NCBI GenBank assembly: GCA_963701075.1
Contig: OY969559.1
Location: 1,568,001 to 1,632,000, forward strand
DNA length: 64,000 nt
Direction: 5' to 3'
DNA from: an uncultured Nitrososphaerota archaeon
Lineage (GTDB): Archaea > Thermoproteota > Nitrososphaeria > Nitrososphaerales > Nitrosopumilaceae
This document shows, piece by piece, positions 1 to 64,000 of this stretch; position 1 is the first letter of the stretch, and the number at the start of each line of letters is the position of its first letter. Under the pieces are notes generated by a model. The model searched no databases. It saw only the letters and a program-made list of their open reading frames with translations, and was not told the origin of the DNA. The translations under genes were made by a program, and so were the position numbers.

Positions 1-253
1 TTTCAACTTCGGATAACGATTCCTTGATTGCCTTACCCATCTCTTTTGTTGCAGTAAGTGCCAACTGTTGTTTGTTTTTTCGCAAAACATCAGCAAAAAT
101 ATTGATAAAATCAGATCTTCTTTTGATATCTCTTTTCCAATCAGAAAAGGCCTTTTTTGATTTTTCTATTTTTTTATCCAGTTCGTCTTTTGTTATAACA
201 TCGTATTGTGCCAAAACCTCCTCTGTTGTAGGATTAACTGTCTTGATTACCAT
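1..253 (-). CDS. NAD(P)-dependent aldehyde dehydrogenase (succinate-semialdehyde dehydrogenase-like), 5' part, runs off window
   Basis: Manual translation from ATG 253: MVIKTVNPTTEEVLAQY...KAFSDWKR...LTATKEMGKAIKESLSEVE. TVNPTT and EMGK are typical ALDH N-terminal motifs. Absent from the ORF track because it is truncated. Confidence 0.85.
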   Translation of the reverse strand, partial: MVIKTVNPTTEEVLAQYDVITKDELDKKIEKSKKAFSDWKRDIKRRSDFINIFADVLRKNKQQLALTATKEMGKAIKESLSEVE

Positions 254-263
254 ACCAGGGTAA
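247..263. promoter_or_regulatory. TTACC-N7-GGTAA palindrome over the ALDH start codon
   Basis: TTACCATACCAGGGTAA; same arms and spacing as the sites at 4991 and 5011. Confidence 0.4.
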
Positions 264-360
264 AATAAGGCGTCGTATATAATCCTCCAACTGCCTGGTT
301 GCAAGCGAGTAATTTGCAATTTTTGAAGCTTTTAATATTTTAATCAATAAGGCATACCAT

Positions 361-1458
361 ATGCAATCTCTCTCCTCTCGTGAAAAGCAAAACTTGCAGT
401 TTGAGACAGTTCTCATCTTGCAGGGAGGAGGATCTCTCGGGGCTTATGAATGCGGGGTCTACAAGGCCTTATACAGACATGGAATCAAGTTCGACATAGT
501 AGCAGGAACTTCTATTGGAGCAGTTAATGCGTCTATTATTACAGGAAGTAGAAGCGACGATCCGGCAAAGGCATTGGAGGAGTTTTGGCTGGATTTGGCA
601 GAAGGTGTAACTTCCTCTAGCTTGCCTGACAAGATACGACCATACTTTGCATCAATGTATTCTGCAGTTTTTGGAAACCCCAAAATGTTCTTTCCAAAAT
701 GGTTTATTCCAAGTGCAGATTATTTTATGCCGTATTTTTGGCAATACATTTACGACATAGCCCCCCTCAAGAAAACATTAAACCAGTATGTCGATTTTCA
801 AAGGATTCAAAGCTCCGATAAGCCAAGACTCATAATAACATCCACCGATGTCCAAAATGCAAAGCCTTCTGTTTTTGATAGCGAGTATGACAATATCGAA
901 GCAGATCACGTACTTGCCAGTGCAGGGTATCCATTTTATGGCATATCATGGACCCAAAAGAGCGGAAAATATCTCTGGGATGGGACTCTTTTGAGCAACA
1001 CACCTCTTCGTGAAGTGATAAATGCTTCACCAAAACACGACAAGAAAGTTTACGTGGTAGATCTCTTTCCAAAAAATCAGCCCGAGCTTCCAAATAACAT
1101 GTTTGAAGTCTGGCACAGAGCAAGAGACATCATACATACTGATAAGACAGAGCATAACATACACATGTCAAGGATAATCACTCGCTACCTGAAATTAATA
1201 CGAGAGATGCATGAAATTCTTAGTTCTTCCACACTTGACGAAAAGGCCAAATCCAAACTTGCACTGTTAGAACTAGAATATCACAAGCTTGCCTCAGAAC
1301 GAGGTAGCATCATAGAGCAGATAGTAAAAATACAACGTCATGAACATGCTCATTTTCTCTTAGAAGATGCAGATTTTTCAATTGCTACAATAAGAGAATT
1401 GATAGAAAAAGGCGAAAGAGATGCAAAGGAAGCGCTCGCTACAAACAGCGTGGAATAG
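361..1458 (+). CDS. Patatin-like phospholipase (candidate PHA depolymerase)
   Basis: Motifs LQGGGSLG, GTSIG (nucleophile) and WDG; adjacent to PHA genes. Confidence 0.9.
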   Translation: MQSLSSREKQNLQFETVLILQGGGSLGAYECGVYKALYRHGIKFDIVAGTSIGAVNASIITGSRSDDPAKALEEFWLDLAEGVTSSSLPDKIRPYFASMYSAVFGNPKMFFPKWFIPSADYFMPYFWQYIYDIAPLKKTLNQYVDFQRIQSSDKPRLIITSTDVQNAKPSVFDSEYDNIEADHVLASAGYPFYGISWTQKSGKYLWDGTLLSNTPLREVINASPKHDKKVYVVDLFPKNQPELPNNMFEVWHRARDIIHTDKTEHNIHMSRIITRYLKLIREMHEILSSSTLDEKAKSKLALLELEYHKLASERGSIIEQIVKIQRHEHAHFLLEDADFSIATIRELIEKGERDAKEALATNSVE

Positions 1459-1562
1459 TAGATCGCAAGATAGAGTAGAAAAACAGACCAAAGACAATTT
1501 ACACAGTGTCAAATGATTATAACGAAAAAGACTTATCATGCATGCTTTCTCCCTACATATAG

Positions 1563-2161
1563 TTGCAAACCAAGTTTGCAGATGTCTGGGGGCACAAAGT
1601 AAGATACTTGGAGGAAGGCAAGTCAGGTAAAACGATCCTGCTTATCCATGGATTAGGCGGTTCTGCAGAGAGATGGTTAAAAGTCATCCCTATTTTGAGC
1701 CCAAAGTACAGGGTTATCGCCCCCGATATGATCGGTTTTGGATATAGCGACAAGCCTTCAGTTGACTATACAATAGAATTTTTTGGCAAGTTCCTATCTG
1801 CTTTTATTGATACATTAGGCCTAAAAACAGCGATTCTGGTAGGTACCTCTCTTGGAGGGCAGATTGCAGCAGAATGTACTAACACCAATCATGCCATAGA
1901 AAAGTTAGTCCTTGTTTCCCCTTCTGGGGCCATGAAACAGTCTACTGCAGCTGTAGACGCATACATGATGGCTGCTCTCTATCCCAATCATGCAAGTGCT
2001 AGAACTGCATTTGAGATGATGGCCAATTCAGGTACAGTTGACGAGTTTACAGTATCTGATTTTGTAAAAAGAATGTCCATTCCAAACGCAAAGCTTGCGT
2101 TTATCTCTTCAGTCCTAGGAATAAAGAACTCGAAGATAGATGAAAGTTTGCAGAAGATCTG
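1563..2161 (+). pseudogene. Alpha/beta-hydrolase, N-terminal ~199 codons, cut by the inversion (ORF reads on to 2339 through antisense sequence)
   Basis: HGLGG and GTSLGG motifs. Aligns with paralog 5655-6458 up to ESLQKI, then loses similarity; catalytic Asp and His are missing. Confidence 0.9.
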
Positions 2162-2299
2162 CATGTTTGTAGGTAAAAGGGATTCTATCTTCTCAATTAC
2201 ATTAGTGGCATTAGTGTGCATAATGTCACAAACAGAAATAGTTGACTTGTTCTCAACAGTATCAGGATTTGTAGGCTGTGGTCTCTTTTGCGCCATCAC
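2157..2299 (-). pseudogene. N-terminal part of a split phasin-like helical protein
   Basis: MAQKRPQ...SVCDIMHTNATNVIEKIESLLPTNMQ joins in frame to 5235-5553 on re-inversion. Confidence 0.8.
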
Positions 2300-2506
2300 C
2301 TGCTATACTATGAGGTATCTTTTAATGATTTGTGGGTGAGGTGTGTTAAGATTCGAACTGGGATAAAACCACTCCTTTTGAATATCCGTACAGCAACTAT
2401 TCCTTCTTTGTTAATCGTTATCTAATATCGATGAGACACTCTGTGATCTTTATCTCAATACAAAGTAGCAATCTCTATAAGATGTGAATGTTACTTAATA
2501 CACTTA

Positions 2507-3085
2507 ATGAGTTATACGGAAGAGTATAAGAAATCATTAGGGTATTACAAGCATGTCTCCCTATTTTGGACAGATTTGATATCTCTGATGTCAAGTAGGC
2601 CACAATCGCTCATGTCCACAGGACCCTTTAGGAAACTAGGTGTTAATGCCAAAAAGGCCAGTGCTGAAATGATAGAGATCAACCAAGGGCTGGCTGAATT
2701 TAATGTAAGACTTGGTGAATATTATAAACAACTCATAGATACGTGGAATGAGGCACAAAAACAATTTAGCAAAAAAGTGCCAGAGATTCCAACCGATACG
2801 GAACATCTTGACGCTACCAAGCGTATCTGGATAGACATATTCGAAAATTACTTTACAAGACTGTTTGATTCTCAGGAATTTGCAGAAAACTTTGGAAAAC
2901 TAGTATCAAGTGAACTTGATCTTGCAAAACACTGGAATAATGTAGCATCGCTCATGTTGGAGACTGTTAACATGCCAACAAAGAAAGAAATTGACGAGCT
3001 GTATAAAGAATTACACTTGTTGCGAAAAAGAGTTGCCAAACTTGAAAAAATATCTAATCATGGAGGAAATGGAAATGGAAAGTGA
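2507..3085 (+). CDS. phaE: Class III PHA synthase subunit PhaE
   Basis: C-terminal NMPTKKEIDELYKELHLLRKRV motif; overlaps phaC. Confidence 0.85.
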   Translation: MSYTEEYKKSLGYYKHVSLFWTDLISLMSSRPQSLMSTGPFRKLGVNAKKASAEMIEINQGLAEFNVRLGEYYKQLIDTWNEAQKQFSKKVPEIPTDTEHLDATKRIWIDIFENYFTRLFDSQEFAENFGKLVSSELDLAKHWNNVASLMLETVNMPTKKEIDELYKELHLLRKRVAKLEKISNHGGNGNGK

Positions 3086-4145
3086 ACTTAGAATAGACCC
3101 CCGTATATTGGAGGAGTTTCTACAAATGAACAGAAATATTCTTGATGCGCCAAAGTTGGTTGCGGCGCCAGATGAGATCAGCATGGAAATGACCCCATAC
3201 GATGTTGTGTATTCTGAAGGAAAGATGAGATTATTACATTTTAATTCTTCCCAGAAAAAACAGGTAAAAACTCCTCTTTTGATTACATATGCTTTGATAA
3301 ACAGATATCATATCCTAGATATTCATCCGCAAAAAAGCTGGGTGAGAAATATGTTAGAACAAGGTCTAGATGTATATTTGATAGATTGGGGAACCCCGAC
3401 TACTATGGATAGATATCTTGGTTTTGATGATTATGTAAATGGCTACATGGACAACTGTGTAGACTTTATTCTTAACGAGTCAGGTGTTGATAAGGTCTCA
3501 ATGCAAGGATACTGTACGGGAGGCACTCTTGCTACAGTTTACGCGTCACTGTATCATGAAAAAATAAAAAACTTGATTTTAACGGCTCCAGTAATTGACG
3601 GGAGCAGGGATAGTACAGTGGTAGCAAACTTGGCAAAACATATGGATGTGGACAAGATGGCTGATATCGTAGGAAATGTACCTCCTGAATTCATGTATTA
3701 CGTGTTCTCTATTCTCAAGCCCTTCGAACAGGGCCTTGAAAAATATGTCCAATTCTTTAAAAATATTCACAACAAAGAGTATGTCGAAAACTTTATCCGA
3801 GTGGAAAAATGGCTAAGCGATACCCCGCCTATTCCGGGCGAACTTTTCAGGGAATGGGTAAAGAATGTCTACCAGGACAATTTACTGATTAGGAACCAAA
3901 TGCATGTATCGGGCAGGCAGATAAATCTCAAAAATATATCCATGCCTGTCTTTACTCAAGTGGCAGTGGGAGATCATCTGGTATCTCCAGAATGCAGTAT
4001 GCCAATACACTATGCGGTGTCTAGTGAAGACAAAACGTTGAGAATGTATGCTACCGGGCATGTAGGTATGATAGCAAGCTCATTTTCTCAAAAAAAGGTA
4101 CTACCAGAACTAGGTCAATGGATAAAAGAAAGATCTGAAAAATAA
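3075..4145 (+). CDS. phaC: Class III PHA synthase subunit PhaC
   Basis: TPYDVVY, PLLITYALINR, IDWG, catalytic box GYCTGG, GDHLV and TGHVG. GGAGG at 3062 supports a start at 3075. Confidence 0.95.
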   Translation: MESELRIDPRILEEFLQMNRNILDAPKLVAAPDEISMEMTPYDVVYSEGKMRLLHFNSSQKKQVKTPLLITYALINRYHILDIHPQKSWVRNMLEQGLDVYLIDWGTPTTMDRYLGFDDYVNGYMDNCVDFILNESGVDKVSMQGYCTGGTLATVYASLYHEKIKNLILTAPVIDGSRDSTVVANLAKHMDVDKMADIVGNVPPEFMYYVFSILKPFEQGLEKYVQFFKNIHNKEYVENFIRVEKWLSDTPPIPGELFREWVKNVYQDNLLIRNQMHVSGRQINLKNISMPVFTQVAVGDHLVSPECSMPIHYAVSSEDKTLRMYATGHVGMIASSFSQKKVLPELGQWIKERSEK

Positions 4146-4168
4146 AAAAAGAGTTAGATACTAACTAA

Positions 4169-4585
4169 CTAATTTCTTGTTGGTGTCCATGCTGAGAACC
4201 AAGATTGCAGTATGTTTGCATTCATATCAGAAAACGCTTTTGTGTTGTCGTTGAATGTCTTTACGTTTTGTCTGATTGCATCAATTGTTGCTAGTACTGC
4301 TTTGCTTTGGACAGAACCTGTCTTGACTATCTCTTCTGTTGCATCATTAACTATTTTGAAGTATGCTGATGGTACATTTGTAGATAGACCTGTTCTTGAA
4401 GTATATTCATGTTGCATTGAAATTGCATTCTCGATTGTATTTTTACATGCTGTTGCATATTCTTGCTGTAGATTGGTTACTGCTTGTAAACACTGTGCAA
4501 CATTCTTCTCTGCTTCATCAAAGCATCGGTTAACATTCTGCTTGTACACTGCAAAGATCTCTTTTGTCTCTGTTGTCTTACTCAT
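4169..4585 (-). CDS. phaP: Phasin-like PHA granule protein
   Basis: 138-aa amphipathic helical protein in the PHA cluster, coupled (ATGA overlap) to the AbrB gene. Confidence 0.7.
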   Translation of the reverse strand: MSKTTETKEIFAVYKQNVNRCFDEAEKNVAQCLQAVTNLQQEYATACKNTIENAISMQHEYTSRTGLSTNVPSAYFKIVNDATEEIVKTGSVQSKAVLATIDAIRQNVKTFNDNTKAFSDMNANILQSWFSAWTPTRN

Positions 4586-5001
4586 TCTTTCACCTCCTCT
4601 TTTTGTTTTCTCCTTTCGACCGGTATGACAATTACTTGTACAAGGTCTTCTTCCTTGATTCCAAGAGCTTCTCGTTCTGCTTCCGGTATCGAAATGCGAC
4701 CATTACTTCCTACTGACGTTTTGAAGGTACCCCATGATAGGAGCGAGGGTAGTAGCTGTGAAGGGTTGAACATGTTGTACATTCCCTTTGACTGCATATC
4801 TGTAAAATTTTGGACAAAATCGGACTGTGCTTTTGTAGTCTTGTTTGTTATTTCTTTTAGTGTTTCAAGCGGATTGATTTGGTTGTTTCTGCTCATCATC
4901 TCGCCAAAAGTCTTCATGAAATCCATCTGTGCCTTTCCACTTCGTTGTATCCACTCGTGGAACATCTCAGTCGGATCGTATTGGTTGTTATTACCAGTCA
5001 T
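4582..5001 (-). CDS. AbrB/MazE/SpoVT-domain regulator, PhaR-like
   Basis: C-terminal FKTSVGSNGRISIPEAEREALGIKEEDLVQVIV; arrangement resembles haloarchaeal phaR-phaP. Confidence 0.85.
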   Translation of the reverse strand: MTGNNNQYDPTEMFHEWIQRSGKAQMDFMKTFGEMMSRNNQINPLETLKEITNKTTKAQSDFVQNFTDMQSKGMYNMFNPSQLLPSLLSWGTFKTSVGSNGRISIPEAEREALGIKEEDLVQVIVIPVERRKQKEEVKE

Positions 5002-5032
5002 TGGTAATAGTTACCAGTAACTGGTATTTAAC
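4991..5032 (-). promoter_or_regulatory. Tandem palindromic operator plus TATA box of the AbrB-phaP operon
   Basis: TTACCAGTCATTGGTAA (4991-5007) and TTACCAGTAACTGGTAT (5011-5027), 20 bp apart. TTAAATA on the minus strand lies ~25-31 nt upstream of ATG 5001. Confidence 0.7.
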
Positions 5033-5234
5033 TCTTGGCCAAAATGAGTCTTGAATCTAGGAACTCTAGTATGGATTCGGAGAATATGTCTGGCTTTTCC
5101 ACATGTGGCAAGTGACCGCAGTCGTCTAACTCTAGGAACTTGCAATTCCTAATTGAGGAGACAAATTGCTTAGCATGCTCAATGGGTATCACTCTGTCTT
5201 CTTTTCCCCACACCAATAATGTGGGCACCCAGAT
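5028..5234 (-). pseudogene. Alpha/beta-hydrolase C-terminal fragment (catalytic Asp/His) of the gene starting at 1563
   Basis: IWVPTLLVWGKEDRVIP...CGHLPHVEKP matches the C-terminus of paralog 5655-6458. Confidence 0.9.
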
Positions 5235-5553
5235 GTATTCGGATTTTTACACAGAATACCTACATTCATTACAAGATCTTTTTGGAGCATGCTATATAGC
5301 AGAAAACGAAATTTTATCCAAGATGGGAATTGACCAGAAAGATCTCCAGTCCTTTGACACATATACCAAGACAGCTACCAGATCAACAATCGTTCAAATT
5401 GAAATGGCTAACAATATTCAAAAAACATATTTACAAACTCAGATATCAGCCATTAAAACACTTGATGAGTACATACGTCTTACACTTGATTATTATTCTA
5501 GGATGCTTTCCATGTCTCTCAACTCTCCTTTTCAGAAAATTTCAAACCACTAG
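5230..5553 (+). pseudogene. C-terminal part of the split phasin-like protein
   Basis: QMYSDFYTEYLHSLQDLFGACYIAENE... is a helical protein whose upstream in-frame sequence is antisense hydrolase. Confidence 0.8.
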
Positions 5554-5654
5554 TTCCTTTTTCTCAAGACAATGCCTTTAGTTGTAGTTAGATTCAATAA
5601 ATTGCCAAAATTGGTAAATAATATAGCTCGACAAAAACTTATGTAACGATTAAA

Positions 5655-6458
5655 TTGACCAAATTATACATGCAAGAGAAATATATCACAGTCAACGGAA
5701 ATAAGATAAGGTATATTGAAGAAGGAGACTCGAAAAATACCATAATTTTACTTCATGGCTTAGGAGGAATAGCAGAGAGATGGTTACCTGTAGTTCCGCT
5801 TCTGAGTAAAAAATACAGAGTGATTGCACTTGATTTGATCGGATACGGTCAAAGTGATAAACCACAGGTAGATTACACACCAGAGTTCTTCAGAGATTCT
5901 GTACTTGGCTTTCTAGAAACATTGTCATTGCAGAAGACTGTTATGGTGGGTACATCTCTCGGAGGGGAGATAGTGGCGGAATGTGCAGCTACACAAAATC
6001 CTTTGATTAAAAAAATAGTTATGGTGGCACCGGCTGGCATAATGAAGAGTCACACTCCTGTTCTTGATGCATATACAATGGCTGCACTATATCCAAATCA
6101 CGAATCTGTAAAAATAGCATATCAGATGATGATGGGAGAAAATAAAGAGATAAGTCCCCAGTCAGTTGAAAACTTCATTTCGAATATGACTAGACCCAAC
6201 TCCAAGATGGTGTTTCTTTCCACACTTTTAGGGATGAAAAACTCTCCTGTCATAACAGAGAAACTAAAGCTAATCAAAGTACCTACGCTTCTCATATGGG
6301 GAAAGGAAGACAAGATGATTCCAATAGAATATTCCAAAGAGTTTGTGAGCTCAATTCCAGGTTGCGATTTTGTAGTTATGAATGGATGCGGACATACGCC
6401 ATACGAAGAAAAACCCAATGAATTTTCAAAACTAGTGCTTGACTTTTTATCCAGGTAG
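5655..6458 (+). CDS. Alpha/beta-hydrolase, intact paralog (likely start ATG 5670)
   Basis: HGLGG, GTSLGG, WGKED and CGHTP give a complete triad. Confidence 0.92.
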   Translation: MTKLYMQEKYITVNGNKIRYIEEGDSKNTIILLHGLGGIAERWLPVVPLLSKKYRVIALDLIGYGQSDKPQVDYTPEFFRDSVLGFLETLSLQKTVMVGTSLGGEIVAECAATQNPLIKKIVMVAPAGIMKSHTPVLDAYTMAALYPNHESVKIAYQMMMGENKEISPQSVENFISNMTRPNSKMVFLSTLLGMKNSPVITEKLKLIKVPTLLIWGKEDKMIPIEYSKEFVSSIPGCDFVVMNGCGHTPYEEKPNEFSKLVLDFLSR

Positions 6459-6476
6459 GGGAGTCATGATTTTTCC

Positions 6477-6821
6477 TTGATAAAAATAAAAAGGGTTTAC
6501 GAGTCCTCATCTGAAGAAGACGGTTTTAGAATTCTCATCGATAGACTGTGGCCGCGTGGATTATCAAAAGAATCTGCGCAGATAGATGCATGGTTAAAAG
6601 ATATAGCGCCTAGCGATAATCTCAGAAAGTGGTTTTCTCACGATCCAAAAAAATGGATCGAGTTCAAGAAAAGATACTATAAAGAACTCGAGGAGAAAAA
6701 AGACATAGTTTCAAAGATCAGGTTGTTTGAAAAAGAAAAGAGAATGGTGACATTTCTCTATTCTGCAAAAGATAAAGAACACAATAACGCGGTTTTTCTA
6801 CAAGAATATATGCAAAAATAG
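6477..6821 (+). CDS. DUF488/YeaO family protein
   Basis: IKIKRVYE...DGFRILIDRLWPRG...IAPSDNLRKWF...HNNA signature. Confidence 0.9.
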   Translation: MIKIKRVYESSSEEDGFRILIDRLWPRGLSKESAQIDAWLKDIAPSDNLRKWFSHDPKKWIEFKKRYYKELEEKKDIVSKIRLFEKEKRMVTFLYSAKDKEHNNAVFLQEYMQK

Positions 6822-6916
6822 ATCAAGATCAGATACTAAGCAAGCACATACTAAATCAAAATAAACCAATTATAGACAAAATAATTATTTTGTACTTGTT
6901 ATCTTACACAATATTC

Positions 6917-7054
6917 ATGTATCATGCCGATAATTTTAGATACATGGGTAGCAAACAAAGCGATGAGTTTCTTGACGAGGAACCAGAAGATAGCGAAGAA
7001 GACACAGAATACCTAAATGATGAATTCGAGGAAGACGGTTCAAAAGACAAATGA
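6917..7054 (+). CDS. Small acidic protein (45 aa; alternative start 6944)
   Basis: Manual translation MYHADNFRYMGSKQSDEFLDEEPEDSEEDTEYLNDEFEEDGSKDK; below the ORF-track cutoff. Confidence 0.5.
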   Translation: MYHADNFRYMGSKQSDEFLDEEPEDSEEDTEYLNDEFEEDGSKDK

Positions 7055-7158
7055 GTGCCACAGCACATTAGAAACATATCAGAGATTTACCAAAACGGTA
7101 CATTTGACTGATGAATCATTCGTTCTAATCACTTAAAAGATAGACTGACTTTTAGATT

Positions 7159-7413
7159 GTGTTGAGTGAATCAGAGTATAATTCTCAAATTGAGAAAATT
7201 TCATTGATGATTACTGAGGATAACATGTCGCTTGATGAACAAGATCCCATGAAACTTCAAAAATATTACGACTTTGTGAAAAAACATTTTCACTTGGATG
7301 GCGAACCTGTCATTCAATTAGTTAACGAAGCATTCTTGTATCTAAAACTGAAAAAATCAGATTCCATAGACCCTCTCCAGCATGGAGATGAGTTTGGAGC
7401 AGGCTTTAGCTGA
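7159..7413 (+). CDS. Hypothetical protein
   Basis: 84-aa ORF with protein-like composition, ending DPLQHGDEFGAGFS. Confidence 0.7.
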   Translation: MLSESEYNSQIEKISLMITEDNMSLDEQDPMKLQKYYDFVKKHFHLDGEPVIQLVNEAFLYLKLKKSDSIDPLQHGDEFGAGFS

Positions 7414-7440
7414 ATTAAGAGTTTTTCACAATATACCAGT

Positions 7441-7944
7441 CTACAAACCAAACTTGAACTTGGTCTTTGAGGAAATTGCAATTATTGATAAAATTGATAC
7501 AGCAAGAATAACAAATGACAGAGAACCAAATTCTGGAAGAACTTGTGTTCCTATTATTTCAATTCTTTCAGTGCCATTAGTGAATCCGATTGAAAGAGTT
7601 CTATCAGTGCCTGTTTTGTTTTCATGAAAGTCAGTATAAGTATCATCCACAAGAACAATGAACTGATCATCGTTTGCACCAACCTTTGCATCAATTAGAG
7701 TTCTAGGCAGGTCTATAATCAAATTCCCATCGCTTGTAGAATTTAGTGAAATTACAAGCGACGTTTCATGAGTGCTAATCAGCATATCGTTTATCGTTGC
7801 ACCTGTTATTGTGTAGTTAACGTTGTAAGATTGCCCACCTGCAGGATTCTTTATGACATAGATATTCGTCGATTGTGCAAAGGACGGCGCACTTGCCAAA
7901 GAGATCACAAATACAGCCAAAATCAAATATGGTTTCCAGTGCAC
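7441..7944 (-). CDS. PEFG-CTERM surface protein
   Basis: Signal peptide; IEIIGTQVLPEFG followed by a TM helix and basic tail. Confidence 0.9.
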   Translation of the reverse strand: MHWKPYLILAVFVISLASAPSFAQSTNIYVIKNPAGGQSYNVNYTITGATINDMLISTHETSLVISLNSTSDGNLIIDLPRTLIDAKVGANDDQFIVLVDDTYTDFHENKTGTDRTLSIGFTNGTERIEIIGTQVLPEFGSLSFVILAVSILSIIAISSKTKFKFGL

Positions 7945-8129
7945 AAGAGGTTTGACATTGACCTGTATTTTTCCTTTGCGAGCAATTCGACCTCCAGATT
8001 GTTCCAGAATTCAGAGTCTGTTGTTTTGACTCTCACATACTCAGTTTTGGCTGTCATAGCAATGACTAGTAAAACTAGACGAGGTTTTGATCTGAACACT
8101 TACACCAATTTTTAATTCAAGTTATTATA

Positions 8130-8417
8130 GTGCGTTTTTGCCTTCTAGTAATGAAAGACTTGTCTAATCCAGTCCTGATAAAAAAATTAAAGGAAAAAAT
8201 AAGCCAGAACGAGAACCGCCTACAGAGATTGATGATCGAGTATGAAAACATTTGGGAAGAAACCGGCCTAGATCCAAGAGATTCTTCCTACCTTGTAGAA
8301 AAAACCATGCGTTTTGAGATTGCACAAAAAAATATTACTACCATATTTTCCGCCTTCAAGGATTTAATTGAAAATTACAAGAATCTCTGCCAAGAACTAG
8401 AAAAAATAGATGAATAA
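8130..8417 (+). CDS. Hypothetical coiled-coil protein
   Basis: Stop overlaps the next start (TAATG); likely start 8151. Confidence 0.65.
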   Translation: MRFCLLVMKDLSNPVLIKKLKEKISQNENRLQRLMIEYENIWEETGLDPRDSSYLVEKTMRFEIAQKNITTIFSAFKDLIENYKNLCQELEKIDE

Positions 8418-8966
8418 TGCAAATAATAGAATCTGCCGAGTTATTTGCCAAGGAAAGACATGCTGGCAGGATAAGAAATGACAATACTCCTTACTTGGAT
8501 CATTTGAAAGGAATGGTAAACAGACTGAAAAATCTTGGGATATCAGACCAAGAAGTACTTGCAGCAGCATGGCTACATGGCATCATGGAAGAAACCAACA
8601 CGACATTTGATGAAATTGATAAAAGGTTTGGCAGCAGGATAGCGGTTCTTGTTCTTGCATCACACAAAGACAAAAGCCTTCCAAGGGATCAGGTAGAAAA
8701 ACAGTATATCAAGCAATTAAAGGAATCTCCCATTGAAGCGAAGCTAATCAAGACTTTGTGATATTTCAACAAATCTCAAAGATTTAAAAAACGCCACATG
8801 GTCAAAGACCAAAAAAACAAAACAAGTTAAAAAGAATCTATATTATCTCAATATAATAAAGTTAGAACTATCAAATAATAAAACCCAGTATCCAGAGATT
8901 CAAAATATCGTAAATGGCATAAATGAAGTAATTTCAACACATGGTCAAAGACCAATTGTGTTATAA
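8417..8966 (+). CDS. HD-domain protein (Mesh1/small alarmone hydrolase-like), +1 frameshift at AGACT 8751-8755
   Basis: A-x3-H-x-G-x-x-R...PYLDH...AAWLHG. Removing one A gives LIKLCDISTNLKDL and an open frame to TAA 8966. Confidence 0.8.
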
Positions 8967-8975
8967 TTAGAAGAC

Positions 8976-9167
8976 TTGTCCAATATAAGAAGAGATATCA
9001 ATGAATGCCCCATAACACATACAATGGTAGAAGAAAAAAAGAAAATAAAGTCAAACACGGAGGATGAGTACAACAATGCCTTGGCCTCTGACGATCCAAC
9101 CAAAATATCAAAGGACGCCCAAGAGACATTAGCACGAGAGGCAATCAAGAAATTCAAGTCTTTGTGA
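8976..9167 (+). CDS. Small hypothetical protein
   Basis: Charged short ORF; probable start at MVEEKKK. Confidence 0.5.
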   Translation: MSNIRRDINECPITHTMVEEKKKIKSNTEDEYNNALASDDPTKISKDAQETLAREAIKKFKSL

Positions 9168-9192
9168 CATACCCTATCGCTTTTATCTGGGA

Positions 9193-9823
9193 TTGAATAC
9201 CTATCATTTATTGTCTGATAACTTGGTAAATTCTGTTCAACAGATCATCATTCTTGGCAAAGGAGACCGCCTAAGATTAGAGTACATTCTCGAACTCTTA
9301 ACAAAAGGCAAAACTTTGCCCACATCGGATCAAAAATATTTGGAAAGCATCATTCCCTTGTATCTAGGCACACAAGATGCGGAATCTCTACAAAAGCACA
9401 TGGAAAACGTGATAGATACACTGCACGGAGAGATCCGGACACTCAATGAGAGACTTTCAAGGCTTGAAAGAAAAGGGTTTGAGAAATATGTTGGTAAAAA
9501 AGCAATCTTTTTCTTTGCTACTGTATTTGTGGGCTGGCATGTATTTCAGAGTCTATACAATGTCTTTTCTTGGACCATATTTGCCTTCCAACATAGAACA
9601 ATATCTATTTCCACTAAACATGTTGGCAAATAGTTTTAATGCCAACTCTTTGGTCTGGCTAGTTTTCATTTTCATGGCAGCAGCATGGCCATTTATTGGT
9701 GCTGCGTATCTGGCAAAATTCATAAAATCACACAAGAATGTTTCATGTACCGATAAGACGATAAATCGCTGCAATATACAAGAAACTGCAGGTAAGTTAG
9801 AAGGATGGGGTTGGAATATCTAA
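9193..9823 (+). CDS. Hypothetical membrane protein, +1 frameshift at AGTCT 9550-9554
   Basis: ORFs 9193-9633 and 9446-9823 join as WHVFQSYTMSFLGPY when one T is removed. Confidence 0.7.
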
Positions 9824-9914
9824 CTTTATCCTACAGTCTCTATGAGCTGTGCTGATAATATGTTATTAAGAGGATAGCATTAAGTTGCAACTATTTGCAA
9901 TCTGTATTTCCAAC

Positions 9915-10640
9915 TCACTTTAATGGAAATTGCAATTTTGCCTTCGCTGAAATAATTATGATAGAAACCATAGAGAAAATAAGAACTGCTGATACAACAG
10001 ATCCAAACTCTGGCACAGTAGGCTGCGGTCCTACATAAAATGTGTATACGGATCTCTCAAAATCCGCTGCATTTTGATTAAAACCATTCGGTGATGAGAC
10101 CATAACAAGGAAATACTGCCTGCCATCCTTTAACCAGAAGGAAAATTCTTCAGTAATTGGACTATTCTGCGTAGCTTGGTTCCCTAAGGCAGTTTGATTC
10201 TCTGCAACAACTGCTTGAATCACAAAGCCGTCAGAAAACCTCTGAATATTTTTTTGATATACAACATATTTTGATGTATCAAATAGCTTTGCAATGGCAA
10301 GATCTAGAATCTGATCATCTGGGATCGATAATACCGCGTCAGATATGGGTTTACCTTGATAAAAGTAAATTGCAAAGTTGGCCGTGCTGTTTTGATTCTC
10401 ATTTTCAAATACTGCCAATGTTGAATCTGACTGATTGGTCTGTGGCACTGGAATCCACCCAAGCGGAGGCAAAATGGAAAAGTTGTACGCAGGATCAGTA
10501 TATGTATTGGTTTGAATGTTTGCAGGGTTAAACATAGGAGTTAACGAACTCTGAGTAGTGTTTCCTTCTGCCCATGCAGGATTTGTCATCAAGAAAGTAA
10601 GGGTAACGCCCAACAGAATAGAGCAAAAAACTAATCTCAA
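9915..10640 (-). CDS. PEFG-CTERM surface protein (PsbP-like fold possible)
   Basis: Signal peptide, YTDPAYNFSILPPLGW, then VPEFG + TM + basic tail. Confidence 0.88.
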   Translation of the reverse strand: MRLVFCSILLGVTLTFLMTNPAWAEGNTTQSSLTPMFNPANIQTNTYTDPAYNFSILPPLGWIPVPQTNQSDSTLAVFENENQNSTANFAIYFYQGKPISDAVLSIPDDQILDLAIAKLFDTSKYVVYQKNIQRFSDGFVIQAVVAENQTALGNQATQNSPITEEFSFWLKDGRQYFLVMVSSPNGFNQNAADFERSVYTFYVGPQPTVPEFGSVVSAVLIFSMVSIIIISAKAKLQFPLK

Positions 10641-10722
10641 TTTAAAAGAATTTCTAGTATCTACTATAAGAAGTATGATGCACGATAATTTTGTTTTTTA
10701 AGATGGGGATTACATCAGACGT

Positions 10723-11385
10723 TCATGAAATAATTCTGTAGCATAGACAGCCGTCTCTTATTTCAGGTTTGGAAAAAGAAACAGGGTATTCTTTGACTCT
10801 GCCATCACCGTCTGGAATCAGTTTATTGTAAGGATAGTATGATAGGGATTGTGGATCTGACGGATCATCGCCTTGGCCAAACAAGAGCTGTGAGATTTCA
10901 ACATGAAATCTTATCGGATAAGGAAAATTTCCGCTCTTGTTCCACCATTCTATACCAGTGAAATGGTTTGCGCCCTCGAAAATAAACGACCTATCGTCCA
11001 CGATAAAATCAAATTTCTCAGATTTGTTTACGGTTATGTCCTTTAGAATATATGTGATGGACTTGGTAGCCGAATTCATAATTATCTGGCGCATGTAGGA
11101 ATGATCTACTTCTGGTCTTATCATAGTGAATTCATGCTGATTTATTCCTCCAAATATTGCATGAAACTTGCCGTCGTCATTAAAAGAACAGATAAGATTA
11201 AGCTCAAGTGGCACGTTTTGTCTGTTAAACAACTCTAGCAGATATAGCATCCATGACTTGTCAGGTATTTTGTTTCCAAGATCTGCGTCTAATGTTATGA
11301 TATCAGATATAGAAATAACACGTGGAGGAAAAAACACGTTTCCCCTATCTTCAATATGGCAGAAAGAGCCTACCCAAAAATGCAC
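10723..11385 (-). CDS. Hypothetical beta-rich protein (true start may be ATG 11417 after a -1 error)
   Basis: 220-aa ORF without a recognised motif. Confidence 0.7.
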   Translation of the reverse strand: MHFWVGSFCHIEDRGNVFFPPRVISISDIITLDADLGNKIPDKSWMLYLLELFNRQNVPLELNLICSFNDDGKFHAIFGGINQHEFTMIRPEVDHSYMRQIIMNSATKSITYILKDITVNKSEKFDFIVDDRSFIFEGANHFTGIEWWNKSGNFPYPIRFHVEISQLLFGQGDDPSDPQSLSYYPYNKLIPDGDGRVKEYPVSFSKPEIRDGCLCYRIIS

Positions 11386-11521
11386 ATAGGTAAATAAGAT
11401 TTGATACTATTTTTCATTTGTTATATCGTAACATGTTTTAAAATTGATTATGTGTAAAAGAAATACTCTGTTATGACATGTAATATGCGATTGAGCAGAC
11501 TTTTTATCCTATCTTGGTTGC

Positions 11522-12916
11522 ATGAATTTTATGTTAAAATATTTTTTACTTCTTTTGCTTTTTGTTCCTGCCGAATCATTTGCCTTTACAACAGGTCAGA
11601 ATGCTACTTTGGTCATAGGACATGATGATTTTGATACAGGAGGGACAATCCATGATAATGCAACATCAGACGTCCTGTATTCTCCAGACGGCGTGGCATT
11701 TGATAAATCAGGAGATCTTTGGATTGCGGATACTGGATTCAATCGTTTGCTAGAGTTTGCTCCTCCGTTTACAAGCGGTGAAGAAGCAACACTTGTACTA
11801 GGACAAGATGATTTTGTTTCCACCAGTCCTGCATTGTCTGCAACTGGTCTTGACCAACCCTATGGATTAGCATTTGATAGTGACGGAAACATTTGGGTTG
11901 CTGATACTAATAACAACAGAATAGTGGAATACAGGACACCTTTTACAAATGGCGAAACAGTCTCTCTTGTGATTGGATATCCAAGCTTTGACAAAGGCGT
12001 ATATCCAACAACTGCAGGCTCACTTGCTGCTCCATATGGACTTGCGTTTGACAAATCAGGAAACTTGTGGGCCGTGGATTATTATAACAACAGAATACTG
12101 GAATATGTTCCACCATTCAAAAATCAAATGAATGCATCACTTGAAATAGGACAGCCTGATCTTACAAGCAATTCGGATGGAACAACTGCAAATCGATTGA
12201 ATTTACCAAGTGCTATTGCATTTGATGAAAAAGGTAACCTATGGGTGACTGACAGTCTTAATAACAGGGTACTAGAGTTTTCTTATCCATTTTCTACTGA
12301 CCAATCTGCTACATTGGTAGTTGGACAAGAAAATTTTACAACAAACCTTCCAGGTGTTACTGATGATTCCATGAATACTCCATACGGAATAATATTTGAC
12401 AGATCAGGAAACTTGTGGGTTACTGATGGAAACAACGCTAGAGTCTTGGGATATACCCCACCATTTAGCAACGGTATGAGCGCGTCTCTTGTTTTAGGTC
12501 AGACAAATTTTGCTGAGATGGTTTCCGGTACATCGGCTAACCTGTTGGCTGAACCATATGATGTAAAAGTAGATAATAGTGGTAACCTTTGGGTTGCAGA
12601 CACTGACAACAACAGAGTGCTAGAATTTGCTACAACTGTCACTAGCACCCAGATTCCATCATGGGTCAAAAACAACGCCAAATGGTGGTCAGAAGACACT
12701 ATTAGCGACCAGACATTTGTAAGCGGAATTCAATACATGATAAAAGAGGGAATCATAGTTGTTCCATCTACCAATTCTAGCACTAGCCAATCACAGCAGA
12801 TTCCCTCATGGATAAAGAATTCAGCAGGGTGGTGGGCAAGCGGTCAGATATCAGACGATAGCTTTGTGAAAGGAATCCAATATCTTATCAGCAATGGAAT
12901 AATCAATGTTGGATGA
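11522..12916 (+). CDS. Secreted NHL-repeat beta-propeller with two C-terminal IPSWxKNNAxWW domains
   Basis: Six PxGxAFDxxGNLWVADxxNNR repeats and a signal peptide. Confidence 0.92.
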   Translation: MNFMLKYFLLLLLFVPAESFAFTTGQNATLVIGHDDFDTGGTIHDNATSDVLYSPDGVAFDKSGDLWIADTGFNRLLEFAPPFTSGEEATLVLGQDDFVSTSPALSATGLDQPYGLAFDSDGNIWVADTNNNRIVEYRTPFTNGETVSLVIGYPSFDKGVYPTTAGSLAAPYGLAFDKSGNLWAVDYYNNRILEYVPPFKNQMNASLEIGQPDLTSNSDGTTANRLNLPSAIAFDEKGNLWVTDSLNNRVLEFSYPFSTDQSATLVVGQENFTTNLPGVTDDSMNTPYGIIFDRSGNLWVTDGNNARVLGYTPPFSNGMSASLVLGQTNFAEMVSGTSANLLAEPYDVKVDNSGNLWVADTDNNRVLEFATTVTSTQIPSWVKNNAKWWSEDTISDQTFVSGIQYMIKEGIIVVPSTNSSTSQSQQIPSWIKNSAGWWASGQISDDSFVKGIQYLISNGIINVG

Positions 12917-13493
12917 TATTTGAGTCAGTACTAGGTTTTCTTTTTTTCCTAAAATCATTTATAGTTATTAGCGAACCTACTATCAACGTGATCATTCCTA
13001 TTATGACCATTCCAATTGCTACAGGTATGACATAGCAGTTTATTCCATTAGCAGAATCACATGTTCCACTAAGATAAGGATCTTCTCCCAATACCACGGT
13101 GACATTTACTGGCGCGTTGCCTAGGTTTAGTATGCTTAAAGAGTAATTCCCTTGTTCTTGCGGTCTTTTCTCTATGATGTGGTACACAAATCCATTGTTA
13201 CTTTCTTTTTCAAATATTTCTCCATTAGGCTCTGTTACTTGTAATTTTATCGAACCTAAGGTAGGCATTACATGAACCACAAGTACAGTGTGTTCACTCA
13301 ATTCATCCCAGGTAATTGTTGAATTTATCGATTGACCCTGCGATACTTCCGTATCTTCAATTATGTCATGTTTTGTCTTCATCATTGATTCAACTAGATC
13401 GTATGAGTTATCAAAGATGTTAGAGCCCACAACAAGCAAGACTGCTCCAATCGATACAATTATCAAGCCACGTAGAGGGCATAATTTTGCCAA
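12903..13493 (-). CDS. Hypothetical membrane protein
   Basis: N- and C-terminal TM helices around a beta-rich domain. Confidence 0.75.
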   Translation of the reverse strand: MAKLCPLRGLIIVSIGAVLLVVGSNIFDNSYDLVESMMKTKHDIIEDTEVSQGQSINSTITWDELSEHTVLVVHVMPTLGSIKLQVTEPNGEIFEKESNNGFVYHIIEKRPQEQGNYSLSILNLGNAPVNVTVVLGEDPYLSGTCDSANGINCYVIPVAIGMVIIGMITLIVGSLITINDFRKKRKPSTDSNIIQH

Positions 13494-13587
13494 ATTGCAA
13501 TTACAAAACAGATCTGCCTAATAAGAAACTACCCTGTCATTTTGAGAAATATGTCTGCAGAATCTAGCAAGATGTGAAAAATTTGCT

Positions 13588-13860
13588 TCATTCCTTAGGT
13601 TCAATAAAAGACGATATATCGATGGTGGAACAAGCGCACTTGCAATAGACATTATTCTTACTTTTGAAGGTAAAGTGTTTTTTGCCGCTTTTGTCTATTG
13701 AGCCAGACACTAGCAGTAGTTTTTTGTCACTTAGCCTCTTAACCTGTCTATATATGGTGGTCAAGGAAACATCACAGTCCTTGCTTAGTTGATAGGCACT
13801 TTTGGGAGAAGTGGCAGAACGTAGAATGTGCTTTACACTTTCATCTGAAAGTATCTTCAA
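13588..13860 (-). CDS. Winged-helix (ArsR-like) transcription regulator
   Basis: PKSAYQLSKDCDVSLTTIYRQVKRL...GSIDKSGKKHF. Confidence 0.8.
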   Translation of the reverse strand: MKILSDESVKHILRSATSPKSAYQLSKDCDVSLTTIYRQVKRLSDKKLLLVSGSIDKSGKKHFTFKSKNNVYCKCACSTIDISSFIEPKE

Positions 13861-13996
13861 TAGATGTTCTGGAATTGTCCCATCCTTTTGGTTATTTTGA
13901 GGCGTATTGATCGTGTCATATTAAATTATTACACTCCTAAAGATAAACTTGATTTAAGTGGTTGCAAACGATTGCAGAAAATGAGATAAAAAGATC

Positions 13997-15041
13997 TTAC
14001 GATGAATTAAAGTATTTTAGTGCATCCTGAATTGTGTTTATCTCAATTACTTTCATCCCGTATTTGCTCTCCATTAGTGGTGAGAGCGGTTCTTGCTCGG
14101 TAGTACACGTTTGATATGTTATAGGTCCCTCGTTTTTTTCACTGCAGTTTTGAACAGTGCTAACTGCTTGCCCTTGAGGTACAAGAAATATTTTTGCGCC
14201 ATATTGGCCTGCCGCATCAGCTTTCACGTCTGCTGCCCCTATCTGCCCGATAGTACCATCTGGCTGGATTGTACCAGTCATCAATACCTGATTGTTGATT
14301 TGTTTTCCAAGTAGTTCTGAAACCAGCAATACCGTCATAGCTCCTCCTGCACTACCACCATCAACAGCCTGCAAGTCTTGATTATTTCCAGAACTAACTG
14401 AAAAAATTACATCTTTTTTGGATAGATCTATTCCAGTAACATTTTGAGCTACCATGACAGCAGTGTGTGCAGAAGACTGGAAATCTACGCCTGTCGGAAT
14501 GGCAGTATTAACTAACACAAGTCCACTGCCATCTCGAATCTCAACTGTAATTTTCAGTATAGAGCCCTGATAGACTTGTGGTTTCAAAGAACCCATCACT
14601 TTGGATGACTGGTGTTACGGCTACAGCGGATATAGATGCGTTATTTTGATCAGTGGTCGAAGATTGTGCGGTTATGCTTCGTACCTGTTGCAATAATAAG
14701 TTGTATTTAGATTGCAGAGTATCATATCTAGTTTGAAGGTCATTTATCTTCTGCAACAACTGCTGTGAGTTTTGAGTTTGTGTTTCAGACATATTCAAAA
14801 TGTTTGGCTGAGTTTCAGAAGTATGCAACATGCCTTGGTCAATCAGATATTGAATGGCCGTCAAAAAATCAGAATCGCTGGTCTGATTCTGTGACCACCA
14901 TCGTGCAGTATTTTTAATCCAGCTTGGTATAGAAGATTCTTGAGCAGAGGCTTTTATGGAACACCCAATAGTAATAGATGCTATCAAAACTAATGATAAT
15001 GTGATAATTGCGAGCTTTTTCATAACTATGTCGCGATTCAT
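13997..15041 (-). CDS. Secreted ATP-independent Lon-type (S16) protease, +1 frameshift at AGACT 14572-14576
   Basis: Signal peptide, IPSWIKNTARWW domain, coiled coil, then DGGSAG (Ser), MTGTIQPDGTIGQIG and DVKADAA (Lys). Frames join as ETTSYQGSILKI. Confidence 0.85.
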
Positions 15042-15127
15042 TGGATAGACTCATTTTCTCAATTATAAATTTTTAGCCAGATTCTCAAAGAATGGTTGAC
15101 ACGATAATACAATCTATGTTTAGTTGT

Positions 15128-15421
15128 TTAGATTTTGTTCTTTTTCATATTGACAACAAAAGCAATTAACGAAGCTCCATAGATTGCCCCATTAATACCA
15201 TAGAACTTTATCCAATGGAAGCCAAGTTGTTGACCGCAATTTTGTGTTTTTTCTTCAGACGACCCCATCTTCACAGAATGGGATGAGAGAGGCTGGGTCA
15301 GGTTACAATCAATGTTTGCAAGTGTGTTGTACCATGCCAAAGAAAATGGAATCAAGGCTGCATATATGGCAATAAGAATAATCATCCTTAGTTTAATTGA
15401 ACGCTTGTTTTGTCTGATCAT
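15128..15421 (-). CDS. Small two-TM membrane protein
   Basis: Two hydrophobic segments flanking a loop with two Cys. Confidence 0.6.
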   Translation of the reverse strand: MIRQNKRSIKLRMIILIAIYAALIPFSLAWYNTLANIDCNLTQPLSSHSVKMGSSEEKTQNCGQQLGFHWIKFYGINGAIYGASLIAFVVNMKKNKI

Positions 15422-15442
15422 ACCATGTATACTTGTGCTATG

Positions 15443-15838
15443 CTATTCCTTTTGAGATATCATACTGGCATCATTATTTGATATCATGGTAGAGTGCATG
15501 GTGTTTCTAGCAATTATATCTGGTAACTTTAATGTCATTTCTCGTAGTTTTTTCATATCTTGTAGACCGAGTTTATCTTTTGTTACATCCTGTTTATACT
15601 GGTTCTGTTCGACATATCTTAAGATCCATTGAATTTGTTGTTTTACTTCTACTTGCAATTCCTTTGGGTCCAAAATATTGTTCCAGAATTTATTAACCAA
15701 CATTTCAGCCTTGACGCAGAGCCTGCAGATTTGTATTACAGGGCAGAATACGCTAAGCCCTCCCATGGATAATCTTCGGAGTTCCCCACAACGAGGACAT
15801 GTCTCTTGCCCGTGATCGAGAAAGTCAGACGGTTCCAT
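15443..15838 (-). CDS. Hypothetical zinc-finger protein
   Basis: CPRCG...CPVIQICRLC. Confidence 0.6.
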   Translation of the reverse strand: MEPSDFLDHGQETCPRCGELRRLSMGGLSVFCPVIQICRLCVKAEMLVNKFWNNILDPKELQVEVKQQIQWILRYVEQNQYKQDVTKDKLGLQDMKKLREMTLKLPDIIARNTMHSTMISNNDASMISQKE

Positions 15839-16119
15839 CTGGTATATCCTTAAGATTTTCTTTTCACACTATTATTTAATCTGAACTATTGAAATTTACC
15901 ACCCAGGTTTTTGCCAATCAACAGAGAAATTCTCCAAATTATAACATGGTACAAAATTTGCAAAAATTTAACATCGGACAAATAGTTTCCTACAATTTAA
16001 AATCATCAGTTTACAGAATTTATTTGCGATAGATAAGATCATCAGAACACAATTTCTCAGTTTACACACATGAGAATGACCACAATAGATAAAATCAAAG
16101 TATAACTTCTAAAAATCAA

Positions 16120-16998
16120 ATGGATCCGATAAATACTGCCGTAATTGTCAAACTTGAGCCTGATTTTTCAGAAGGAAATGTCAGTTATAACCCAGACGGC
16201 ACTCTTAATCGAGCAGAAACAAAGAACATACTGGGCCCACATAGCGCTATTGCTGTTTCTGCTGCCTTTTATGCCAAGGTAAAGTATGGTGCCAAGATCT
16301 CAATAGGCACCATGGGGCCACCTATGGCTGAATCCATGCTACAGCAAGCTCAATTGATGTCTAATGCAGACGAGCTTTGTCTTTTCAGTGACAGAATCTT
16401 TGCAGGAGCCGATACACTGGCAACTGCTGAGGTTCTCAAGGCAGGAGTACAAAAAATGCATGGAAAGATGGACATTGTATTTTCCGGGCACAGAGCCTCC
16501 GATGGCGAGACTGGACAGACAGGTCCTCAGACAGCATGGAAGCTTGGAATGACATTTCTGGGGCACGTAATAGACTACGAGATAAATCTCGAGAGCAGAA
16601 CAATCAGGGCCAAGAGACTTGTCAGAATGCAAGGAGTTTACGATGTCGTTGAAGAGATTGAAGCTCCACTTCCTGTTTTTATTGCAATAGATCCTTCATA
16701 CAAACCCAAATTCAACACAGTGTCACAACGGTTAGCTTATGAGAAATACCAAAAGGAGGCAGGCGAGCGCGCTCAAAACTTTAAACAGTATCTCAAAGTC
16801 TTCAATGCTGTACAGATAGAAGCAGACCCAACGCTTATTGGAATGTCTGGCTCTCCAACTATTGTTTACAAAGTAGAACGCATACCAAAAGGCAAGGCAA
16901 CCAGACAAGCTGAAATCATAGATGGTTCAAATCAAGAACAGATTCGCAAAGTTGTCGCAAGATTTCAACAGTCATTATCCACAGCGGTGATAAAATGA
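16120..16998 (+). CDS. fixA: Electron transfer flavoprotein beta subunit
   Basis: TMGPP, DRIFAGADTLAT, GHRASDGETGQTG and GSPT motifs. Confidence 0.92.
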   Translation: MDPINTAVIVKLEPDFSEGNVSYNPDGTLNRAETKNILGPHSAIAVSAAFYAKVKYGAKISIGTMGPPMAESMLQQAQLMSNADELCLFSDRIFAGADTLATAEVLKAGVQKMHGKMDIVFSGHRASDGETGQTGPQTAWKLGMTFLGHVIDYEINLESRTIRAKRLVRMQGVYDVVEEIEAPLPVFIAIDPSYKPKFNTVSQRLAYEKYQKEAGERAQNFKQYLKVFNAVQIEADPTLIGMSGSPTIVYKVERIPKGKATRQAEIIDGSNQEQIRKVVARFQQSLSTAVIK

Positions 16999-18179
16999 CA
17001 GAGGGAGATTACAGACATGTTTACATTGTAATAGAGCATGAAGAAGAAAAGATACTACAAGTAAGTCTTGAAATGCTCGGAGAAGCAAGAAGAATATTAG
17101 ATGATTTTAACAAGAAATACTCATCTAAAGAAAAAGTTGTTGCCGTTTTATTGGGATACAACATAAAAAACATACCAAAAACTTTGATTCAACATGGAGC
17201 AGACGCAGTAATTTGTGCAGACGATCCAGAATTAAAATATGTCAGAAATACGGTTTACACCAAGACGATATCTGAGATAGCAACAGATAGAGACATCGCG
17301 GCAAAGATAGAGCCGGAATATGCAGTACAATTCAAGAGGCCCAGATACATGTTCTTTGCAGCTGACAGCATAGGAAGACACCTTTCTGCAACAGTTTTAG
17401 CACATCTAGAGTCTGGTCTTGCATCAGACATCAACAAGTTAGTTGTAGGAGACCTTCAGATAACTCACCAAAACAAGACAGGTGGAAAACCTCTCACTTA
17501 TGAAAAAACACTTGAGATGTACAGGCCAGACTTTTCTGGATTTTTATGGACTACGATCCTTTGTCTAGATAATAAAAATCCAGCAATGCCAAGAGATTAT
17601 CACCCGCAAGCTTGCAGTATAATACCAGGAGTTTTTGAAATAATCCAACCTGACCCAAATCGCGATGGCAAGATAATTGAGTACGCACCAAAGTTTGACG
17701 AACAAGATCTAAAAGTCAAGATCATAGACCGTAAGATCATCAAGAGTGAGATTGACTTTGATAGCCACAAAACAATAGTAAGCTTTGGGCGCGGAGTCAA
17801 AGATTCGCCTGAGCAAAACATCAAGTTAATCGAACAACTTGCTGCAGAATTGGATGCACAGATTGGGATCACCCTACCGCTGTCCAAAAGGCCATTCTCT
17901 GTTAGTCAAACAGTAGATTCCACTTACCTAATACCAGATAGAGTAATAGGTACTAGTGGAAGAAAGGTTAATCCAAAATTGTACATAGCTGTTGGGATCA
18001 GCGGTGCCATGCAACACATAGCAGGTATGAAAGAGTCAGAGACAATCATTGCAATCAATCCAGACGAGAACGCATTAATCAAAGATGAATGCGATGTCTT
18101 CATAAAAGGAAGAATGGAAGATGTCATTCCAGTCCTCATAGAAGAGATAAGGAAACAAAAACAGGTCGTTCAGGCGTAA
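16995..18179 (+). CDS. fixB: Electron transfer flavoprotein alpha subunit
   Basis: VSFGRG, IGTSGRKVNPKLYIAVGISGAMQHIAGM and IAINPD; overlaps fixA. Confidence 0.92.
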   Translation: MTEGDYRHVYIVIEHEEEKILQVSLEMLGEARRILDDFNKKYSSKEKVVAVLLGYNIKNIPKTLIQHGADAVICADDPELKYVRNTVYTKTISEIATDRDIAAKIEPEYAVQFKRPRYMFFAADSIGRHLSATVLAHLESGLASDINKLVVGDLQITHQNKTGGKPLTYEKTLEMYRPDFSGFLWTTILCLDNKNPAMPRDYHPQACSIIPGVFEIIQPDPNRDGKIIEYAPKFDEQDLKVKIIDRKIIKSEIDFDSHKTIVSFGRGVKDSPEQNIKLIEQLAAELDAQIGITLPLSKRPFSVSQTVDSTYLIPDRVIGTSGRKVNPKLYIAVGISGAMQHIAGMKESETIIAINPDENALIKDECDVFIKGRMEDVIPVLIEEIRKQKQVVQA

Positions 18180-18190
18180 GGTGAGATGTG

Positions 18191-20060
18191 TTGGAAAAAT
18201 ATGATGTAGACTATAATTGGTGGAGGTTCTGCAGGCCTTGCAGCATTGAAGCATCTATCCACGTTAGGAAAGCAGGCAATTCTCTTCGAGTCAGGAAATA
18301 AGATTGGTGCTAAAAATATTTCAGGAGGCATCCTCTATTCTAAAAAACCAAAAAAAGGAAAAACATACAATGTAGAAGACATATATGAAAACTTTCTACA
18401 AGATGCGCCTTTTGAGAGAAAGATAACAAAATACATTTTACATGCGACCTCAAAAGACAAAGTCTTTTCCATAGACCTGACTGCCGCACACGAGTATGAA
18501 GCAAATTTTGGTTGTTCAGTACTTATGAACAAACTAAATCAATGGTTTTCACAGCAGGCAGAAGAAGCAGCTCAAAAACATGGTGGGGGAATAGTGACAG
18601 GAGTTCATGTTAGTTCCATAAGATGGGAAGATGGACGTACCATCATACAGACAGACGAACTTGAAGAGATTGAGGTCAAGGCAATAATTGCTGCCGATGG
18701 AGTAAACTCTGAAGTGGCAGACATGACTGGTGCACGACAGAAATTTTCTCCAAGTGAGCTCTATCAAGGAGTCAAGGTTGTTGCAAAATTACCTGAAGAA
18801 ATTATTAACCAGCGATTTTCAATCGGACAAGATGAAGGCGCCGCACACCTTTTTGCTGGAGACATCACACTAAATCACATAGGAGGAGGCTTTCTGTACA
18901 CTAATCGTGACACCCTGTCACTGGGAGCAGTATACCATCTTGACTCGCTTTTAGAAACACCAAATGAGCCTTACGAACTTGTAAACACGTTGCTGAAAAA
19001 TCCCATGATAAGTGAATTTGTCAAAGATGAAGTTCCAGTCAGAGGTGAGATCGATAGAGATGCCGCAAAAGAAGAACAGATGCGTATTCGTTTTGCAGTA
19101 ACAAAAATGATAAAGACGTGGTCAGAGTTAAGAGACATCTATTATTCCAAAAAGGAAAAAGAGAGACTAATCAAAGAAGGAAAGTATGGATCCTCAGAAG
19201 AGATAGGAACACAGTTATCGTCTCTTAGAGACCAGATGTCAACAAAATACGGTATCAAGTTTGAAACAGATTATGTTGAAGTAGAATACAGTGCAAAGTT
19301 GGTACCAGACGGAAAACGATGCAGAATGGAAAAGCCTTACTTCAAAAACATATTATTCGTAGGAGATGCAGCTGGAAGAGGCATATTTGTAGGCCCCAGA
19401 ATAGAGGGACTCAATGTTGGAATTGATGATGCAGTAAGAGCGGCAAATGCAGTTGCAAGAGCGTTAGATAAAGGAGACTTTACAGAAAAATATCTTGGAG
19501 AATACTATTCACAGTCGGTAGAAGAGAGCCCCTATACTCATGACTTGAAAGCAATAGACAAAGACTATCTGAAGATATTTCTTGATGCAGCAAAAGAAGT
19601 TCCAAAAGATATCATTAGTTCAAAATATGGCCTGGTCATAAAGATGATGTCAAGTGATACTCTGAGGAGCTTTGCAGTAGGGTTTGCAAATATTCTAGGA
19701 TATGAAAAGCTATTGCCAATCATTGAAACTGTTGACACCTATGTCAAGGTACCAACCGAACTTGCAGAAAGACTGGGCAAGAGCATATCTGCGTCTTATA
19801 CTCCAACCCTCCCATCCATTGCGCAGAGGGTAGCGAAATTAAAATTCAATGATGACAGTATTTCACACATCAAGGTACTAAAGCCCACCAGCGAATTCAT
19901 GAAAAAAATGGTAACTTTGTGTCCTACAAGATGTTATCTCATGGAAAAAGAGGGAGTCATGATACAACACGAAGGATGTGTCGAATGCGGCACTTGTTCA
20001 GAGGAGACAGACTGGAAACACCCTCGTGGAGAGAAGGGAATCAATTATCAATACGGATAG
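18191..20060 (+). CDS. fixC: FixC flavoprotein fused to a FixX-like ferredoxin, +1 frameshift at AGACT 18208-18212
   Basis: Removing one A gives LEKYDVAIIGGGSAG (FAD-binding). Also GAKNISGG, AADGVNS, VGDAAG and C-terminal CPTRCY...CVECGTC...WKHPRG. Confidence 0.9.
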
Positions 20061-20082
20061 ATGATCACAATTGTTTCAAATT

Positions 20083-20706
20083 TTATGCTGTCACTCTTGT
20101 CTTTTCCTTTTCAATTTTTCTTAGATCTTCGTACGCTTCCCTAATTTCGGAATAAAAGTCATCCATCCTTGGTTCAAGAATGGTATAAGCAATGTAAAAG
20201 TCCTCAGCTTCTTTTACGTATCGCGCTACTTTCTCATGTCCAGAAATCTTTGAAATGAATCTCATGTTGTTTAATCTATCTGCCAGTTTGATTACTTTAA
20301 CATCATAATCGGATTTCGTCAAAACATTGCAGTATTCACGAAACCTCTCCAATTCACGTTCTTTGTCAGTCAGTCCAGGATAGATTTCCAGTGGCTTTGT
20401 TTTCAGAGTTGAAGCCGTCTTGTAAACATACTCACCAAACCGGTGACCAAAATACGCATCAAAACCATATGATTTTGATGCATGCAGATCCAAGATTCGG
20501 TCATTATCTTCCATCACATCATGCAGTATTGCAGAAACTATCTGAATTGTAGTCATCGGTTTGTTGGCCTGCTTGTAGTGCCTAATTACGTTTATTGTTA
20601 CTGGAAATATATGAGTCTCAAGAAATGATGACGTACCATCTTCCCTTCTAACTCCAGAATGGACCTCCTCTGCCAAATGTATGGCACTTTCAATATAGTC
20701 TATCAA
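20083..20706 (-). CDS. HD-domain protein (RelA/SpoT hydrolase-like)
   Basis: AEEVHSGVRR, SAILHDVMED and IKLADRLNNM. Confidence 0.85.
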   Translation of the reverse strand: MIDYIESAIHLAEEVHSGVRREDGTSSFLETHIFPVTINVIRHYKQANKPMTTIQIVSAILHDVMEDNDRILDLHASKSYGFDAYFGHRFGEYVYKTASTLKTKPLEIYPGLTDKERELERFREYCNVLTKSDYDVKVIKLADRLNNMRFISKISGHEKVARYVKEAEDFYIAYTILEPRMDDFYSEIREAYEDLRKIEKEKTRVTA

Positions 20707-20924
20707 TGTGGATTTTTGCTTCCTTTTCTATGAAGAATAGAAAATCTTTCTTCTTAACAGACTCTATCATAAGATAATGTTTCACTTGATCATTGAAAAA
20801 TATGATCTTTTACGCCTAGAAGATTATGACCAGTCTCGGCATTGCCACCTATTTTAGGCATCATTGAAAAGAATCGATCAAAAGAGATTGCATTATTAAT
20901 CGGATTTACAGCATTAGTTTAGGT

Positions 20925-22229
20925 TTGAAATTTCCCTCGTTGAATAGATTCAAGTCACCTGAGAAATCTTTCCCTACATTAGAGGAACTTGATAAAAATA
21001 TAACAAAATTCAGGGCAAAGATTGATGAAAACATCAAAGAATCCAAAGGAGATGATTACACATTAAAATCCACTACAAAAGATAGCTTTCTCATACTGCC
21101 GGCTCCTTTTGATTCAATTGCAAGTATGGTTTATGATGATTCATCAGGATCTGCAAGAGAAAGAATAGAATACGTGCTTTCATTTTTTAAGAATCTGCAG
21201 AGTATCGACGCAACACAATATAACGGAATATTAGCGAGAATAGAGGGAACAATCTCAATCAAGGAACCTCAGTATTGGAATTCTCAGGATAACATGAAAA
21301 AAATTCAAGATATCATACCCAGCAGTATTAAGAAAAACAGTATTACAGCAATACAAACAGAAAGTAGCCAAATGCAAGAACGACAAGAATCTGTACAGAC
21401 CCAATCAATTACTACAACTCCATCCCCTCCGCAAGATGAAAATGCCAAATTTGAAGAGAACAAAGCGTACATTGCAAAGATCTTGACTGGGACAGGTCTG
21501 CCACTGGTACTCAGGTCAGAACAAAACACTACACTGCAAGATGAAGTAAAACAAGAAATATCATCTCTTCTGGAAGAGAACAATAAACTGAAAGAAAATC
21601 TCCTACAGACAAACAATCTAGCAATTGAGGAAGATGAATATCTTCTCAGAATAGCTAACTTTTATTATTTAATAGGCAACTCCCAGAAAGCAATTGAAAC
21701 GTACGAGTATATTCTCAAAAGAAATCCTACTAAAATGGCAATCCTAAACAACAAAGGAGTGGTTTTGGATTCCATTGGAGAATACAATAGTGCGCTAGAA
21801 TGTTTTAACAAGGCATTGGAACGCGTTCCTGAGAATGTCCATGTTTTATCCAACAAAGGAATTTCGCTATACAAGAGCAAAATGTATCAACAGGCACTTG
21901 AGTGTTTTGATGCTGCCCTAAAAATTGATACCAATTACATCAATGCCCTTACATTCAAAGGTCATTCATTATACAGACTTGGAAAAAATAGTGAAGCACT
22001 TGACTTGTATAATAGAATCATAAGGCTAGATCACGGTAACGCTGAAGCATTATACAATAAAGCATGCCTGTGTTCCATAAAGGGAGATGAATATGGCGCA
22101 ATCACATCTCTTGAAAGAGCAATTCGCCTTGACTCTTCATGGAAAGAGGCAGCTTCACAGGATAAGGACCTTGGACGTTTAAAGAACAATTCACGCTTTA
22201 AAGGGATTGTAAACTATGTATCGAATTAG
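20925..22229 (+). CDS. TPR-repeat protein
   Basis: C-terminal TPR array (NNKGVVL...ALECFNKAL etc.). Confidence 0.88.
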   Translation: MKFPSLNRFKSPEKSFPTLEELDKNITKFRAKIDENIKESKGDDYTLKSTTKDSFLILPAPFDSIASMVYDDSSGSARERIEYVLSFFKNLQSIDATQYNGILARIEGTISIKEPQYWNSQDNMKKIQDIIPSSIKKNSITAIQTESSQMQERQESVQTQSITTTPSPPQDENAKFEENKAYIAKILTGTGLPLVLRSEQNTTLQDEVKQEISSLLEENNKLKENLLQTNNLAIEEDEYLLRIANFYYLIGNSQKAIETYEYILKRNPTKMAILNNKGVVLDSIGEYNSALECFNKALERVPENVHVLSNKGISLYKSKMYQQALECFDAALKIDTNYINALTFKGHSLYRLGKNSEALDLYNRIIRLDHGNAEALYNKACLCSIKGDEYGAITSLERAIRLDSSWKEAASQDKDLGRLKNNSRFKGIVNYVSN

Positions 22230-22318
22230 AATTTTGTAAAAGATGTTTCAAGTGTAGAAGACTTGCATTTGCAAACATTTTGTTATTTTTTCTTGGATCA
22301 GAAAAGTCACTGATATGC

Positions 22319-22423
22319 CTTTGTTTTTTTATAGAAGAATACAGGTGCGCGATTCTATAAAAGCCAGAGATGCAGAAGTAGATGAAACTTTGTTTTTTTT
22401 ATAGAAGAATACAAGTGCGCGAT
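22319..22423. repeat. ~35-bp direct repeat, two copies 70 bp apart
   Basis: CTTTG(T)7-8ATAGAAGAATACARGTGCGCGAT at 22319-22353 and 22388-22423. Confidence 0.85.
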
Positions 22424-22528
22424 GGTTTCAGGAGAAGGATGTAATTTCTCAAGCATTTCACGTTTGACTCCATAATGCTCCAGAGCGTTCAACATTTCGT
22501 CTACAGATACTTTATCTGAGTTTGACAT
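22355..22528 (-). CDS. Small hypothetical protein (57 aa) whose 3' region is duplicated
   Basis: Manual translation MSNSDKVSVDEMLNALEHYGVKREMLEKLHPSPETIAHLYSSIKK... Confidence 0.5.
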   Translation of the reverse strand: MSNSDKVSVDEMLNALEHYGVKREMLEKLHPSPETIAHLYSSIKKTKFHLLLHLWLL

Positions 22529-22651
22529 TGATGGAGGATCTTCTAAGACTAATAATATGACTGGGTGTGAGGGTTTTCATAGTACCTACTCAGCTTGTTT
22601 GATCAACTGCCAAAAATTGATGACTTGTATCAGATAAGACAGTGTAAGGTC

Positions 22652-23014
22652 TTAGAGATTACCTATTCCTTTATAGATTGATTTGAAATCTTCTGCGATT
22701 CTATAGGCTATGGTCTGTAGTTTTGTAACCTCAGTCATGTTTGGTCTTCCACGTGCTATCTGTCTCATCATGGTCATACATTTGTGTACTTTGTTGTGGT
22801 CAGATGAGGTGTGTTCATCAGACCAAGCCTTAAAGCAATCATCAAAGTCTAGACAGAAATTCAATATGACTTTTTCCCAGTCTTTTTTTGTTGCAGGATA
22901 GCCTATTGCGTCTGCAAGTTCCCGAAACTCATTACTTTTATCAGCATAAAGCATCTTAAGTGCCCTGTCCGCGTTCTTACGATCATAACCATCAAGTGCG
23001 CTTGAGCCTTGCAC
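22652..23014 (-). CDS. Hypothetical helical protein
   Basis: 120-aa ORF with protein-like composition. Confidence 0.7.
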   Translation of the reverse strand: MQGSSALDGYDRKNADRALKMLYADKSNEFRELADAIGYPATKKDWEKVILNFCLDFDDCFKAWSDEHTSSDHNKVHKCMTMMRQIARGRPNMTEVTKLQTIAYRIAEDFKSIYKGIGNL

Positions 23015-23133
23015 GTATCAGGTCCACCAGTTCTCCTATTTTAACGCATTAGATTCTACACACATATTATCATCCAACATGATAACTGTGAGCAAATCTG
23101 GCAATTATCGATACATTTGATTCATGGTTTGGC

Positions 23134-23661
23134 GTGTCGTCAATTAACAAAATGAGATTAGCGTGGGTCGTGGCATTGGTATTGACTTTGGCGGTGGCAG
23201 TCCTGCCCGCGTCTGCAGAAGAATTTAATGCTTCAGTAAACATCACAGGCGGCAGCGAAGCAGGTCAAAGTTGCGTTTCAGCCAAGAGTTGCTATGATCC
23301 TGATGCAATAACAGTGCAACCCAATACAGTAATTACGTGGATAAATATCGATAATACTGCACATACCGTAACAAGCGGATCACCATCCGAGAATAATACT
23401 GGAACAGTATTTGATAGTGACATGATAGGTCCTGGAGGAACATATTCTTTCATATTCATAAGCTCTGGCACATACGATTATTTTTGTTCAATCCACCCTT
23501 GGATGACAGGAGAAGTAATTGTGGCGTCTCCTCTTGCAACTAATTCATTAGGCAACAGTGCAACTACGCCAGAATTCGGCCCTTTAGTCATTCTTGTTTT
23601 TGTAATCTCGATCTTTGTGACAATTTTTCTGACCAAAAACAGATTGATTTTTAGATTTTGA
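23134..23661 (+). CDS. Plastocyanin-like cupredoxin with PEFG-CTERM anchor
   Basis: AHTVTSG and YFCSIHPWM type-1 Cu ligands; TPEFG + TM. Confidence 0.92.
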   Translation: MSSINKMRLAWVVALVLTLAVAVLPASAEEFNASVNITGGSEAGQSCVSAKSCYDPDAITVQPNTVITWINIDNTAHTVTSGSPSENNTGTVFDSDMIGPGGTYSFIFISSGTYDYFCSIHPWMTGEVIVASPLATNSLGNSATTPEFGPLVILVFVISIFVTIFLTKNRLIFRF

Positions 23662-23780
23662 AAAATTCATACCCAGATACCCCAGGCCAGTCCTGAAAGT
23701 CAAGTCATAATCATTACTTGAACCAGTTGTCAATATTTCAACGTGTATCTTTATCCGTTATGAACCCATGAAACCAGTTA

Positions 23781-24392
23781 TTGGATAAATCAATCAAGAG
23801 TTCTTCAGATGATGCCAGGTTGCTCCATAAGGAGGGACTCGGATTTCAGCAGCTAGGAAGACAGGAAGAGGCAATCTCTTGTTTTGATAAAGCATTAGGA
23901 CTGGAACCACATAATGCTGAATTTTTGTATGACAAGGCAATATCGCTTCAGATGATACCTAGGTTTGATGACGCAATAAAATATTATGACCTGGTATTGA
24001 AAATCGAATCAGATAATTTTGCTGCTCTTATCAACAAAGGACTTTGCTTATCAACTCCCAGTGTAAACCGACAAGAGGAAGCATTGCTTTGTTTTGAGGA
24101 AGCATTAAGAGTAGATCCAAATGATCTTGGGGCACTATCCTTGAAGGGCTATTCCCTCGATAGCTTGGGCAGATACAGAGAGGCCATAGGATGTTTTGAT
24201 AAAATCTTAGAACAACAACCAAACGAACTTAACGTATCAGTAAACAAAGGTCTAGCACTGCTTCATTTAGGCAAGTACGACGAGGCGATTGCATATTTTG
24301 ACAAGGTGCTCGAATATGAACCCGATAATCTTTTTGCATCAGAGTGGAAAAAAGACGCAGTTAAGATGAGAGAGAAGGATCTTTTTTCTTAG
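23781..24392 (+). CDS. TPR-repeat protein
   Basis: Five TPR-like units. Confidence 0.9.
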   Translation: MDKSIKSSSDDARLLHKEGLGFQQLGRQEEAISCFDKALGLEPHNAEFLYDKAISLQMIPRFDDAIKYYDLVLKIESDNFAALINKGLCLSTPSVNRQEEALLCFEEALRVDPNDLGALSLKGYSLDSLGRYREAIGCFDKILEQQPNELNVSVNKGLALLHLGKYDEAIAYFDKVLEYEPDNLFASEWKKDAVKMREKDLFS

Positions 24393-24425
24393 AGTATGAT
24401 GAAAGATTGATAAATAATTACTAAA

Positions 24426-25205
24426 CTAATTTGGAGCAGTATAGCTCTGCCATGTTTTTGTTACAAAGCCATTTAGAGTGCCATTTCCAAGATAATATGC
24501 TTCATTGTAAACATTTTCTGGGAAGAGTCTGTATGTGTCGTTATACTGTATGACTGTAACCATTGGTACAATTTGTTGATCTGTTTGAAAGTCTGCAGGT
24601 GCCAAATTGTACAGATCGCATGTTTTTAAGAATCTCACGTACTTGGTAGAAAAGTCCACAAAGCAAGTGGTTTCAAGATTCCATTGAGTAACTTTACCAA
24701 GATATACGATGTAGTTTCCGGTAGATACTGGTAATCCGGTTATTGGATTTGAAAATTCAGCAGTTGCATTTGCCTGGGTTGCATTAGTAGGATAAGGATT
24801 TACAGTATAGGTTGAGCTTGCAAGTGCGTTTATGTATCCAGTTTTTGAAACAGTGACATCTATTTCATAAGTACCAGGGGTTGAAGGTATGGCAGACTGA
24901 TATCTAAAGTCGCCCTGATTGTCTGTAGTTGCCGTTACTGCTTCAGATCCAAATAAGATGAGCACGGTTGCACCTGTGACTGGTTTGTAGGCTTGATCCG
25001 TAACATTTCCAATTATCACTGGATAGTCTCCTTGTATGATGGGGTTTGTTTGAGGGCTTACATTAACAAGCATGTTGTAAGTAAGTGTAGAATGTGATAC
25101 CTGGATGCTTGAAAAAGCGATTATGAAGACTACAAGAACTACTGAGATAGGTACTATGTGGATTCCTTTCAACTCTTGATACTTTTTGCTTTTATTGTTA
25201 ATCAC
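24426..25205 (-). CDS. Secreted or membrane-anchored protein with a transthyretin/carboxypeptidase-regulatory-like beta domain
   Basis: TM helix, then GNVTDQAYKPVTGATV...ATTDNQGDF...GTYEIDVTVSKTGY. Confidence 0.75.
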   Translation of the reverse strand: MINNKSKKYQELKGIHIVPISVVLVVFIIAFSSIQVSHSTLTYNMLVNVSPQTNPIIQGDYPVIIGNVTDQAYKPVTGATVLILFGSEAVTATTDNQGDFRYQSAIPSTPGTYEIDVTVSKTGYINALASSTYTVNPYPTNATQANATAEFSNPITGLPVSTGNYIVYLGKVTQWNLETTCFVDFSTKYVRFLKTCDLYNLAPADFQTDQQIVPMVTVIQYNDTYRLFPENVYNEAYYLGNGTLNGFVTKTWQSYTAPN

Positions 25206-25269
25206 TGGAATCTAACTTTTTTCTCCATTGGCTCAGAAATGTTTAAGGAAGTATTTCATCGCATATACC

Positions 25270-25302
25270 AACGGGTGTACTGAGGAACCGTTTACATCCG
25301 TT
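25270..25302 (+). promoter_or_regulatory. 5'-UTR hairpin upstream of the TRAM gene
   Basis: AACGGGTGTA...TACATCCGTT forms a 10-bp stem with one G-U pair. It lies downstream of TTTAAG (~25242) and upstream of SD AGGAGGTG. Confidence 0.5.
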
Positions 25303-25348
25303 TTTATTAGGAGAATATATGCCGTGGATCAAGATAGGAGGTGCAACG

Positions 25349-25651
25349 ATGAGTTATAACCAAGGCGGTTTTGGAGGAAGGTCTAACCGTGGATACGGCG
25401 GCCGAGGGTTCGGAGGCGGTAGTAGACGATTTGACGACAATAAACCAAAACCAGTAGAGACCGGAAAGGAATACGATGTTTCCGTGACGGAAATTAGCAG
25501 AAAAGGCGACGGTATCGCAAGAGTAGAAGGATTTGTGATATTTGTCAAAAACGGCAAGGTTGGCCAGAACACTAAGGTAAAGATTACCGAGGTAGGCCAA
25601 AGATTTGCTACTGCAGAGATAGTAGAAGGTTCTCAGCCAGCAGCTGAATAA
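25349..25651 (+). CDS. TRAM-domain RNA chaperone (archaeal cold-shock type) with an RGG-rich N-terminus
   Basis: PKPVETGKEYDVSVTEISRKGDGIARVEGFVIFV; AGGAGGTG precedes ATG 25349. Confidence 0.92.
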   Translation: MSYNQGGFGGRSNRGYGGRGFGGGSRRFDDNKPKPVETGKEYDVSVTEISRKGDGIARVEGFVIFVKNGKVGQNTKVKITEVGQRFATAEIVEGSQPAAE

Positions 25652-25660
25652 TCAAGATAC

Positions 25661-25677
25661 CTAGTTCGAGGAACTAG
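25661..25677 (+). terminator. Hairpin after the TRAM gene
   Basis: CTAGTTC-GAG-GAACTAG followed by T-rich tracts. Confidence 0.45.
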
Positions 25678-25896
25678 ATTTCCAAAATTTTCTCAATTTT
25701 TAATTTCATTTTCTAGATAAACATAAAGCTGGACATAGTTTTCCATTGGACTCAGTTTTGTCTTTTAAGTATGATTCCATAAATCACGGGTTGTAAGAGA
25801 AAAGGCAGGCACGGTATTGTTACTATATCACAGTACTTTCATGTCAAGGCAGTTCAAGAAAGTAATGAATCAAACAAAATGAATTTAGGAAAATAC

Positions 25897-26290
25897 TCAC
25901 GGAAATCCTTCTGGGCTGTGAAGCATATCATGTTTCAATCGTAGAGCTTTGTATATTATTGGGGCATGATCAGCCTCTACATCTGTTGTAATGTAGAGTA
26001 TATGATCAAAATCCAATGGCATTGTAATTCGCTTTATCTTTTCATATTCTACTAGAGCGTATTTTCCTCTACCAATCTTAGCTGATACTTCGTTACGTGA
26101 TTTCCAAGCATTTATGGCAGAGCTGAAGCGATTTTTGACTTTCTTCAGGAGAGAGAAGATTTTCCACTCCCTTTCTATGACTGCTGAATAGTACTTTTCC
26201 TCCCATATCAAATATTGTAGCAAAACGAATCTTTGGGTCTATCGCCATTACCTTTTCAAATAGAGAGGTGTAATCCGTAATGTATAACAT
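25897..26290 (-). CDS. Roadblock/profilin-like thaumarchaeal protein, +1 frameshift next to AGCT 26121-26124
   Basis: IDPKIRFATIFDMGGK... joins SLQLAINAWKSRNE...IGRGKYALVEYEKIKRIT. Confidence 0.8.
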
Positions 26291-26461
26291 ACTTCGAGAG
26301 TGATAAAGTTTACTGGAGAATTTCAGAGAGTAGAGAAGAGATAATGAAAAAAATTGAAAGCAATTAACGTATGATATGAATTTTGGATACTAAAACACGT
26401 GTGATGATTCTCAGCACTATTTTTCTGAATAGTTAAATATCAAACACTTAAAGTTGTTGTA

Positions 26462-26836
26462 TTGAACAAAGTTGAAGCACAAGAGATTGCAGAGCGAATA
26501 ACCGAGATGAGCCATTATGTTAGATTTGCAGGCATTATAAATAACAACGGCTGGTTAATCGCTCATGTAAGAAGAGCAGACTTGAAGCCTCTACTTAACA
26601 CAAAAAATACAAAGAACAAGTTTTCTCACCTTGCAACCCAAAGGGGCATGGCAACACAGTTTAACAAACAGCTTGGAAATGTGAAATTCCTCTGGGAAGA
26701 ACGGGAAAAAGTTCAGACAATCGCGTTTACACTAGGCAAGAACACAGTGTGGATTTCAATTGATAAAAATGTAGTTCGCTCAGAAGTTCTCAGGATAATA
26801 GACAACTGCCTTCCCATTGTGAAGCATTACCAATAA
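26462..26836 (+). CDS. Roadblock/profilin-like thaumarchaeal protein
   Basis: VRFAGIINNNG...LKPLL...FNKQLGNVKF...REKV. Confidence 0.8.
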   Translation: MNKVEAQEIAERITEMSHYVRFAGIINNNGWLIAHVRRADLKPLLNTKNTKNKFSHLATQRGMATQFNKQLGNVKFLWEEREKVQTIAFTLGKNTVWISIDKNVVRSEVLRIIDNCLPIVKHYQ

Positions 26837-26840
26837 ATTC

Positions 26841-27218
26841 CTAACAGAGTATCCCAAGTATCTTCATTGAAATTTTACCGTGATCTAAATCAGTATTTGC
26901 AGATACATACAATATATCATGGTCATTGAGTGGGAAACTCATGATGATTACTTTGTCTCTAAGTGACATTGCAAACCTGACCTTTCCTAATTGACTGTCA
27001 AACTCTTTTCTCATCCGCGCTCTCAGAGCAACCTCTGTAAAGAGCATTTCATCATCCTTCGGATCCTCAAGAGATTTTAATCCTTCTCGTAAACCTCCTG
27101 AGAGGAGTTTTCCTCTCTCATTTATGACACCTACAAATCGTATCGCAGAATCAAGATTCAGTACCTTTTCACATATAGAATCATAGTCTAGAGATCTGTT
27201 GTTTGACAACTTGACCAA
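26841..27218 (-). CDS. Roadblock/profilin-like thaumarchaeal protein
   Basis: IRFVGVINERG...MRKEFDSQLGKVRFAMSLRDKVIIMSFP. Confidence 0.82.
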   Translation of the reverse strand: MVKLSNNRSLDYDSICEKVLNLDSAIRFVGVINERGKLLSGGLREGLKSLEDPKDDEMLFTEVALRARMRKEFDSQLGKVRFAMSLRDKVIIMSFPLNDHDILYVSANTDLDHGKISMKILGILC

Positions 27219-27296
27219 CTATACACAGACATATGAAATAGATAATACCTTCGGTAATCAATTAAAAGTAAAAAATTGATTTAAGCGTATTTCAGC

Positions 27297-27437
27297 CTAA
27301 AATCTTCTTTGTGTACGATGTTTGGGTAAACATTCACGACAATACACTGGTTTGCCTTCCATTGGTTTGAAAGGAACCTGTGTCTCTTTTTTGCAATCCG
27401 AGCATACTGCTGGATGCATTTCCCTGTCTGCTGACAT
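27297..27437 (-). CDS. CxxC-x17-CxxC small zinc-ribbon protein (46 aa)
   Basis: Manual translation MSADREMHPAVCSDCKKETQVPFKPMEGKPVYCRECLPKHRTQRRF. Confidence 0.9.
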   Translation of the reverse strand: MSADREMHPAVCSDCKKETQVPFKPMEGKPVYCRECLPKHRTQRRF

Positions 27438-27792
27438 GGTTTTCAATAAAGGGCAGTTACATAAGAACTCTAGCATTTTACGTAATTGATATTCAAGTTA
27501 AAGCAGGTCTATTAGTCCTGACAAGATACCATCTGTGCGACATTTAGACTATTACTGCATACTGCGGCATTAGTGTTAAGATAAATAAGGAAAAACGAAA
27601 CTGTGGTCAAGTCAAGACATGATAAGCGCGACATGGTCTGGCTTGACAGGCACTAATAAGACCACAGTTCCTGCCACAAGTACGCATTATGAAAAGATAA
27701 GAAGGTACGAGTATTTTTGATAACAAAGAGATCAAAAACTTTACCTGACTCATGATCAACAAGTCCTGTTAAATAACATATAAAATAAAAAC

Positions 27793-28767
27793 CTAGTAAT
27801 GAAACACTGTATCTCCAATAGTCTTCTTCCAATCGGCACGAACTCCCGGCCTTCCCTTTAGCCGCTCTATGTAATTGAATGCCGAAAGTCCAGCTGTTGC
27901 GCCACCTGCACATGCTGCCACAATCTGTTTGTATGGGATATTGGTTGCATCACCTGCGGCAAATATTGCCGGATGCAAAGTGGCATTTCCCGCAGATATC
28001 TCAATTTCTCCCTTTGTGTTAATTTTTACCAGATGTTTTACAAAATCCAAGTTTATCTTTGAACCCATCTCAATGAATAAACCATCTACCTGTAGGGTGG
28101 TCTCTTTACCAGAGTTGTCTAGAACTACGATTGATTGAAGAGTGTTTTTGCCAGAAATGGCCTTGATTGATGATTGTGGCACTAGTTGTACATTCTCTTT
28201 CTTTTCAATAGATGCAATCATATCTTTGTCTCCGCCTAATGTGCCTCCCTTGTAAATCAGATATACTTTTGATGCCATCCTTGAAAGCAAGATCCCAGAC
28301 TCTAAGAGATATCCACCAACACCCACAGTGGCTGTTATCCTGCCTTGGTAAAATGGAGCATCGCATTTTGTACAGTAATGGACACCTTTGTTTGAAAATG
28401 TAGATTCGTTTTCTACGCCCAAATTATTTGGCACTTTGCCAGGAGCAAGAACTATAGATTTTGCCACATATTCAGACCTGCTCGTCTTTACTCTCATCCC
28501 AGATTCAGATTCTTCGATCATTTCCACAGTATCGTAAACTATTTCACCATTGAACGAAAGGTATTGGCTTTCCAGTGTTTTTGCAAGCAGCGGTCCACTT
28601 GACATTAACGTTCCGGGATAGTTCTCAAGCTTTGGAATTAGATTCATCTGTCCTCCTAGATCTTTTGATATTAGCAGACAGGATGTTTTTTGTCTTGCAA
28701 TAAAAATTCCCGCGCTCAACCCTGCAGGACCCCCTCCAACTACAATTATTTCGTATTCTTGAACCAA
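27793..28767 (-). CDS. trxB: Thioredoxin reductase-like FAD/NAD(P) oxidoreductase
   Basis: GGGPAG, GGQ...ENYPG, GVHYCTKCD and FAAGD...KQI. Confidence 0.85.
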   Translation of the reverse strand: MVQEYEIIVVGGGPAGLSAGIFIARQKTSCLLISKDLGGQMNLIPKLENYPGTLMSSGPLLAKTLESQYLSFNGEIVYDTVEMIEESESGMRVKTSRSEYVAKSIVLAPGKVPNNLGVENESTFSNKGVHYCTKCDAPFYQGRITATVGVGGYLLESGILLSRMASKVYLIYKGGTLGGDKDMIASIEKKENVQLVPQSSIKAISGKNTLQSIVVLDNSGKETTLQVDGLFIEMGSKINLDFVKHLVKINTKGEIEISAGNATLHPAIFAAGDATNIPYKQIVAACAGGATAGLSAFNYIERLKGRPGVRADWKKTIGDTVFHY

Positions 28768-28768
28768 C

Positions 28769-28999
28769 TTAGTTAATAGAGATAAGCGAAGTGAGGTTGT
28801 TTATGCCATCTATATTATGCAAGTCTACATCTATTGTTTGCTTAATTTCTTGCATATTATTTGATTCAAGTATGATTAGAATATCATATATGCCATAAGT
28901 GGTTTTTACGGATTTTACGGTGGGAAGTTTTTTTGCTTGTTCTACTATGTTATTTTGTTTTTTATAATCTACATTTAGCAGAACATATGCTTCATTCAC
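28769..28999 (-). CDS. Lrp/AsnC ligand-binding (RAM) domain protein
   Basis: AYVLLNV...TYGIYDILI; lacks an HTH. Confidence 0.85.
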   Translation of the reverse strand: MNEAYVLLNVDYKKQNNIVEQAKKLPTVKSVKTTYGIYDILIILESNNMQEIKQTIDVDLHNIDGINNLTSLISIN

Positions 29000-29089
29000 A
29001 TATTACGCATTGAGCCAATTGTAATAAAGTTTGGGGCTTTGGGTACTACGTACCATCTCAAGTCAAGCACCATACAATGTTCTTCAGTA

Positions 29090-29602
29090 CTAGAGATTCT
29101 TGTTACTTACATCCTTTATAGCTTGAATGATTTTCTCTTGACGTTTTGATTCTATCATTATTGTTTGACCGTTCTTGAATTCTAGTTTTATTCCACGTTT
29201 GCCTCCAAGAGAATATGCTTTTTTTGAAAGTGCATATCTTAGACCTAGTTTATTTTCTTCCTTCTCCCTTTGTTCATAAGACTCACAATTTTGGAGATCT
29301 GCAAGCGAGATCTTTTTGAACGAAGACTGGAATGGTATTACCCTTATGTACAAGCCATCATCACGTACTTGAATTCTGAGTTTGATTGTAAGCAATAGCA
29401 CTGGCAAGACAAACCCAATTGCCAAGAAAATAGACGATGCAATTGCTATTGCAGTTGTAGGAGCTCTATCTCCTGTCATCTCAAAGAGTGGCGGTAATGC
29501 AAAATAAACACTGCTAAAGGTGATACAAAGAACAACTAGCCATACCAAAGAGTGTGAAAAGGTTTGTGCCTCCCGGTACAAAACGTTCGTGGGACCTTCC
29601 AT
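29090..29602 (-). CDS. Membrane protein, two TM helices plus a bPH-like domain (DUF6141-like)
   Basis: LYREAQTF...GLYIRVIPF...AYSLGGKRGIKLEFKNG. Confidence 0.75.
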   Translation of the reverse strand: MEGPTNVLYREAQTFSHSLVWLVVLCITFSSVYFALPPLFEMTGDRAPTTAIAIASSIFLAIGFVLPVLLLTIKLRIQVRDDGLYIRVIPFQSSFKKISLADLQNCESYEQREKEENKLGLRYALSKKAYSLGGKRGIKLEFKNGQTIMIESKRQEKIIQAIKDVSNKNL

Positions 29603-29875
29603 TTCATAACAGTTTGATTAGCCTGATTTATATCATAAACCAGAATCTCGAACTCAAATCAGAAAGATCATGTGGAAAACATTATCTACGCTGCATCTTT
29701 TGAAGTTTAGTTGTGATAGTAACTATTTTCATTATAATTTCGTCGTTACTACCTTTTCCTTCCAAGAACTTGCAGAGCCAAACGATTTCGTCATTTGTCA
29801 GTAAATTTTCCATAATTTTCTCTTTCCGGTGTACTATATAGTGTTGCTGTAGATATCAGATCTTTTGCCTTGAGC

Positions 29876-30805
29876 CTAGTATTTTGGCGCGAATCTGAGC
29901 CCTGTCTTTTTTGAGATGGCAATTATGGATACTACTGCAATTGCAAGTACCGCGACTGCGATTGGACCAAATTCTGGGATTACAAATGTACCGATTATTT
30001 CTATCTGTTGTGTTCCATTCTTGAATGGAATTGCAAGTGTTCTATCAGTGCTTGTGGTCATGGTCTCATTGGCTTGAGTATTTTCCTGACCATCGTTTAG
30101 TACTACGAATTTAGCAATGCTACCGTCTGAATTTGTTGCATCAATTAATGCTCTAGGCATTGTGATTGTCAACAAGCCATCGCCGGTGGTCTGAATTGAC
30201 ACTGTCAATGACTTGGATGCTGGGTCTGCCTTGATATCAGTAACTTTACCGTTTGTTATAGTGTAACTTATCGAATAACTTGTACCATCAACTGGAATAG
30301 TACTTGGGCCTGATGGGGTCGGAGAAGAACCTGAGAATTGGAATGTTGTTGTAGCAGTATCACTTGGAGAGCCATATTGGACAGATATAGTATATGTACC
30401 AGCAGATATCCATAAGGCCCCCGTAGCAACTGCGGAAGAAGAAAATGTTTTGTCTGATCCCACGGTGATTTGATCTACTTTGACTATGTTTCCAACGGGG
30501 TTTCTTAGAATAAGTGTAAGAGGTGTGTCACCAAGATAATTTGCCGTTGTGCCAGATATTTTTACCGTATCGCCGTCGTTATAGGATGGCTTGTCAGTAA
30601 CAACTGTTACTGCAGCTGTCGTTGACGAAGCTGTCATATTGGCAATCGTGTAAGCAGGACCTTGGTATTGTGACTGCCCCTGGCTTGACATGGTAGTATT
30701 AGTAGGTGTGAAAGTGTTATTCGCAGTCTGCGCAAATGCTGGAACTGCTACGGCAGAACCAAGTATGACTAGAAGCAGTAAAAGTCCATCAAGTCGAATA
30801 TTCAA
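29876..30805 (-). CDS. PEFG-CTERM surface protein
   Basis: Signal peptide, Ig-like TDKPSYNDGD domain and IEIIGTFVIPEFG + TM; paralog of 47180-48265. Confidence 0.92.
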   Translation of the reverse strand: MNIRLDGLLLLLVILGSAVAVPAFAQTANNTFTPTNTTMSSQGQSQYQGPAYTIANMTASSTTAAVTVVTDKPSYNDGDTVKISGTTANYLGDTPLTLILRNPVGNIVKVDQITVGSDKTFSSSAVATGALWISAGTYTISVQYGSPSDTATTTFQFSGSSPTPSGPSTIPVDGTSYSISYTITNGKVTDIKADPASKSLTVSIQTTGDGLLTITMPRALIDATNSDGSIAKFVVLNDGQENTQANETMTTSTDRTLAIPFKNGTQQIEIIGTFVIPEFGPIAVAVLAIAVVSIIAISKKTGLRFAPKY

Positions 30806-31253
30806 TAATTGCGAATCAATTTACCGTTATATAAGCAATTGTAAAAAAACTTTTAATTTATGGATCAGATGTATTTGGCAAGATTTTACTAAAAATATTT
30901 GTTTTAACATTTGTCAAAATTGCTAGTGATTGTACTTGGCAGTTATTGATTGCTACAAATAACAAAAAGAGAATTTTTGGTTTTAGGTAAAATAACAAAT
31001 CTTAAAAACCATTATATCACATAAAAAGAAGAAAACCCTTAGTACCAAAGCATGTGCCTTGGCACTTTTGTGTCTGGAATTGGGTTTTCTTCAGTATTTT
31101 AAGCGCATTTCTGCTATTTAAAAAAAAGTTACAAATTTTCAGTCCCCATAGTTATTATCATGAAAATGAAATAAAGCGATATGAAATAGCCAGTATTTTC
31201 AAGATCTGCGGCTCATGTTTTAGAAATTACACTTGTTATCAAGTCAGACTTTC

Positions 31254-31580
31254 TTATGACTCGTCATCTTGTAGTATGAGCGAATCAACTTTTCTGTTTA
31301 ATTCATTCATTGCGTCAAGAGAGGATTCATGTTTATCATCAAAATCTGCTAGTTTTTTCAGTATTGCGTCATGGTTCTCCTCCAACTCTTCAATCCTGTG
31401 TAAAATATAGTCCTGCGAGTCAGAGGTCTTCTTTTGTCTGTTGTATATCCACCAACTTACTATGCCACCTATTATCGCGCCTGCGATTATTCCCACGTAT
31501 GTAGAGGCAGCATTACTCATGTCAATACAGTCTTGTGAAAGCTCTGGCATGCATCCCCAGATACTCAGTAAGATCAACAT
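31254..31580 (-). CDS. Hypothetical membrane protein with coiled coil
   Basis: TM segment VGIIAGAIIGGIVSWWIY. Confidence 0.7.
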   Translation of the reverse strand: MLILLSIWGCMPELSQDCIDMSNAASTYVGIIAGAIIGGIVSWWIYNRQKKTSDSQDYILHRIEELEENHDAILKKLADFDDKHESSLDAMNELNRKVDSLILQDDES

Positions 31581-31723
31581 TTTACAATGATAAGATCATC
31601 GGTACATGTTTTCATACTTTCTATGAGTATCAATTAACGAGCTTGTAAAATTGATCAAATTCTTTTTTGAATTTCTACAAGTAGTTCTAGAAGATGCATA
31701 TCTTGAAAAGTAGATGGCAAAAC

Positions 31724-32795
31724 TTAATTTGGTTTCATCAAAATTTTACCAATAAAGGCGCCTTTTAGCATCTTGGTGTGCGCCTCCACCGCATTTTCGA
31801 AAGTATAGATTGAATCAATTATTGCTTTTATTTTCCCTTGCGACATCCAATATAGTCCGTCCTCGAGTTCCGCACGAGTTCCCTGCGTTGAACCCAAGAC
31901 GTTTATACCTTTGAAAAATATGTGCCTGAGATCAGTCTGTACATCATATCCAGTGGTGGCCCCTGTTGTAACTAGAGTTGCTCCATATTTTAGCAATGTC
32001 AATTCCTTGTTCCAGTGAGACCCTCCAATGTGTTCAAAGATAACATCTACTCCTGGATTGGTTCCTTTCTTTTTTGCAATGTCTTTTGTAATTGCAAAGA
32101 CTTCTTTGTGCCAGTCGTCCTTTCTGTGATCTATCGCAAAATCTGCTCCAAGTTTTATGCATTCTTCAAGCTTGTTTGGACTTGCAGTAGCAATGACATC
32201 ACAACCATATCAGCTTTGCAATCTGGATTCCAAATGTTCCCATCCCAGAAGTTCCTCCCATTATGAGTACTGTCTGTCCCGGTTTGATCTTTGCCCTGCC
32301 CACTAGCATATGCCATGAAGTCGTCATGACCATTGATGACCCTGCAGCCTCCTCATAGCTGATGCTTTCTGGAATTTTTACCACATTTACTTCTGGTAGG
32401 TGAGCATATTCGCAGTATCCTCCCCATAGAGGCCCGGTTTGGAATCCCCAGATTTTTCTGTGCGGACAATCATATTCACGACCTTCAGTGCATACCATGC
32501 AGACTCGGCATGACATGTTACCATGTGATACAACTCTATCTCCAACCTTAATTGTGGTTACATCATCTCCCACTGCAACAACTTCTCCCGCGGCATCAGT
32601 TCCTGAAATATGTGGCATTGGAATCTTGATTGGTTTTCCTCTCATTCCCCAAATATCATCATGATTTAATCCTGCGACCTTTACTTTGAAAACAACTTCG
32701 TTTGGTTTTGGCTTAGGATCAGGTACTTCCTTGATTTTCAGAATCTTTGCATAGTCATCGTCTGGTGCATACTCCTCATAAACCAGAGCTTTCAC
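31724..32795 (-). CDS. Zn-binding MDR dehydrogenase/reductase (acryloyl-CoA reductase-like), +1 frameshift next to AGCT 32212-32215
   Basis: PHISGTDAAG, structural Zn CxxCxxC-x7-C and GGTSGMG. Removing one base gives IAKLYGCDVIAT and an open frame to 31724. Confidence 0.85.
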
Positions 32796-32954
32796 AAATC
32801 ACATGACTCAAAATGGCAATATTAAGAAATGGGTTATCAAACCAGTCAGCAGTACGATGACATAGTATGTTATGTCCGTCGCCAATAATGAGAGCATGTG
32901 GAATAATTTCACAAAGAATTTTAATAGAAAAACAATGATGATAAAAAATTAGTT

Positions 32955-33095
32955 CTAGTGGTGATGTCCACAACCACAAGAATCATGGCTTTCTACGGTT
33001 CCTTGCATTTCCTTTCCTGTACATTTAGAACATTTGTCTGAGCCAGTAGCAGAAAAAAACCCTATTCCGCATACGACACATTTTGTGCTTGTCAT
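32955..33095 (-). CDS. Small Cys/His-rich metal-binding protein (46 aa)
   Basis: Manual translation MTSTKCVVCGIGFFSATGSDKCSKCTGKEMQGTVESHDSCGCGHHH. Confidence 0.75.
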   Translation of the reverse strand: MTSTKCVVCGIGFFSATGSDKCSKCTGKEMQGTVESHDSCGCGHHH

Positions 33096-33432
33096 AAAAG
33101 AACTACTTTTTACCTGTATTTATTGATACAGATTTTGGAATAAAAGACATGATATATTCAAAGAAAGGCCTGAGTTCTTGAAGATCTTAACAAAGGAACT
33201 CAAGTAGAATCTAGTATTTCCATACATTTTTGGTGACTGTCTTGATTTCCGTCATCATTTTACATGAAACGCTAAGTCCCTATGGCTAATTCTAGCATAC
33301 AGTATTTTGCAAGGTCGAACCTAGATTGCTATCTTTTTGATTCAATTGTCTACAACCAACTATTATGGACACCAATAACATCAGATCCATCAATTCATAG
33401 AATTTATTAATTGATTATGTCGGTATGTAGAT

Positions 33433-34401
33433 ATGATGTCAAAACCAATAAACGCGTTATTTGGTGTATTGACCCTAGTTGCGATTCTTGCAATAGCTCC
33501 ATCAGCTTTTGCAGAGTCTGGAACAACTGTAAACATTTCAGCCGGCGCAGGCGCAAGTCCAAACTGTTCACAAACAAAGAACTGTTTTGACCAAGATGTC
33601 ATCACTGTAGCACCCGGCACAACTGTAACATGGCAAAACAATGACAAGGTCAGCCATACTGTGACAAGCGGTAATCCGTCAGACAATCAGACCGGCACTA
33701 TCTTTGATAGTAGTTTGATTGCATCTGGAAAGGACTTTTCATTTACCTTCAATAATCCTGGCACATACAACTACTTTTGCCAAGTTCATCCATGGATGAC
33801 AGGCCAAGTAATTGTTGCGACTGGAGCTTCTAGTTCATCTGGAAGTACCACTTCAGGTATGAACATGCCATCTGGTAGCAGCATGTCTGGAATGTCCAAT
33901 AGTTCGTCAAGTATGAACATGCCATCTGGTAGCAGCATGTCTGGAATGTCCAATAGTTCGTCCACTCCACAACAACCAGCGAATCTAACATCTAATGGGT
34001 TTGCTTCAACGGTACAGCAAGGAGGTAGTCAAATTGCTCAACAATCTGGACAGGGACAACAAGGAGGTATTCCTCTAGGATCATCATATAATGCACCAGC
34101 AAATATGTCTTCGACACCATCTACTCCAACACAACCTGCACCACCTTCACAAGCTCCACAGTATGGATCACAAGTACCATCGGCATCACAAGCAGGAATG
34201 GGACAGCAAAACGGTATTCCTCTGGGATCATCATATAGTGCACCAGCAGGCAGTCCACAAAATCAGATTCCTGCACAAGTAGTGTATAATGATTCAGACA
34301 ATCCCACTGGTCCACTTCAAGGCATGGGATGGATAGCAGGAATGGTAATAGCAGGAGTCTTGAGCGGTGTTGGAATCTGGACAGCAGTACGACGCAGATA
34401 G
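33433..34401 (+). CDS. Membrane-anchored cupredoxin with a Met/Ser-rich repeated linker
   Basis: SHTVTSG and YFCQVHPWM; 54-bp tandem duplication at 33859/33913; C-terminal TM + RRR. Confidence 0.92.
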   Translation: MMSKPINALFGVLTLVAILAIAPSAFAESGTTVNISAGAGASPNCSQTKNCFDQDVITVAPGTTVTWQNNDKVSHTVTSGNPSDNQTGTIFDSSLIASGKDFSFTFNNPGTYNYFCQVHPWMTGQVIVATGASSSSGSTTSGMNMPSGSSMSGMSNSSSSMNMPSGSSMSGMSNSSSTPQQPANLTSNGFASTVQQGGSQIAQQSGQGQQGGIPLGSSYNAPANMSSTPSTPTQPAPPSQAPQYGSQVPSASQAGMGQQNGIPLGSSYSAPAGSPQNQIPAQVVYNDSDNPTGPLQGMGWIAGMVIAGVLSGVGIWTAVRRR

Positions 34402-34623
34402 GATAAACTAATGGAGTCCAAAAAGACTACATTCTCTTTATTTTTATAAAATTATTTCAACTAAGACACGTATTTTGATATTGAGTATTTTACGCAGATT
34501 ACATTTTCCAAAAGAAAGATTTGCTAACATTCTTCATTTCTTTTTCGAAGAGATCTTGTTTGCGAGTATGTACGGACCAAGTAAGGAACAAGAGCGCGGA
34601 ATTATCATTGAATCAGTGTTACA

Positions 34624-35190
34624 TTATTTCTCATCAATACAATTCTTGTTTAGCAGCCTTAGGTGATTTTTTAGGCGTGCTCCAGTATACCGCCCTTTTT
34701 TTAAAAGAGGAACATAAACCTGCGAAACAAAAAGAAAAGGAATACGAGTGTACTGCGTGGCAACCAGAGGGATAAGCGTGGAAGTTGTGCGCTTTACCAT
34801 TTTTTCAGAGTAATCCCACATCTCCTCCTCGTATTTGCAAAAGTCCTGATATGCTTTTTCTGCATATTTAGCATATCTGCCCCAATCCTCTTTTAGAATT
34901 TTATTCGGATTGAGTTCATTCCAATAGGGGATTTTCGAGCCAAGGCCATTCTCGTTAGAAATTCCGTCATTAGGTTTTTGATTATTTAGATTTTCATCAA
35001 TACGACGAATATGATCTGCACGAAGGATCTGATATGCCTCGTTTATTAACTTAAATTTTTCATCATCTTGTTTTGAGATGCTTTTGTCAGGATGATACTT
35101 TAGCGCCAGCTTTCTATATGCATCTTTGATCTCCCGTACGGATGCTCCTTTCTCCAGACCAAGTAGCCGATAACATGTACAGCTATTCAA
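34624..35190 (-). CDS. J-domain (DnaJ N-terminal) protein
   Basis: [17 protein letters not shown]...[11 protein letters not shown]. Confidence 0.88.
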
Positions 35191-35417
35191 TGGCAGATAT
35201 TTGTTGAACTATTTTAAAAAAGTTTAATTTCATTTTCTTGTTCTAATTGGAAAATAAATTCAATCACATGAGATTATGCCCACATTTCAGGTAGGCTTGC
35301 AAAAAAAGGCTGCAATTAACCTATTTATGTGTAAAAAGCCATTCAATCCAATTACCATCCTTTAGGGCAAAATTATCGTAGTATCATTGAAATATTTAGT
35401 AATCAATTTACTATTAG

Positions 35418-35816
35418 TTGAAAAAACCAATACTTACAATAGTAATTGGCGGAATCCTTGCGGCAATTATCATATTTTTGGTATTCAGTTTTCTTCCCAT
35501 ATTACCACCCTCTCAAAAATATGATATCTCAGTTAACCCTATACTTGTGAAGGAGGAAATGGGTACAGAGACTCATGTCACCATCAAGAACACTGGAATG
35601 GATGCACTTACTAATGTCACGGTGAACTATGGCGGAACCGCAAAACCTGACATAATTCCCATTCTCAATCCAGGTGACAAGATTATACTCTCTCCACCGG
35701 AAGGTAGCGACCTCACTGAGGTACGAGTTACAACAGACCAAGGAATTGACGTAACCCAGCCATACACTACCCCTTGGAGTGTTCCTTTCGTTGGAAACTC
35801 TGGCTTTGGCGGATGA
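35418..35816 (+). CDS. Membrane-anchored Ig-like protein
   Basis: N-terminal TM, then VTIKNTGMDALTNVTV...LNPGD. Confidence 0.75.
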   Translation: MKKPILTIVIGGILAAIIIFLVFSFLPILPPSQKYDISVNPILVKEEMGTETHVTIKNTGMDALTNVTVNYGGTAKPDIIPILNPGDKIILSPPEGSDLTEVRVTTDQGIDVTQPYTTPWSVPFVGNSGFGG

Positions 35817-36083
35817 CAGGATTTGGAATTGCTGATCAAAAGTATTCATTCATGCAATCAAGCAACAGATTGATTCTTTGAATCACCTTTATCATATAGA
35901 AAAGAGATCATATGTCATCTCATGCAAGATAAATAGTATTATGGCAATCAAAATGTAAAAATTTTGCTGCCATATAACAAACAGGATTACTGCATATTTT
36001 TGGCGTGTTTGCCATCTTGTTTTACCAACTTAGAAAAAAGATAATTACTAAGTAATGCGTTTCAAGTATGAACTTGTAGACTT

Positions 36084-36419
36084 ATGGCCAAAGTAAAAAT
36101 CAATCTATCATGTGGGGAAATTACAATAGAATTTACAGATATGAAGGACTTGGAAGACCAGCTGAAAAAAATGGATCTGCTTAGAATAGATTCTCTGCTT
36201 AACGTCAAAAAGCAAGAAGTTACATCAGATGCTGAAAACCCGAGAAAGGTGACAGCCCCAGATGTGGACAATATTGCGAAGGAGCTTGGCACAGTCAACC
36301 TATTGAAGGTATCAGAACGTGGACAGGATGCAACAAAGTTGGCAATATTTTTGGCTGCAAGCGGAATGAGTCGTGAAGATATCAAAAAAATTACCGGCGT
36401 TACAATTTTGAGCTCTTAA
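36084..36419 (+). CDS. Hypothetical protein, possibly truncated
   Basis: 111-aa ORF that ends soon after an HTH-like segment, MSREDIKKITG. Confidence 0.65.
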   Translation: MAKVKINLSCGEITIEFTDMKDLEDQLKKMDLLRIDSLLNVKKQEVTSDAENPRKVTAPDVDNIAKELGTVNLLKVSERGQDATKLAIFLAASGMSREDIKKITGVTILSS

Positions 36420-36541
36420 AGTGGCAACTGCCATATTAAATGACTGCAATCACAGAGATCTACTGATATATTAAAATCGTAGTACGTTTCATTGATTTGT
36501 ATTATCAGTAACTTCAAGAATTTGTTGTGATTTTTAAGATG

Positions 36542-36655
36542 TCTGGCGTGACCCTTTGCGCAGAACATGGGGAAATCACTTCCCAATGAATCAGTACCAA
36601 TGTACCTTTTTCACTCACTAGTTTCTGCAGGGTCACGCAGATTAGTTATCTGCGC
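36542..36655. ncRNA. Candidate structured intergenic element
   Basis: GCGTGACCCT (36546-36555) pairs perfectly with AGGGTCACGC (36629-36638). Inner GCAGAA/TTCTGC stem and GGGAA-ATCAC-TTCCC hairpin. Confidence 0.4.
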
Positions 36656-36873
36656 TTACACAAGGCATTGATCAATTTACGTATTTATTGTATTTAAGGT
36701 ACGGTACGATGGATGCAGACAAACAAAATTTTATACACATTAGTCTCACTACCTGCTTCTTTGTCAGGTGTTGAGACAAATAGTCTTTTTGTCGAATTAT
36801 TCCACAATGGAATCGAATTTTATGCCACAATTCCATCTCCCTCAAGTCTGTTTTCGGCATTAACCATGATATC

Positions 36874-37263
36874 GTGAATAAAGACAAGAAACTCATAATT
36901 GCACTGCCTGCAGCCTTTGCGATATACTCTATACTGTTAATTTTATTTTTGCCTCATGCTTATGCAATCACACAGGAACCTAGCGGTCCACAATGCGAAA
37001 GCACTTACACAATTATCTACAATGATCCCATAAAATTCAATGAAACCAAAACCATTGATGCTCTAAAACAGAGTTTATCAAATATTGATTTTAGTGGAGA
37101 TGTTCTTGACGGTCAACCATGGTGGAGTTATATGCACATTAGCAAACCTGACACAAACTCTACATCTACCCTTACAGTGCCCACGGTTTCAGGTGCGGTA
37201 GATAATATTGTAACAAATACTATGCAAGGAATGGACGGAGTTCTAAAAGTAGATAGTATATGA
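36874..37263 (+). CDS. Secreted hypothetical protein (may extend to 37313 if AG[C]T at 37255 is restored)
   Basis: Signal peptide ending PHAYA. Confidence 0.7.
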   Translation: MNKDKKLIIALPAAFAIYSILLILFLPHAYAITQEPSGPQCESTYTIIYNDPIKFNETKTIDALKQSLSNIDFSGDVLDGQPWWSYMHISKPDTNSTSTLTVPTVSGAVDNIVTNTMQGMDGVLKVDSI

Positions 37264-37490
37264 CTGCCTGGTGTGACGAGATTGGATATACTGTAGTCTA
37301 TAATGTAACATAACATTTTTTCTAATGTGATCATCTATTTCTCAACAAGCAACTAGAAAAACCTAACAGTGTGACCATTTTAGATTTTCTCACATTGTGA
37401 GATTCTAGAATTGTAATTGCCAAAAAGATTACTGGATGTTTTCAGTTTGACTGTGATAGGCTTATGAATTTTTAAATTTCTTCAAACAGT

Positions 37491-38725
37491 TTATTCTCTT
37501 CTTAATGCTACCATGGGGGAGAGTCGCGATGCCTTCCAAGCTGGGTATATCCCAGCTGCCAAGCTTAAGGTAACTGAGAGAACCCAGACCTTTAGAAGAT
37601 CAGTTGGAACATAGATCGGCGGAATATGAATATTTCCGGAACCTTGTACACTTGTAGTGGTAAAGATGCTCAGTACATAACCTGCGCCCATACCAATTAT
37701 CACCCCTAAAGAAGCTCCAATAATGCCTATCAATGCGGCTTCCACTATGAATAGCTCAAGAATATCAATATTCTGCGCTCCGATTGCCTTCATTGTACCT
37801 ATCTCACGAATTCTTTCCGTCACAGAGTTGTAAAGTGTTGTTACGATTCCAACAGCACCCACTACAAGTGCAATTATTCCCACCATCAGTGTAAAGGCAG
37901 CATTACCACTTGACGCCTTTTGTGTTACTGCCATTATGGCTGACGGGGTTGTCACACCAAGGGTTGGACCATACAGAGTTGTTACTCCTGTTGTACCGTA
38001 GTAACATAATCAGCAGAGTCTGCGGCTACAATTAGCTGATCATATTTTGTAGATTTGTGCAATAACTGGTTACCTGCAGCCAAGCTAATTATAATAGAAC
38101 TATCAATTTTTGAATTTCCAGAAGGTTGCATTATTCCAGATATAATGTAATTCTGGACTTCTGTCGCGGGTTTTCCGGTAGTCACTGTATATGAATATGT
38201 GAGTTTGATTGTTTGCCCTAGAACAACAAATGGCGATGTTGCTCCAGGAGGATTTGCTATGGTATCTCCAACTAGTGCAGATGCTCTATTATTTGGGTTT
38301 ACAGTAGAGCCGTCAACAAACTGAAGATTTGGCAAAATCACATTGAGTTTTGTGGGATCCATAGCAGTTACTGAAACATGTTGAGTCTCTCCTGCACTAT
38401 CAACTTGAACAGACCCAGAATATTCTGGAATTACGGCTTCTATGTACGGTAGCGTACTTATCTTACTCAATACAGCGTTATTGATTGTGATTGAGACTTG
38501 AGAGGACGAACCGTGATACGAGTGTTGTCCGGAACCTACATAAATTACATTTGCAGCCAATGAACTAAACTGGCTTTCTAAAAATGCCGATTGACCTGCA
38601 CTTAGTCCATTGAGGACGACAACCAAACTGCTACCTAGAACTACCATTAACACGGTCAGTACAGTCCTGACTTTTCGGTCTATCAATGCATCAAACGCTA
38701 GGGAAAAGATATCTCCAGGGTGCAT
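37491..38725 (-). CDS. MacB/FtsX-type ABC permease, -1 frameshift at 37984-37986 (AG[C]T on the coding strand)
   Basis: RKVRTVLTVL..., SVTERIREIGTMKAIGA and YPAWKASRLSPMVALR. Frames join as QQELTTLYGP. Confidence 0.9.
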
Positions 38726-38726
38726 G

Positions 38727-40841
38727 CTACTTTTTGTCAGAACTGTCCAGTGCTGCCACTATATCAGTGTCGCTTCCTGCAAGCATCTTCATTTTTCGTT
38801 TTTTCGACTTGATTCTTCTTACCACAATTGCGGCTGCAATTGCTGCTATGATAATTCCGACTAGCACTGGCAGAGGAATTGGAATCATATCAAGGATGGA
38901 TCCTTGTTCATGTCCAGTATTTGCATGCGGTGCTCTTGCTACAGATATTGTCGCATTCATGATTAGTGTGTGTGGATTCTTTAGGTCATCGGCATATACG
39001 ACTTTGAACGATACAGGATAGGATCCTGGCTTGAGATAGTTTATGCCGCTGAGGGGAATACTAAATGGTATAGGTGAGTCAGGAGTGAGGTCACCCAAGA
39101 ACTGTGGGGCCATAGCCGAAGATCCTCCACCGCCACCGCTGTAGCTGCCGCCACCGCCACCGCTGTAGCTGCCGCCACCGCCACCGCTGTAGCTGCCTCC
39201 GCCGCCACCGCTGTGGCTACCAGTACCGTTACCAGTTGCATTTGCCATTCTTGCCTCCCTTATGTCCTGCAATATTGGAGATTTGTAAAGCTGTACTGTG
39301 GTATACAAGCCAGTTGTACTTCCTTGATTTAACAGGCTGCCTGCTATGTTTGGCGTATTTCCGACATAGTTTACTGACAAACCATATAGTTCTAATTGTA
39401 TATTGCCAACCACAAACGCGCCTAGTGTAAGTGAGTTACTTTCTGTCTCACCTTGAGATATATAATTTGCAGTCAAAGTAAATGATGTTGGCGTATCAAG
39501 CAAGGTAGTTGCAGCGTATACACTGGTGTTTAATGCTTGACTTTGGCCTGGCGCCAGGTTTGGAATATTCCATGTAGATTGTCCTACAATAGAAACAGAA
39601 GAAGAAGAGGTATTTACTGGCACAAGTGTGACCACTAGATTTTGGGCATCGTTTGTGCCGTTATTTGATACGATAAAATTCAGAGGAGCAATGTTTCCCG
39701 CAGGAATAAGAGAAGACTTGTTGCCACCAGCATATGAAAGGCTCAGTGATTGCGGAGGTATCGGAGAAACAACTAGACCAGTATTCAGGGCTGTGGTTAG
39801 CTGTTTGCCCCATGCATTTTCATATGAGACTGATATAGATACATCCTGTGTTTGACCTGCTGCAGAAGTGGCAGGAAATACTGTAGTATTTAGCTGGGCA
39901 GAACCATTAGCTGGTATAACGCCCAAGTTGAACTGAGTAGCCCCAAGATTAACAATGTTGGTTGTAGTAGAGGATAGTGTGAGAGTACTGGTGGATGATG
40001 ATGAACCAGAATTTCCTTTTTGACCAAGATTTGTGATTGTAGCTACCACACCTGTTGCTGGAGCTGAGCCCTTGTTTACAATATCAATGCTAATAGGATC
40101 AGTTTGCGCGGGAGCTATGGAGTTTGTGATGGTCGTGGCATCCATGATTACTTTACCAGGAAGAACGAGTGGGACTTCAAGTAACGCCGAACTGCAATGC
40201 TGAGTTAGTGCAGCAACTCCCGCACTTTCATACAGTTGGTAATCAACTACGAGGTTAGTAGAATGCGTTCCAACCACTGCCGTTGGCAGGACGTTTACAT
40301 TAAAGTACAAGATGAATGTGTTTGTAGGTTGAACGGTTCCATAGTAGCTACCTAGTGCATAGTTACTTGCCTCTGCAGATGCAGGATTGTAATTCTGGAG
40401 AAGTTGCGGTATCTTGCTTTCCCCAGTCGGAGTAAATCCAGATGGTAGATTCAGAAATCCAGTTATGGCATTAATTGGAAGATTACCTACGTTGGTTAGA
40501 ACAACAGCAAAGACTTCAGGTCCTTCTCCTGGTCCTATCTCCTTTTTGATTACGTTACTGCCACTACTCGAGTTACCTGAGAGGTTCACGTTGGTGCCTT
40601 GATCCACCCAATACGCGTCTAATACTACAGGGCCATTATAGGTAGTCTGTATAGTAGTAGTTAGCGGGGCTGAACAGTCTGTTGATTGATAGGATTGTTC
40701 ATATGATGGCATACTAAATGATGAGCCAAACAATATTACAATCAAAGCAAAGCAAGCAGCCTTCGGTACAAGATCTCTTCTGAAAATAAGATGAAGTGTT
40801 TTAGAAAGACTAGTTTGTGACATCTCGCTCGATTCTCCCAT
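38727..40841 (-). CDS. COG1361 S-layer-domain accessory protein of the ABC exporter
   Basis: Multiple Ig-like domains (NxG...A...V, LAPGQS), GGGGGSYS repeats and a C-terminal TM. Confidence 0.85.
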   Translation of the reverse strand: MGESSEMSQTSLSKTLHLIFRRDLVPKAACFALIVILFGSSFSMPSYEQSYQSTDCSAPLTTTIQTTYNGPVVLDAYWVDQGTNVNLSGNSSSGSNVIKKEIGPGEGPEVFAVVLTNVGNLPINAITGFLNLPSGFTPTGESKIPQLLQNYNPASAEASNYALGSYYGTVQPTNTFILYFNVNVLPTAVVGTHSTNLVVDYQLYESAGVAALTQHCSSALLEVPLVLPGKVIMDATTITNSIAPAQTDPISIDIVNKGSAPATGVVATITNLGQKGNSGSSSSTSTLTLSSTTTNIVNLGATQFNLGVIPANGSAQLNTTVFPATSAAGQTQDVSISVSYENAWGKQLTTALNTGLVVSPIPPQSLSLSYAGGNKSSLIPAGNIAPLNFIVSNNGTNDAQNLVVTLVPVNTSSSSVSIVGQSTWNIPNLAPGQSQALNTSVYAATTLLDTPTSFTLTANYISQGETESNSLTLGAFVVGNIQLELYGLSVNYVGNTPNIAGSLLNQGSTTGLYTTVQLYKSPILQDIREARMANATGNGTGSHSGGGGGSYSGGGGGSYSGGGGGSYSGGGGGSSAMAPQFLGDLTPDSPIPFSIPLSGINYLKPGSYPVSFKVVYADDLKNPHTLIMNATISVARAPHANTGHEQGSILDMIPIPLPVLVGIIIAAIAAAIVVRRIKSKKRKMKMLAGSDTDIVAALDSSDKK
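39125..39215. repeat. 24-bp tandem repeat encoding GGGGGSYS
   Basis: CCGCCACCGCTGTAGCTGCCGCCA-type units, about 3.5 copies. Confidence 0.85.
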
Positions 40842-41532
40842 CTTTTATCAATATAGATCTATCGGTGGACTCTGCAAGCTCTGGATTGTGTGTGACCATT
40901 ATTATTGTACGTTTGAACTTGTGTGACAATGTCTTGAGCATCTCAAAGACATCATCTCCGGTTTTTGTATCAAGATTACCGGTAGGTTCATCTGCCAAAA
41001 CTATAGTAGGATTATTTACTAGAGACCTAGCAATTGCTACCCTTTGTTGCTGACCTCCGCTGAGATTAACTGGCTTTTGCGATGCCTTGTCTGCAATTCC
41101 CAAAGCTTCCAAGATTTTCATTGCACGCATGTTGGCTTCAGACCCAGCCATGCCAGATATTGTTCCCGGCAATTTTACATTCTTTAGAACCGTTGTCCTG
41201 TTGATAAGGTTGAACGACTGGAAAATAAATCCGATATGACTGTTTCTTAGCGTAGCTATTTCAGAATTGCTCAAAGAGAAGATGTCGATTCCATCGATAT
41301 AGACATTGCCGGTAGTAGGCCTGTCTAGAGCACCTATCATATTGAGAAGAGTAGATTTACCGCTACCGGAAGGCCCCACTATGGAAACAAACTCGCCTTT
41401 TTTCACAGTGAAGTTAATGTTGTCCAAGGCTACAACTTTTCCCGCAACAGAGTCAAATATCTTGGATAAATTTTTGACTCCAAGCGCTATTGAGCTTGAA
41501 CGGACATCAAGCTCTGTTGATTCGCTTACCAT
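40810..41532 (-). CDS. LolD/MacB-type ABC ATPase
   Basis: GPSGSGKST, GFIFQSFNL, LSGGQQQRVAIAR and DEPTGNLD; likely start MVSES 41532. Confidence 0.95.
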   Translation of the reverse strand: MVSESTELDVRSSSIALGVKNLSKIFDSVAGKVVALDNINFTVKKGEFVSIVGPSGSGKSTLLNMIGALDRPTTGNVYIDGIDIFSLSNSEIATLRNSHIGFIFQSFNLINRTTVLKNVKLPGTISGMAGSEANMRAMKILEALGIADKASQKPVNLSGGQQQRVAIARSLVNNPTIVLADEPTGNLDTKTGDDVFEMLKTLSHKFKRTIIMVTHNPELAESTDRSILIKDGRIERDVTN

Positions 41533-41877
41533 TTTAGCAGAATTGGATGTGGTACCTGATTTATCTCTATTCAAAATGCTCGATACACTCCAGATTGCCT
41601 TTTGTAGTATAATTAAATGACTTTGCAAAAAATTTATCAAGATTGTGAAAAAAATAATCATCATATGAATTACATGCTAGCAGTGATTTTGCCATTAGAA
41701 CAGGTTTGGCATTTATGTCAAGATAGTTTGCGTGGGCACCTCTACCAAAGGAGCATATACTAAGATCACAGGGGTTGTGAAAAACTCTCATTTCCTCCAC
41801 AGTAGAACTCAAAATCATGCCCACACTCACAGTTAAGCTGGAGGAATTAAATAATTGTCAAACTTTGTTCAGGAACA

Positions 41878-42276
41878 TTGTTACTGCAAACACAACAATC
41901 AAGAATAGATCCTACAAAAATATTATGTAAAAGCTTAATACAGAATTTTACTTCCAACAAGGCGATATCCTTGTCGCATGAGTATCGTGATCGGATCTAT
42001 ATAAGAAAGGATATACTTTTGAAACTCACAGAATTTGGTGAACTTAATCAAACAAATCTGCTAAGCTATTGTGGTTTAAACTTGATGAAACATAAAGACA
42101 TACTAGAAAGTCTGGAACGAAAAGGCTTCATAACAAGGACAGAGATACCCTGGGGAAACAAGAAGGTCATAAAATACTCAGTTACAGAAAAAGGCTTGCA
42201 ATTCTGCAAGTTGGTTTTAGAGCCTTATGAGGAGATCTTTCCAAGAAGTGAGAAACATGTTCGGGAACAAAGTTAG
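41878..42276 (+). CDS. Winged-helix regulator (HTH_45-like), divergent from the ABC operon
   Basis: YRDRIYIRKDIL...TNLLSYCGLN...YSVTEKG; true start probably ~41971. Confidence 0.85.
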   Translation: MLLQTQQSRIDPTKILCKSLIQNFTSNKAISLSHEYRDRIYIRKDILLKLTEFGELNQTNLLSYCGLNLMKHKDILESLERKGFITRTEIPWGNKKVIKYSVTEKGLQFCKLVLEPYEEIFPRSEKHVREQS

Positions 42277-42304
42277 CGAAATGCTTTATTTACACGTAAG
42301 GTAG

Positions 42305-42853
42305 TTGGTCATCAAATTGTCTAATCCAGATAAAGAACCAAATGAAGACGCAGGCAACAAAGAGTCTCCAGAAAACATGTTTAAAATGATAGATGATCTT
42401 CTTGCTCATACAAATAGTTCAAGGCGCATATTTCTCATCTTTATTGCGTCTGCCCTAATTTTTGCCCCTGTCGCACTTGTGACTGGAGGAATACTTCTAG
42501 GCCATCCACGATACAGCATAGCTAACCTGGAAAGACATCATGAAGAGATGGGTAATAACATGACCTTTGTTGGGAACATGACACACAATGGTACTCAGTT
42601 GTTTCTAGTTGAAAAGAACGGTAGTTCCATTATCAGAGAGATTCCTTTCCATCCTCCTCCTCTTCGCGCTATGCATCAAGACGCTCCAATATTCTTAGGC
42701 ATACAAGCGTTCATTTTCGTCTGCATAATATTTGCTGCAGTATTGCTCTTTGTTGCACTTAAGGAGTATAGCTTCTTTGCAAAGTGGAATGCAAGGTACA
42801 AGAGATACAAGTCAACGCAAGACAAGATAGATGACGAATTGGGTAAGGATTAA
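42305..42853 (+). CDS. Two-TM membrane protein
   Basis: Two hydrophobic helices with a His/Met-containing loop. Confidence 0.75.
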   Translation: MVIKLSNPDKEPNEDAGNKESPENMFKMIDDLLAHTNSSRRIFLIFIASALIFAPVALVTGGILLGHPRYSIANLERHHEEMGNNMTFVGNMTHNGTQLFLVEKNGSSIIREIPFHPPPLRAMHQDAPIFLGIQAFIFVCIIFAAVLLFVALKEYSFFAKWNARYKRYKSTQDKIDDELGKD

Positions 42854-43061
42854 ACAGTTATTTCCAATTGTCTTTTTCACCAAACGATTAACATATTCAT
42901 ATCCATCCAGATACCATTACAACAAAATTTAATTGGTATAATTTATGAAAATTTAATGTTAAAGGATATTTTCATAATGACATATTCATGCTCCCAGATG
43001 CTTTAATTATAAAATTAATAGGTTTTGATGATATGAGAGAGAATAGAACACTTTTGCTCTC

Positions 43062-43631
43062 ATGAGAGGGATCACTAACCTTGTTAACGAACAAGGTATC
43101 GCAACCCATTATAAATTGCATGACCAATGGTATGGTATAATGAACATACAAGAACTAAAGACCCATCAGAAACTGCTTGCTATGATTGTGGGCGTTGCAG
43201 TAATTGCCACAATAGGCGGCTCACTTGCATATGCACAGACAAACACTGGTTCAGGTCAAACACCAATACAGGGTTCAATCAACCTTCCACAGATGATACT
43301 ATCTAGTGTGAAGACTTCATTTACAACTGCTGCAACAACTGCTGCAGGTCAGGTAACTGGAGGACAAGTGCTATCAGGAGGTCTCAGAGACATACATGGC
43401 TCTGTTGTCTATGCCTTTAAGGTAACAGACGGCAAGAGTGTCTACTCTGTCATAGTAGATGCTGGAAACGGCGCTGTGCTCAAGACATCACAAGGACATC
43501 CATTAACGCTGGCTTCTCTTATCGGAGGCGGCATGGGTGGACATGGAAAAATGATGCACGGACACATGGGAATGTGGAAGAAACCAAGCAATAGTACAAC
43601 AACTGTTGCCCCAACTGACTTTCAAGAATAG
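43062..43631 (+). CDS. Secreted PepSY-domain protein with a Met/His-rich tail (likely start 43140)
   Basis: AATTAAGQV...VVYAFKV...VIVDAGNGAVL; tail GGMGGHGKMMHGHMGMW. Confidence 0.8.
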   Translation: MRGITNLVNEQGIATHYKLHDQWYGIMNIQELKTHQKLLAMIVGVAVIATIGGSLAYAQTNTGSGQTPIQGSINLPQMILSSVKTSFTTAATTAAGQVTGGQVLSGGLRDIHGSVVYAFKVTDGKSVYSVIVDAGNGAVLKTSQGHPLTLASLIGGGMGGHGKMMHGHMGMWKKPSNSTTTVAPTDFQE

Positions 43632-43718
43632 AATCTAGGAAGCCTTTTTTATTTTATTTTTATTTTTCATATTTTGTATTGGATAATCTTTAGAATATTT
43701 TTAGAATCTCTTATCGCA

Positions 43719-44489
43719 TCACTCTAATAATTTCTTTATTGTTGTGGAAGCCAGAGTTACAAAAACAACTGTGGCAATAAGTAACACAAGTATGTCAACG
43801 AGTAAATTTCCATACGCTCCAGAAAGAAGCATGGATCTGAGTGCATCCACTACATAACTGAGTGGATTTGCTATAGAGATATACTGAAGCCAGATAGGCA
43901 TTACAGAGATTGGATATATTGCGTTACTTGCAAAGAAAAGCGGCATGGTTAACGCTTGACCAATCCCCATCATCCTGTCTCGAGTTTTCAGATACGAAGC
44001 AAGAAACATTGAAAAACTTGAAAAACACATGGCAAATAGTATCACAACAGCAAAAACGCCTGCGATGTCAAGTGGGTCAAATCTTATTTTGACTCCAATT
44101 ATCAATGCCAAAGCAAATATCATTACGGCTTGAAAGACTCCCCTTATACCTGCAGCGAGTGATTTTCCCAAAACTATTGATGAACGCGGTGATGGGGTTG
44201 ACAGGAGTTTGGTAAGTATTCCTACGTCTTTCTCCCAGACTACAGTTATGCCATAGAAAATGGAAATAAACAAGACGGATTGTGCCAATATGCCAGGAGT
44301 GATGAATTGGATATACGAAAAATTACCAGATGGCATGGCTCTTATTGTGTTAAGGGTCTCTCCAAAAACAAGTAGCCAAAGCGCGGGTTGAATAATTCGA
44401 GTCCAAAGCTCAGTGGAATCATGACGAATTTTTCTTGCCTCCATCTCTGCAATTGTAATAGAACTAGAAAGAAATCTTCTGATGTTCAT
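43719..44489 (-). CDS. ABC-2 (DrrB-like) permease
   Basis: Six TM helices; YIQFITPGIL, PLFFASNAIYP and NPLSYVVDALR. Confidence 0.93.
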   Translation of the reverse strand: MNIRRFLSSSITIAEMEARKIRHDSTELWTRIIQPALWLLVFGETLNTIRAMPSGNFSYIQFITPGILAQSVLFISIFYGITVVWEKDVGILTKLLSTPSPRSSIVLGKSLAAGIRGVFQAVMIFALALIIGVKIRFDPLDIAGVFAVVILFAMCFSSFSMFLASYLKTRDRMMGIGQALTMPLFFASNAIYPISVMPIWLQYISIANPLSYVVDALRSMLLSGAYGNLLVDILVLLIATVVFVTLASTTIKKLLE

Positions 44490-45526
44490 CTTGCACGCCT
44501 CACAAAATCACGACGGGTTCTACGGGTGGCTTTGTACACATCATCTTCAAGTCTTCGCTTGGCATATTTCATAAAAACATCGTCCAAGTTTGCTTTGTTA
44601 ATTGAGATGGATTCAACCCTAATTTCATGGCCCCTAAAGAAATCTGCCATTAGTGGGATCGCTTCTTCGCCATTAGTTGTCAAAATCTGAATGGATTTTT
44701 CATTACGGTTTATGATGCAGCCTATCTCTTTTGGTAGCGACATGATTGAAGGAACAGATGCGAGATTCACGGTGACAATATCTCCCCCTACATTTCTTTT
44801 TAATTCCTCAGGTGTTCCCAAAATTGCTATCTTGCCTTCCGACATGATTGCTATTCTGTTGCAGAGCTCATCTGCTTCATTCATGTCATGCGTAGTGATT
44901 AAAATCGTAACACCGAACTCTTGATTTAATTGCTTGATGTTCTCCCATACTTGTTTTTTTGAGGAAGGATCAAGACCAATACTTGGTTCATCTAAAAGCA
45001 GAATCTTTGGCCGATTTACAAGAGCTTGTGCTATTTCTAGCCTGCGCATCATTCCTCCACTGTAACGCTTGACAATATCGTGTGCCCTACTTGAAAGATC
45101 CATGTATTCTAACGCATCTTTTATTCGCTCATTGCGTTCCATCTTATTTACATACGATAATTTAGAAAATATCAGTAAATTTTCATATGCAGTAAGATCA
45201 GTATCAACAGATATGCTCTGTGGTACATACCCAAGCATTTCTCTCACAGTTTCTGGCGATTTGAAAACATCTACTCCAAGTACATGCAATGTACCAGAGG
45301 TTGCTTTGGTGAGAGTTATTATCATCTTGATTGTAGTAGTTTTGCCTGCCCCGTTTGGACCAAGCAAGCCAAATATCTCCCCTTGTTTAACTGAGAAACT
45401 TATTCCATCCACTGCCCTAATGTTATCACGATAAACTTTTGTTAAACGGTCTGCCGTTATTGCATTTATTTCGGGCATGTTTGGATCATCAGAATCAGAA
45501 TTCATGAAAACATCAGTTGTTATCAC
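44486..45526 (-). CDS. ABC-2 (DrrA-like) ATPase
   Basis: GPNGAGKTT, YSGGMMRRLEIA, DEPSIGLDP and THDMNEAD. Confidence 0.95.
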   Translation of the reverse strand: MITTDVFMNSDSDDPNMPEINAITADRLTKVYRDNIRAVDGISFSVKQGEIFGLLGPNGAGKTTTIKMIITLTKATSGTLHVLGVDVFKSPETVREMLGYVPQSISVDTDLTAYENLLIFSKLSYVNKMERNERIKDALEYMDLSSRAHDIVKRYSGGMMRRLEIAQALVNRPKILLLDEPSIGLDPSSKKQVWENIKQLNQEFGVTILITTHDMNEADELCNRIAIMSEGKIAILGTPEELKRNVGGDIVTVNLASVPSIMSLPKEIGCIINRNEKSIQILTTNGEEAIPLMADFFRGHEIRVESISINKANLDDVFMKYAKRRLEDDVYKATRRTRRDFVRRAR

Positions 45527-45599
45527 ATGTGTTACATGTGTAATATAATAGAATCATATCAACTGTCAAACAGAGAACTACCATTTCATTCAAATTATA

Positions 45600-47048
45600 A
45601 TGCAATTAGAGACTAGCTGTATAAAGCGAGTTTACGAAATGGAGTACAAATGGATCGTCCTAACAAATACTACACTGGCAATTCTAATGGCATCACTTGA
45701 TGCCAACATTGTGATAATAGCTCTGCCTAAGATCTCTTCTGATCTTCACGCATCAATATTTGAGACAATATGGGTTGTTTTATCATATGGGCTTGTCACT
45801 ACTACTGTTCTTTTGAGTTTTGGCAGACTTGCGGACATGTTTGGCCGAGTCAAACTATACAATCTCGGTCTTATAGTATTCACAGTTGGCTCTGCCCTTT
45901 GCGGTTTTTCCAACTCGGGTCAAGAATTGATCCTATTTAGAATAGTCCAAGCACTTGGAGCAGCTTTTCTTTTCTCAAATAGTGCCGCCATACTGACCGA
46001 TGCATTTGACGTAAAAGAACGCGGAAAAGCACTTGGACTAAACCAAGTTTCCATAGTAGTAGGCTCTGTAACAGGACTTGTTCTTGGAGGTCTGTTAACT
46101 GATACACTTGGCTGGAGATCTATATTTTGGGTGAATGTTCCAATTGGAGTATTTGGAGCCATATGGTCTCACGTAAAGCTCAGAGAACTTGGAACAAAAA
46201 CCGGAGGCAGGATTGACTGGATAGGCAACTGCTTTCTAGCTTCTGGGTTAATCTTGCTTTTGCTTGGGCTAACACTTGGACCATTACAGATGTTATCGAA
46301 GATTGTAGAATTACTCATGATTTTTGGCGGTCTTGCATTGTTGATACTGTTTGTTTTTGCAGAGTCAAAGATTGATGATCCAATGTTTGACGTAAAACTA
46401 TTTAGGTTACGAATCTTTACCACTGGAAACTTTAGTGTGTTTCTCAATGCCATTGCAAGAGGTGCACTCATATTGATAATGACGTTTTACCTGGAAGGCC
46501 CCACCATGAAGCTTAGTGCGTTGGAAGCTGGGCTATACCTCATCCCTGTATCATTTACAATGGCAACGTTTGGCCCGATAAGCGGCTGGCTCTCTGACAA
46601 ATATGGTTCTAAATTTTTCATCATAGGTGGACTCTTGATCTCTGCGGTGGGATTTCTAATTCTCACTAGATTACAGCCGCATGAAAATTTTTCACATCTT
46701 TTGATACCACTTGTATTGGTGGGCTCTGGCATGGGCATGTTTGCAGCCCCCAACAGGACAGCCGTGATGAATTCAGTTCCAGCTCACAGAAGAGGTACTG
46801 CTTCTGGCATGACCACTACACTTGTAACTCTTGGCAACATCTTGAGTCTTGGATTATCATTTCTAATCATCACACAGACAGTTCCAATATCTGATCTTGA
46901 GGCAATCTTTACTGGCGGGAACGCCAATTTTACAAACGCAGTGAATTTTGTCAATTCTATTCACGTGATCTTTTTCTTATCTGCGGCAGTACTTTTTGCC
47001 TCAATAATTCCCTCGATAATTGAACGGCCCCCAAAACCACAAGATTGA
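45600..47048 (+). CDS. MFS drug:H+ antiporter (14-TMS, EmrB/QacA-like)
   Basis: DANIVIIALP, GRLADMFGR and WRSIFWVNVPIG. Confidence 0.93.
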   Translation: MQLETSCIKRVYEMEYKWIVLTNTTLAILMASLDANIVIIALPKISSDLHASIFETIWVVLSYGLVTTTVLLSFGRLADMFGRVKLYNLGLIVFTVGSALCGFSNSGQELILFRIVQALGAAFLFSNSAAILTDAFDVKERGKALGLNQVSIVVGSVTGLVLGGLLTDTLGWRSIFWVNVPIGVFGAIWSHVKLRELGTKTGGRIDWIGNCFLASGLILLLLGLTLGPLQMLSKIVELLMIFGGLALLILFVFAESKIDDPMFDVKLFRLRIFTTGNFSVFLNAIARGALILIMTFYLEGPTMKLSALEAGLYLIPVSFTMATFGPISGWLSDKYGSKFFIIGGLLISAVGFLILTRLQPHENFSHLLIPLVLVGSGMGMFAAPNRTAVMNSVPAHRRGTASGMTTTLVTLGNILSLGLSFLIITQTVPISDLEAIFTGGNANFTNAVNFVNSIHVIFFLSAAVLFASIIPSIIERPPKPQD

Positions 47049-47179
47049 GTACCTCTCAAGTTTCCAGAATATGTTTGGGTTCTCATGCTACGTTGAAGAA
47101 ATAGCCAAGTATATTTTTGTAGATTTTTTTAATTTTGCAAGCATGGCGTGCCTTTGTTTTAAAAAATTCTCAGACTGAT

Positions 47180-48265
47180 TTACACTCGTGGTGTAAATCT
47201 CAGTCTTGTCTTGGTTGAGATTGCAATTATTGATATGATTGCAATTGCAAGTACTATCGCTGCAATCGGGCCAAACTCTGGAATTACGATTGTACCGATT
47301 ATCTCTATTTGTGATGTCCCGTCTGTGAATGGAATTTGTAGCGTTCTAGCAGTAGCAGTATTGCTGGTCTCTTGGAATTGGTCGTTTTCTTGGCCATCAT
47401 TTAACACAAAGAACTGATCATCGCTGCCATCAGTCTTCTTTGCATCAATTAATGCTCTTGGCATGTTAATTGTCAGTGTACCATCGCCATTTGTCTGAAT
47501 TGATACAATTAGCGACTTGGAATTGGTGTCAGCTTTGATATCAAGAACTTTTCCATTTGTTATGCTATATGTTACTGACATGTTTGTACCATCTACAGGA
47601 ATGGTGGTTCCTGAAGAAACGTGCGAGCCTGAGAACTGGAATGTTGTTGTTGCAGACCTGTCTGGGCCGCCATACTGTACATATATTGAATATGCACCAG
47701 CAGCCTGCCACAATGCACCGCCTGCTGTAAGATCAGTAGAAAATGTCTTGTCAGATCCTATTGGAATTTGACTAATCGTTACAATATTTCCAACCGGATT
47801 TCTTAGAATGAGTGTAAGAGGGGTATCACCAAGATAATCTTTTGTTGAGCCTGAAATTACCATCTTGTCTCCATCATTATAAGATGATTGATCAGTTGTA
47901 ACTGTGACTACTGATGTAGGTAGACCCATGGACGCTATTGCAGATGAACTGCCAGATTCGTTTGTTATCAGATATGAAGGAGGGGGCAAATTAGTGGGAA
48001 CAGTATAATTGTAAATAGGATGAGCAAGTGAGCCCGGTGGCGCCGTATAATTAGAGCCCATATTCATGGCAGGGTTTGCAGTGGAATTAGAGCCCATATT
48101 CATGGCAGGGTTTGCAGTGGAATTAGAGCCCATATTCATGGCCGTGGAATTTGATGCCGTAGAATTAGAACCTGTAGAATTAGCCATCTGTGCAAATACT
48201 GGAGATATGCCAGCTGCACTTAACAAAATACCAAGTAACACTAGCCCTTTAACGCTAATTTTCAC
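47180..48265 (-). CDS. PEFG-CTERM surface protein with MNMGSNSTANPA repeats
   Basis: GTG 48265 lies ~25 nt after TATA (AATTGCTTATATA, shared with the 30805 paralog). 36-bp tandem repeat at ~48050-48140; IVIPEFG. Confidence 0.9.
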   Translation of the reverse strand: MKISVKGLVLLGILLSAAGISPVFAQMANSTGSNSTASNSTAMNMGSNSTANPAMNMGSNSTANPAMNMGSNYTAPPGSLAHPIYNYTVPTNLPPPSYLITNESGSSSAIASMGLPTSVVTVTTDQSSYNDGDKMVISGSTKDYLGDTPLTLILRNPVGNIVTISQIPIGSDKTFSTDLTAGGALWQAAGAYSIYVQYGGPDRSATTTFQFSGSHVSSGTTIPVDGTNMSVTYSITNGKVLDIKADTNSKSLIVSIQTNGDGTLTINMPRALIDAKKTDGSDDQFFVLNDGQENDQFQETSNTATARTLQIPFTDGTSQIEIIGTIVIPEFGPIAAIVLAIAIISIIAISTKTRLRFTPRV

Positions 48266-48379
48266 TAAGGACGAGTTTGTTTTCTCATATATAAGCAATT
48301 ACTAAAAATTAATTAATTCCTGAATGAATTGCAATTGGCAAAACTTTGCTCTGTTTTAGTTTTTTGCAGTACCCTACAC

Positions 48380-49585
48380 TCACAATGCCCCAAACTCTTT
48401 AGTCCATTTATCGTATTTATCCAGCATGGCATCGTTGACACTGGGCTTTCGTCTTGCAATGACATCCTCAAAGTCTTTTGTTGATATACTTCTAGGTTGA
48501 GAACCACCGGCGATGTCCTTTTTCTGTGAATCCATTTTTTCGAAAAACTCATCAATTATTTGTAATTGAGTGGACTGACAGATGTCTTTGATGTCACTTG
48601 CACTATAACCAGATGTAGCGGCAGAAAGCTTTTTCAGATCTATCGAGCCTTCGCTTTTTATTTTTGAAATATAAAGAGAAAATAAATTTTCCCTTGCTTC
48701 AAGAGAAGGAAGTGGAATGTAGATCCTCTTTGTAAATCTTCGAAGAAAAGGCCAATCCAAATTCCATGGCTTGTTTGTGGCAGCCATCACATACATCTGA
48801 ATATCTTTTCCCTTGCTGTTTATGCCATCCATCTCTGTGAGAAACTGGTTTTTTACTCTCACTTCTCCACCGTTTTCACTTTGTGTGTCTCCAAGAAGTG
48901 AGTCAACCTCGTCTATAAGCATGATAACAGGATTGTTTTTTGATGCATAGCCTCGCGCCATAGTGAATAGCTTTGACACATTCTTCTCGGCTTCTCCTAA
49001 CCATTTGTTCATCACAGATGCCGCATCTACATTTATGAAATCTCCTTGTATCTCGCTAGCAGATGCAGCTGCGAGGAGAGTTTTGCCACACCCAGGAGGT
49101 CCATACAAGAGAATCCCTCTTGGCCAACCAAGAGTAAACAAGTCTGGTCTTCTGGTCGGATAAACTATTGATTCGCGTAGCGCTCTTTTTGCGTCTTCAT
49201 GACCTATTACCTCAGTCCAGCTAACATTTGGTTTTTCTTTAAGTATCATCTTGTCCATTTCGCCTCCACGGACAGGTGCGTTTGTAGTAGACCCTGATTT
49301 CATGTCAGAACTTGGCTTTGCATCAGAGCTTGGCCTGGCATCAGAGCTTGGAGTGGATTCATGGTATCCGCGTAGCGAGTTTATCTTAGACTGGTATACA
49401 TTACAACGGTCTTTGTATATCGTATTTATCGGATTTTCAGGAAAAAGTTGAATCATTTTAATGAGTGCGTCAACAGCTCTTTGATAGTTTGCAACTGCCA
49501 TGCCGTTTGCACCTGCCTCTTCTTGCTTTATCGCTTCTGCCGCATGCTTGCTAGCTATGGCTTCTAATTCTACTACAGCACTCAT
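48380..49585 (-). CDS. Vps4/CdvC-like MIT + AAA ATPase
   Basis: N-terminal MIT (AAEAIKQE...YQRAVDAL), GPPGCGKT, MNKWLGEAEK, IDEVD, ATNKPW and RRFTKRIYIPLP. Confidence 0.9.
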   Translation of the reverse strand: MSAVVELEAIASKHAAEAIKQEEAGANGMAVANYQRAVDALIKMIQLFPENPINTIYKDRCNVYQSKINSLRGYHESTPSSDARPSSDAKPSSDMKSGSTTNAPVRGGEMDKMILKEKPNVSWTEVIGHEDAKRALRESIVYPTRRPDLFTLGWPRGILLYGPPGCGKTLLAAASASEIQGDFINVDAASVMNKWLGEAEKNVSKLFTMARGYASKNNPVIMLIDEVDSLLGDTQSENGGEVRVKNQFLTEMDGINSKGKDIQMYVMAATNKPWNLDWPFLRRFTKRIYIPLPSLEARENLFSLYISKIKSEGSIDLKKLSAATSGYSASDIKDICQSTQLQIIDEFFEKMDSQKKDIAGGSQPRSISTKDFEDVIARRKPSVNDAMLDKYDKWTKEFGAL

Positions 49586-49804
49586 ACCTACAGTAATCTG
49601 TTCATACGGCTCAAAATCATAAAATGTGAAGGTATATGCAATCATTTGTTAAATTAATTACATTCAATTCGTTCAGCAAACCCAAAAAGAACACTTTAGG
49701 TCTAATTAATTAAAACGAGTTTTCTCCCTTTTTATGATATGTGTATATTTCAGAGAAGAATTAGATGAAAGAATATCTGTCGTCAGTATTGATCACCTAT
49801 CAAT

Positions 49805-51412
49805 CTAGAGTTTCTGAAAAATACTCTCTATCATGGAAATTATATTACTGAAAATTTCTTCTGGTGTGTTTACCACTTGATTTATCGCTGCTACAGAACT
49901 AGTTTGCTTCTGGTTTGAGCTTGGAGCAGATGTTGTAGACGGAGTTGATTGAGTGGTTGATGGGGTAGATGAGGAGGATGATGGAGTTGATGTAGACGGA
50001 GTTGATTGAGTGGTTGATGGGGTAGATGAGGAGGATGATGGAGTTGATGTAGACGGAGTTGATTGAGTGGTTGATGGGGTAGATGAGGAGGATGATGGAG
50101 TTGATGTAGACGGAGTTGATTGAGTGGTTGATGGGGTAGATGAGGAGGATGATGGAGTTGATGTAGACGGAGTTGATTGAGTGGTTGATGGGGTAGATGA
50201 GGAGGATGATGGAGTTGATGTAGACGGAGTTGATTGAGTGGTTGATGGGGTAGATGAGGAGGATGATGGAGTTGATGTAGACGGAGTTGATTGAGTGGTT
50301 GATGGGGTAGATGAGGAGGATGATGGAGTTGATGATAGAGCGGACGACGATACAGATAATGAAGATGTACCAGAGCTGCCTGAATGACTAGAATCTCCAG
50401 CATAGGTAGCAGTTATTGTTATGCCGCTAGATGAGGCGGTGGGCGGGGTATATGTCAAAGCACATTGGTTATTTGCAAGTATACACACATTTGGACTAAA
50501 AATTCCTCCTGCGCCGTTATCACTCCATGATATGATACCGATCGTAGAGGAAGACGGATTTGAAGTGTCAGCAACAGTTGCAGTTACAGTCATCGCAGTG
50601 CCCGGAGTAAATGTTTCAGAATTTGGTGTAACCGTAGTGGTTGTTGCATCAAGCTGGCTTGTCGATATTTGCGATGTGGCTGAGCTGCTTAAATGAGTAC
50701 TATCACCTGAATAGGTAGCATTGATTGTAATTGCATTTAGAGGATTTGTAGAGGTAGCATACGTTGTTACGCATGTTCCTGATGGCAATGCACAAGAAGA
50801 TGGATTGAATGTACCACCAGCATTATTGTCACTAAACGAAATAGTGCCTGAAAGTGCAGTAGGTGAGCTTGATGTATCACTTGCTTGAACTGTAAATGTC
50901 AATGTTCCATTGGAAGGCAGGACGGCGGAATTTGGCGTAATAGTTGTACTTGTAAGATCAAGTTGGTTTGTTGTCAGAGTTGATGTTCCACTACTTGTGG
51001 CGTGAGTTGAATCACCTCCATAACTTGCGGTTATTGTAACTGAAGAAGAGCTGGCGGAAGGAGTGTATGATGTGGTACAGCTACCCGATGACAATGCACA
51101 TGCTGGTGGGTTAAATGTGCCTCCTGCACCATTGTCAGTCCATAGCATGGTTCCGGTAGGGGTAGCAGATAGGTTTGAGGTATCACTAACAGTTACAGTA
51201 AGTGTTACAGATGATCCAGGATTTGCCGTAGCTGAATTTGGCGATACAGTGACAGTTGTAGAATCTTGAGTGTTGGAAACAGATGTACTATTGCTGTCGG
51301 TAAATACAATACTGCCATTATCTGCCATTGCCGGAAGAACAGTAAAGCCGCCTAAAAGCGATGAACCCAATATGCAAAATATAAGAAAAAATGGAATCAC
51401 GGAATTTCGCAT
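49805..51412 (-). CDS. Secreted protein with three Ig-like domains and a Ser/Thr/Pro tandem-repeat stalk
   Basis: Signal peptide from MRNSVIPFFL; three 'DNGAGGxFxPxxCxLxxxxC...ITATYxGDSxH' domains. Confidence 0.88.
   Translation of the reverse strand: MRNSVIPFFLIFCILGSSLLGGFTVLPAMADNGSIVFTDSNSTSVSNTQDSTTVTVSPNSATANPGSSVTLTVTVSDTSNLSATPTGTMLWTDNGAGGTFNPPACALSSGSCTTSYTPSASSSSVTITASYGGDSTHATSSGTSTLTTNQLDLTSTTITPNSAVLPSNGTLTFTVQASDTSSSPTALSGTISFSDNNAGGTFNPSSCALPSGTCVTTYATSTNPLNAITINATYSGDSTHLSSSATSQISTSQLDATTTTVTPNSETFTPGTAMTVTATVADTSNPSSSTIGIISWSDNGAGGIFSPNVCILANNQCALTYTPPTASSSGITITATYAGDSSHSGSSGTSSLSVSSSALSSTPSSSSSTPSTTQSTPSTSTPSSSSSTPSTTQSTPSTSTPSSSSSTPSTTQSTPSTSTPSSSSSTPSTTQSTPSTSTPSSSSSTPSTTQSTPSTSTPSSSSSTPSTTQSTPSTSTPSSSSSTPSTTQSTPSTTSAPSSNQKQTSSVAAINQVVNTPEEIFSNIISMIESIFQKL
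49934..50334. repeat. Perfect 57-bp tandem repeat, ~7 copies (TPSSSSSTPSTTQSTPSTS)
   Basis: Identical units start at 49941, 49998, 50055, 50112, 50169, 50226 and 50283. Confidence 0.95.
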
Positions 51413-51595
51413 GTTTCGTTTACCATGTGCATTCCATTTATCGGATGTTACATGTCTGTTTTTCTCATACATCTGTTCCCTGAAAGGAATTTTGAGATAA
51501 TATGACCCGTTGTAGAACCTTGGTAACTTGTATGTGAAGATTTTTACAAACAGATGATGAAAGCTTGATTGCAATTGTCATTTCCACCAAAATAT

Positions 51596-52348
51596 CTAAG
51601 TAACCTTGATTATTCCACTAGATACTAGATATTGTATTCCTTTTACAAAATCGTCATCTGATATCTGTCCTTGTGCCCACCACAAAGCACTTGTTTTAAC
51701 CCAAGCAGGAATCTGCTGCGATGAGGAAGATTGCACAGCTTGTGTTTGAGGCATCTTTAGTATTCCTTGCTGTATTAGATATTGCACACCTTGTATAAAA
51801 TCAGAATCGCCAAGCTGGCCTTGTGCCCACCATTTAGCGTTATTTCTTACCCAACTTGGTATTGAGCTTGTAGTAGACGAGGAATTTGTCATACTACCTT
51901 GTGTCATGTTAGAGTTTTGGCTACTATTACCTCCTTGTGTTGAATTTTGTGAGGCATACGGATGCATCTTAAAACTTGTCTGGTTTCCATATTGCCCAAA
52001 ATGATACGTTCCATTACCCATGGTTCCATTTTTACCATATTGGTGCGTCACGTATCCACCAGTCATGTTTCCGAATTGGTGCATCATGTAACCTCCGGTC
52101 ATGTTTCCATTAGGATTCATTCGGTAATTACCAGTCATGTTTCCAAAGTGGTGCGTTCTATGAGTTCCAGCGCCTTGATTTTGAAAATAATTATTATGCA
52201 TTCCAGATCCTGCCTGGTTTCCACCTGGCATTGCCTGTCCCATCCCTTGATTGTATTGAGCCCAAGCAGTAGTTGAGCCATATTCTAAGCTAGATAGTAC
52301 AAAAACAAATGCGAGAATTAACGGAATCGCCTTATTCTTGAAAAACAT
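51596..52348 (-). CDS. Secreted protein with GNMTG Met/His repeats and two IPxWxxNNAxWW domains
   Basis: Signal peptide; HHFGNMTG and GNMTGGYMMHQFGNMTG. Confidence 0.85.
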   Translation of the reverse strand: MFFKNKAIPLILAFVFVLSSLEYGSTTAWAQYNQGMGQAMPGGNQAGSGMHNNYFQNQGAGTHRTHHFGNMTGNYRMNPNGNMTGGYMMHQFGNMTGGYVTHQYGKNGTMGNGTYHFGQYGNQTSFKMHPYASQNSTQGGNSSQNSNMTQGSMTNSSSTTSSIPSWVRNNAKWWAQGQLGDSDFIQGVQYLIQQGILKMPQTQAVQSSSSQQIPAWVKTSALWWAQGQISDDDFVKGIQYLVSSGIIKVT

Positions 52349-52466
52349 AAGTTACAGTACCCCACAGTTTCAGTTTCAATATTCGCGTATTTTAAAATTG
52401 AGCAACAAAGTTTCTGAACATTGTTCTTGTCTAATTTTTTAATGCATGTCAAGTTAGAATCGAGAC

Positions 52467-53376
52467 CTATAATTTTAGTTCGAGTGATTCACGAAGCTCC
52501 TTGCATCGGTTCCGTATTGTCATCTCAGTAGTAGACGAGGAAGCCAGTACAATGGCCTTTTGAGACTTTGACTCGCCATTTATCTGACATGATATGTACA
52601 ATGCAGCGGAAGCAAACCCGACAGGATCTTTTCCTGAAGAGATTCCAATTTTCTTTGCCCGTTCTAAAATATTAAGTGCCGTACGCTTGGTTCGTTCTCT
52701 CACATCTACCTTGCTTGCGATGAAGACAAGTGATTTTACAGGATCTGCGACTGGCAGCTGCAAGTCTCAGCTCTTGAATAAGCTTCCTATAACTCCTAGA
52801 CAAAACTTTTCTATCAATATTGGCAAGATTGGCTATCTCCGACAAGGTATGAGGTATCTCATTTTTTCGGCACACTGCATAGAGCGAAGCTGCAAGTATT
52901 ACAGACGTGGATCTGCCCCTGCAAAGACGATTTAGATGAGCTTTCCTGTAAACATATGCAGTCTCTTGGACCATCATATTTGATAATGCGAGTTTGTCTT
53001 TCAGTCTTTCAAGCTCCGAAAACGCCTGACGATAATTTCTGTCTTCAGATGGATTTACACTTGTTCTACTGTCCCACATGCGGAGCCTTTCAATTTTGTC
53101 TCTTGCGTCAAATGGGATTGGTTTGCCATAGGCGTCCTTGCCTGAATTACCTATTACCGTGTTGAGGCCCATATCATGCATGGCAAGAGATATCGGACTT
53201 CCCACCCTTGACTGTGTTGGTGCGTCATCATAAGATCGCCATTCAGGTCCTGAGTGTTCAAGGTTTTCTTCAAGCACAAGGCCGCAGTGCTGACAGAATA
53301 ATTCTCCTCTAGTGGAATCAGTGATCATCTTTTGTTGTGCGCATCTTGGACAGTTTTTTGAGTACCATTCTTCCAT
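52467..53376 (-). CDS. tfb: Transcription initiation factor TFB, +1 frameshift at 52763-52772 (AGTCT/AGCT)
   Basis: CPRC...CQHCG Zn ribbon, GPEWRSY, GRSTSVILAASLY, GKDPVGFASAALY and TEMTIRNR. Confidence 0.92.
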
Positions 53377-53377
53377 T

Positions 53378-53755
53378 TTAGTTCACTTTACTTAGTATTT
53401 TTTCTCCAAGTTTGCATAGGTTAGATACCAAGTCACAGCTGACATAGAGCAGTTCTTTACCTAGAGAGAATATGAGTATGGCAATCTTTTCTCGCTTGAT
53501 GATAACATAGTTTACTTTGCCTAGTTTTCCATCAAATTCACGGTGCATTCTTGTAATCAATGCAGCTTCGGTTAGCACGACTTCGCCATCGTTTCTATCT
53601 ATAATGGGCACGAGTCCACGCCTAGTTCTGGAAACTATTGGTTTTCCATTGTCTGTAATGACTACTACGAAACGTATCTTTGGATCGAGTTTGATTACTC
53701 TATCACATGCAGATTCGCAGGTCTCCATCATGGGTTGATGATACATTTGCCCCAC
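53378..53755 (-). CDS. Roadblock/profilin-like thaumarchaeal protein, immediately upstream of tfb
   Basis: LDPKIRFVVVITDNG...MHREFDGKLGKVNY...REKI. Confidence 0.82.
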   Translation of the reverse strand: MGQMYHQPMMETCESACDRVIKLDPKIRFVVVITDNGKPIVSRTRRGLVPIIDRNDGEVVLTEAALITRMHREFDGKLGKVNYVIIKREKIAILIFSLGKELLYVSCDLVSNLCKLGEKILSKVN

Positions 53756-54108
53756 GTTGGAAAGGTAAGAAATGCAATGACCGATACATTGGAATTAGCT
53801 ATCGCGTTGTGCCTTGCCACATAATTGAGACGGTAGATAATTTATAATGATTTGCGATACTTTGTTAATGAACATTGTTAGTTGAAAAGTTTCAAGACAG
53901 CAAAGAGGAACTAGCAAAAATATACAATCCATGCAAGTTAAAAGCTGCAAAATCGATCGGTTGCCTTGATCTATCTGTTGAGAAAGCATTGTACAAGCAT
54001 ATGATCAAGCGTAGTTTTGATAAAATGATCTGTGTCAACTGTAAATCTAGTCTGTTGGGGTTATCATTAGCTTGTAGTTATTGATTTTTGTGTAGTTACA
54101 ACATTATT

Positions 54109-54795
54109 TTATGGGGATATAAGATGTCCCCAGCCTCTTGCAACAAACTTGGATATATCACTTGAGCTTATGCAAGCCGGTCTTGAATCAAATGAGTTTA
54201 AGACAAGGCCATATCCCGAAGGACAACTAACATTAGTTGGAGCAACCCCTGAGATTATTTGTTGTTCAGGGGATTTGGCAGACTGCGGTACGGAACTGGC
54301 AGTCACATTTCCATTAGAATTTGTTCCGTAATTACCAGTCATGTTTCCAAAGTGGTGCATCATGTAGCCTCCATTCATGTATCCACCTGTCATGTTTCCA
54401 TTAGAATTCATACCGTAATTACCAGTCATATTTCCAAAGTGACGTATCATGTAACCTACTGTCATATTTCCAAAGTGGTGCATCAAGTAACCTACTGTCA
54501 TGTTTCCGAATGGGTGCATCAGGTAGCCTCCATTCATGTAACCACCTGTCATATTTCCAAAGTGGTGCATCATGTATCCACCTGTCATGTTTCCATTAGA
54601 ATTCATTCCATACATTCCTGTATAATTTCCAAATGGTGCTACTTGTCCAGCGTTACCTCCCGAAATGGCCTGATTCACGCCTTGTTGAGTATAATTTTCT
54701 GGCAGGGTCTGTGCAATGGATGGTTGTACCATGATAACTTGCGAGGACACAAAAACGAACAGCATTACAAATAGAATTAATCTCATCATATCCAA
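54109..54795 (-). CDS. Secreted Met/His-repeat protein with a C-terminal two-Cys 'RGWG' domain
   Basis: Repeated GNMTGGYMMHHF-type units; SPEQQIISG...C...RPACI...ARGWG. Confidence 0.85.
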   Translation of the reverse strand: MDMMRLILFVMLFVFVSSQVIMVQPSIAQTLPENYTQQGVNQAISGGNAGQVAPFGNYTGMYGMNSNGNMTGGYMMHHFGNMTGGYMNGGYLMHPFGNMTVGYLMHHFGNMTVGYMIRHFGNMTGNYGMNSNGNMTGGYMNGGYMMHHFGNMTGNYGTNSNGNVTASSVPQSAKSPEQQIISGVAPTNVSCPSGYGLVLNSFDSRPACISSSDISKFVARGWGHLISP

Positions 54796-54886
54796 TATCT
54801 AGAGGAAAGGAAGATAAATGCAGGAATTATTTTCATTGTGTCTTTTGTGCAAAAAATTTTAGCTTTTACATAAAGGATGGCAGAAA

Positions 54887-56419
54887 TCATCCAACATTGA
54901 TAGAAAATTGCGCTGTCTCTGAAATTGGCATAAAGTAAATTCCATCTACTTCTACTACTACATTATAAGATCCTGCATCTTGGAACTGGTATGGTATAGT
55001 AATAGAACCTTCAGCAGCATGTAAAATCGAAGTTGTGAACACCTGGGTTGTTCCTTTCATAATTGTAACTTTGTAATCAACATGCTCTTCAATTGAATTG
55101 GTTTGATTGTCCATGAAAACAATATTGAGCTGAGTTGGCTGCCCAGTAATTGGATTTTCAGGATTGGTTGATAATCCGATTTTTATATTTCCACTGCTTG
55201 ATTGATTTGTACCTTCTGTCTCGTTATTTTTCTCGACAGTATACAGTGCCAGCATTCCACCTTCGATATGATCATACACATGACAATGGAATAGCCAAGT
55301 GCCAACGTTGTCAGGATACATATCTAGTACTTTCATGCTCATGGGAAGAAGTTCTACCATGTCTGTTCTCTTATCGTCCATCAACAGCGTGTTTCCATGC
55401 CAATGTGGTGAATGAATATCGCTTTCACCCCCCATACCAGCTACATACCAACGTACATGCGTATTCTGCTTCATCGTCAGGCCAGGAAGATTTCCATATA
55501 TGTAGCCATTTATCGAATACTTCAAGTTGCTTTCCCAAAACATAGGATCAGTCGTGTTTGCCTGTGACATGTTTTCTCCTGTAAATGTCTGGAGATTATA
55601 CGGAAAGTACGGGCTGTTTGTCTCATTAAATATTGTAAATAGCGTAACAAACTCTTGATCTACTCCCTTTGGAGTTCCGTCAGGATTTGCTTCCCCATGT
55701 CTTGTTATTATGATTGGTCCAACAAGCCCAGCGTTTGGATCGCCTATCTCATCAACGTGAGAGTGATACATCCATAATATCGAACTTGGATCGTCGGGTC
55801 CTGGACCTGCCCTCTCTGGAACCTGCCAGATGTATGTGAAGTTGCCTCCAGGAGGCACTGCATCACCTGGTTTTTCAGAATCTGGAATTCCATCATCATA
55901 TGGTGCGCCCTCTGAAGCTTTGTCATATAAAACTCCGTGAGGATGCATGCTTACAGGAATGCGGCAATTGTTCTTGAATACTACTTGTATTGTATCACCG
56001 ACTTCTGCATGAATCACAGGTCCCAATATGCCAAGATGCTCCCATTGTGCAGGCCTTGGTTGCAGCGTGGTAAAAGTACCATCAGTGTATCCTTGGTAAA
56101 GGCATTTCAGATATACACTTCCTATCCTGTCTTTTCCATTTTGGGTATAGAGAGCTGCCAAGGGATCAGTTGCAAGAGGCTTTCCTGTGATCATGTTCAT
56201 CCCTGTCGGAGCGTAGTTCCATTTTACTTCATTTGCAGCAATGTAATATGTACGTGTTACACCTTGAAACTGAGAAGGCGTAGCTGTCTGTGTCACCATT
56301 GTGACTTGATTAGAATTTTGATTTTGGTTTTCAGTAAAGTGATAAACAAGAACACCAGTCAATGCCGATGTCAATGCAATAATAATTCCAAACATTACAG
56401 TGGTGTTTCTAGAGGTCAT
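54887..56419 (-). CDS. Two-domain multicopper oxidase with an N-terminal TM and a C-terminal accessory beta domain
   Basis: HPH, WMYHSH, HSPHWH and FHCHVYDHIEGGM (T1 site in domain 2 plus trinuclear ligands). Confidence 0.93.
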   Translation of the reverse strand: MTSRNTTVMFGIIIALTSALTGVLVYHFTENQNQNSNQVTMVTQTATPSQFQGVTRTYYIAANEVKWNYAPTGMNMITGKPLATDPLAALYTQNGKDRIGSVYLKCLYQGYTDGTFTTLQPRPAQWEHLGILGPVIHAEVGDTIQVVFKNNCRIPVSMHPHGVLYDKASEGAPYDDGIPDSEKPGDAVPPGGNFTYIWQVPERAGPGPDDPSSILWMYHSHVDEIGDPNAGLVGPIIITRHGEANPDGTPKGVDQEFVTLFTIFNETNSPYFPYNLQTFTGENMSQANTTDPMFWESNLKYSINGYIYGNLPGLTMKQNTHVRWYVAGMGGESDIHSPHWHGNTLLMDDKRTDMVELLPMSMKVLDMYPDNVGTWLFHCHVYDHIEGGMLALYTVEKNNETEGTNQSSSGNIKIGLSTNPENPITGQPTQLNIVFMDNQTNSIEEHVDYKVTIMKGTTQVFTTSILHAAEGSITIPYQFQDAGSYNVVVEVDGIYFMPISETAQFSINVG

Positions 56420-56439
56420 AAGTCAGAATCTACCTAGTC

Positions 56440-57255
56440 TTACACCATGTTTACAAGCCAGCCAATCATAAAGCCAAAAAAGACTCCAATATAGATTGCG
56501 CGTTGGTTCAAGATGTGTACTAGTCTATTACCTATTTCTTCAACTGTTTCTGATTCTTTAACCATAATCTGTGGCCTAGCATCTGGTTCTCTGAAAAGTA
56601 TTCGAAACATTGGAAGTATGACGTATAGTATAGCGCCTATTGCTATTCCATCAAATGCCACATCAATGACGTTTGAATTGTAAAAGTATCCAACTCCTCC
56701 ACCGACTATTGTCGGAACACCTCCTATTAGGAACATCAGCAGCAATGCACCAAGCCTCTTGTCCAATTTCCCCGCCAGCGGTGCAGCTATTGGGAAGCCT
56801 TCCGTTAGATTCTGGAGAGTGAAACCCACCAATATGACAAGCGTCGTGCCTACAAGTCCATACTGCACACTTGCAGCTCCGAAGACCAACCCCTCAGTTA
56901 AATTCTGGAATCCCATCGCAATAGCAATTATCAGGGCCAGCATGACAGGTGACAACCCCTTCTTTGATCTGTGCTCAAGGAAATACAATACAAGAAATCC
57001 ACCAGCTACGGCTGCGCCAAATATAGCATCAAAAAGTGGGGATGTGCCATATCCTTCCAACGAACCGTTGGAAAGCATTGGAGTGACATCAGAGTACACA
57101 TCTGCCATTAAAAAGACAAGAATGCCAACCGCAGTGGCGTTAAGGAACTTGATTTTTCTATCACCCATTTTCTTGCGGAGAACAATTGGTAGCGACAGAT
57201 AGACAGAAAGACCCATGATTGCAGAAAGTGTTAATGTTACTATGAGGTCAACCAA
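56440..57255 (-). CDS. ZIP/ZupT-family divalent metal transporter
   Basis: Eight TM helices; signatures read QNLTEG twice in place of HNxxEG. Confidence 0.85.
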   Translation of the reverse strand: MVDLIVTLTLSAIMGLSVYLSLPIVLRKKMGDRKIKFLNATAVGILVFLMADVYSDVTPMLSNGSLEGYGTSPLFDAIFGAAVAGGFLVLYFLEHRSKKGLSPVMLALIIAIAMGFQNLTEGLVFGAASVQYGLVGTTLVILVGFTLQNLTEGFPIAAPLAGKLDKRLGALLLMFLIGGVPTIVGGGVGYFYNSNVIDVAFDGIAIGAILYVILPMFRILFREPDARPQIMVKESETVEEIGNRLVHILNQRAIYIGVFFGFMIGWLVNMV

Positions 57256-57256
57256 T

Positions 57257-58126
57257 TCAATTTCCTCCTACGCAGACTGGATTATTCATGCAATGAAGGT
57301 GAGCACCGGTAAGAATTGCACCTGAAAGATCTGCACTCTGCAAGTTTGCACCATCCAGATTGGCATTTGTCAGATTTGAACCATCAAGCTGTGTATCGGA
57401 AATGTTTGCGTTGCTCAAGTCTGCACCAGAAAGGTCAAGCTGAAGCAGCTCGGTATGGTAAAGATTAGCATTTCGAAAGATTGCTCCTTTAAGGTTTGCC
57501 CATGAAAAAGTACTATCATGGAAATTTCCGTCCGTGAAATTTGCATCAGTCATGTTAGCATAGCGAAAATCAACAAATGGGGCATCTACACCTACCAAGC
57601 TTGCACCGGAAAGATCTGACTCTGGCAGGTCGATGTTTGTCATCTCAGCATAATTTAGGTTGGCATTATTAAGATGTGCTTCTGTCAGATAGGCCTTCAA
57701 AAGATTTGCATGTGACAGATTTACGCCTTGAAGATTTGCATTGTTGAGGTCGGCGTGGCTCAGGTATGCGTTTGAATGGTCACATCCATGCCAGTCCACT
57801 AGTGGAAAGTTTTGGTCATTGCAGTTCTTTGATTTTTGATATGGCAGAGATGATTGTGTCATATTTTGAGACGGTTTTACAATAGTAGAATTCTCTTGGG
57901 GCATCCATGATGACAAGAACCTATTTTGAACAAACAGACTTATTCCTTGCAGATATTGGCCATCACTTATCTTTCCCTCAACCCATAGCTTTGCATTATC
58001 TTTTAACCACGATATACTAGTACTGTTATCTGCATATGCAGAATTTCTTGAAATCGCTGATAGTGTAATCACGGAAATTAATACTCCAGTCAACATAACG
58101 AGTGTTGAACGTTTCATTAGGCTCAC
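57257..58126 (-). CDS. Secreted pentapeptide-repeat protein with a degenerate WxKxNAxxW domain (start GTG 58126 or ATG 58117)
   Basis: Long A(D/N)Lxx repeat array and a signal peptide; 1 bp from the ZIP gene. Confidence 0.9.
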   Translation of the reverse strand: MSLMKRSTLVMLTGVLISVITLSAISRNSAYADNSTSISWLKDNAKLWVEGKISDGQYLQGISLFVQNRFLSSWMPQENSTIVKPSQNMTQSSLPYQKSKNCNDQNFPLVDWHGCDHSNAYLSHADLNNANLQGVNLSHANLLKAYLTEAHLNNANLNYAEMTNIDLPESDLSGASLVGVDAPFVDFRYANMTDANFTDGNFHDSTFSWANLKGAIFRNANLYHTELLQLDLSGADLSNANISDTQLDGSNLTNANLDGANLQSADLSGAILTGAHLHCMNNPVCVGGN

Positions 58127-58130
58127 CTAA
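58117..58130. promoter_or_regulatory. DtxR/SirR/MntR-like operator TTAGG-N4-CCTAA
   Basis: TTAGGCTCACCTAA lies between TATA (TTAAATA on minus, 58141-58147) and ATG 58117. Confidence 0.6.
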
Positions 58131-58394
58131 TTCGAACATGTATTTAATTTGTCGAGTAAAGATAATCCGTGAAAACAAATACTGATTCTAACAATGTAGA
58201 ATGCTGCCACAGCAGAAATATCATGTAAAATGATTTTTCACAGTATGAAAACAGTTGATTGTTTTTTTCTGGGTAAACGTCATACAGTTTCTACTTTTTC
58301 AAATCCTCCATGTGTGTCATCAAGTAACACGGTTACACAATACATTAAATTCAGATTGTGTTAGATAATGTGGAATAGGGATAATGTACGAATA

Positions 58395-58528
58395 ATGAAG
58401 AAAAAAAATTCAAGTGCAAGGAGTGCAAAATGGAGTTTGATGATCCTGTAAGGTTGGAGAGGCACTTCAAGGCAGCACATCCCCAAAAACACAGTGGCTT
58501 TAGACAAAAGTGGTATTGGGAAAGCTAA
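58395..58528 (+). CDS. Small C2H2 zinc-finger protein, probable homopolymer frameshift in the A8 run at 58401-58408
   Basis: FKCKECKMEFDDPVRLERHFKAAH...WYWES; ATG 58395 is in frame only with one more A. Confidence 0.7.
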
Positions 58529-58591
58529 CGTACAAAACTAACATGAAGTGCGATTCCGGACCCATTACAGAAAAAAGCATCCATTAAGGCA

Positions 58592-59950
58592 TTAGATGAG
58601 TTCCATACGTTGTATTATCTTCCCAAGTGTTATAGTATCCAAGCTTGAGCGAGCTTTACCTTCTTTTATTTTGGTGTGCCATTCCTTTACCTTGCCAAAC
58701 TTGTTGTTTTCACTGATTATCTTTACAGCAAGAATTGCGTTTGAACCATACCAAGAGATTGCAGACTGGACGACATATTGTAAATCATAGTCTGTCAGTA
58801 TAGGCCAGTGCCTGCTGATTGTGCTCTCAAGTGGCACGTCTGAAAGTCCTAGTCGTTTCTTGATCATGGACAGGATCTCAGAAAATCTAGATGGGTCTTC
58901 AAGTGCAGAAATTGAAACTTTTATGGCATTTCCATCTTGTGCACTCTTGTCATCATCTGAAAAAGTGAGTTTAACAGAGCCGCGCTTTCCCGAGATAATA
59001 ACATGGTCTTCTTTACTTTCAGTCATGCCTCCCATCTCTTTGATGATGTCAAGTAGAACCTGCAATCTCTCTTTTGTAATTTTTTCAATCAATATCATGG
59101 TATCATGTTTGTCATCTGCTGGAATAGTTACAGTCTCAGATGATTTTTCTAGATTTATCTTGATACAGCTTAGCGCTGCCCTTACAAGTTCAATGTCATC
59201 ATTTTCAAAGACCAAGGTGCCAGGAACTCTTTTGTCTTTGGAGCCCAGTCTGTTCAAAAAGCTGAAAATCTCCTCAGGTATGTTGCGCAATTCTTTGAGT
59301 TCAATGAAAACATTTTTCCCCAAATCATCTGATTTCCAATGAGATACGGTAGGTTCTGCCACAGTACACATTATGTTGTACGCTGCACGTTTTTCCATTG
59401 GCACAAGTGCCGTAGAACCACTGCCATCCTTATTTATACGATAATAGATTGTCCCCTCTATACTAGTACACTTTAAGATGTTTCCAAGATTGACTTTGGC
59501 TGTAAATTTCTCATTTTTATTGCTAACTTTAACTTGAATCCAAGTTCTGGTTTTAGGGTCAAATTCCTCCCATGTGTCCATGGTTGCAAGCTTGACATTA
59601 TCAGGATCTCCCAATTTTCTTATTTCCGGCTTGTATAACCTGGTTAACACCTTGACATGATCATCCAATGTATGAACAGATACTCCAATTCCCCACAGCG
59701 AGTCAAGAAACTCCTTTCGCGTAGAGTTATCCATTGTACATGTCCAGCGTCTTTCAACCATTCGTGGTGTTACTTGTAATTTATTGAGAATTCTATCTAG
59801 TTTGGTCTGTTGCGAGAAATGTATCGAGTTTATTTTTGTAAACGTATTCTTGTATGTCTCACAAAGATTTGGCTTTCCCCGCTGAAAGCAAAGATCACAG
59901 AATTCAAGAGGATTGGCATCATTTTGGGTCTTCACTGCATTTGCACCCAA
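58592..59950 (-). CDS. Hypothetical protein with an N-terminal Cys cluster
   Basis: 452-aa ORF; FCDLCFQRGKPNLC. Confidence 0.8.
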   Translation of the reverse strand: MGANAVKTQNDANPLEFCDLCFQRGKPNLCETYKNTFTKINSIHFSQQTKLDRILNKLQVTPRMVERRWTCTMDNSTRKEFLDSLWGIGVSVHTLDDHVKVLTRLYKPEIRKLGDPDNVKLATMDTWEEFDPKTRTWIQVKVSNKNEKFTAKVNLGNILKCTSIEGTIYYRINKDGSGSTALVPMEKRAAYNIMCTVAEPTVSHWKSDDLGKNVFIELKELRNIPEEIFSFLNRLGSKDKRVPGTLVFENDDIELVRAALSCIKINLEKSSETVTIPADDKHDTMILIEKITKERLQVLLDIIKEMGGMTESKEDHVIISGKRGSVKLTFSDDDKSAQDGNAIKVSISALEDPSRFSEILSMIKKRLGLSDVPLESTISRHWPILTDYDLQYVVQSAISWYGSNAILAVKIISENNKFGKVKEWHTKIKEGKARSSLDTITLGKIIQRMELI

Positions 59951-60123
59951 TTAATGCTAATTTCAATTTTTACCTTCCATATTCTTGCATAATAGTAGAT
60001 TTTTCAAGAGGTTTGCTGCCAGATTAGCTGAAAATGCCGTTACAGTGAATATAGGAATGTAAATCAGTAAACTCAAAATTTTAATAGGCATGAGGCTCGA
60101 AATAGTGCAGAAGTAATATTACC

Positions 60124-61293
60124 ATGTCGTTAACAAAAACTGAACTTTCCGCTCGTTCAAGATCGCTTTCAGTCATAATTCCAACATACAATGAATCCCA
60201 GAACATTACAAGAATGCTGGACATTGTTTCATCGTGTCTTCCTCCAGAAACAAATGCCGAGATTGTTGTAGTTGATGACAATTCCCCAGACGGTACGGGA
60301 AAAATAGCAGACGAATATGCAAGAAAGTCAAGAGATAATGGCGGTTGTGAAATCAAGATAATAAATAGAAAAGACGAGAAAGGTCTTAGCTCGGCAATAC
60401 TTGCAGGCATCAGGGCATCAAGTGGCGAGTCGGTTGTGGTAATGGATAGCGATTTCTCGCATCCACCAGAGACCATAACAAAGATGATAGAAGAGATGAA
60501 AAAATCTGATTGCGATATCGTGGTAGCATCAAGATATGTCAAAGGCGGTTCCATCACCGGATGGCCATTCAAGCGCAAATTGATTAGCAAGGGGGCAACG
60601 AAAATAGCACAGCAAAGCCTTGGAATAAAAATAAAGGACCCAATGTCTGGATTCTTTGCGTTTCGTAGACACGTTGTTAGAAACATCAACTTTGATGCAA
60701 TAGGATACAAGATACTATTGGAGATACTTGTAAAGGCAAGAGGAGCCAAGGTCAGAGAGATACCTTACAACTTTACAGATAGAAGAGAAGGCACAAGCAA
60801 ACTAGATGCAGCAGTAATCTTGGATTATACAAAATCGGTGTGGAAGCTATACAGATATGGTAGGTCCATAAGGGAGAGGAGAACCTCTGTTCATTTCCTA
60901 TCAAAGGCAGGACGATTCTACACTGTTGGAGCCACTGGACTGCTTGTAAACTATCTTGTCTCATTTCTCTTTGGTGCAGTTCTGTCCAATCTTTGGTATA
61001 TCTATGCAACTATGATTGGAATCATGTTTTCGATGACGTCAAACTTTATTCTAAATAAGATCTGGACGTTTGAAGACAGGGACATGAACCTAAAGCGGAC
61101 CCTTTTGCAGTATGGTTCATTTGTGTTATTTAGTGGAGTCGGTGCAATATTCCAACTTGGAATGGTATACCTAATGGTGGAAACAGAACATGTGAGCTAT
61201 GCGTTAGCTTTATTCATATCTGTTGCAATTGCGTCAATTGGCAACTTTATACTAAACAAGAAATGGACGTTCAAGGAAAAAATCTGGAGCTAG
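60124..61293 (+). CDS. GT2 polyprenol-phosphate glycosyltransferase (DPM1-like) fused to GtrA
   Basis: IIPTYNE, VDDNSPDGT, MDSDFSHPP and DPMSGFF; C-terminal four TM helices with NFILNKxWTF. Confidence 0.92.
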   Translation: MSLTKTELSARSRSLSVIIPTYNESQNITRMLDIVSSCLPPETNAEIVVVDDNSPDGTGKIADEYARKSRDNGGCEIKIINRKDEKGLSSAILAGIRASSGESVVVMDSDFSHPPETITKMIEEMKKSDCDIVVASRYVKGGSITGWPFKRKLISKGATKIAQQSLGIKIKDPMSGFFAFRRHVVRNINFDAIGYKILLEILVKARGAKVREIPYNFTDRREGTSKLDAAVILDYTKSVWKLYRYGRSIRERRTSVHFLSKAGRFYTVGATGLLVNYLVSFLFGAVLSNLWYIYATMIGIMFSMTSNFILNKIWTFEDRDMNLKRTLLQYGSFVLFSGVGAIFQLGMVYLMVETEHVSYALALFISVAIASIGNFILNKKWTFKEKIWS

Positions 61294-61338
61294 TACTTTT
61301 TTCCACATTTGCACTATCTTGTTCCCCTGAGGTAAAAC

Positions 61339-62808
61339 TCATTTTTCCTTGATCAGGATTGGATTTTCTTCATAGTTTACCTTGAGACTGGTATATGGAT
61401 AGAGCGAAATGTCGTATCCCTGGGTGTTACCTACAAACGTAGCGACCGTCTTTGTGTCATTGTATAATTGTTCAAGTTGTGTTCCTCTGCTCATATCTAC
61501 CATTACGTAATGTTGGTCTGCAACCAATACAACTTTTTCAGTTGTGATTGGCTCAAAGAGGGCAAGAGAATAGTCGGCAAGAACGTTTTGTTTGTGAAAT
61601 ACATAACTGAATATCCAAGAATAGACTGGACTTGCAAGAATTGTGGTCTTGTTGTCATTGTCATTTACGTGTTGCAAGACAAAAGAGGTTGCCTGAAACT
61701 CACTTGATGCCATATTTGTTGTTATGAGTAACAGAGTACTTGCAAGACCAAATACCCCTATACCCAAAATCACTGCAACTGGAAAATTTTTGTGTATATT
61801 TTTTCTTTTGACTTGCCCAAGAACTTTTACAATAAGAATAGATGCAGATATGCAGAAAACTGGCAAGACTGGAATCCAATAGAAATATTGGTTATATCCC
61901 ATGGCAAGAAGAAAAATTGTGAAAGGTACAAACCACATCAAAATAAAATAATCTTTCCTGTAAATACAAAAAACAATTCCCGCAATTCCTAAAATAAATA
62001 AGACAGGATCCATCTGTAAAAATAGATACGATATGTATGGCAAGCCGTAACTATGCTTTTCTGCTTGCTCAAGCACGTCCTTAGTCCAGAGACCAAACTG
62101 TCCAGATTCGATACTCTGAAGAGGCCAGAGAAAAGGAATCAGAAAAACTGGAACTAGCCAAAGCGCCACAAGTTTTGGCCTTTTTTCGTTGAAGTATATG
62201 ATATATGTAATCAGCGGAATCATTGCAAATGCAGGAATTTTGGTAAATATTGCCAATCCCATGCAGATGCCTGAAAGCAATATCATCAGACTTTTCCGAT
62301 CAGAGTTTTTTGATTTCAGGGCAAGCAAAATGGACAACAGGAGAAATGGCAACAGTATGGAATCAAGAAGTATTTCCCTTACAAGCCATGTGATTGGCAT
62401 GACAGCAAACAGCATGGATGAAATTAACGCAACTTTTGCTCCGTAGCGATTTTCTGCAATCTTGTAAATTAGAAATGTATCAGCTATTGCAAGCATTCCC
62501 ATTACAACTCTGGGCACTAGGTACAGCATAGATATGGAATTTGGACTCGATGATACATGAAGAGAGCCTGGAAATCCAATCAGACCTAAAACTGATGCCA
62601 GAAAAATTTGTCCAAAGTAGGGATGATCGTAAAAAAATGACTCTTGTGGACCAAGGCCTGCCAATACATGCATGGCTCTTCTCATGTATATGCCCTCATC
62701 GAAGAAAATTGCTGGAAATTCTGCAGCGTTCCAAATGTGAGTAAACCCAGATAACACTAGTAATCCTAAAAGGAACCAGTTAGCTCTTCTAGAATTGATT
62801 TGGTACAC
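61339..62808 (-). CDS. GT-C (PMT/ArnT-like) membrane glycosyltransferase
   Basis: FDEGIY, YDHPYFG and GLAIFTK; many TM helices. Confidence 0.88.
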   Translation of the reverse strand: MYQINSRRANWFLLGLLVLSGFTHIWNAAEFPAIFFDEGIYMRRAMHVLAGLGPQESFFYDHPYFGQIFLASVLGLIGFPGSLHVSSSPNSISMLYLVPRVVMGMLAIADTFLIYKIAENRYGAKVALISSMLFAVMPITWLVREILLDSILLPFLLLSILLALKSKNSDRKSLMILLSGICMGLAIFTKIPAFAMIPLITYIIYFNEKRPKLVALWLVPVFLIPFLWPLQSIESGQFGLWTKDVLEQAEKHSYGLPYISYLFLQMDPVLFILGIAGIVFCIYRKDYFILMWFVPFTIFLLAMGYNQYFYWIPVLPVFCISASILIVKVLGQVKRKNIHKNFPVAVILGIGVFGLASTLLLITTNMASSEFQATSFVLQHVNDNDNKTTILASPVYSWIFSYVFHKQNVLADYSLALFEPITTEKVVLVADQHYVMVDMSRGTQLEQLYNDTKTVATFVGNTQGYDISLYPYTSLKVNYEENPILIKEK

Positions 62809-62930
62809 TACTTGAATTCAAGTACACTGTTAAAATTGCTTGTCATTTCAATGACACGGTATAACTTTACTTCTGTCTGATTACAATCATGCCTCACAGG
62901 TCTGAATCAGGCAAAACCTGTTTTGATGGA

Positions 62931-63347
62931 CTATTGCAGGAATCTTGGAATCTTTTTAGCAATATGCGATATAGATATTCTTCCAGGCCCCAAAACGATT
63001 ATTGTCAACAAGATGATAAATGCCAAGAGCTCAAGTTCTATTCCCGCGTTACCTGAAAATGATTTTAGCTTTTTTACATATACTATAGCCCCAAGCATGT
63101 CAATTGCAATAAGACTGCTCGCTATTCTCGATAGCACTCCAACAATGAGAAGAATTCCTCCAATCAATTCCAGCAGGCCTATGAGAATTGCCATATCGGC
63201 CGGAAGACCCAAACTTGAAAGAAACTTTCCAAATCCGCTACCAAACTTCATTTGACTGTGAACGATAAAGAAAACCCCCACTACAATTCTCAATCCAAAA
63301 TGTACAACATCATGTAGTATGTGCGTTCTAAGAGTGGCCTCAGCCAT
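62931..63347 (-). CDS. DoxX family membrane protein
   Basis: LRIVVGVFFIVHS..K, ELIGGILLIVG.LSR and GPGRIS. Confidence 0.9.
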   Translation of the reverse strand: MAEATLRTHILHDVVHFGLRIVVGVFFIVHSQMKFGSGFGKFLSSLGLPADMAILIGLLELIGGILLIVGVLSRIASSLIAIDMLGAIVYVKKLKSFSGNAGIELELLAFIILLTIIVLGPGRISISHIAKKIPRFLQ

Positions 63348-63559
63348 TTGTTATTATTTTTGTTTATAGTTATTATTAATCTTCGTAATCTGTTTTTTAT
63401 TAAAAAATTGTGTCAAATGACAGTCAAAGATTTTCATTTTCACGTTAACTGCATTTGGTTTTTGTTATTTACTACATTTCCATAAATTGGTGAACGGTAC
63501 AAAACATTTCCATGAAATGTCCACCAATGGTTTATCAACGTACCGTACCATTCACATCT

Positions 63560-63718
63560 ATGCCAAGAAAAGAATACAAAACCATTACCGTGAAAAACGA
63601 GTCCTACGAGCAGTTCAAAAGAGCCGTCAGGGATGCAAAGAAAAAGGACAAGTCTCTTGACAATAGCACGTTTCTAAATTCTCTCATAAGTCAACACCAC
63701 AAGTCCAGAAAGCCATGA
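63560..63718 (+). CDS. Small ribbon-helix-helix-like DNA-binding protein
   Basis: MPRKEYKTITVKNESYEQF...; coupled (ATGA) to the next ORF. Confidence 0.6.
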   Translation: MPRKEYKTITVKNESYEQFKRAVRDAKKKDKSLDNSTFLNSLISQHHKSRKP

Positions 63719-63930
63719 CAGAAAAACAAAGAAAACCAACACTTGAAGAGATGTGGAAGCAGATTAGTAGAATCCTTATTCCAATGGGCCAGATGCCAGA
63801 CAAGGCAAGCATGGATTACAAGCAGGTGGAGGAACTTTATTCTAGTCTAATTGTAGCCGACAGGACATTCAAAGATCTTGTGCAGATTGCAATTTTTAAA
63901 AAAGAGATAAACGAAATAGAAAATGAGTAA
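63715..63930 (+). CDS. Small hypothetical protein
   Basis: 71-aa ORF overlapping the previous stop. Confidence 0.6.
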   Translation: MTEKQRKPTLEEMWKQISRILIPMGQMPDKASMDYKQVEELYSSLIVADRTFKDLVQIAIFKKEINEIENE

Positions 63931-64000
63931 ATAGGAATTACTTACGCTCTTACGTCGAATTCTCTCAATGCGTGACAAATTTAACACATGATTATAAAAT

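Follow-up and report, generated by a model that had tools for sequence, protein, structure and literature searches.

Template-switch spacer inversions, in the portions of the papers cited here, have spacers of 2–5 bp and need arms of more than 9 bp (PMC8604942), and a search for such events covered spacers of up to 70 bp (PMC5941160). For type II topoisomerases, subunit exchange is the suggested route of illegitimate recombination, according to the cited passage (PMC3159449). In the haloarchaeon Haloferax mediterranei, the PHA genes are described as a maoC-phaR-phaP-phaE-phaC cluster, with a patatin, PhaZh1, as depolymerase (PMC7137286, in the section cited).

The locus compared with these systems is a gene cluster for PHA, a storage bioplastic, in one strain of Nitrosotalea, a soil ammonia-oxidizing archaeon. 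The window (the whole stretch of DNA analyzed, 64,000 nucleotides) carries a 3,078-bp inversion at 2157–5234, which is genuine DNA. In its outcome it resembles the template-switch class: a repeat goes from 3 bp to 5 bp, the spacer is inverted and the net length change is zero. However, the 3,068-bp spacer and the 3-bp seed lie outside the range reported for that class. No account of this inversion was found in literature titles and abstract openings, a search that mostly excluded subscription papers.

The inverted block and its genes

361..1458, plus strand: patatin-like gene, intact, left flank (PF01734, E 9e-27)
1563..2159, plus strand: alpha/beta-hydrolase 1, 5' part, codons 1–199, including Ser96
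2157..5234, no strand assigned: inverted block, strand relative to the flanks opposite to that in relatives, ends flush
2157..2161, plus strand: left junction 5-mer, first 2–3 bases ancestral to both sites, last two from the ORF152 site
2157..2296, minus strand: ORF152, 5' part, codons 1–47
2507..3085, plus strand: phaE, intact, within the block (PF09712, E 1.7e-13, above cut-off)
3075..4145, plus strand: phaC, class III synthase, intact, within the block (TIGR01836, 428 bits against a cut-off of 365)
4169..4585, minus strand: phaP-like gene, intact, within the block, labeled from its position beside abrB only, kept in relatives
4582..5001, minus strand: AbrB-domain regulator (PhaR-like), intact (TIGR01439, E 4.5e-6, just under cut-off)
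5012..5031, minus strand: TATA-like box (5031–5025) and overlapping palindrome, upstream of abrB, inside the block
5028..5229, minus strand: hydrolase 1, 3' part, with Asp211 (5198) and His239 (5114)
5230..5234, plus strand: right junction 5-mer with the ancestral sequence of ORF152, lacking the two bases of the hydrolase itself
5233..5553, plus strand: ORF152, 3' part, starting at its own in-frame Met47, 106 aa
5655..6458, plus strand: hydrolase 2, intact paralog, right flank, 54% identical

The block measures 3,078 bp when both 5-mers are counted and 3,068 bp between them. As it stands, the window aligns to relatives in pieces that split at 2157–2159 and 5229–5230; once re-flipped, it aligns in a single piece (6,099 columns at 90% with L002; 2,635 at 95% with L003). 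The contigs of five runs (X1–X5) from two studies match the window in orientation, and no base differences are listed for them. The left joint is bridged in all five, including X5 from the second study (0 differences), and the right joint in three (X1–X3), with one 11.4-kb contig of X1 spanning both. The right joint of X4 was left uncounted, since its contig reaches only 3 bases inside the block, and none of the pieces listed for X5 spans that joint. The ancestral joint does not occur in the contigs of these five runs, which hold the strain at a depth of 2–11; contigs lose rare variants, and at this depth a minor flipped fraction would escape notice. The finding of the window's orientation only, in the contigs of five runs, supports a fixed rearrangement, one of three options put forward in the first-pass annotation.

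What was broken, and what was carried along whole? Hydrolase 1 has the Ser-Asp-His triad of the alpha/beta-hydrolases, which is conserved in its orthologs (Asp in 32/32, His in 31/31 of those reaching it) and is split here: as had been recognized from the sequence, the 5' part has lost its catalytic Asp and His, with Ser96 on one fragment and Asp211 and His239 on the other. Separated in this way, the enzyme is predicted to be dead; its 5' frame continues to 2339, giving a 258-aa chimera. The earlier label of a degradative esterase is best treated as a lead only. Scores against the PHA depolymerase model NF050089 were 72.5 bits for the 198-aa part and 97.3 bits for the whole of hydrolase 2, against a cut-off of 300. 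Of the 80 phaC loci examined, 65 have this hydrolase upstream of the PHA regulator.

The second broken gene, ORF152, is predicted to be truncated at codon 47. Its description as phasin-like is likewise a lead only. None of its 14 orthologs matches a phasin family, alignment to the phaP-like family with hhalign gave a probability of 6.6 (E 0.0055), and a fold search returned no PDB match at E 0.001. The predicted structure consists of two long helices (pLDDT 70), and the nearest named atlas cluster, itself a lead, is PhaP_Bmeg at 0.89.

Inside the block, phaE, phaC, the phaP-like gene and abrB are intact, as had been claimed: their frames are open, and the TATA-like box of abrB, kept in 23/23 loci with upstream sequence, travels with them. 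The synthase belongs to class III (PhaEC), with phaC above the TIGR01836 cut-off and adjoining phaE; TIGR01834 stays below its cut-off. The phaP-like gene has no phasin family match in Pfam or NCBIfam. The PHA synthesis genes are predicted to be still functional. Loss of the two broken genes is likely tolerated by the strain, because hydrolase 2, a third paralog and the patatin are kept, and some relatives lack one or the other gene here.

The joints and the ancestral state

The gene order of the window is derived and strain-specific, because 32/32 orthologous hydrolase sequences run across the site intact. These comprise 25 sequences from 24 genomes and seven from metagenome contigs, some of them near-duplicates. 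The window's order occurs in 0/80 phaC loci, and the ancestral order predicted beforehand (patatin>hydrolase>abrB>phaP <phaC<phaE phasin2>hydrolase2) is identical to that in relatives. Ancestral joints are carried by runs X6, X10 and X11, and a metagenome scan yielded 57 loci, eight close enough for use and seven of these reaching the site, all ancestral and none from the same strain. The ancestral state is taken from relatives about 4–10% divergent, not from members of the same species.

ATCTG and CAGAT are indeed present at the two junctions, at 2157–2161 and 5230–5234, but the reading of these 5 bp as pre-existing homology did not hold. In the six nearest relatives (orthologs 92–97% identical in amino acids), the hydrolase site has at most three of the five bases, and the inverted repeat is mostly a scar, largely produced by the event. 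Codon 200 of the hydrolase is ATG in these six orthologs, preceded by ATC in four of them, and TGG in the re-flipped window. Trp200 occurs in 0/32 orthologs, where the residue is M in 15, K in 7, T in 4, A in 2, Q in 2, R in 1 and V in 1. Two hydrolase bases were thus overwritten by those of the partner (ORF152) site, with a net length change of zero. The exchange points lie 2–5 bases apart, in one register, and therefore ORF152 bases stand on both joints, two hydrolase bases are lost and the length is kept.

It had been claimed that re-inversion restores both genes with no base gained or lost. A scripted flip does regain a 266-aa hydrolase and a 153-aa ORF, and length is conserved, but bases are altered at codon 200. 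The second ORF aligns with its relatives from the ATG at 2296, which makes it 152 aa, not 153; the five nearest hydrolase orthologs checked for length have 265 aa against 266 in the re-flipped gene, and a 4-base deletion at the hydrolase 1 stop is private to this strain. Frame restoration was rejected as proof of the exact breakpoint, since many other in-frame breakpoint pairs also leave the frames open; the breakpoint is fixed instead by the comparison with relatives.

Among 200,000 random breakpoint pairs drawn from this genome, 0.65% had inverted matches of at least 5 bp and 6.0% had matches of at least 3 bp. The 5-mer pair is among the two longest inverted matches (5–6 bp) between 2140–2175 and 5215–5255. 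No longer or imperfect repeat at the joints was seen among the 25 longest inverted pairs listed or by direct alignment, and the sequences around the two joints match at 18/55 positions. The left joint also has a 6-bp hairpin (2149–2163), suggestive only, of a kind present at 2.5% of 100,000 random joints.

Origin of the inversion

How was the block flipped? Most probably this was a recent, fixed, one-off accident, with a replication template switch at a 3-base chance match as the likely route. At the shared ATC, the nascent strand would have moved onto the opposite template, where it copied the 3-kb block in reverse before going back. The outcome would be the "spacer inversion plus arm homogenisation" that is known from short imperfect inverted repeats; the spacer here is far longer. 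Such a process is active in the genus: the 598 patches tested include two 17–18-bp spacer inversions flanked by short inverted arms, and in one of these a 10-bp arm has been perfected. Against a template switch, in-register homology at the 3' end exists at a single switch point; at the second, a mismatched end or a slip of one base is required. The broken genes have 3 private changes that alter an amino acid and 10 that are silent, compared with 15 and 34 in six intact genes (Fisher p 0.74). With their halves thus undecayed, the event is likely recent, although a switch would look alike. A genome-wide habit of kilobase inversions was also considered, but none is visible in the comparison with G064, where this is the only flush in-place inversion above 250 bp among 357 blocks.

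An enzyme could instead have cut both sites with a 2–5-base stagger and swapped the ends, also once and with a fixed result, either by topoisomerase VI subunit exchange or through an off-target tyrosine recombinase; replication would then settle the mismatched overlaps, so that both joints end up with the bases of one site. By our own derivation, this predicts in one step that length is kept and that both joints show bases of the same partner. The overlap has a minimum of 2 bases, topoisomerase VI cuts with 2-nt overhangs (PMC3159449, in the passage cited), and this genome (G000) has topoisomerase VI A, a type IB topoisomerase and four tyrosine recombinase matches. However, in that passage such recombination is shown for type IIA enzymes only, and no gyrase A was found in this genome. 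In addition, ligation should be poor for a 2-base overhang in which neither base matches, and a repeat of at most 5 bp is shorter than the 7-bp lambda-type overlap (PMC8371274, as excerpted). In G064, a decayed gene copy contains a 104-bp flip, polarized with intact copies in G000 and G064 (an outgroup search gave weak paralog matches only), in which 2 bases are similarly overwritten and the net length is unchanged. This is a single event, however; the pseudogene is 86% identical, and a third base differs as well. On balance, such a swap is unlikely.

Alternatively, an ordinary point mutation at codon 200 came first and created a 4–5-bp chance repeat, where the block was later inverted by a simple microhomology crossover. 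Codon 200 is variable in the 32 orthologs, and a single earlier change would suffice for a 4-of-5 match. It is improbable, however, that two neighboring changes should both agree with the partner site; Trp is found in none of the orthologs, and the hydrolase has only one other amino-acid-changing private change in 264 codons. This sequence of events is quite unlikely.

It is very doubtful that clean kilobase inversions arise in ammonia-oxidizing archaea through a topoisomerase VI cut-and-swap, staggered by 2 bases and at near-zero homology, with this locus as a fresh footprint and the strain as a natural double knockout of two PHA-cluster genes. The exchange-point offset of 2–5 nt would fit the 2 nt of topoisomerase VI, and there is one further candidate only. 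If true, enzymatic swapping would name a source of archaeal rearrangement not met in the cited portions of the literature.

A reversible intragenic switch coupling PHA storage to turnover, rarely flipped by a distant recombinase, is highly improbable. The undecayed halves and the reopening of both frames on flip-back would fit it, and invertons without a nearby recombinase exist (PMC9881135, in the part cited). But no mixed orientation was seen, the ancestral joint being absent from the contigs of all five runs; the repeat pair is neither ancestral nor conserved, and is missing in relatives; and flip-back yields Trp200, not Met, so that the alternative allele is not exactly regained. The switch option of the first-pass annotation is thus unsupported. 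The repeats of validated systems, as given in the cited passages, are 11 bp (PMC10028968) or at least 14 bp (PMC9881135), against joints with the low similarity given above. Resolvase PF00239 has no match in the genome (95% complete), the nearest of the four tyrosine recombinase (PF00589) matches is about 200 kb away, and no recombinase family is found among 22 ORFs in the 20 kb downstream. Of the marks of an inverton, the locus thus lacks coexisting orientations (in contigs), conserved repeats of about 11 bp or more, a nearby recombinase (usual, not obligatory) and exact allele restoration. As for an assembly or amplification chimera, the genome is a single-contig assembly of which X1–X3 are possibly the source, but the identical left joint was assembled without differences five times, in separate runs of which one belongs to another study; this refutes a chimera and leaves it practically no chance.

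As best explained, by a one-off template switch, the inversion has little import, being a private mutation of one lineage. As seen here, an inversion can itself generate a short perfect inverted repeat at its ends, so that without an outgroup such a repeat is no evidence of a switch. The strain is also a natural loss-of-function case for the hydrolase upstream of the PHA regulator, and could help to assign its role.

Comparison with known systems

The locus shares with reported template switching an inverted spacer, the overwriting of one arm, a perfect repeat made by the event and the keeping of length; it differs from the cases in the cited portions (PMC8604942, PMC5941160) in its 3,068-bp spacer, its 3-bp seed and its archaeal host. 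As in the staggered-break inversions of Ranz et al. 2007 (PMC1885836, in the part cited), the end repeat is made by the event and duplicated from one breakpoint only. There, however, the duplications run from 46 bp to 1.9 kb and sequence is added, whereas here 2–5 bp are involved, with equal loss. Like type II topoisomerase illegitimate recombination (PMC3159449, passage cited), the event left a reciprocal joint with less than 10 bp of homology; unlike it, the candidate enzyme here, and no more than a candidate, is topoisomerase VI and not a type IIA enzyme.

With invertons and gene-altering programmed inversions, as described in the cited passages (PMC10028968, PMC9881135), the locus has in common breakpoints in coding sequence and a flip that alters two genes. 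Unlike them, it is seen in one orientation, with a 5-bp non-conserved repeat, no swap of homologous domains and no linked recombinase. The IntpTN3-driven inversions of Thermococcus (PMC8371274, as excerpted) are likewise archaeal chromosomal inversions off any dedicated site, but IntpTN3 requires identical stretches of at least about 104 bp, and here there are none. The gene content recalls Haloferax mediterranei (PMC7137286, section cited), likened by position and description: both have an AbrB-domain regulator beside a small gene in the phaP position, class III phaEC and a patatin. In Nitrosotalea, unlike in that species, the phaRP-like and phaEC pairs converge, and they are flanked by alpha/beta-hydrolases and ORF152.

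Breakpoints and orientation

The PHA cassette lies between two genes that the inversion has split, and the relevant features are as follows.

1563 onward: first part of hydrolase 1, an alpha/beta-hydrolase, with a PF00561 match
2157-5234: inverted block of 3,078 bp with phaE, phaC, a phaP-like gene and abrB
5031-5234, minus strand: missing end of hydrolase 1
2157-2161 and 5230-5234: ATCTG and CAGAT
2157-2296, minus strand, and 5233-5553, plus strand: the two parts of ORF152, a helical-protein gene
5655-6458: hydrolase 2, the intact paralog

The displaced C-terminus, 3 kb off on the opposite strand, and the pentamer at both junctions are thus found as the first-pass annotation had described them. 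When 2157-5234 is flipped by script, the hydrolase becomes 266 aa long and the second ORF 153 aa. Many other in-frame breakpoint pairs also give open frames, and open frames alone therefore do not fix the breakpoints. These are set by relatives, against which the BLAST pieces stop at 2157-2159 and 5229-5230. A private 4-base deletion at the hydrolase 1 stop (5033; 266 aa versus 265) adjoins the abrB TATA-like box. The left joint (2149-2163) is spanned by a 6-bp hairpin, as are 2.5% of random joints.

Could the arrangement be an assembly or amplification chimera, as was also proposed? The genome is a single contig of 1,915,938 bases, 95% complete. Among 22 sequencing runs listed, five held at least half of the words, and eight were compared with the window. 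Contigs of X1-X4, four runs of one study (the genome may derive from X1-X3), are free of other letters, indels and other joints: one 11.4-kb X1 contig covers 500-7500, X2 and X3 bridge both joints, and X4 bridges the left. The loose ends in X2 presumably represent tagmentation adapter, which they resemble. The left joint is also bridged, with 0 differences, in X5, a run of a second study. An artefact is excluded in practice. In runs from relatives (X6, X10 and X11; three further studies), the ancestral hydrolase joint is present in 3/3 and the ancestral ORF152 joint in 2/3 listed. This evidence consists of contigs at depth 2-11 with rare variants dropped, so that a minor flipped fraction could escape. 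Uniform in X1-X5 and private against relatives, the order agrees with the proposed option of a fixed rearrangement.

Ancestral order and the origin of the repeat

Which order came first? Of 62 further genomes from the genus, 60 gave a match to the hydrolase query, and loci were fetched from those with the closest copies. Because hydrolase 1 orthologs are uninterrupted across the site in 32/32 aligned sequences (25 from 24 genomes plus seven metagenome contigs, some near-duplicates of genomes), ORF152 is likewise unbroken in 18 genomes plus 11 more, and 0/80 phaC loci share the window's gene order, that order is, on these alignments, derived and private among those examined. Relatives show the ancestral gene order that the first-pass annotation expected. 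A hydrolase stands immediately upstream of abrB in 65 of the 80 loci, Nitrosopumilus-titled records among them. A second Nitrosotalea layout (loci L032-L034 and L281-L285) runs abrB-phaP-phaC-phaE-ORF152-hydrolase 2, with patatin next in most loci and hydrolase 1 absent where the locus is long enough. One genome (G001, contamination 5%) has patatin and hydrolase 1 twice, on different contigs (L139, L004).

The 5-bp repeat is, judged by an ancestor deduced from relatives of other species, largely a scar of the event. In the six closest orthologs (92-97% identical in amino acids), residues 199-201 are Ile-Met-Val; their codon 200 is ATG, preceded by ATC in 4/6. The flipped window has ATC TGG at codons 199-200, and residue 200 is Trp in 0/32 orthologs and Met in 15/32. 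Since CAGAT is the usual form of the ORF152 site among near relatives, the ancestral sites would have shared at most ATC, a match length seen at 6% of random breakpoint pairs, and two hydrolase bases would have been swapped for the partner site's, now on both joints, with net length unchanged. The exchange points would lie 2-5 bases apart, in a single register. The claim that re-inversion restores both frames with no base gained or lost thus stands for frames and net length but not for the two replaced bases, and flipping back would leave the ancestral hydrolase protein unrestored.

Consequences for the genes

As annotated at first pass, phaE, phaC (above the TIGR01836 cut-off), the phaP-like gene and abrB are all complete and keep their upstream regions; a TTAWAT box ~23 bases upstream of abrB lies inside the block and recurs in all 23 loci, of 24 queried, whose upstream sequence could be read. 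A pair of TACCA-N5-TGGTA palindromes, spaced by 20 bases, overlies the TATA-like box and abrB start (4992-5031, minus strand), the first keeping its ACC-N7-GGT form in 16/23 relatives' loci by a by-eye count; the pair is a candidate autoregulatory operator of the PhaR-like AbrB protein. A second phaP-like copy (68% DNA identity) lies at 1,201,510-1,201,916 of the window's own genome, G000. At 16120-20060, an etfB/etfA-like pair precedes an ORF of 604 aa to which no Pfam family matched at E 1e-5.

Hydrolase 1 is likely dead, because Ser96, in a 258-aa chimera, is parted by 3 kb from Asp211 and His239. The break in ORF152 falls at codon 47. An in-frame ATG opens the 3' fragment (106 aa), for which no promoter is known. 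Neither hydrolase 1 nor hydrolase 2 reaches the depolymerase cut-off, and ORF152 is a predicted two-helix protein with weak phasin leads. Both losses are likely tolerated, since the strain retains hydrolase 2, patatin and a third hydrolase paralog (G000:1,699,416-1,699,979), and since G009, G014 and G015 (97-99% complete; one match each) lack the hydrolase upstream of abrB and ORF152 is missing from the locus in G008 and G061. The Haloferax PHA depolymerase is a patatin (PMC7137286, in part) that may be homologous to the window's, and ammonia-oxidising archaea are already known to have PHA synthase (PMC7554672, in part). The flip may also have altered expression: patatin and hydrolase 1 now face into phaEC (1458-2506), and hydrolase 2 is separated from the ORF152 upstream region (5233-5655).

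Age and mechanism of the inversion

Private changes in the two broken genes number 10 silent and 3 amino-acid-changing (junction codon left out); the six intact neighbours have 34 silent and 15 amino-acid-changing ones (Fisher p 0.74). A simple neutral-decay model rejects (p 0.025) that the genes were dead for at least 20% of the terminal branch, the dS of which is ~0.03. This absence of decay fits a recent accident and, equally, a switch.

Genome G064 (1.79 Mb, 66 contigs minus a few short tails) aligned to G000 over 1.48 Mb at 92.3%. Four of 357 blocks were in-place opposite-strand, the PHA inversion alone being >250 bp and flush. Among the other three is a 104-bp flip (L153:18228-18331, G064 C12), in a decayed second copy of a gene that we take from its motifs to be acyl-CoA-synthetase-like; it resembles the PHA scar in having two bases overwritten and no change in length. 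A scan of 598 patches of low identity, taken from G064 and from 100 kb of G019, gave four candidates, two of them clear 17-18-bp spacer inversions:

G000:1,536,710-1,536,750 versus G064 C14: intergenic, short inverted arms
G000:1,393,290-1,393,325 versus G064 C15: intergenic, short inverted arms

One has a 10-bp arm, perfect in G064 only (pairwise comparison). The two appear to be the textbook template-switch pattern, in an archaeon.

How was the cassette turned? The inversion was likely made by a replication template switch: at ATC the nascent strand would jump to the opposite template, run backwards through the block and then come back to the original template. Arm homogenisation with spacer inversion is a known template-switch outcome (PMC8604942, PMC5941160, in part), and the small cases within the genus also support it; against it stand the tiny spacers and longer arms of the published cases, and one of the two switch points has no 3' homology. 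The main rival, a staggered cut-and-swap, accounts for the length balance in a single step. Cleavage by topo VI produces overhangs of 2 nt, and type II enzymes are proposed to exchange subunits (PMC3159449, in part); G000 encodes topo VI A and a type IB topoisomerase and has no gyrase A match. The two are indistinguishable from one scar alone, and topo VI cut-and-swap seems an improbable source of clean inversions. A reversible switch, for which broken genes free of decay are the best point, is more improbable still. As first noted, no recombinase lies nearby: genome-wide family searches gave no serine resolvase match and four tyrosine recombinase matches, the nearest ~200 kb off, and 22 ORFs at 7-27 kb of the window held no recombinase or transposase family, the upstream side being covered by the two genome-wide searches alone. 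Sequence around the joints matches at 18/55 positions. The repeat is 5 bp, versus 11 bp in a validated intragenic inverton (PMC10028968, in part); for programmed inversions the screen used 22 bp and the confirmed cases had ≥14 bp (PMC9881135, in part), and archaeal IntpTN3 requires ~104 bp (PMC8371274, in part).

In the part of the literature that was searched, no account of this inversion was found. Drosophila staggered-break inversions likewise make their own repeats, but far longer ones (PMC1885836, in part). The PHA inversion is probably a spontaneous and fixed event guided by microhomology, of a kind already known.
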